A stretch of 32,000 nucleotides of DNA from Paramicrosporidium saccamoebae KSL3 (GCA_002794465.1 MTSL01000014.1:30001-62000); one strand, 5' to 3'. Shown: positions 1-32,000, counted from the first letter of the stretch. Notes: generated from the letters alone by a model not told the origin. A program made the numbers and translations.

Positions 1-16
1 CTATTAATCTTAGAAT

Positions 17-142
17 AGCATGGATACACATCTCACTGTCCTCAAATGCCCAGCAAAGCAATCCACTCTAGCACACAAATACGTCTTTTCCAAACTAAGG
101 AACTATCCTCAAATACCCAACTAATCAGTCCTCTATGTCGCA
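17..142 (+). repeat. Dispersed ~130-bp repeat, copy A
   Basis: Reverse complement of 17..86 matches 4061..4130 at 62/70 nt. 120..142 matches revcomp 4000..4022 at 18/23. The internal sub-repeat ACT(G/A)TCCTCAAAT occurs twice. Confidence 0.85.
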
Positions 143-949
143 AGAGGGCCCCGATTGCTGATGGAATGTCAGTAGGAGAGAACTCAGATTTTTATAAAGC
201 GCTCCTTAAGTAATAATAAAAGAATCCCATCCACTTGTAAAACTACATAGTACTGCCCCTATTACACAGCTCCCACTATTTGACAAATTGCATTAGGCTT
301 AAAGCTAGAAATCTTTGTGCCAGGGCTAAGCTCCCCTCAAGGCCGCAATCTACTCCGTCCCGCCTGCCAGTCTCGTCGCACAACCAGTGACCGCTCATTC
401 CATGGCTAGTCAAGCAGCTGACTTTCCCTTTGCAACCCATTTAACTTGTCAAAGCTACACACCTTGCAGCAACGGGAACCCCAAAATAGCCGCCTTCAAG
501 GCCCGTCACAATGGGGCGTTTTACGAATAGCACTGTATCCACATAACCAGCACTTCTCGAAATCTCCTCTGAATGAACTCCAGAGGTTTGAGGATAGTAG
601 CTACATTTGCTCTGGGGCTTTCCAAGCGTCCACAGTCATACGACGACTACAGACACTTGAAAAACTCCAGCGCAACTCTAATGTCGTGCGGTGGTTGATA
701 TTGCGTGATTAATTGGGTTCCATGGACTTTGTGAAGCAAGGAAACGCGAGCTTATCTATTATAGTCTCGACGAGTTAGTAATAGTATTCATAAGCGCCTC
801 GAGCTAGGGCGACGTTCCTTTCATTTTCGGATGGAAGAATTCTCTCTATAAGTATGTACGTAAAAGTTCCTACGTCATAATATAACCCACCCAATGCCCA
901 ACACCTACTACCCAATGTATCGTATACACCTTGAATTCATGGTTGTTTA

Positions 950-1522
950 TTATTCGGCATGCTCGCGATAGTTGGTTGGGTGCAAGGTCTGCTCTTCAAA
1001 CTGCGGACCATAACCATTTGGCATGTCATAGACCGGATCGTGCTTCCAATTAGCCTGATAGCCAGGCGATGGTATTATGGGAATTCTAGATCGCTCATTA
1101 TCCGATAGTAACCGCATCATTATGGTTCCCAAAATTACCACTCCAAAGACTAGACCGAGCATCAGTAGTACTCCTACTGCGTAGATGAACATTTCTGGTG
1201 GCGTCACTGTAGTCTCGCCAAGTTTTACATTGTAGTTGTTCTGAACGACAGCATCACCATGAATCAGTTGTGGTTCTGGTAGTGGCTCATCTTCAGTCAA
1301 TTCTTCGAATTCACTCTCAACAGTCGAATTATCGGATGCATTATCGGATAATGCAGTCTCCTGGATAGCTGATTCAGCACTAGTGGACAGGACCAGTTCA
1401 GTCCCCCGCATAGCTGATGCAGCTTCCAAGGTCCTGGTTACAATTGGAAAATATGGTTCACTGGACCGAGATCTTGCACAAATGGCCAACCCAAATAGCA
1501 ATGGTAATAGAAGCCGGTTCAT
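950..1522 (-). CDS. Orphan type I membrane protein (190 aa): signal peptide, acidic S/T/E-rich ectodomain, one TM helix, Tyr/Pro-containing tail
   Basis: N-terminal MNRLLLPLLFGLAICA; hydrophobic MFIYAVGVLLMLGLVFGVVILGTIMM; stop TAA overlaps AATAAA (946-951). No family recognised. Confidence 0.75.
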   Translation of the reverse strand: MNRLLLPLLFGLAICARSRSSEPYFPIVTRTLEAASAMRGTELVLSTSAESAIQETALSDNASDNSTVESEFEELTEDEPLPEPQLIHGDAVVQNNYNVKLGETTVTPPEMFIYAVGVLLMLGLVFGVVILGTIMMRLLSDNERSRIPIIPSPGYQANWKHDPVYDMPNGYGPQFEEQTLHPTNYREHAE

Positions 1523-1647
1523 GAGGACATATGTAACGGCGGGCTTATCAACGAAGATTGGTGCGATGTTTGAGAAGATGTGATTTCATTGGTTCGTTCC
1601 AAAACGACGGACAATTATTGGTTAACGGATATTAGTTGACTCGCTAG

Positions 1648-2565
1648 ATGCCGCCTCGAAAACGCAAAATTGAAGATGTCAAAGCCAACACGGAACCAGT
1701 ACCGACTGTTCCACCTGCTACACCCAAGAACATGAAGGTGACAGAGTTGAGGGAAGCATTGGTAGCCCACGGCCTATCGCCAAAAGGACTCAAGAAGGAG
1801 CTTGTCGACAGGCTGGAAGAATTCCTGGACGTAAAAGTAGCGCCTACGCCTCTTCAGACAGTTGCCACGATTGAATCGCCCCAAGAAACTAGTGCGAAAA
1901 TTGAGCAGAATCCGAAATCACCAACAAGAGCGCGCAGCACCACCAAGAAAGCTATTCTCGAAGAGGAGAATGTTGATTATAGCACAGAGCCCGAGGTTAT
2001 GGAAAACGAAATGGCTGCAGAATTGACACAAATGGCACCCAATGATCATACAGAGCCCCAAATAGCACAACCCAGCACAGAGTGCACACCAAAGCCCAAA
2101 TCAGAACTCGAAACAGAATCCAGACCACAGCCTACTTTCGCTGAGACAGAATCCAGACTACAGCCTACTTTCACCGAAAAAGAGACGACTGTAGTCCACA
2201 TTACCAACTTTGTTCGTCCATTTGCGGTTCCAGCTGTACGCAATCTGGTGGGTCAATTTGGAACAATAGTGGATTTTTGGATGGACCATCTTCGGACAAA
2301 CTGTTTCGTCCAATTTGAAGGTCCAAGCGCCGCCGATGACTGTATCCGCAAGCTTGGAGGCATAAAATGGCCCTTTGATACTGGAAGATGTCTCCAAACT
2401 TCCAAATCGGACCAGAAGGCAATGGCGTTGGCAAAGGAGGAAGGTTCCGGATCACGTGCGCCCAAGCTGGCCATCGTTGAACAGCCCATCGTCCTTGACG
2501 AGCTTTTCCTAAAGACCAGCGCCACACCGCACCTTTACTATCTTCCGGCGACTCCTTTAGAATAA
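1648..2565 (+). CDS. ACIN1: Acinus-like splicing/ASAP-complex protein (SAP domain + RRM + RSB motif), 305 aa
   Basis: SAP: MKVTELREALVAHGLSPKGLKKELVDRLEEF. Acinus-type RRM: VHITNFVRPF...FWMDHLRTNCFV...GIKWP. RSB motif: LDELFLKTSATPHLYYLP (cf. LDDLFRKTKAAPCIYWLP). Confidence 0.85.
   Translation: MPPRKRKIEDVKANTEPVPTVPPATPKNMKVTELREALVAHGLSPKGLKKELVDRLEEFLDVKVAPTPLQTVATIESPQETSAKIEQNPKSPTRARSTTKKAILEEENVDYSTEPEVMENEMAAELTQMAPNDHTEPQIAQPSTECTPKPKSELETESRPQPTFAETESRLQPTFTEKETTVVHITNFVRPFAVPAVRNLVGQFGTIVDFWMDHLRTNCFVQFEGPSAADDCIRKLGGIKWPFDTGRCLQTSKSDQKAMALAKEEGSGSRAPKLAIVEQPIVLDELFLKTSATPHLYYLPATPLE
2110..2175 (+). repeat. In-frame 33-bp tandem duplication in the Acinus linker (ETESRPQPTFA/ETESRLQPTFT)
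   Basis: gaaacagaatccagaccacagcctactttcgct followed by gagacagaatccagactacagcctactttcacc. Confidence 0.9.
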
Positions 2566-2659
2566 AGCCACCTTTATTGGAAACTAGATTTGTTGTCCGT
2601 CCGGACTCTCTAATTGGCCAGGCATCCCGGCAGAAAAATCACACGACCGGTACGACAGG

Positions 2660-3955
2660 ATGAGCAATAAAGACGAAGCCCTTCCTGTAGAAAAGCAAGG
2701 GACTGGTGGCTTCTTGTCCAGCGCTGTTAACCTGCTAAAGTCGATTATCGGCTCGGGCATTTTGGCCCTGCCGGCTGCGTTTGCTTCCGTGGGAGCCGTT
2801 CCGGGACTGCTTTTGCTTGCGGTCGCTGCCTTTGTCTCTGCCTTTGGTCTGCAACTGCTCATCAAGGCAACCGATCGGGTCACCTCCAAGGGGCTCGTTG
2901 CTCCTCGGACCGCAAATTTTTCTGCCTTGGCAGGACCCACCTACCCGAAACTGTGGGTGCTATTCGAGGCAGTGGTGATGGTCAAGTGCTCTCTGGTGGC
3001 CACAAGCTACCTGACTATTGCAGGGTCAGTCATGACCGACATCTTCAAGACACTCACCCCCTCTGCATGGCCTATCATGTTCAGCCAGGTATTCTGGGTG
3101 TCGGCCATTGCCGGCTTGATCGCCCCCGTAGTGTTTATGCACAGAATGGACTCGCTAAAATACACTAGCTTTCTCGGTCTGCTCGGAATTGCTTATCTCT
3201 TTGTCCTGTCTGTGGTTTTGTTCTTTGTGCATAATGATTCTGTTGGAGAGAGCTTTTCAAACATCAACATGTTTGTCCCTTTCAAATTCAGCTCTGTATC
3301 TAGCTTCTCCGTCTTTGTCTTTGCCCTGACATGTCACCAGAATGTAAATCTCTGTCTGCTCCCTGATCTTTAGATTTTCCTCATCCATAACGAAATCAAG
3401 GATACTCGTCCGAGTATTATGCTTCGTCTGATCACTATTTGCGTCTTTGCATCCTTTGCCATATATAGCATCTTTTCCTTGGCCTTTTTTGGCGTATTTG
3501 GAAGTGGGGTGAGTGTGAATGTCATCAAGAGTCTTCCCGACACCGCCTGGTCTACAACCGTTGCTCGCATTCTATATTCGCTGATTATGATCTTTTCCTA
3601 TCCGTTGCAGACTTTTCCGGCTAGAGCGTCGCTTGTCAAGCTTTTGGAGGGAGTTGTAGACCCAACCGGCAGGTCAAAACTTCTCCTCCATGTAATAGCG
3701 ACGGGGTGCATTATAGGGTTCACCTGGACGATTGCAGCCTTTAAAGTCCCCATTGACATTCTATTCTCACTTGTTGGGTGCACTGCCGGACCCGTGATCT
3801 GCCACTTCTTGCCCGCAATGTTTTGGTTAAAATTAGAAGAGGACAAGCCGATGACCAAGGGCAAAGCTGCCTGCTGGGCGCTCATTGCCTTTGGTGTTGT
3901 TGCCACCATTGTTCCATTAGTAGCCCTTATAGTCTCATTAACGAGGAGTCTTTAA
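2660..3955 (+). CDS. Amino-acid transporter, Aa_trans/AVT5-7-like, 421 aa; exons 2660-3343 and 3374-3955 (30-nt intron)
   Basis: Motifs NLLKSIIGSGILALP, RMDSLKYTS, FSYPLQ. Splicing GTAAAT..TTTAG (3344-3373) joins the two ORFs to give TCHQN|IF in frame. Confidence 0.9.
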
Positions 3956-3999
3956 TAAACGCAATATTGCAATTAAAGAGCCGTGTCATAGAGGTGAGG

Positions 4000-4130
4000 T
4001 GTGACGTAGAGGGTTGATCAGTCTGGAGAAGACCTAGTTGCTGGGTATTTGAGGACAGTGAGACGTATTTGTGCGCTAGAGTGGATCGCTTTGCTGGGTA
4101 TTTGGGGACAGTAAGATATGTATACATACT
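4000..4130 (-). repeat. Dispersed ~130-bp repeat, copy B (inverted relative to A), with an internal 26-bp direct repeat at 4038-4063 and 4091-4116
   Basis: Direct alignment to 17..142; ttgctgggtatttgaggacagtgaga vs ttgctgggtatttggggacagtaaga (2 mismatches, period 53). Confidence 0.85.
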
Positions 4131-4278
4131 ATTTATCCCCACTATGTGACAAAGGGACGGGTTAGATCGTATACTGCAGTGAGTGGGGAGCTGATTGGCC
4201 ATGCGTGAGATTCGCATCTGATCACCATCCTCACCTCAACTCTTTTACCTCATCAACTTTATGATATAATACAATTGT

Positions 4279-5493
4279 TCATGTAGCGAAAAAAGGATGT
4301 CGCAGTAATTCCCCAATCGTCAGCCGTCTATTCGGCTCTCTAACCAGTAGGGATTTGACTATGTAGGCCGCGGTGGACGAGATGCGTTCATCAGGGGCTC
4401 TATAGTTTACAGACACAATCTTTTCGGCCAGTGCCCTCGGCTTGCCGCTTTCGGGATTAAAGGGCAGGGAGCCAATCAGACAGGCGTACATAATAACTCC
4501 AAATGACCAGGCATCAGAGAGGCGTCCGTCATATGGCTCACCCACAATGACCTCGGGGGCGGCATATTCTTCCGAACCACATCGCGTCATTAGGGGGTAA
4601 TTCCGGACAATCCTGGCAAGGCCAAAATCCACCAGTGTCACCTTGACCCGCCCGACACGATCGTCAATTAGAATATTTTCCAATTTTAGGTCCCGATGGA
4701 CAATATTGTTCTGATGGAGATGCTTAATGGCCACGAGCACTTCTCGGAGAATCTTTGCAGTTTCCTGTTCGCCAAGCCGCTTCTTGCGGGCAACGTATTG
4801 GAAGAGCTCCTGGCCGGGCACATAGTCCATGACAATACAGATCGTGTCCTTCATGAGGGTTGCCTCTCTGAATCGCACAATGTTTGGATGTCGTATCCTC
4901 TGCAGAATCTCAATTTCCCGAGAGAGCGTCTCCTGCAGCCTGACACTCTGACGCACCTCGTCAATGTCCATCATCTTGACTGCCACTGCGTCGCCCGTGC
5001 GACGGTCAACGGCAAGCTTAACCTTGCTAAAGGAGCCCGCACCCAAGAGACGCTGAAAGATGTACTGGCCAGCTGAGGCTTCCGACACTGCTCGCGGAAT
5101 CGACGAATCACTGGTCACTAGCAATTTCCTTAGCAATTCTCCATCAGATAAGACTAAATGGCTGCTTGACAAATGTACATGATCGATTTGGTAGTTCTGC
5201 GACTTGTCGTCCGCTGAAATATTATACAAACTCTGCGGCTTCCAAGCGGAGCTCGTTGTGGTCGTCTCCACCACGCTCGTATGATTCTGTTGGGATGGAA
5301 ATGGGTCCTTTTCGTACGAATCGTAATTATTACCCACAGTCCGCCGGGCCCTCCATGTCTTGTATTTCTTCCTAATATACGAAATTCCGGTCCATTTTCC
5401 AATGAAACGCCGGACACTGGTATCCGAGTAGCCTTTCTGGTCACTTGCCATGCTGCCGGTCCTACAACAGATAATTGGCACTGGGCTGGTCAT
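4279..5493 (-). CDS. Ser/Thr protein kinase, CAMK group, resembling the fungal PRR1-like family (start could instead be the ATG at 5451)
   Basis: LGAGSFSKV, VAVK, HRDLKLENIL, DFG, activation segment TRCGSEEYAAPE, and GEPYDGRLSDAWSFG. Confidence 0.9.
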   Translation of the reverse strand: MTSPVPIICCRTGSMASDQKGYSDTSVRRFIGKWTGISYIRKKYKTWRARRTVGNNYDSYEKDPFPSQQNHTSVVETTTTSSAWKPQSLYNISADDKSQNYQIDHVHLSSSHLVLSDGELLRKLLVTSDSSIPRAVSEASAGQYIFQRLLGAGSFSKVKLAVDRRTGDAVAVKMMDIDEVRQSVRLQETLSREIEILQRIRHPNIVRFREATLMKDTICIVMDYVPGQELFQYVARKKRLGEQETAKILREVLVAIKHLHQNNIVHRDLKLENILIDDRVGRVKVTLVDFGLARIVRNYPLMTRCGSEEYAAPEVIVGEPYDGRLSDAWSFGVIMYACLIGSLPFNPESGKPRALAEKIVSVNYRAPDERISSTAAYIVKSLLVREPNRRLTIGELLRHPFFAT

Positions 5494-5684
5494 AAAGTGG
5501 TGATCTTCCTAAATTGGAAGGCAGCCTATAACAGCCACCAACTGTACCGCCAGCCCCGGGGTCTATACTACCAAATAAATCTACAATGTTGCTGGCGAGA
5601 CTAGTCGAGTCATCAATTGACATTGTTTTACTAATCGCAGGAAAGATGGCCAAAAGACACTCACACGACTATATGATTCTATAA

Positions 5685-7213
5685 ATGGTAGAGAAGGCTG
5701 AATATGATTGGACTGGCCAATATACAAGAACACCCATGCAACCGAAAGCAGCACACTTGATGCAACCATCCGGACCCGTGCTAGTGACCACCCAGTCTGC
5801 CAGTACTGAAAATTTACTCTCTGACAGTTCCCATGGCAGTAGTCCCGGGGGACTCCACTACTCCGTACCCTCGTCGCCCAAGAGTATAGACGGCTTCTCC
5901 GACACCGACAATGACAGCCCCATTGAGACACATATACCAAATGCCGGATTTTCTAGCTGTAGCATCAACCTGCTAAAGACAATCATGGGAGCGGGCATTC
6001 TGGCCATGCCGTCGGCGTATGCTGCGCTGGGCTACGTACCCGCTACTTGCATGATTCTCCTCGCCGCCGCCTTTGCTGCCTTTGGACTGCAGCTGTTAGT
6101 AAACTCTTCTCAATACATTGGACGGGGTGCGACTGTGAACAAATTGGCAAATTTGACCTATCCGCAGGCGTCCATATTGTTTGACATTGCAATTGCGCTA
6201 AAGTGTTTTGGGGTGGCCATTTCGTATCTCGTGGTAATTGGGGATGTGATGCCGAGCATTGTGGTGGGAATGGGCTATGACGATCCCATCTTTGTTAGCC
6301 GGCGCTTTTGGCTGCTGGTCTCGGCCATCCTCATGGTGCCACTTGCCTTTCTAAAGCGCATGGATTCTTTAAAGTACACCAGTTTCGCTGGATTGCTCAG
6401 CGTTGTCTATCTGGTGGGGGTTGCCTTTTGGAATTTTTACAAGCCCGATGCCGTGCGGCCTCCTCCCAACGCAGGAATGGAAGCCTTTGTGGACTACAGC
6501 CCCGCGACCCCAAAGTCTTTTTCCGTCTTTGTCTTTTCCTTTACATGTCATCAGAATGTATAAGCATGCTATTTTGAGATGCTAATGTGTAGATATTTCC
6601 CATTCAAAGGGAGGCCGTGGACAATTCGACCCCCTTCCTCAACCGCGTCATCAATTTTTGTGTTTGCGTTGCGGTTGGCTTATATTTTACATTCTCGCTA
6701 GTCTCGTACGCCAATTTTGGTAGCATTGTAGATGGAAACATCTTTGGCACTTGTATATCCTCTATGCTGAATAACCATTTAGATCCCAAAAAGAACATTG
6801 AGATGATTATTGCACGTTGTCTCTTTGCCTTGCTCTCGGCATTTTCGTATCCGCTACAGACTTTTCCTTGTCGGTCCTCACTAGAACATTTGCTTCCCTT
6901 GTCTTCAGCCAACAAACGGTTATACAGTCGTCCAATCCATATCCTCTTGACCCTCGCCATTCTCTTCGGCACCTATGCAGTGGCCTTTTGTGTAAAAGAT
7001 CTGGTCATTGTGTCCGAGGTTATTGGGACGCTGGCTGGAATTCCCATCTGCTACCTGTTCCCCTTTCTCTTTTACTTTAAGCTCTCTGAAGGACGGGGAT
7101 GGACGGCCAAAAGGATTGCTTCCGCATGTATGGCAGGGTTCGGAATAGTTGCCATGATGGTTAATTCAGTGTCGCTAGTCTATACTATGCAGAGCTACCT
7201 TGGAGTCGTGTAG
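5685..7213 (+). CDS. Second Aa_trans/AVT5-7-like transporter, ~487 aa; exons 5685-6557, 6593-6752, 6783-7213 (introns of 35 and 30 nt)
   Basis: NLLKTIMGAGILAMP, KRMDSLKYTS, FSYPLQ. Intron 6558-6592 (GTATAA..GCTAAT..TAG) restores TCHQN|IF. Removing 6753-6782 restores GNIFGT-YP; this second intron is less certain because it is in frame and stopless. Confidence 0.88.
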
Positions 7214-7272
7214 ACTATACAATTAGTTGCGAGAATCATAAATGAGCATGCCATTCTCAGAAATGCCCATTC

Positions 7273-7317
7273 GAATCTCGACAACGCAAATCTCGGCAAC
7301 GTAAATCTTGACATTTT
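7273..7317 (+). repeat. 3 x 15-bp degenerate tandem repeat between the second AVT gene and TOP2
   Basis: gaatctcgacaacgc / aaatctcggcaacgt / aaatcttgacatttt. Confidence 0.7.
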
Positions 7318-7502
7318 TTGATCAAAGGACATGCAAGTATTATTGTTTAGTAATAAAGGACTATTTCTTGGTTTATACATGACTTTTAAGTAGTATCCAA
7401 GCATTGTACAACACCTAGCACCTCGCGCTTAGCACTCAACATCTAGCACTACTTCACAATCAGGACACCTGGATAGCCGCGGTCACCTTTGCCGTCCGGC
7501 GC

Positions 7503-10500
7503 ATGCCCCTTGGTCGTCTGACACGTCTCATGCCTAAAAAACTTCAGAGTCAAGGCGGGAAGAACCTTCCTTTTTTGGGTAACGCCCCGGTGTGCCGACA
7601 ATTATCCATGCCGTGCGAGACTGAAAATGAATTGCCCGGCAATGCAAAAACGGTCCGTGCCCGGCCGGTGGAGGAAATCTACCAGAAAAAGACGCAATTA
7701 GAACACATCCTTTTGCGGCCAGACACTTATATTGGGTCAGTGGAGAGGAATGAACAGTCCATGTGGGTCTTTGACCGGACTGCAGGCCGAATGGTGCAGC
7801 GAAACGTGTCCTTTGTGCCAGGCCTGTTCAAAATATTTGACGAAATTCTAGTCAATGCTTCCGATAACAAGATTAGAGACCCTTCAATGGACACGCTAAA
7901 GGTGAACATTGACCGAGAGGCTGGCTCCATTTCCATCTATAATAACGGCCATGGAATCCCCATTGAAATGCATTCCAAGGAAAAAATGTACGTTCCCGAA
8001 CTAATCTTTGGGCAACTCCTGACCTCATCCAACTATGACGACGCCGAAAAGAAAGTCACTGGCGGACGGAACGGATATGGTGCCAAGCTGTGTAATATTT
8101 TCAGCAAAGAATTCATTGTCGAGACTGCCAACAGCAACAAAAAACAGACCTACCGGCAAGTATTCAGTGACAATATGAGCAAACGAGGCGCACCCGAGTT
8201 GAAAAAGGGTGGAAAAGAGGATTTCACACAGATCACCTTTAAGCCCGATCTGTCCAAATTTGGAATGTCCAGTTTGGACGACGACATTGTCGCCTTATTG
8301 GAACGCAGAGTGTATGACATTGCTGGGTGTGTACGGGATGTCAAGGTGTATTTAAATGGAGAGCGGCTGCCAGTGAAGAGTTTCAAAGAATATGTGCAGC
8401 TATTTACGCCAAAGCCCGAGATGGGGACATTGCCATCCGCACCGGTGGTCCATGAAAAGGTGAATGATCGCTGGGAGGTGTGTGTGACAGTCAGCGATGG
8501 TTCTTTCCAGCACATGAGTTTTGTCAATTCCATATGCACTTACAAAGGAGGCGCTCATGTCAGCTATATTACAGATCAGCTTACGTCGGCCCTACAAGAC
8601 ATGATCAAAAAGAAGAATAAGGATCTGACCGCTTTAAAGCCGCTGCAAATCAAGAACCATCTCTCCGTGTTTGTCAACTGTCTGATTGAGAATCCCTCTT
8701 TTGATTCCCAGACCAAAGAGTTCATGACCCTTCGAGCGAGTGCATTTGGCTCAAAATGCGTTCTGGGCGATGGTTTTATGAAAAAGGTGGCTGCCTGTGG
8801 AGTAGTTGAGAATGTGATGCAATTTGCAAAATTCAAGCAAAATCAGCAGCTGAAAAAGACGGATGGTGCCAAGCGCAACCGTCTCTCGGGAATTGCCAAA
8901 TTGGATGATGCCAATAATGCCGGCACAAAAAATGCATCAAAGTGCACCCTAATTATCACGGAAGGAGATTCAGCCAAGGCATTGGCCGTCTCCGGTTTGG
9001 GAGTGGTTGGACGCGACAATTACGGTGTATTCCCGCTGCGTGGAAAGCTTTTAAATGTCCGTGAGGCTACGCATAAACAGATTTTGGAGAATCAAGAGAT
9101 TAATTACTTAAAGCAGATTCTGGGCCTGCAACACGGACAAGTGTACACTTCAGTGAGCACTCTGAGATATGGCTCGCTCATGATTATGACGGATCAGGAC
9201 CACGACGGATCACACATCAAAGGGCTGGTGATTAACTTTTTGGAACATTTTTTCCCCAGTCTTTTAAAGATTCCTGGTTTCCTGGTGGAATTTATCACCC
9301 CCATCGTCAAGGCCAGCAAGGGACGGGAGGAGATTGTCTTTTACACCATCCCCGAATACGAAACATGGAAGGAGGCCCATAATAATGGCCGCGGATGGAC
9401 TGTTAAATACTACAAGGTACAGATCTGGGTTATGTTTTAAATGTCCATAGGGTTTGGGTACATCTACTGCCGCTGATGCTCGAAAGTACTTTGCGGCTAT
9501 GGATCGGCATAGAAAGGTCTTTGCTCCGATTAAGGAGGAGGAGCGACAGTTGGTAGACATGGCCTTTAACAAGAAACGCACCGACGATCGCAAGGAATGG
9601 CTCAAGACGTGTACACCGGGAACGTATATGGACACGAGCGCCGAAGTCATCTCCATTGGAGACTTTATCAACAAGGAGCTGATTCTTTTTTCAATGGCTG
9701 ACAATGCCCGCTCGATTCCATGCATAGTCGACGGCCTTAAGCCGGGACATCGCAAGATTCTCTTCAGTTGCTTCAAACGCAAATTGAAGAATGAAATCAA
9801 AGTGGCACAGTTGGCCGGTTATGTAGCCGAACACTCTGCCTATCATCATGGTGAGCAGTCTCTCTGCGGGACCATTATTGGGATGGCGCAGACGTTTGTG
9901 GGGAGTAACAATGTCAATTTACTGGAACCCAATGGACAGTTTGGCACTCGACTGCAGGGCGGGAAGGACGCAGCTAGTCCCAGATATGTCTTTACCTCCT
10001 TATCACCCTTTGCGCGTCTGCTCTACCGTTCTGAAGACGATGCACTGCTCAAATATCTGAACGACGATGGACAGAGCATTGAGCCGGAATGGTACATTCC
10101 CATTCTGCCATTGCTATTGGTGAACGGGTGTGATGGTATTGGCACGGGATGGAGTACGACGATCCCAAGCTTCAATCCCCGCGACGTTGCAAGCAATTTG
10201 TTGAGGATGATGGACGGCGAGACTGCCAATGCAATGCATCCATGGTATCACGGCTTCACCGGACCAATTGAACCTGTGGGATCTGACCGATACTCTATCC
10301 GCGGAGTCTGGAGACGCACTGATGAAACTACAGTGGAGATTACTGAACTTCCAGTGGGATCCTGGACACAGAACTACAAGGAAATGCTAGAGTCCATGTT
10401 GGCAGGCGCAGACAAGGGAGAGCCGCTGATCAAGGACTACAAAGAATACCATACAGACACGACGGTACACTTTGTCTTGTCCCTGAGCGAGGCGGGAGTG

Positions 10501-11511
10501 AAATGTTACACTGATAATGATTTTGAGCGACGCTTCAAGATGAGCTCCTATACAAACATTAACAACATTGTCTGCTTTGACAAGGAGGGGCTACTCCGAA
10601 AGTATGCCAGTCCCCTTGCTGTGTTGGAGGACTTTTATCATCTCCGTCTGGCGTATTATGTGAAGAGGAAAGAATGGATGGCGGATCAGTTAACCAAGGA
10701 ATGGACTCGTCTTGACAACCGAGTTCGATTTGTGCAAGAGATTATTGACGGAAAGTTGGTGGTGCAGAACCGCAAGAAACGAGACATTATCGCTGATCTC
10801 GTTTCACGGGGCTATGCCAAGGACAATGCTGCCCCAGATGGCGAAGCCAGTGATACGGAAGAAGCCATGGCCAGCAATCGGGATTATGACTATTTGTTGG
10901 GAATGCCCATTTACAGTCTGACGCGCGAAAAGGTGGAAAAGCTGATGACGGAGCGGGGGGAAAAGGAAACGGAACTCAATAAACTGCTGGCCAAGACCCC
11001 CAAGACTCTGTGGAAGAGTGATCTGGACGAGTTCCTGACAGCCTGGGATGCCCACGAGACAAGCTCCAAACACATTACCGCCGTGGAACGTGCCAAGGCT
11101 CTTGGAAAGCCCGTCCCAAAAGCCATCAAAAGGACTGCCAAAGTCGCTGATAGGGATATAGAGACGAGCTCTGAGGAGGAGAGTGCCGAAGAGGCAGAAT
11201 ATGTTCCGACCAAAAAGGCTAGTGCTGCTCCAACAAAGAAGAGAACATATACGCGCAAGACGGAAGGCGAGACGGTCAATAAAAAGACAAAGCCGGGTCA
11301 ATTGGGCAAGCCAAGCAAATCGAGCAAGTCAACCTCCGATAGCGATACCGAGACGAATACTGTAAATGACACAAAGGTTCTTGATGCAGAAGCCATAAAC
11401 AATATGCCATTGGCAGAGCGGATCAATTACATGCTGCAACAACGCACCAAACAGAGCACATTGGATTTCAAGCCGAGCAAACCAAGGATAATCCTCAGTG
11501 ATGATGAGTAA
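7503..11511 (+). CDS. TOP2: DNA topoisomerase II, up to 1324 aa; exons 7503-9416 and 9451-11511 (34-nt intron); alternative ATGs at 7530 and 7608
   Basis: QLEHILLRPDTYIGS; GHKL motifs (EILVNASDN, TGGRNGYGAK); TOPRIM TEGDSAK and DQDHDGSH; catalytic ASPRY. Splicing GTACAG..CATAG gives YYK|GLGTS. Confidence 0.97.
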
Positions 11512-11581
11512 CAAATACACAGTTTAATCTGAGCCTTTGATCGGGTGTTTTGGACTGGTATTTGGTTAAGAGATGTATGAG

Positions 11582-11707
11582 GTTCGTACAAAGACCCTCT
11601 ATTAGAATATCGGATCCGTAATCATAAAGTGTCGAGTTCGCACAAGGACCCTGTATTAGAATATCGGATTCGTAATCATAAAGTATTGGGTTCGTACAAA
11701 GACCCTG
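11582..11707. repeat. 54-bp tandem repeat (2.3 copies) between convergent TOP2 and GDI1
   Basis: Units start at 11582, 11636 and 11690 (gttcgtacaaagaccctctattagaatatcggatccgtaatcataaagt...). Confidence 0.9.
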
Positions 11708-11912
11708 CTAAACAGCATCCACTTATCATTGATTAATTCGGCTCAAATGGCGATCCCACAAGCCATTCCAACCACATTAAGAGTGGCTACCTATAAAGAG
11801 GCCACATAGTTTAATAAAAGCAAACTCCACCCATCAACAGACCCTTGATTCCTGGTCCGTAGTTATACTATCTCACATATACCATATCAACTCGATACAC
11901 TTATGCTCTTTA

Positions 11913-13280
11913 TTAAACGTCATTCACAGCACCAAGCGACTTGTTTAGTGTTTCTTGCTCCTCCTCCGCCGTGGGACGCTTCTTTACCTCGAGAGGGACA
12001 CCAGCGTACCGCTTGTAGACATCCTTGACATCGTCACAGACTGTCTCGAAATGACTGGTGGCATCATAGGAGCGGGCCACAAAGAGTCGACTTTCCACTC
12101 CATCATCGATGGGCTGCATCATGTCCGTGGTCCAGACAAACTTTTCCCGAATCGGTCCCAATAGGGAAAGGGCAAAGTCGATTTCCCGTTCGGGAGTGGG
12201 CGTCTCAATGATGGTGCTGACAATGGCCACATAGTGTCCCGGGGCTGCCACTTGATGGGCATTGCTGACACAGGCAATGTAGACGTCGTATTTGCGGTTG
12301 AGCTGACGTTGGGGGATGATGATCTGACACGAATCAGCGTCGCCCGTGGCGGGGATTGGATGATCCAACAGACAGATGGCCCTGACCACCTGATGCTGTC
12401 GATGACACGCCGCCGGCACATACGATGGATCAGCAATAACAGCGTCACATGTGGCAGTGTGTTCGCCACAACGTACACCCGTCACCCGTCCTGAATCGTC
12501 AAAAAGCAGCTCATCCACCGGCTGATTGAGCATATAAGTGCCGCCATAAATGGCACTGAGTCGCGCAAAAGCCTGGGGCAGTTCGCCCAATCCATATAAC
12601 GGATACAAATACGGCGATTTGCCGAAACGCAGCATGGATTCCATGTATAGTCGGATGCGTTGACAAGTGTCCAGGGCGGGGCGTTTGAGATAGTCCTCGT
12701 CAAGCTGCAAGGCCAAGGAATGGCCTATAAAGTCCTTAGTGCCCTCTTCCAGTCCAAATTGGACAAACAGCTCATCCATTGTCATGGCCATCAGATTTCG
12801 GCGATCCCACGTCATTGGATCGTCGGGCCGCAGTTTGCCCACAAATTCAAAAAACTTTTTAGCGCGTCGTTTCTCAAAAAAGCCCATTAATGGCGACGTC
12901 AATGCTTCGTATTCAGTGGCGGGGACTTTGCAAATACCGCTGCCTTCGCGGTACACAAAACTGCCGGCGATTTGTTGGAATTCCAAGTAGCGCGTCACGT
13001 CAGTGTGCACTAGGATCTGCACCAATTCGCCACTCGCCATCATAAACTTGGGCACCACGTCAATGTTGTAGTCGCGGTCCCTGCCATACGTCTTTCCGTC
13101 ATATGTCGTCCCACGCAACGTCTCAAACAGTCGCGACAAGGACAGCGACGCGCATTCGCCTCCGTAATATGCGTTGCGGTCCAAGTGCAGCACCTTTTTG
13201 CCCTCCATACTCAATAGACCGCTCAGCACACATTCCGTCAGTCCCGTTCCCAACACAATAACATCGTAATGTTCGTCCAT
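11913..13280 (-). CDS. GDI1: Rab GDP-dissociation inhibitor, 455 aa (the ATG is at 13280, not the ORF-track start)
   Basis: MDEHYDVIVLGTGLTECVLSGLLS, HLDRNAYYGGE, RDYNIDVVPKFMMA, GKSPYLYPLYGLGELPQAFARLSAIYGGTYML. Confidence 0.97.
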   Translation of the reverse strand: MDEHYDVIVLGTGLTECVLSGLLSMEGKKVLHLDRNAYYGGECASLSLSRLFETLRGTTYDGKTYGRDRDYNIDVVPKFMMASGELVQILVHTDVTRYLEFQQIAGSFVYREGSGICKVPATEYEALTSPLMGFFEKRRAKKFFEFVGKLRPDDPMTWDRRNLMAMTMDELFVQFGLEEGTKDFIGHSLALQLDEDYLKRPALDTCQRIRLYMESMLRFGKSPYLYPLYGLGELPQAFARLSAIYGGTYMLNQPVDELLFDDSGRVTGVRCGEHTATCDAVIADPSYVPAACHRQHQVVRAICLLDHPIPATGDADSCQIIIPQRQLNRKYDVYIACVSNAHQVAAPGHYVAIVSTIIETPTPEREIDFALSLLGPIREKFVWTTDMMQPIDDGVESRLFVARSYDATSHFETVCDDVKDVYKRYAGVPLEVKKRPTAEEEQETLNKSLGAVNDV

Positions 13281-13379
13281 TTTGCTCACTGCTCCACCAA
13301 CCAAATTCTTATTTAGTTTCTTAAAAATAGAACTGAATCCACCAATCACAACCCAAAGTTTGTTGTCAAGTAGCTTTTA

Positions 13380-15758
13380 TTACAAGATGCACTCTTCCTG
13401 TTCATCAGAATCCACATCGTCCACATCGATAATTTCATCAACAGTGTAGTTACTAGCACCATTAGAACCATTAGCACCATTAGCACCATTAGTACCATTA
13501 GCACCATTAGCACCGTTACTAGCGCCGTTAGAACCCCCATTAGCCGCCCCACTAGAGTAGGCGGCTTTACGTAGAGTCGCCAAGTCAGTACGTGCCAGTG
13601 TCAATTCTTGCTCCAATGCTAATACGCGTGCCTGTCGCTCCAATTCCTCCACCTTCAGGGCAAATGGCTCAGTAGGGAGGGTCGAGGTCGGTCCAACTGT
13701 CGGACTAACTGCATTAGTGGCCGAATCAACTAATCGACGGTTTGCATCAGTAACCGCTTTGGCTGCTCGTTCCAGGAGCGGCTGGGCCACACTGGACAAA
13801 TCTGCTTTGACGCGACTGGCAGTGACCAATTGCATTGTGGCAGCAGCCACCGCATTGCTGGCCGCCACGAGGTGTTGCATCTTGTGGGTGCCCTTAAGTA
13901 CTCCATCCGCCGTCTCCACCAACGTCATTGTTGCCGCTGCCACCGTCTGTGCCGCCGAGATCAGTCCGTTTGTCCATTCTGAATGGCGTTTATAAAAGGC
14001 ATCCGGGGTTCCTGAGCCCTTCCCGGCAGCCACAATCTCTGCCTGAGTTTGGATTGCATATTTAATCAGATTTCCAATAGCTGTGGTGATAGTGGCAGCA
14101 CCATCTACAATTGCTGCATGGACAGCCGAATTGAGTCCTGATAATCGAGCCAAGGCGGGATCTGTGCGCATATTTTCCAAACGCGCCGCTGCCGCATCAA
14201 TCGCCTGTGTAACACGCAACATTTCTGCTGCCAAGCGATCGCCCAACGTGCCCGCCATCTCTGCTGCAGACGCCTTCTCTGTCGCCTCCCGACGGGCCCG
14301 TTCCTCTGCGTCATTGTCGCGCTCCTTTTGGAGATCTCGCAGTTTGGTTAGGGCCTCCACGTGTTCTGTGCGCAATTGCTGATACAAAGCGGCCATCCCC
14401 TCATATTTGGCTTTCCACTTGGCCGCTTCTTTGCTCATGGCCTCATATTTAATCTTCCACTGCTCCAACTCTTCCTGCAACATTCGCACCTGTTCCCCAT
14501 AGCCTTGCGAGGCCATCCCACTCATTGATTCCTGCTGTTGACGCGCTGCAAGCAACTGCTCATCATATTGTTGAATCAGGCCCTGGTCTTGCTGATGACG
14601 GAACAGAACCTGTTGTAATTGTTCCTGAAGAGTGGCGATTTGCATCTGCGCCTGTTGCAATGCTTGCATAGTCTGCTGATCAACCACAGGCACAGTGGTT
14701 ACAGTGTGGGTAAACTGTGACATTTGTTCCATTCCACTGCCACTTCGGGATCGTATATCCAATTCCGAAGCCGTCGTCTCTGAATCAAACTCGCCCAGCA
14801 AATCTGCCGAGGGAACGCGGTTCTCTAACGGCGATTTTTCCTTCTTTGGTTCCGGCTCCGGCTTGGGTTTGGGCCGTTCGGGTCCGCCGAGATCAAAGGT
14901 CGGTGGCTGATCCGGTAGACGCGGAATCTCAATCAGACTGGTCAAATACCGAATAGTGTTACATTCTCCATAAAACTTTTTGAGTGCATGGAACTGACTG
15001 TTGTAACGCTCCACCAGGGGCATCAGGGGATCAGCACTTTCCACGCATAAATGCATGGCCGACAACATGCTAGTGATAAACTTGTAAATACCATAACTCT
15101 CCTCCACCAGCGGCACCAGCGAGGCAATGCGACACTCATTCTGCGCCATTGGACGCACATTGATAAATACAGTGCGTTGGAAGCGATCCACCCGTTCCTG
15201 CAGATCCATTAGCTCCCCTATGGTCTGATAACCCTCGTCCAGATTCGACACTCCCTTTAGCGAAATGTATTCTTCATAATCGAAATTTCCAGTGAATTCG
15301 GCGTGGGTGCGGTGGAATTCGAGTTTGGCCAGCAGGAATTCTACGTATGCCTGAATCAGCGGTCCATATCCAAAGCCCAATGTAACCGCACCATGGACTC
15401 TCAAACATCCCTCAAAGTACGCCCGGTGTCCTAGCGCCTCTCCCAACACCACATGCGGTCCACCCACTAGCATTTTGTGCAGCATAATTAACGACTTGTA
15501 ACACACCACTTGGTCCGTCATCACCGGCAATGACTGCAGCGTGTTCCACACCGCCGCACTGCTTTGATGGTCCCAGCTGAACACTATGCAACTACGCACA
15601 TGTTTTTGTTTCGGGGCCGTCTCTGTGGTTGACAGCGCCTTTTTGACGTGTTCACTCAACTCTATCTCCAACTTCTCCCGCGACTTGGTACTGGGCATGA
15701 TTGCGCGATTGGCTGCAATGTCGGCGTTATTACTGAAACCGGAGCAGCCAATCAGCAT
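13380..15758 (-). CDS. SLA2: Sla2/End4 (HIP1R-like) endocytic adaptor: ANTH, coiled coil and I/LWEQ domains (start could be the ATG at 15698)
   Basis: ANTH: ETAPKQKHVRSCIVFSWD. Talin-like domain: FYKRHSEWTNGLISAAQTVA...QLVTASRVKA. Terminal latch helix: ELERQARVLALEQELTLARTDLATLRKAAY. Confidence 0.95.
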   Translation of the reverse strand: MLIGCSGFSNNADIAANRAIMPSTKSREKLEIELSEHVKKALSTTETAPKQKHVRSCIVFSWDHQSSAAVWNTLQSLPVMTDQVVCYKSLIMLHKMLVGGPHVVLGEALGHRAYFEGCLRVHGAVTLGFGYGPLIQAYVEFLLAKLEFHRTHAEFTGNFDYEEYISLKGVSNLDEGYQTIGELMDLQERVDRFQRTVFINVRPMAQNECRIASLVPLVEESYGIYKFITSMLSAMHLCVESADPLMPLVERYNSQFHALKKFYGECNTIRYLTSLIEIPRLPDQPPTFDLGGPERPKPKPEPEPKKEKSPLENRVPSADLLGEFDSETTASELDIRSRSGSGMEQMSQFTHTVTTVPVVDQQTMQALQQAQMQIATLQEQLQQVLFRHQQDQGLIQQYDEQLLAARQQQESMSGMASQGYGEQVRMLQEELEQWKIKYEAMSKEAAKWKAKYEGMAALYQQLRTEHVEALTKLRDLQKERDNDAEERARREATEKASAAEMAGTLGDRLAAEMLRVTQAIDAAAARLENMRTDPALARLSGLNSAVHAAIVDGAATITTAIGNLIKYAIQTQAEIVAAGKGSGTPDAFYKRHSEWTNGLISAAQTVAAATMTLVETADGVLKGTHKMQHLVAASNAVAAATMQLVTASRVKADLSSVAQPLLERAAKAVTDANRRLVDSATNAVSPTVGPTSTLPTEPFALKVEELERQARVLALEQELTLARTDLATLRKAAYSSGAANGGSNGASNGANGANGTNGANGANGSNGASNYTVDEIIDVDDVDSDEQEECIL
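13449..13544 (-). repeat. Coding 9-bp minisatellite (AATGGTGCT-type) encoding Asn-Gly-X repeats at the SLA2 C-terminus
   Basis: The + strand shows repeated agcaccatt units; the peptide is ANGGSNGASNGANGANGTNGANGANGSNGASN. Confidence 0.9.
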
Positions 15759-16010
15759 CGGATCATTTCAAATACCATTTCGCATTTGCAATCATGTCAG
15801 TGCTTATCCTTGCATTAATAAATAAATGAACAGTCAAAGAAACGAATAAACAAAGAAACGAATATTCATACATTAATGGATGGATAATCATGTGTCGGCA
15901 AGCTGTCCATGCCCAAGGATTATTTGCTGTGACTATACTGCGGATCCTATGCCCCTTAGATTGGGCCAATCGTGTCACATCCCCTTGCCCCCAACCTTGC
16001 TGATGCGACC

Positions 16011-17882
16011 ATGGGACGTCGATCCAAATCCAAAACCGAACCCAAATCAGAGTCAGAGCCTGAATCCGACTCTAATTCTAACAATGAATCAAAGTTCAGG
16101 TTTAGAAGGACCAGATCCAACCCCAAGCCCAAATCCCAATCCAACTCCAAAAGCAGCGAATCTCCCTCGACCTCAGTGTCGGCTTCACCCCCCTCTTCAT
16201 CTATACCCTCATCTGCATCCTCTTCAATGCCCTCCCTTGTGCTTTCATCTGCTCCCAAGGTTGCTCGCCCATTTTCACTGAGCAGTCTGTTCCGTCGTAA
16301 ATCCTCTCTCACTGGACAAAGTCTCACCACCATTGATGAGACGGAGGAGCGCACAGCATTGCGCCGAAGGCACACTGTTACAGATCGAGTTGGAAAGCTC
16401 TTGCGGCGGGTCTCACGACGGGGCGGAGAACACAAACTGCTTTTGGACGAGGTCATGGAGCCAATGCGACATGTCAGCTCCTTTTACCAATCTCCGACGG
16501 GCTCACTGGCTGAATTACAGACAGGAAGCATGATCGAATTAAAAAGTCCGGTCATAAAGACTGCCCAGCCCCTTACTCCACCCCCCGTGCCCACCGTCTG
16601 CACCCAATGGAGTCCCGACACTGTACCGTTCAAGGTGCTCACCTCTACCCGTTGCGTTCTGCAACACAATGAGCGTCTCATCCAGGGCCATCTGACTGTG
16701 ACAACCCGCAAGGTCCATTTCCAAGCCACTTCCAGTCAAAGTCGGTTGCATTTTGAAATTCCTTATACGGACATTGTCGCTATCATCCCCAGTCAGTATT
16801 ATGGCGCCGGGGCAGTGCATCTGGCCACGCAAAGCCGATTGGTGCGCATTGTGAATCTGCCTGAACGGACCACCACGTTACGGGTGCTGATGGACGAATG
16901 GAATATGCATTGTCGCTGCATGTTGCTTGGCACCGCCCATACGCCTGTCCGAAAACTCACCATGGCCCAGGCCGATTGGCTTGCCGATGTGGTCGACGAT
17001 TCAGCCCTTTCGGGATCAAACCTTTCCACTAAATATCCCTGTGGATGTGACAGCCATTTCGCGGAAACGGTCATTGAGACTACTCTGCCAGGGACGCCCT
17101 TGGCTCTCGCCGACACTCTCTTTGGCGGCCTCAATGGTCCACAGGGTTCCTACATGAGCAGCGTCTTTTGGGTATTCGAGGGCGCCATCATTGATGAAGG
17201 GCCCTGGAAGGACATTCCCCGTCATCGTAGTGTTAAGATTTCTGTTCCTGATCCCACCCGCCCTACCCAACGTCTACACTACCGCAATGAACAGACTGTA
17301 GTGCGTGAGGCTGCCGATGTCTTTATCGTCTCTAGCGACGTAACTGCTGCAGCTCAAGGAACCATTGGATTAGAGGGTGTAAGGCTACGATGGTGCATCA
17401 CTCGCACCGGAATCATCGAGGAATCCCACATACTAATCACTGGCGAGGCTGAATCTACTACCCAGAAGCTTTCCTTAAAGACGGATGAACCGTTTGTCTT
17501 TCGTGTCATTGTCGGACGTTTCGAAGATCTTTTTGCAGAGATACGTCTCAAAAATATAGTTATTCCCGATCCCCCGCCTCAAACGGGTCAAATCGCGCAA
17601 ATTTGGGACCGTATCCGTCAAACGTTCATCTTTGTCGTCGGTCCCACCATTATGGGGAGCTTTCCCCATACCGTGCGTTCTCCCCAGAGATTGCTAATAG
17701 CATTCTTTGTTCTGTCTCTATTTGGTTGGCTGCTGCTGCGCTGGACGTGTCCGACCCCCGTGCTCCCGGTAGACCATCTGTTTGTTGAACAATATCTCGA
17801 AAACGTCATCCGGGAAAATCGCAAAATAATGCACAATGTATCGCAGCGTCTGAATCACATTCGCGATCAAATAGAGCTTTAA
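16011..17882 (+). CDS. GRAM + VASt (StART-like) domain membrane-contact sterol transfer protein, LAM/GRAMD1 family, ~623 aa
   Basis: GRAM-like CVLQHNERLIQGHLTVTTRKVHF..IPYTDIVAI; CGCDSH before the VASt-like region; C-terminal TM (LLIAFFVLSLFGWLLL) plus short coiled coil. The first ATG is at 16011; the ORF track starts at a GTG. Confidence 0.8.
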   Translation: MGRRSKSKTEPKSESEPESDSNSNNESKFRFRRTRSNPKPKSQSNSKSSESPSTSVSASPPSSSIPSSASSSMPSLVLSSAPKVARPFSLSSLFRRKSSLTGQSLTTIDETEERTALRRRHTVTDRVGKLLRRVSRRGGEHKLLLDEVMEPMRHVSSFYQSPTGSLAELQTGSMIELKSPVIKTAQPLTPPPVPTVCTQWSPDTVPFKVLTSTRCVLQHNERLIQGHLTVTTRKVHFQATSSQSRLHFEIPYTDIVAIIPSQYYGAGAVHLATQSRLVRIVNLPERTTTLRVLMDEWNMHCRCMLLGTAHTPVRKLTMAQADWLADVVDDSALSGSNLSTKYPCGCDSHFAETVIETTLPGTPLALADTLFGGLNGPQGSYMSSVFWVFEGAIIDEGPWKDIPRHRSVKISVPDPTRPTQRLHYRNEQTVVREAADVFIVSSDVTAAAQGTIGLEGVRLRWCITRTGIIEESHILITGEAESTTQKLSLKTDEPFVFRVIVGRFEDLFAEIRLKNIVIPDPPPQTGQIAQIWDRIRQTFIFVVGPTIMGSFPHTVRSPQRLLIAFFVLSLFGWLLLRWTCPTPVLPVDHLFVEQYLENVIRENRKIMHNVSQRLNHIRDQIEL

Positions 17883-18030
17883 TTGTGTTTTATAAGGCAA
17901 TTGCTTTCTTACTAAATTATTAGTATTTTTGGCTTAGTAAGTGATGTGGTAGGCCTGTGAGCAAAGTAATTATCAGATGAAAGATGAAAGGTGCGCTCAA
18001 TAGCGGGTCCCTGTACGTAGATAAAAGAGA

Positions 18031-18065
18031 CGAGTCGAGTCGAGTCGAGCTGAGCTGAGTCGAGT
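18031..18065. repeat. 7 x 5-bp microsatellite (YGAGY)
   Basis: cgagt cgagt cgagt cgagc tgagc tgagt cgagt. Confidence 0.85.
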
Positions 18066-18162
18066 TGGGTCAAAGATTTGTTCACTATCGTCTGGTGTCG
18101 TTCATTGTTAATTCAAAGGCCTACTTCTAGTCTCATTAACAGATGAGTCCTAAAATCGTAAG

Positions 18163-18215
18163 GACACAGATCTTACTGTCCTCAAATACTCGACTAATCT
18201 ATCCCCACCACTCTA
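18163..18215 (+). repeat. Partial third copy (C) of the dispersed repeat, abutting the TATA box of the 18246 gene
   Basis: 18163-18190 matches 23-50 at 23/28; 18175-18200 matches 102-127 at 22/26; shared ccactcta at 18208-18215. Confidence 0.7.
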
Positions 18216-18220
18216 TAAAT
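18214..18220 (+). promoter_or_regulatory. Candidate TATA box (TATAAAT) of the 18246 gene
   Basis: Consensus match about 25 nt upstream of the ATG; position only, no functional data. Confidence 0.45.
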
Positions 18221-18245
18221 TTACCCAAACCCCCGGGCGGTCAGT

Positions 18246-18722
18246 ATGTCAATTACATTTCTTTTGCTCATTGGTTTCCTCTCGGCGATTGCGAGCGGGT
18301 CTTTTCTGCAGCGCGTTGCCGTCCAGACCTCTGGCGTCCGGACCTCTGGTGTCCGGTTGAGACAAAAATTTGTGACACGCCTTCCGCCTGGCATAATATT
18401 TACTCCATATTGCGTCTGGTTCATGGATGAACATGCCAATCTAGAAATCTCAGTAATGTCGAGTAAAGTTAAAATTGCCGGTCAGGGTGTTTTCGATTTG
18501 GGTGTGTTTCGAAATTATCAATTGCTCCCAGAAGGCACTAAGAAGGTAATTGTTGGCGACGAAGTAGTGGTTGCCATAAGCAAAAATCCATCGGATTCCA
18601 AGAAATTTCGCCGGAGCGCGCGTCGTGAACTGAGCAAGGGTGTAGAGGATATTAACTTGGACCATCCCGACATGATATTTCTAGCTTATGAAGTCGAATC
18701 TGAACCTAGAATATCCGAATAA
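18246..18722 (+). CDS. Small secreted protein, family member 1 (158 aa)
   Basis: Signal peptide MSITFLLLIGFLSAIASG; family core FRNYQLLP..VGDEVVVAI; ends ISE*. Internal 15-bp duplication (TSGVR x2) at 18326-18355. Confidence 0.8.
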   Translation: MSITFLLLIGFLSAIASGSFLQRVAVQTSGVRTSGVRLRQKFVTRLPPGIIFTPYCVWFMDEHANLEISVMSSKVKIAGQGVFDLGVFRNYQLLPEGTKKVIVGDEVVVAISKNPSDSKKFRRSARRELSKGVEDINLDHPDMIFLAYEVESEPRISE

Positions 18723-19254
18723 GCGACAATTAATACACAGGAACATTCTGCTTGATTATTTGATGTCTGCTCGAGTACCGTTACTTTGATTGACATGATG
18801 CTCTCCAATCTGTTGCAAAGTGGAAAGGGCACCATAACTTTGTTCAGAGCTAGGTTATTAAAATACGGGCCCAGGTGCTTTGTAGAAGCATCGAGATGCA
18901 GCAAAAGACAACCACAGGCACAAGGAGCTTAATGGCTGGTCATTCGACTTTGAGTATGGCACTTTATGTCTAGGCTAATGCATGCGAATGTAGCCTCACT
19001 ATTTTTATTGATTGGACGCTGCCAAATGACTTACAAATCATGTAATGTAGAGGATTGACTAGTTGAGTATCTGAGTATGGTTACCTAGTTTGGAGAATAT
19101 ATAATTGGGACGATCTATGAAAGATAATGAGATCTATATCTTTATCATTTTAGGATTATTACGTTACTTATGACTCCATAAAAGGGCCGTTGGGCTGACA
19201 GTGAAGGAGACCTCATCTTGTCTCTTCCGTCTGACAAAGTCCGTGGTATCAAGA

Positions 19255-19749
19255 ATGATTAAGCTGTTCGCTGGACAGGGAAACTCCGTCAAGTCTGCAT
19301 TATTTCTATTTCTTTATGCCTTTTTCACTATTGTAAGCGGGTCCCATCTGTTTTACACTCATTCTGTCCGACTCGGACGTCTGTACGCAAAATCGTTCTC
19401 GGGTAACGTATATTTTGGTCCCTATGAAACCGTGCTCGTTGATGGAGGTCCAGCTCGCGTAGGTCTCTTGATTGACGGAGACCGGTTAAAAATTTTTGGC
19501 GATCAATTCGAGTGCCGTGTATTCCGAGGACAGGAAATGTTACCAGAAAGCTGGGATATAAAAGTGGAGGGTGGTGACGTAGTAGTGGCTGCTATTCTTA
19601 GCAAGTATCGTCAGGATCCTATCACTCCTGCCACCCTGAGACTAATGTTTGAAATGTACGCAGAATCGAAAGACGTAAGCCGTGTTGGGCTGAGGGGAAG
19701 GAGCTATTTAGTTATTCCTATTGAAGCCGTACCCGGTATATCTGAGTAA
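19255..19749 (+). CDS. Small secreted protein, family member 2 (164 aa from the first ATG)
   Basis: Hydrophobic ALFLFLYAFFTIVSG; RLGR; CRVFRGQEMLP..GGDVVVAAI; ends ISE*. The ORF-track start at 19201 is a GTG. Confidence 0.8.
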   Translation: MIKLFAGQGNSVKSALFLFLYAFFTIVSGSHLFYTHSVRLGRLYAKSFSGNVYFGPYETVLVDGGPARVGLLIDGDRLKIFGDQFECRVFRGQEMLPESWDIKVEGGDVVVAAILSKYRQDPITPATLRLMFEMYAESKDVSRVGLRGRSYLVIPIEAVPGISE

Positions 19750-19884
19750 ATATCCATCAATTCACGATCACCTATAATGTTGCGCCTGTGTCTAAGCAAA
19801 CTCGTCGTCATGGACTGATACAAGTATCACGACTAATAGCAATCGATACAGAATACCCCATATCGGGTATAGTGACTTGCACAC

Positions 19885-19891
19885 TATAAAA
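19885..19891 (+). promoter_or_regulatory. Candidate TATA box (TATAAAA) of the 19919 gene
   Basis: Consensus match about 28 nt upstream of ATG 19919, similar spacing to the 18246 gene. Confidence 0.45.
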
Positions 19892-19918
19892 TGAATGTCA
19901 TCGGGTGTAGAAATTATC

Positions 19919-20365
19919 ATGAGAACCGACCTCTTTCTGTGGATTGGTGCCTTTCTAAGTTGTGCGAGCGGCGCAGGATTATTGCATCACGCTAGACGAT
20001 TTGGGGGTTCCTGCAAAACAAGTTACGGGACTAGTGTCGAATTACATCCCACTGCGGTCAGGTTTTCGAACAATCACTCTACCGCCTATGTCAAGTTGGA
20101 GTCAAATAAGCTGGAAATTTTCAATGACGGTGATGTCCGCTGTCATGTGATCCGAGGCGATCAGAAATTATTAAGTAGAACCGAACTGGAAATTGGCGAC
20201 AAAGTAGTGATTGAGATTGGTCGTGAATTTTGGGGAATAGAGGAAGTTCACGAGTACATGCGCGAGATATTGGACACGGAAGAGAATGTAATGAGCCTAA
20301 GCCGCAATAAGCAATGCTGGAGTACTCTAGTTGTTCCAATAGTAGCTGGATCCGCATCTGAATGA
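19919..20365 (+). CDS. Small secreted protein, family member 3 (148 aa; an in-frame upstream ATG exists at 19895)
   Basis: Signal peptide MRTDLFLWIGAFLSCASG; FSNNHS; CHVIRGDQKLL..LEIGDKVVIEIG; ends ASE*. Confidence 0.8.
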   Translation: MRTDLFLWIGAFLSCASGAGLLHHARRFGGSCKTSYGTSVELHPTAVRFSNNHSTAYVKLESNKLEIFNDGDVRCHVIRGDQKLLSRTELEIGDKVVIEIGREFWGIEEVHEYMREILDTEENVMSLSRNKQCWSTLVVPIVAGSASE

Positions 20366-20637
20366 ATACTGGCTAATACATGATAACTTGTGATGGCACA
20401 CTGTCAAAGGCGAGATATTAAACACGATGGTGATGTGCAAATTGACTTTAGCAAAAGATGCAGTGTCACCGAAAAAACACACTTTAACGTGCTAAGAGGC
20501 ATAAGATACAGACGTGTTGACTTGGATCTACTTTCAGAAACAAGTTTACTTGGATCTACCCACAGAACAGGTTTAGTTATAGATATACTCTCACAAACAG
20601 ACACAAGATAAAAACATGTTTACTTACAGATCTACTC

Positions 20638-21916
20638 TCAGAAGCAAAAGAGTCGACGCAGCCAACTCCGACGCGGCGTCTCCTCCGCCAGCGGAGTGCG
20701 GATGGCCGGCAGGTTCCGGTCCGTACGTACCTGTGTCAATGGGATGTGGTTGGGCACCAACCCGGGACTCTCGTAGTGCAGACTGCGATGCGACTTTGTT
20801 TCTGGCGGCTACACGGTTAACATACAACTCCAGCTACCAGTTTCTCCCAGTCGAGTGGCTCATTGGGATCCTGCTGGTCATAGACAGTCTTGAACCAGCT
20901 CCGACAAACTTCATAATCGGGTTCCTCCTCAAAGGCCAGTCGTCTCGTATAGGCCACATACTGCGCAAATTGCTCGGGGTAGTTCATGCAAAGATCCTCA
21001 ACGTGAATCATCTGCTTCTTCTGACCAATTTTCTCATACTTTTCCCGATTATCGCGAGCCTTGAGGCCCTGCCAGGGAAGGGAGCCCCGCAGAAAGTACA
21101 TGAACACATTTCCCAGGGCCTCCATGTCGTCGCGACGGGACTGCTCACGACCCAAATGCGTGTTAATTGACATGTAGCGGGCTGTGCCGCTCAGTGACTT
21201 TTTCTCCCGATAGGGAATGTGCTGTTTTGTCTGTGGATGGACATAATGTTTGGCCATCCCAAAGTCGACGACATAGATGGTCCGATCGTCTTTTTTCTCA
21301 GCCCGTCCCAATAAGAAATTATCCGGCTTAATGTCCCGATAGATTAGTTCCTCACGATGAATAGCCTGAACCCGCGTAATCTACAGTCAACACCCTCATC
21401 ACTGATTACCATTTGGATGGCCAAGAAACTGGTTGTCTTGACGGAAAATCGCCGACCACAGCGGTCAAAAAGATCCTCCAGACTGGGTCCCAGATAGTCC
21501 AGGATCATGTAGTTAAAGATGGCCTCCTGGCCGTAATGGTAGGCTTGGGGAATTCCCTTGAGCAGTTCAGAATCCAGTCCTTCCTTTCGTCGCTCGTTGA
21601 TTCGGGCATTGAGGTGTTTGTATGCGCGGTATTCGTCTCTAAGTTGGGGTGCAGCGCTCTTGCGCGACTCCTACCAGTCAGACTTGGGGGAACGGAATAC
21701 AAATTTAATGGCCACCAGCTCTGTAGCCAAATCAGTCTTTCCTAACCATCAACGAGCCGGCAAGGGATACCGAGGTATATGATGCCAAAGGAGCCTTCTC
21801 CTATTTTGCGCAACACTTCATAGTGCTCACCGACCTTTCCAGGCCGCTCGCCTGTCAAATCTTCACTCTTGGCGACGGGCCTACCGGTTAATACTGCGGA
21901 GGGGCTACATTAACAT
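20638..21916 (-). CDS. Casein kinase I, YCK/CK1-gamma type, ~377 aa; exons 21916-21909, 21880-21771, 21741-21701, 21670-21410, 21380-20838, 20808-20638 (introns of 28, 29, 30, 29, 29 nt)
   Basis: The spliced product reads continuously: [71 protein letters not shown]. Tail ends [11 protein letters not shown]. The terminal exons are less certain than the core. Confidence 0.92.
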
Positions 21917-22032
21917 TCAGGCCACAGAGGGTTCGACAATGGAGACGTGCGTCCCGTCACGCCACAATGCCGGTCAACCAATCAAACGAAAAGTCATTTA
22001 TTATACGCAATCTATGTCGTCGAAATGTAGAG

Positions 22033-22092
22033 TTATTGAATGGAACATTGAGTGTGCTATTGAGTGGACTATTGAGTGAGTTATTGAGGAGG
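22033..22092. repeat. 5 x 12-bp degenerate tandem repeat in the divergent CK1/TFC3 intergenic region
   Basis: ttattgaatgga acattgagtgtg ctattgagtgga ctattgagtgag ttattgaggagg. Confidence 0.8.
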
Positions 22093-22188
22093 GTACTGGG
22101 AAATTGGGAAATTTCGACAGATTCATCCACATGCTAATCGGCTTACCATATCTGATTCATAGTCCAACCAATCAAACCATATCCGACC

Positions 22189-25100
22189 ATGGATGGAATC
22201 CTTCGCGCCCTGCAGGAAGCCGTCATCTGTCAAGGCGGTCCCATTGGTAGAACCCGTTGTAGTCGCTAATGGACAGGCCTTCAAATAGACGAGTTTTATG
22301 AACTGGCCGAGAAGAGATATCAAGAGCTGTTAGACACTGAACTAACCGAGGCGGGCCGGAAACAGCTCTGGAGAGAAGCGGGTCAATGCGGACTCTTTTT
22401 ATTTGTACCCGCAGAGTATATTACTGACGTTATAGATGCAAAACAACTGTAATGACGTGGATAAACGCACCAAGAGCAGTGGGACTGGGAACGGCGACTC
22501 TGACAATCTTTTTAGTATTGCTTGCCCTCCTTACGAGTTGGAGAATGTTTCAATAGTGTGTTCAACAGAGGAACGTTTGAATTTTTATACAAAAGGTCGG
22601 CCGTTGCGTCTCAACGAGCTGCAAATCCGGGCTCTCGAAATTATTGCCAAAACAATGCGACGTGGCATCACACAGGCCGAGGTGGCAAAACAATTATCAC
22701 TGGACCCACGCAGTTTCTTTCATCAGCTCAAAGCGCTGTTGGAATACCATCTGGTGACACGCATTCCCGTGTCATGTAACCGGTCGTTTACATATCTACT
22801 GCATTTGAACCGTCTGGCCCCAGAAGACGAGACTTGTGCTGCAGAGGGGGAGGAAACGACAGTGACGCCAAGTGTCGTGTCGGTGCGGTCACGGATTGTG
22901 GAACTTTTGGAGACGGCTCCGGGGAAGAAGTTGCCCGCTCAGGAAGTGTATCGGCTGCTGGGTGGGCCGCAGTTTGTGCGCATTTATCGTCGCAATATTT
23001 CTTGGTTGGTCGAGCATGGTTTTATTGAATGTATTGTGGCTGAAGAACTGGGTGCATTTAAGCGGATTTTGAAATTCAAAAAGAATCTCACCGACCTGGC
23101 CCGCAAACCCGTCAAGCCCGTCGTTCCCGTTGAGGAAAATGCACCATTACAGGAACTTGTCACTGGTGCCTCGTTGGAGCGACAAATCCGCGATTATATT
23201 GACGCCAGCGGCGGGACGGGCCGCACTCTGACTGAGGCAATGCATGACTTTGGCATTGGTCGAAAGTTGGCCTACCGCATTGGGGATCGACTGACCAATG
23301 GAAAGTACTTTAGTGACTCGGATGTGGTCAAAGTACCCGAGTTTTCAGGAAAGGAGCGACGCCATCGGTTTTTCACTACTGACGGTCAAACTCGCGATAC
23401 TGCTGATGTGGTGCTGTTGGGCTCGATGGCGCGTGATTCGGTCAATCGAGCGAGACGACTAAAGGCGCTATTGCAAATTGTGTCAGAGGCGGTGATTGTG
23501 GAGAGTGGAAAGCCCCTAATCAACGATCTACAGCAACGGTTAAACGAACAAGAGTTTTCCATGGACGGCAAGACGCTCAAACGGATGATAAAGTACCTCG
23601 AGGACGAGGGACTAATTCGGACAGTGGTGGTAGTGCTGGCTGGCGTTAATAGGACAGTGTTGATAAAGGCCAATCTTGCCTCCAATGATCCTCAGGTATT
23701 GGAATTTATTGAAAAACTCAAAAAGAACCGCGCTGACCTTGCTGTGTTACCCCCCGACACTGTTTCAGAGCCTGCCAAGGAGCACAAGTTTAAGATGCAA
23801 AAATACGGCTATGTATTTGGGATCCTTCAGCGGTGTCGTCGACTTCATTCCTATTTAGTGCAAGAAGTGATCCTGCCACGGTCTAATGGCGAAGACCCTT
23901 GGATCTGTGAAACACTCAATACCCTGTTCCGAGAACTGCCCCTAAGTGTCTTTCTCAAGATTATTGGGGTGGGTGCCATTTCCACTCGTTTGTCCGACTT
24001 CCTTGCCGAGCCCAGTCATCATGATTTGACGGTGGAGGCCCTGCCGCCGGCAATCAGAGAGGAGCTTCATCGACGTCGGATAGACCGACACAAGACTGTG
24101 ATAAAGAAGCTGATGGAGTTGTTGGTGCAATTTGGTTTGGCCATCCCCGATGTCCGCTATCCCAGCGTGGCCTTTCGACTTCCCTATCAATACAAGCTTG
24201 TCCAAAAAGTAAACATTATGGACATTGGCACCGGCTCGGTTCTGAAAAGCGTAGATTTAGCCTCGCCCAGGGCAGTGGATGAGTATTGGGACTGGCTTGC
24301 AAGTCTGGCAGAGCAATCAGTGTCGGTACACCCGAGTCTGGCCATGGCGTATTCACTGGCAACACGAAAGGACAGCTGGCAGTCTGTCTCTCCCTATAGC
24401 AAAGCCTTTAAAAAGGCCCTCCGACGCATCATCTCACAATCCCTCTCTCCCCAAGCCCTGGAGGAGGAGATGGGGAAGATTCAGGACGATTTTGAAATTG
24501 ACCGTGAAACTCTGATGCGAGCATATCAGGAACTGGAGCAAGAGTCGCAAAAGACCCGAACGAGACGGCTGGAGGAGCGGCGGGCGAAAAAGGTTGTCAG
24601 TCGTACTCGAGATATTCTCCCCAGAGCCGTCGAGAGCGACGAGGATCCTAATGAGCGCAGTAGACGGGCAGTATTACAGACATTCTCTGCATCAGAATTG
24701 GATTCGATCCGACGCTGTTTTTTCATTTTGCAATATCCGCGATTCCGTCTGCCCACGGGCAGCTGCCAATGGGGTCTCATTGAGACGCTCTACCGGGATG
24801 GCCTTATTCCGGGCACTCGTCAGGGCGATGAGATCCGCACCATGATTCAACGCTTTCTAGTTTCCTTTGAGCAGAGCAAAAAGATGCGGCGTGTAGAATT
24901 GACATTTCGCAGCATTGAGGCTCTCATCAAAGTCGGTGCTATACCTCCCATCCCCGCTCTGGAGGACAGTGTCGAGTCCAATTTCGCCCACGTGTTTGTA
25001 TATTTCCAGGACTTGTTTGGAAGGATTGGTGAAATCAAAAAACATTGGTGGTCAAAGCAGCGTGGAAAATGTATTTCAGAGTCAGTACCTTTGTTTAGCG

Positions 25101-25948
25101 AGAAATCTACAGTCCTGGTTGAGCCTACACAAACCAATGCCCCTACTGTACAATCCATGGCGCTTGTGGATGAGGGACCAAGTGCCTTTGATCCGGAGCA
25201 GAATTGGCGGAAAATGTCACGCATCCAACAATTTCGACATTTTCTTGAAAAGTCGTCCATTGTACCCTTGGCCAAGCCTTTGGAGATTTCTAGTGGCTAT
25301 GCTGCAGAATGGACAGCCATTAAAAAGATTCTCGCCATCCCAACCAGACAATATGACGCAACAATTTCCAAAGATTATCTGCAGCGCTACTCACCGGAGC
25401 GGGTTGATGCCGCCGTGCAGCAAATGGTTGCTACGGGTTTGCTCACCAAAGGCGAATCGGCCCGCTTTAGACCGCGCATTCCGGGCGGAGAATTCCTGGT
25501 AAATGAAGCATTTGTTGCTATTATTGATGGCTGCGAGTGGAATCTTGACAGTGATGGAACCGAATTATGGCCGTTGATGGTGCAGGCGAGTCGGGATCAG
25601 GTGACCTTGTCGTTTGAAATGGCCAGAAGTGTCCCACAACTAGTCGTCTCCTCTATACCCACAAGAAGCATCAGGTCTTTGACTACAGCAATCAACAATA
25701 ATCTTGACCATGGCTCTGACTCGGTTTGGTTTACCATTGACGGAACTCTGAGATCCGATGTTTTTTGTGCTGCCTGCAAGTTTGTACATGAACAAATCTT
25801 TAGCCATCCCGGCATTAGTGCCGTCCATTTAAAAGAATCTTGCTTCCCATTTCTCAGCGAGGAGGAAGTCACCATCGTGCTACAAGTCTTGCTGGAAGCA
25901 GAATTTCTAGAGGTCGAAGAGGGACTAGACAACTATTATGCACTCTAA
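22189..25948 (+). CDS. TFC3: TFIIIC B-block-binding subunit (Tfc3/tau138/GTF3C1), ~1232 aa; exons 22189-22246, 22277-22404, 22436-25948 (introns of 30 and 31 nt)
   Basis: B-block domain LQIRALEIIAKTMRRGITQAEVAKQLSLDPRSFFHQLKALLEYHLV. Upstream exons join in frame through GTAGAA..GCTAAT..CAG and GTACCC..ACTGAC..TAG. Overall size is typical of the family. Confidence 0.85.
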
Positions 25949-26015
25949 CCGCCCGCTGTAAAGAGCCCTACTATTGTATTTTCACATCTTTAATGAAATT
26001 CTGATTCTAAACTAT

Positions 26016-26789
26016 TTAGTCGCTGTCATCACTGTCGCTAGCATCGCTGTCACTAGTATCACTGTCACTAGCATCACTATCGCTGTTCTCAGCAACGTCT
26101 TCATCCATTTCCTCATCCATGTCCTCTTCTTCTCCAGATTCCAGCTCATCGTCATATTCTTCCTCAGGCTGCTCCGTAATTACCTCGACACCCTCATCAT
26201 CGTCTTCACTGTCGTCATAGGTGGCCACAGGCATCTCCATCAGTCGGGCAAAGTCTTCTTGTTCTCCCCGGCCGTTTACTTGTCCCAGCATTAACTGTAT
26301 CCGACCCCGCAACATGACCATCCGTCGGTGTGTCTTGGTTCGTGCCTCTATGAGTTTTTGTAGCGGTTCCACTCGACTGGGAAGGTCAGGTACCGTCAAC
26401 AAATAGGCCGCATGTTCAGTCAGCAACAGTCGCAGCCACGGGACGAGCTGCATGGCGCGCATCGGACGACGTTGAATACGCACAACAAGTGCATCAAGCA
26501 GCGGCAGAGCATAAGTGGGCGGCATACGGCGCAGCGAAGAGCGTATTAGGTCCGTGTCCGTGTTGCTCAGGGCATTCTCCAAAAGGTCGCTGTCTGAAGA
26601 GGTGAGGCTCTGCGTGAGAATGTCGCAAAGCGAGTGCACGCGCGGTGTAGGAAGCTTCTGGAATGCCGCTGTCGGGTCTATAAAACCATCCGGAGACGGC
26701 GTCGTGGGAAAGGGCTCTGTCAATATTTCGTCCTTTGTCATCCTGTCTGAATCTGAATCCCCGGTCCGGGTGTATTGGCTGGTGACCAT
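26016..26789 (-). CDS. UTP5: Utp5/WDR43-like SSU processome protein: Utp12/Dip2 domain plus acidic tail, no WD40 repeats (257 aa)
   Basis: SLCDILTQSLTSSDSDLLENAL...LVPWLRLLLTEHAAYLLTVPDL...RGRIQLML is the C-terminal domain of Utp5/WDR43. Confidence 0.85.
   Translation of the reverse strand: MVTSQYTRTGDSDSDRMTKDEILTEPFPTTPSPDGFIDPTAAFQKLPTPRVHSLCDILTQSLTSSDSDLLENALSNTDTDLIRSSLRRMPPTYALPLLDALVVRIQRRPMRAMQLVPWLRLLLTEHAAYLLTVPDLPSRVEPLQKLIEARTKTHRRMVMLRGRIQLMLGQVNGRGEQEDFARLMEMPVATYDDSEDDDEGVEVITEQPEEEYDDELESGEEEDMDEEMDEDVAENSDSDASDSDTSDSDASDSDDSD
26028..26084 (-). repeat. Coding 15-bp repeat (SDASD/SDTSD) in the UTP5 acidic tail
   Basis: + strand: atcactgtcgctagc atcgctgtcactagt atcactgtcactagc atcactatcgct. 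Confidence 0.85.
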
Positions 26790-26862
26790 TATTGTCCATC
26801 CGTGGATCTTTCTAATCTGGTGGTCTTTCTCGACTTTCCATCAGTAGACTCACACTCACGCA

Positions 26863-27107
26863 ATGGAGAGCATTGACCCGGAATGTACCAAACTCAAACA
26901 GAAATACGAGGCATGCTTCTATACCTGGTATTCTGAGAAATTCCTCAAGGGAGATACCCGCGACGAGTGTGCTGGACTGTTCAAAGAGTATCGCGCCTGT
27001 CTTGATGTACAATAATGATTATTGACTATATGATGTAGAGGACACTAAAGGCCAAAAATATTGATCAACTAATAGAAGAGCACTACAAGGCCGGCGAGAC
27101 ACCTTGA
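26863..27107 (+). CDS. MDM35: Mdm35/TRIAP1 twin-CX9C mitochondrial intermembrane-space protein, 70 aa; exons 26863-27006 and 27039-27107 (32-nt intron). Absent from the ORF track.
   Basis: MESIDPECTKLKQKYEACFYTWYSEKFLKG...ECAGLFKEYRACLD|RTLKAKNIDQLIEE; two CX9C motifs and the WYSEKFLKG signature. Confidence 0.93.
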
Positions 27108-27447
27108 ATAAACGCCTTGTGCACTGAATGTAGTGGGAGGACTATTATTCTTGTCCTGCTGTTGGCACGGGTCGTGGTGGCTTTATAATGTCACACCCAC
27201 ATTCAAAGTTCACGGTTAGATTGTGGAAGGCATTGATATGACCAAGGAGGAATGCAATATTAGCCTTACAAAGTCTTTGCCCCTTCCACAGCTACTCCCA
27301 TCAAGTGGGGGCAAAGAGTTTAATACTCGACATGGCACTGTAATTTTTCACAATTATACTACTACCATCCTGTCTTCCTCGAGTTGAATGTGCGCATGGA
27401 ATTACTAGACTCGATTATTATTCTGTCACAGAAACCATGGATCTTTA

Positions 27448-27502
27448 TTATAAACTCGTTATAAACTTGTTGTAAACTGGTTATAAACTGGTTATAAACT
27501 TT
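27448..27502. repeat. 5 x 11-bp tandem repeat in the 3' flank of family member 4
   Basis: ttataaactcg ttataaacttg ttgtaaactgg ttataaactgg ttataaacttt. Confidence 0.9.
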
Positions 27503-27523
27503 ACAATACCAATTTAGCCATTC

Positions 27524-27997
27524 CTACAGCCTGGCTAAATCGTGGGGCATATCGAAACCGTGATAATCAAAAACGACAGACATTATGAGAACGTCTGGAA
27601 TTTCGTGATCAGAAATGTCGCGATATGTGACTTGCTTGGACGTAGGACTCGCAAGCGCCTTCTCCATCGCAGTAGCCTTCAACAGCCAATATGGGGTTGC
27701 TTTCCTCGCCACTGCTATCACTACAGTGTCGCCCACTTCAAGATAAGCAGTTTCCTCTCTCCCAACCATCGCCTCGTTCTCACGAATCACGCAAACCGAG
27801 CCTGCACCAGTGAGGGAGATCCGATTATCACTCATAACAATGCTGACGCAGCTATAAGAGTTGCAGATCAGTTTGCTCAAAGTATTGGGGCCGCTATTCC
27901 AATGGAGTCCCGAGGACATAAATTCGATCTTGCCCAGCTGCAACTGGCTAGCATAGGATACCGCACAAAGCAACGAAATGATGATTGTTGCATGCAT
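27524..27997 (-). CDS. Small secreted protein, family member 4 (157 aa)
   Basis: Signal peptide MHATIIISLLCAVSYA; QLGK; CVIREN..LEVGDTVVIAV; about 63% identical (100/158) to member 5. Confidence 0.85.
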   Translation of the reverse strand: MHATIIISLLCAVSYASQLQLGKIEFMSSGLHWNSGPNTLSKLICNSYSCVSIVMSDNRISLTGAGSVCVIRENEAMVGREETAYLEVGDTVVIAVARKATPYWLLKATAMEKALASPTSKQVTYRDISDHEIPDVLIMSVVFDYHGFDMPHDLARL

Positions 27998-28395
27998 AGT
28001 ACTACAACTCCGATCCTACGTCGTCTTATAGTGCTCTAATTTGCCATTTTGAGCACCTGCCAACGCCATTTGTCCAGCGGTGCTTTCAAATGCTGACGGT
28101 GAGCGCATAAAAACTTTTGGTTGAAATCCCGAGTCTGTAGCTTTACCATCTCACACTAACGGCAAACAGTTGTTATGTGATATTGGTCTTGCAAATCCTT
28201 GTCCTCTCCCTAGTCGCTACCGTCAAGCGGATAAAGAGTCCAATACCCGACATATTACTTTAATTCTCACAATGCTACTACCATCGTGCTGAGTGCGCAC
28301 ATGGAATTACCAGACTTTAGCGCTACCTTGTCAAAAAAGTCACGAGTCTTCATTATAAACTTTTTGAAGCTTTACAGTACTAATTGTAGCAATGT

Positions 28396-28872
28396 TTACA
28401 GCTTGGCGAAAGCTTGGGGCACGCCAAAGCCGTTAGGATTAGAGACTACAGGCACTATGAGAAAGTCGGGAATTTCCTCTTCGAAAATGTCGCGATATGT
28501 GACTCCCTTGGTTGTGTTAGGACTTTCAAGCGCCTTTTCTATCGCAGCGGCCTTTAGTAACCAATTTGGAGTCCCTTCCTTTGCCACTGCTATTACTACA
28601 GTGTCCCCTACTTCAAGATGCGCATATTCCTCTTTCCCAACTATCACCTCGTTCCCACGAACCACGCAAATCGAGCCTTCACCAGCGAGGGCGATTCGAT
28701 TACCAGTCATAATGATGGTGACACACTTGTAAGGATTGCAAATTTTTTTGCTCCAGCGATTTGGGCCTCTAGTCAAGTGGAGTTCCGAAGACATGGATTC
28801 GATCCTGCCCAGCTGCAACTGGCTGGCATGGGATAGCGCACAAAGGAACAAGATAATGATTACTGCATACAT
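28396..28872 (-). CDS. Small secreted protein, family member 5 (158 aa)
   Basis: Signal peptide MYAVIIILFLCALSHA; QLGR; CVVRGN..LEVGDTVVIAV; tandem paralog of member 4, with shared 3' flank sequence. Confidence 0.85.
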   Translation of the reverse strand: MYAVIIILFLCALSHASQLQLGRIESMSSELHLTRGPNRWSKKICNPYKCVTIIMTGNRIALAGEGSICVVRGNEVIVGKEEYAHLEVGDTVVIAVAKEGTPNWLLKAAAIEKALESPNTTKGVTYRDIFEEEIPDFLIVPVVSNPNGFGVPQAFAKL

Positions 28873-29467
28873 GGCACTATAATGTCGCGTAGTGGAGGGA
28901 ATACTACGGACTTTGTCACCACTGTTTATCCGGGAGGCGAGAGAATTCTTTTATCATAAAGTACACCTTATTCCCATCGTTTTCTCGGATCTGATCGGGT
29001 CTATCCGGAGATGCGATCGTTTCTAGGGATTGGTCAGGCCGCGTCAAATTCCCTCTACGTCATTTTGACGTTTCCCACTATTGCGCGCTACTTCTTTCCT
29101 TCTTGTAGCTGGGTCATTTGGAACAAAGGACCCATACCATTTCACGCTAACAGCTATTATTAAGGTAGTAACAGGTGTACTGCATAGTGAGGATCATCAC
29201 GAATGGAATTGTTTGGCATAAGGAAACTCAACTATTGCCTTTTAGTAATTGGATCCCTCACGTTCTCGACTAGACTCAGCCAGCCATTCCACTACCTTAC
29301 ACCATCACCACCAGATCTCAAAATAACGCCGAGATTTACCCAAGATTTCAATCATCACCAATTCATAAACGTCTAATTATCACGTAGCTGGGGACAAATA
29401 GAAGCACTCGAAAATGCAGTATCAATGGTGAAAAGTCACAGACAGAAATGCATCATTTATTATCAAT

Positions 29468-29899
29468 TTACTCGGCTCTAAGGGAAATAGTAACGACCTC
29501 CCCCGCCGCACCATCCACTGATTTCTCACTAAAGTTCCCAAGTATTTCCTCTAAACAAGGCTTTGTCATTCTGGGCGTTCCGCCCAAAACAATCACTATC
29601 AAGTCATCGGCTTTCGGTGCACTCTCCTCTGGCAATCGAGTGAGATTTCCGTGCTCGCGTCGGTACATATAACAAACAACGGCGCCATCATAGTAAACTT
29701 GCAGTTTCTCTGCTGTCAATCTGATTAGCGCACAGTTATTGTGAACCTGGAGCCCAATATAGTTAGGATTCCAGCTCGCTTGAACCGGCGAACCCTTACG
29801 TGCAGTAGGTTCTCCGAGTCGAAGAATGGAGCGCGGAAATCTTGATGCGCTTGCAAGCTTTAAAAGGGCACATAGAAATACAAGAAAGACTGCCTTCAT
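29468..29899 (-). CDS. Small secreted protein, family member 6 (143 aa)
   Basis: Signal peptide MKAVFLVFLCALLKLASA; LRLGE; VHNNCALI; ADDLIVIVLG; ends AE*. Confidence 0.88.
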   Translation of the reverse strand: MKAVFLVFLCALLKLASASRFPRSILRLGEPTARKGSPVQASWNPNYIGLQVHNNCALIRLTAEKLQVYYDGAVVCYMYRREHGNLTRLPEESAPKADDLIVIVLGGTPRMTKPCLEEILGNFSEKSVDGAAGEVVTISLRAE

Positions 29900-30370
29900 G
29901 GAGAGTTGCCGTCTTGTACGTCGCGTAGCAGGTCAAGTGGGATGGAACACGCCACGACGCTTCTGTCGAGCAGGTGCAAATTTTTTCATTATCATTAAAT
30001 GTACTTTGATTGGCCTGCCAAATTTGATTGCTTAATCTCCTATCAGGTTTCAGTGTAGGACCTATGGAAATCGTCCCAGCACTTTCTATTCAAATGCTGT
30101 TGTGTATTGGCTAATGATTATTCATGAACAATCCACATCCTCATCAGTCCATTCTCTTGCCTTGTCCTTCTAAAGAGTCGAACAAACCCACAATGTCTCA
30201 TTGGCAATTGCTACCAGATCTCAGATTATCATCACAATTTGCCCAAGATCTTGATCTTCATTAGCTCCTCAGTGTCCAATGTTCACGTAGCTGGGGGCGA
30301 ATGGAGGCACTCGAAAATTCAATATCAATGTCGGAGAATCACAGGCAGCAGTGCATCATTTATTATGGAT

Positions 30371-30802
30371 TCACTCGCCTATAAGGGGAATAATAACGAC
30401 CTCTGTCGCCGCACCACCCAGTGATTTTTTACTAAAGTTCCTAAGTATTTCCTCTAGACAAGATTGTGACATTCCAGGAAACCCGCCCAAAACAACCACT
30501 AGCAAGTCATCGGCTTGGATTGTACTTTGCTCTGGCAATCTAATGAGCCCTTCGAGCTCGCGTCGATACGTACGCCAAAGGATAGCACCCTCATAGCTAA
30601 TTTGCAGTCCCTTTGGTACCAATTTGATCAGCGCAAAGTTGTCGTGAACCTGAAGCTCAATATGGTCGGAAGTCTTGTGCACTTTAACGGCTGAACCGTC
30701 ACGTACAATAGGTCTTCCGAGCCGAAGACCATAGCGTCCAAATCTTGATGCGCTTACAAACTTCAATAAGGCGCATATAAGCACGAGGAGGATTGTCTTC
30801 AT
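30371..30802 (-). CDS. Small secreted protein, family member 7 (143 aa)
   Basis: Signal peptide MKTILLVLICALLKFVSA; LRLGR; VHDNFALI; ADDLLVVVLG; ends IGE*; 56% identical (80/143) to member 8. Confidence 0.88.
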   Translation of the reverse strand: MKTILLVLICALLKFVSASRFGRYGLRLGRPIVRDGSAVKVHKTSDHIELQVHDNFALIKLVPKGLQISYEGAILWRTYRRELEGLIRLPEQSTIQADDLLVVVLGGFPGMSQSCLEEILRNFSKKSLGGAATEVVIIPLIGE

Positions 30803-30859
30803 GAAACGTTGTCGTCTTGTGCGTCGCGTAGTAGGTCAATCACTACGGAACACGTCACA
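30803..30859 (-). promoter_or_regulatory. Conserved upstream block of the triplicated genes (homologs at ~29900-29955 and 31694-31749), containing CTACGCGAC
   Basis: 52/57 identity to the block upstream of member 8; non-coding (in-frame stop and a 1-nt indel). Confidence 0.65.
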
Positions 30860-31261
30860 ATGCTTCGGCCAAGCAAGGGCGAACCTTTATTACCATTAGG
30901 TGTACTTTTATTGGTCAGTCCGATCTGATTGTATAATACCCTACTCAAATTCTCAGTGCAGAGTCCATGGAGCATCTGCCATCGCTTTACTATTTAAATG
31001 AGAGTAGCATGCTATTTCATATTGACTAATGAGTATTCATAAGCAATCCACATTCTCACCAGTTCATAATCCTGCCTTATCTCTTTAAATAATCGACCAA
31101 ACTCATTGCTACCTATTGGCAATTGCTACCTGATCTCAGAATAGTACCGAGATTTATTCAAGATTCTAATCATCACTAACTCATTGACTTCTGATTATCA
31201 CGTAGCTGGGGACAAATAGAAACACTTGAAAACTCAGTATCAATATACTATTTATGCAGAC

Positions 31262-31693
31262 TTACTCGCCTATAAGGGGAATAGCGACGATCTCTGCCGC
31301 CGAAGCATTCTCTGATTTTTCACCAAAGTTTGTAAGTATTTCCTCTAGACAGGACCTTGTCATTTCAGGAGACCCACCCAAAATAACTACCAGCACGTCA
31401 TTGGCTCGATGTTCACTATTTTCTGGCAATCTAATGAGTTTTCCCAGCTTGCGGCGATACATACGCCAAAGGACGGCACCGGTAGAATGAACTTGCGCTC
31501 CCTTCAGTGTCAATTCGACTAGCGCACGGTTTTCGCGCACACGGAGCCCAACACGGTGAGGATTCCAGTTAGCTTTAACAGGTGAATCCTCACGTATAAT
31601 AGGTTCTCCGAGCCGAAAAATGTAACGTGGAAATCCTGATGCAATTGCAAGCTTTAAAAGAGCGCATAGAAGCACAAGAAAGATTGCTTTCAT
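31262..31693 (-). CDS. Small secreted protein, family member 8 (143 aa)
   Basis: Signal peptide MKAIFLVLLCALLKLAIA; FRLGE; VRENRALV; ANDVLVVILG; ends IGE*. Confidence 0.88.
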   Translation of the reverse strand: MKAIFLVLLCALLKLAIASGFPRYIFRLGEPIIREDSPVKANWNPHRVGLRVRENRALVELTLKGAQVHSTGAVLWRMYRRKLGKLIRLPENSEHRANDVLVVILGGSPEMTRSCLEEILTNFGEKSENASAAEIVAIPLIGE

Positions 31694-31809
31694 GAAAGTT
31701 GCCGTCCTGTGCGTCGTGTAGTAGGTTAATCACTACGGAACACGTCACAGCACTTCGGTCAAGCGGGGCCGAACCTTTCACTACCCTTAAATGTACTTTT
31801 GACAGACCA

Positions 31810-32000
31810 AATCTGATTGTGAAATTTCCTAATCTAACTGCGGGGCCTCCTAATCTGATTGTGAACCCCCTAATCTAACTGTGGGGCCTCTTAATCTGAT
31901 TGTGAACCTCCTAATCTGATTGTAAAACCCCTTAATCTGATCGTAAAATCCCCTAATCTGATTGTAAAATCCCTTAATCTGATTGTGAAGCCCCTAATCT
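31810..32000. repeat. 20-21-bp minisatellite running off the window edge (at least 9 full units, two unit types)
   Basis: aatct recurs at 31810, 31831, 31852, 31872, 31893, 31913, 31934, 31955, 31976 and 31996. Confidence 0.95.

Follow-up and report, generated by a model that had tools for sequence, protein, structure and literature searches.

We identified a family of at least nine tandem-duplicated genes in Paramicrosporidium saccamoebae, whose products we consider, with a probability of roughly 0.55, to be secreted non-catalytic binding proteins particular to the Paramicrosporidium lineage, and as such candidate effectors. The genes are intact and under selection, and their closest, though weak, structural resemblance is to a reduced PP2C phosphatase core.

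Gene family, duplication history and taxonomic range

Microsporidia are the sister group of P. saccamoebae, and Paramicrosporidium is the closest relative of Microsporidia with a sequenced genome. The window, the whole stretch of 32,000 nucleotides that was analyzed, corresponds to MTSL01000014.1, where record coordinates equal window coordinates plus 30000. An earlier note, made from the sequence of the window, had described eight ORFs of 143–164 aa, and all of these were recovered uninterrupted at the positions it gave (window coordinates; the tandem units follow the genes):

18246..18722, plus strand, m1: 158 aa; signal-peptide-like N-terminus MSITFLLLIGFLSAIASG
19255..19749, plus strand, m2: 164 aa when counted from its first ATG; the enclosing GTG ORF begins at 19201
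19919..20365, plus strand, m3: 148 aa, or 156 aa from an alternative ATG at 19895
27524..27997, minus strand, m4: 157 aa; ends in -ARL; shares 64% identity with its paralogue m5
28396..28872, minus strand, m5: 158 aa; C-terminus -AKL
29468..29899, minus strand, m6: 143 aa; public protein P0001
30371..30802, minus strand, m7: 143 aa; public protein P0007
31262..31693, minus strand, m8: 143 aa
27379..28872, minus strand, tandem units of m4 and m5: two, of ~875 bp
29310..31778, minus strand, tandem units of m6, m7 and m8: three, of ~900 bp, each with one gene and its flanks, at spacings of 903 and 891 nt

Within the window a six-frame HMM scan found these eight family ORFs and no others, and it placed one more (m9) 207 nt beyond the window end. 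The family genes, at least nine in number, lie in two convergent blocks, m1–m3 and m4–m9, which are separated by three housekeeping genes.

The eight ORFs are true homologues and form one family. In leave-one-subfamily-out profile-profile tests each subfamily recovers the others at E-values from 6e-10 to 8e-5 (against the rest: m1, 7e-8; m2, 8e-8; m3, 2e-8; m6–8, 8e-5). The ordered FHA-like pattern that had been proposed across the members shrinks in the family alignment to three invariant residues, the R of VxR and the D and V of GDxVV, with one nearly invariant Gly; 'FSNNHS' and 'MDEHANL' are not borne out as conserved columns, and position four of the R-L-G-[RKE] motif is variable (R/K/E/G/Q). 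Within m1, an in-frame 15-nt unit is duplicated 2.5-fold at 18320–18356 (TSGVR TSGVR). Conserved cysteines are absent from the family, which is odd for extracellular proteins but would fit proteins delivered to a compartment of the host that is reducing.

The family expanded as ~0.9 kb units were duplicated locally in tandem, with the copies diverging rapidly afterwards. The coding sequences of m6–m8 are 74–75% identical with 0 indels, and their flanks are 55–77% identical with many indels. Identity is equal over the codon positions (67–71% at the first, 76–80% at the second and 74–78% at the third). The dN/dS ratio is 0.63–0.86 for these young paralogues and 0.18–0.41 for orthologue pairs. 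As m6–m8 contain no indel or stop despite ~25% DNA divergence, this pattern indicates that the genes are functional and that the paralogues are diversifying or relaxed; a dN/dS below 1 is no proof of positive selection, and relaxed constraint fits equally well. The evolutionary pattern resembles that of a host-interaction family.

None of the eight members matches any Pfam family. An exhaustive HMMER search over 1.84 billion (1.84e9) representatives returned this locus, P0005 and P0011, and nothing else; the latter two are environmental orthologues from the JGI metagenomes 3300042203 and 3300042204. A word-index search added a third environmental orthologue, P0003 (GCA_020047435.1), and all three are short proteins. 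The lineage specificity that the earlier note suspected is thus confirmed, with matches outside the locus in three environmental samples only: this is an orphan family whose range is Paramicrosporidium and its close relatives.

For five members (m1, m2, m4, m5 and m9) the public gene models are wrong: each is cut short or mis-spliced and has lost the signal peptide. The model of m1 (P0004, 99 aa) begins at an internal Met without the signal peptide, that of m2 (P0009) is a C-terminal fragment of 70 aa, and that of m5 (P0008) is cut to 104 aa. For m4, PSACC_00173 (P0002, 138 aa) has the signal peptide and N-terminal region spliced out, and the dropped region is conserved among the orthologues (dN/dS 0.39–0.45). 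Purifying selection (dN/dS 0.16–0.68) acts on the N-terminal parts that these public models lack, and those parts are therefore coding. With five of the nine genes mis-modeled and their signal peptides lost, any search of the deposited proteins for secreted products or effectors would miss most of the family. The P. saccamoebae genome paper, which mentions mRNA-seq data, makes no mention of secreted proteins or gene families (PMC5701793).

Export signals and possible sites of action

The N-termini of m1–m8 begin with a short n-region, usually charged (that of m1 has no charged residue), followed by a hydrophobic core of 10–14 residues (best 10-aa Kyte-Doolittle mean 2.1–3.7) and small residues at −3/−1; in m2 the signal-peptide-like stretch ends in ...FFTIVSG. 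By such heuristic features a signal-peptide-like N-terminus, which the earlier note had assigned to each member, is present in all eight, and the count extends to 9/9 members and 3/3 environmental orthologues. Neither a second hydrophobic segment nor an HDEL/KDEL end was found in the nine members and three orthologues. Judged by their sequences, the family proteins are probably secreted. A cleavable N-terminal signal peptide would direct globular mature proteins of about 125–140 aa through the secretory pathway to the outside of the parasite, where they most likely serve as non-catalytic binding modules, either facing the host (in this case the nucleus of Saccamoeba) or carried on the surface of the parasite. 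P. saccamoebae parasitizes amoebae from within the nucleus (PMC5701793), so that secretion would plausibly bring a family protein into contact with the contents of the host nucleus. We infer that the proteins are actually secreted, are exposed to the host and have a binding function, and they may act in the host as effectors.

The same sequence features would be expected of spore-wall, polar-filament and other secretory proteins that stay with the parasite. Signal peptides and lineage restriction are just as characteristic of the spore-wall and polar-tube proteins of Microsporidia, and the clear purifying selection on the orthologues would suit a structural component at the spore wall, polar filament or plasma membrane, or a resident of the ER or vacuole lumen, with no action on the host. 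Such a role is nevertheless unlikely, if a serious alternative, as the domains are compact and globular and show no repeats and no low-complexity, Pro/Lys-rich or Cys-rich composition. The near-neutral protein divergence of the young paralogues would also be unusual for structural components, and there are at least nine diverged copies. We retain secreted, non-catalytic binding proteins as the preferred reading.

Predicted fold and its nearest relatives

AlphaFold models were obtained for mature m5 (pLDDT 83.6, pTM 0.79) and for m3 (pLDDT 77.6, pTM 0.73); both were built on one shallow alignment of 10–11 sequences and are therefore not independent. The predicted fold consists of about nine short β-strands, one helix of 10–13 residues and a last strand. 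The closest resemblance, a weak one, is to the core of a PP2C phosphatase, pared down and catalytically inactive. PP2C/PPM chains (PF00481, PF13672, PF07228; e.g., tPphA, PstP, SpoIIE, RsbX) are the best structural neighbors and top the Foldseek PDB lists of both models, with a probability of up to 0.99, query-normalized TM of 0.30–0.53 (mostly 0.3–0.45), rmsd of 6–9 Å and E ≥ 0.015; neither model has a Foldseek match at E ≤ 1e-3. PP2C-fold proteins are also prominent at the top of the BFVD matches, where giant-virus PP2Cs have the best TM.

Alignment by hhalign to Pfam-verified PP2C alignments gave E-values of 0.051 and 0.018 (probability 1–3%), which are below usual significance, while the RsbX control reached 1.9e-9. 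The score rose from 18.9 to 21.0 on adding sequences, and no column shuffle attained it (0/150 and 0/120), so that the profile similarity is suggestive. The alignment is collinear: the 'G.G..c.V.R' hairpin corresponds to PP2C 'GDSR..l.R', 'LEvGDxVVhA' corresponds to 'lepGDxlLLcSDG' with a helix following, and the last strand corresponds to 'DNiTvvvv'. A 'G-x-x-...-R' β-hairpin, a 'GD-hhhh' strand then helix, and a C-terminal strand would thus occur in the same order in both. By comparison with the PstP topology, the predicted strand and helix order would be that of PP2C minus helices α1/α2 and the flap.

Set against this, PP2C/PPM proteins are at least 200 aa long and have a four-layer α/β/β/α fold with two helical layers and a flap, whereas the mature family domain is roughly half that size (125–142 aa) and in its models has one helix and no flap. 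The metal-binding aspartates of PP2C lie in motifs 1 'ED', 2 'DGxGG', 8 'SDG' and 11 'DN'. In the collinear alignment the Asp of 'SDG', the one metal-binding Asp that can be aligned, is A/S/L/G in every member, and motifs 1 and 2 have no detectable counterpart in the family, whose proteins are moreover predicted to be secreted. The sole possible remnant of the PP2C metal site is an acidic residue (D or E, in 7/9) that precedes the last strand.

In a narrower form of the preferred reading, the members might be PP2C-derived pseudophosphatases that lack the helical layers, the flap and the metal site, and that act as secreted phosphoprotein-binding decoys or adaptors in the host nucleus. The Foldseek ranking, the three collinear elements and a score beyond all shuffles speak for this, and there is precedent for parasites exporting PP2Cs to the host nucleus: Toxoplasma secretes the PP2C phosphatases PP2C-hn and PPM3C, of which PP2C-hn arrives there (PMC7793252). 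We consider it doubtful, since every statistic is sub-threshold, the Pfam scan of the eight members at E ≤ 10 returned no PP2C, PP2C_2 or SpoIIE match, and the PDB sequence search returned no PP2C. The N-terminal metal-binding motifs are unalignable, the similarity may be convergence on a generic β-sandwich, and a lost active site offers no grounds for expecting phospho-specific binding.

In m4, m5 and their orthologues, the -AKL/-ARL ending forms a conserved, disordered, PTS1-like C-terminal tripeptide. As it would be readable only by the host cytosol, host peroxisomes would then be the target addressed by the parasite. A speculative proposal, to which we give little credence, would make the family a minimal pseudophosphatase scaffold of PP2C origin, deployed as a diversifying, secreted, host-targeting set with the m4/m5 subfamily directed to host peroxisomes.

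The earlier note had proposed that the members are exported pseudo-FHA domains mimicking phosphothreonine readers. To the extent that sequence and predicted structure can decide, this idea is refuted, and it has become very improbable. Like FHA (PF00498), a β-rich module of ~100–140 aa, the family is β-rich and of similar size, and the two share one common hairpin motif, L-x-x-G-D-x-[IV]. Beyond this hairpin the likeness ends. The Pfam scan of the eight members at E ≤ 10 gave no FHA match (PF00498/PF17913). Against a Pfam-verified FHA alignment, hhalign returned a probability of 0.28% and an E-value of 0.22 over 23 columns only, these being the generic hairpin placed on the C-terminal hairpin of FHA; 6 of 150 column shuffles matched the score, which is chance level, and a divergent true FHA domain used as control (PNKP) gave 0.0019 over 86 columns. 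The pThr-binding signature G-R, S-x-x-H, N-G is not conserved: S-x-x-H is present in m3 only (S-N-N-H), and N-G is absent from all members, as had been noticed earlier. The 'G-R' lies 5–25 residues past the predicted cleavage site, leaving too little chain for strands β1–β3 of FHA. In Foldseek, the best FHA structure for the m5 model (1yjm) ranks 17th, with an E-value of 1.5 and TM of 0.24. For m3, which had been singled out as the most FHA-like member, PP2C tops the list and no FHA structure is among the top 50. Both models contain the 10–13-residue helix and depart from the 11-stranded all-β FHA sandwich. The FHA domain was rejected on these grounds, namely profile similarity, signature residues, TM and helix.

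Chance ORFs or decaying pseudogenes, as might be suspected from the partial public annotation of half of the members and the high dN/dS of young copies, can be dismissed in view of nine intact ORFs of similar length, the freedom of m6–m8 from indels and stops beside indel-rich flanks, and the low orthologue dN/dS in three other samples.

Comparison with known secreted families

Small secreted proteins encoded by orphan tandem families are common among intracellular parasites, and the present finding is therefore useful rather than surprising. It offers a compact candidate set for how an intranuclear parasite of the fungal lineage communicates with its host, and a fold, predicted with confidence, that has no significant match among solved structures.

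With Toxoplasma PP2C-hn and PPM3C the family would share a PP2C-like fold (weak and predicted) and a signal peptide in an intracellular parasite. The Toxoplasma proteins are, however, full-length and catalytically competent and come from an unrelated phylum, whereas the Paramicrosporidium family, if related, would be a truncated non-enzyme.

The host-exposed proteins of Microsporidia typically belong to species-specific, rapidly evolving, signal-bearing families, and some members of the host-exposed 'large gene families' of Nematocida (Reinke et al., 2017) reach the host nucleus (PMC5423893). No sequence relationship to the Nematocida families was detected, and the Paramicrosporidium family differs from them in having 9 copies at one locus and short, single compact domains. 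The Nematocida families are host-exposed, and the Paramicrosporidium family is a candidate for host exposure. As in those families, the genes belong to an obligate intracellular parasite (here of the sister lineage), encode N-terminal export signals, have no homologues beyond a genus-level lineage, and combine local paralogue expansion with fast protein divergence.

Members of the family and their gene models

All eight ORFs described in the earlier note (m1–m8) were found where it had placed them, and the export signal claimed for them could be predicted in 8/8: a short, usually charged n-region (without a charged residue in m1), a hydrophobic core of 10–14 residues, and small residues at positions −3/−1 (triplets ASG, VSG, ASG, SYA, SHA, ASA, VSA, and AIA). 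Conserved cysteines are absent, and 0/8 members have a further hydrophobic stretch or terminate in H/KDEL. Identity between subfamilies is 13–29%, and each subfamily, when left out in turn, found the profile of the others (hhalign E 6e-10 to 8e-5; an HMMER version was also run); the eight ORFs are homologous. A six-frame scan of the window and 7.9 kb beyond it identified m9, on the database locus that reaches past the window end (L001), and no more copies or fragments. The eight-gene family of the earlier note is real, with its count corrected: nine genes were found, five of them mis-annotated.

Family genes and one candidate (window positions unless L001 is named)
18246-18722, plus strand: m1; public model of 99 aa starting at an internal Met; upstream box at 18209-18217
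19255-19749, plus strand: m2; public model of 70 aa starting at an internal Met
19919-20365, plus strand: m3; upstream box at 19883-19891
27524-27997, minus strand: m4; public model PSACC_00173 (138 aa), in which splicing from an upstream exon skips the signal peptide; upstream box at 28032-28040, minus
28396-28872, minus strand: m5; public model of 104 aa starting at an internal Met
29468-29899, 30371-30802, and 31262-31693, minus strand: m6, m7, and m8
L001 7280-7693 (207-620 nt past the window end), strand as m4–m8: m9, 137 aa; public model of 85 aa starting at an internal Met
L001 6647-7069 (831-1253 nt past the window end): m10 candidate, 140-aa ORF with a signal-like start, adjoining m9

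The m10 ORF, perhaps a degenerate tenth member, resembles the family by eye and is without statistical support (hhalign E 0.026; no significant HMMER match). In the public annotation it extends the Gpi16 gene at the 3′ end; the Gpi16 frame, however, is already complete, with a transmembrane segment followed by a stop at L001 6626.

The public record has full-length models for m3, m6, m7, and m8 only. The long ORFs are better models than the public ones, because the N-terminal parts left out of the latter can be aligned both among paralogues and with environmental orthologues of full length, and evolve under purifying selection (dN/dS 0.16–0.68). The public models of m1, m2, m4, m5, and m9 are without a signal peptide, and would be overlooked in a secretome prediction based on the deposited proteome. 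A CACTATAA[AG] box, possibly a core promoter element, lies approximately 35 nt 5′ of the long-ORF ATG in m1, m3, and m4, and was not found at this distance in m5–m9; the upstream motif search gave no 8-mer common to at least four members. A bacterial promoter and terminator scan was given no weight, as the DNA is eukaryotic.

In m1, an in-frame 15-nt ×2.5 duplication (18320-18356) yields TSGVR-TSGVR just before the R-L-G position of the family, which explains the seeming absence of this motif from m1. The idea that the post-signal 'R-L-G' is an RxLR- or PEXEL-like motif was rejected, as neither consensus fitted; 'R-L-G' forms the first β-strand of the model (pLDDT about 85). At the other end, m4 (-ARL, 27524-27532), m5 (-AKL, 28396-28404), and two environmental orthologues (-ARL, L002 1067-1075; -ARL, L003 775-783) fit the peroxisomal PTS1 consensus [SAC][KRH][LM], with a chance of about 0.3% per protein. 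Combined with a signal peptide, such a signal could only be read in the cytosol of another cell, or in a form made from an internal start. The C-terminal tail of the m5 model (residues 132–142) is predicted to be disordered (pLDDT below 50).

Genomic context, duplication and distribution

P. saccamoebae, classified in the Rozellomycota, lives as a parasite within the nuclei of amoebae and is the sister of Microsporidia (PMC5701793). When the eight ORFs were used in a profile search, it found the hypothetical protein PSACC_00173 and other products of one 89,609-bp contig; within the annotated proteome the family occurs at this single locus only. Window coordinates plus 30000 give those of the record, where m6 occupies 59468-59899 of MTSL01000014.1 (GCA_002794465.1). 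The rest of the window is ordinary eukaryotic housekeeping (topoisomerase II, Rab-GDI, a Sla2/HIP1R-like protein, kinases, and amino-acid permeases), and three such genes, for a protein kinase, a TFIIIC B-block subunit, and a Utp12-domain protein, separate the two family blocks. An acidic tail of Ser/Asp repeats (DSDASDSDTSDSDASDSDDSD), encoded by 12-15-nt tandem repeats (26016-26126), forms the C-terminus of the Utp12-domain protein (26016-26789, minus strand). Elsewhere, a paralogous pair of amino-acid-permease-like genes lies on the same strand 3 kb apart (2660-3955 and 5685-7213), each broken into two ORFs, presumably by an intron, and positions 950-1522 hold an ORF for a signal-anchored single-pass membrane protein.

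The genes m6–m8 form three tandem units of ~900 bp and m4–m5 two of ~875 bp, the flanks being part of the units. Between m6, m7, and m8 the coding sequences are 74–75% identical with 0 indels and 0 stops, beside flanks of 55–77% identity with 24–48 gap columns, and codon positions 1, 2, and 3 are about equally diverged. Values of dN/dS are 0.63–0.86 for m6–m8, 0.45 for the m4/m5 pair, and 0.18–0.41 for orthologue pairs. The genes have thus been kept as coding sequences, and protein change in the recent duplicates runs almost at the silent-site rate. This is compatible with a conserved scaffold under either diversifying or strongly relaxed selection, a pairwise dN/dS below 1 fitting both. The m8–m9 spacer contains a minisatellite of 20-21-nt units (31810-32000, running past the window end), with a 41-nt double unit in at least 4.6 copies (80–84% matches). 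Directly 3′ of the m4 stop (27448-27500), an 11-nt sequence, TTATAAACTGG, is repeated in tandem (4.8 copies, 90% matches).

Of 1.84 billion cluster representatives searched exhaustively with HMMER, 11 matched. Six are public products of the family locus (P0002, P0004, P0006–P0009), and two are environmental orthologues from JGI metagenomes 3300042203 and 3300042204 (P0005, of m4/m5, and P0011, of m9). The giant bacterial repeat proteins P0010, P0012, and P0013 (3/11), whose score is a sum of 4–5 short repeat matches, were judged spurious. A further m4/m5 orthologue, P0003, is located on a 1.3-kb contig of GCA_020047435.1. As only locus products and close orthologues were found, the family is restricted to Paramicrosporidium and its very close relatives, in line with the lineage-specificity proposed earlier. 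With patterns from the m4/m5 subfamily, a metagenome scan gave 212 matches, 0 of which were confirmed; the alignment of the whole family was too divergent for patterns to be drawn from it. When all members were compared with Pfam at E ≤ 10, two chance matches only were obtained (OB_RNB and Dna2 Rift, E about 0.15). The genome paper makes no mention of secretion, signal peptides, effectors or gene families (PMC5701793); neither a later description of the family nor accession numbers for the environmental relatives were found in the literature.

Predicted fold

The FHA comparison used seven domains of ordinary cellular proteins, each confirmed by Pfam (6/7 as PF00498, E 1e-12 to 1e-19; PNKP as PF17913); six were aligned and PNKP was set aside as a control. 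PNKP matched the FHA alignment at E 0.0019 over 86 columns. The family matched it with a probability of 0.28% (E 0.22) over 23 columns, covering only 'L-x-x-G-D-x-[IV]', and 6/150 column-shuffled family alignments reached the same score. The FHA signature residues show no family-wide conservation, and 'G-R' stands just 5–25 residues past the predicted cleavage site, too few for the first FHA strands to fit in.

AlphaFold2 models were made for mature m5 (10-sequence alignment; mean pLDDT 83.6, pTM 0.79) and mature m3, the strongest FHA candidate of the earlier note (11 sequences; mean pLDDT 77.6, pTM 0.73). Both have about nine short strands, a 10–13-residue helix, a loop, and a long last strand. 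With Foldseek, neither had a match in the PDB at E ≤ 1e-3; the FHA structure 1yjm ranked 17 for m5 (E 1.5, TM 0.24), and no FHA domain was among the best 50 for m3. The FHA hypothesis was rejected on the results of Pfam, hhalign, column shuffles, and Foldseek of both models.

Ranks 1–27 for m3 were PP2C-fold proteins (PstP, tPphA, SpoIIE, RssB, PppA, RsbX, PPM1K, and SidD among them), with probability up to 0.99, query-normalized TM 0.26–0.53, and E 0.017–0.8. For m5, such proteins took six of the nine top ranks; the two models, drawn from a single shallow alignment, are not independent of each other. Among viral structures, the top TM values (0.40–0.42) belonged to giant-virus PP2Cs. Against Pfam-verified PP2C/SpoIIE alignments, the family gave E 0.051 (score 18.9) with five sequences and E 0.018 (score 21.0) with eight; these scores were reached by 0/150 and 0/120 column shuffles, the reversed family alignment scored 13.1, and the RsbX control gave E 1.9e-9. 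At a permissive threshold, 91 columns align collinearly. The family hairpin 'G-x-G-x-x-c-V-x-R' pairs with PP2C 'G-D-S-R-x-x-l-x-R', 'L-E-v-G-D-x-V-V-h-A' plus helix with 'l-e-p-G-D-x-l-L-L-c-S-D-G' plus helix, and the last strand with 'D-N-i-T-v-v-v-v'. In this alignment, every member has A, S, L or G in place of the metal-binding Asp of 'SDG', and the N-terminal PP2C motifs 'ED' and 'DGxGG' are without counterpart. Each test falls below the usual significance line; consistently across several of them, the nearest solved fold appears to be the PP2C β-sandwich core minus most helices and the catalytic site. Enzymatic activity is very unlikely. Searching PDB sequences with the family profile gave chance matches only, the best being the MoeA MoCF-binding domain (E 0.07), a different α/β fold aligned on the string 'VGDVVV'.

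Possible roles

We favor, with a probability of roughly 0.55, co-translational export via the signal peptide, after which the globular domain, non-catalytic and diversifying, would bind something at the parasite–host interface. Unless P. saccamoebae is enclosed by a vacuole membrane, this interface would be the nucleoplasm of its host. A purely structural role, or one internal to the parasite, has a minor though real chance of being correct. The narrower proposal that the exported binding domain is a decoy derived from a PP2C, a pseudophosphatase, may find a parallel in the secreted PP2Cs of Toxoplasma that reach the host nucleus (PMC7793252); membership of the family in PP2C is not established, and we regard the proposal as doubtful. 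From the earlier picture of an exported, lineage-specific pseudo-FHA family, export and lineage restriction in a parasite stand as reasonable inference, while the pseudo-FHA part is now highly improbable. That genes kept as coding sequences should be non-functional ORFs is scarcely credible.

Export followed by binding at the host interface matches a pattern in the sister group: in Microsporidia, host-exposed proteins were found by experiment to be species-specific, signal-bearing, and rapidly evolving families (PMC5423893). The present family is a new orphan of a well-known kind.
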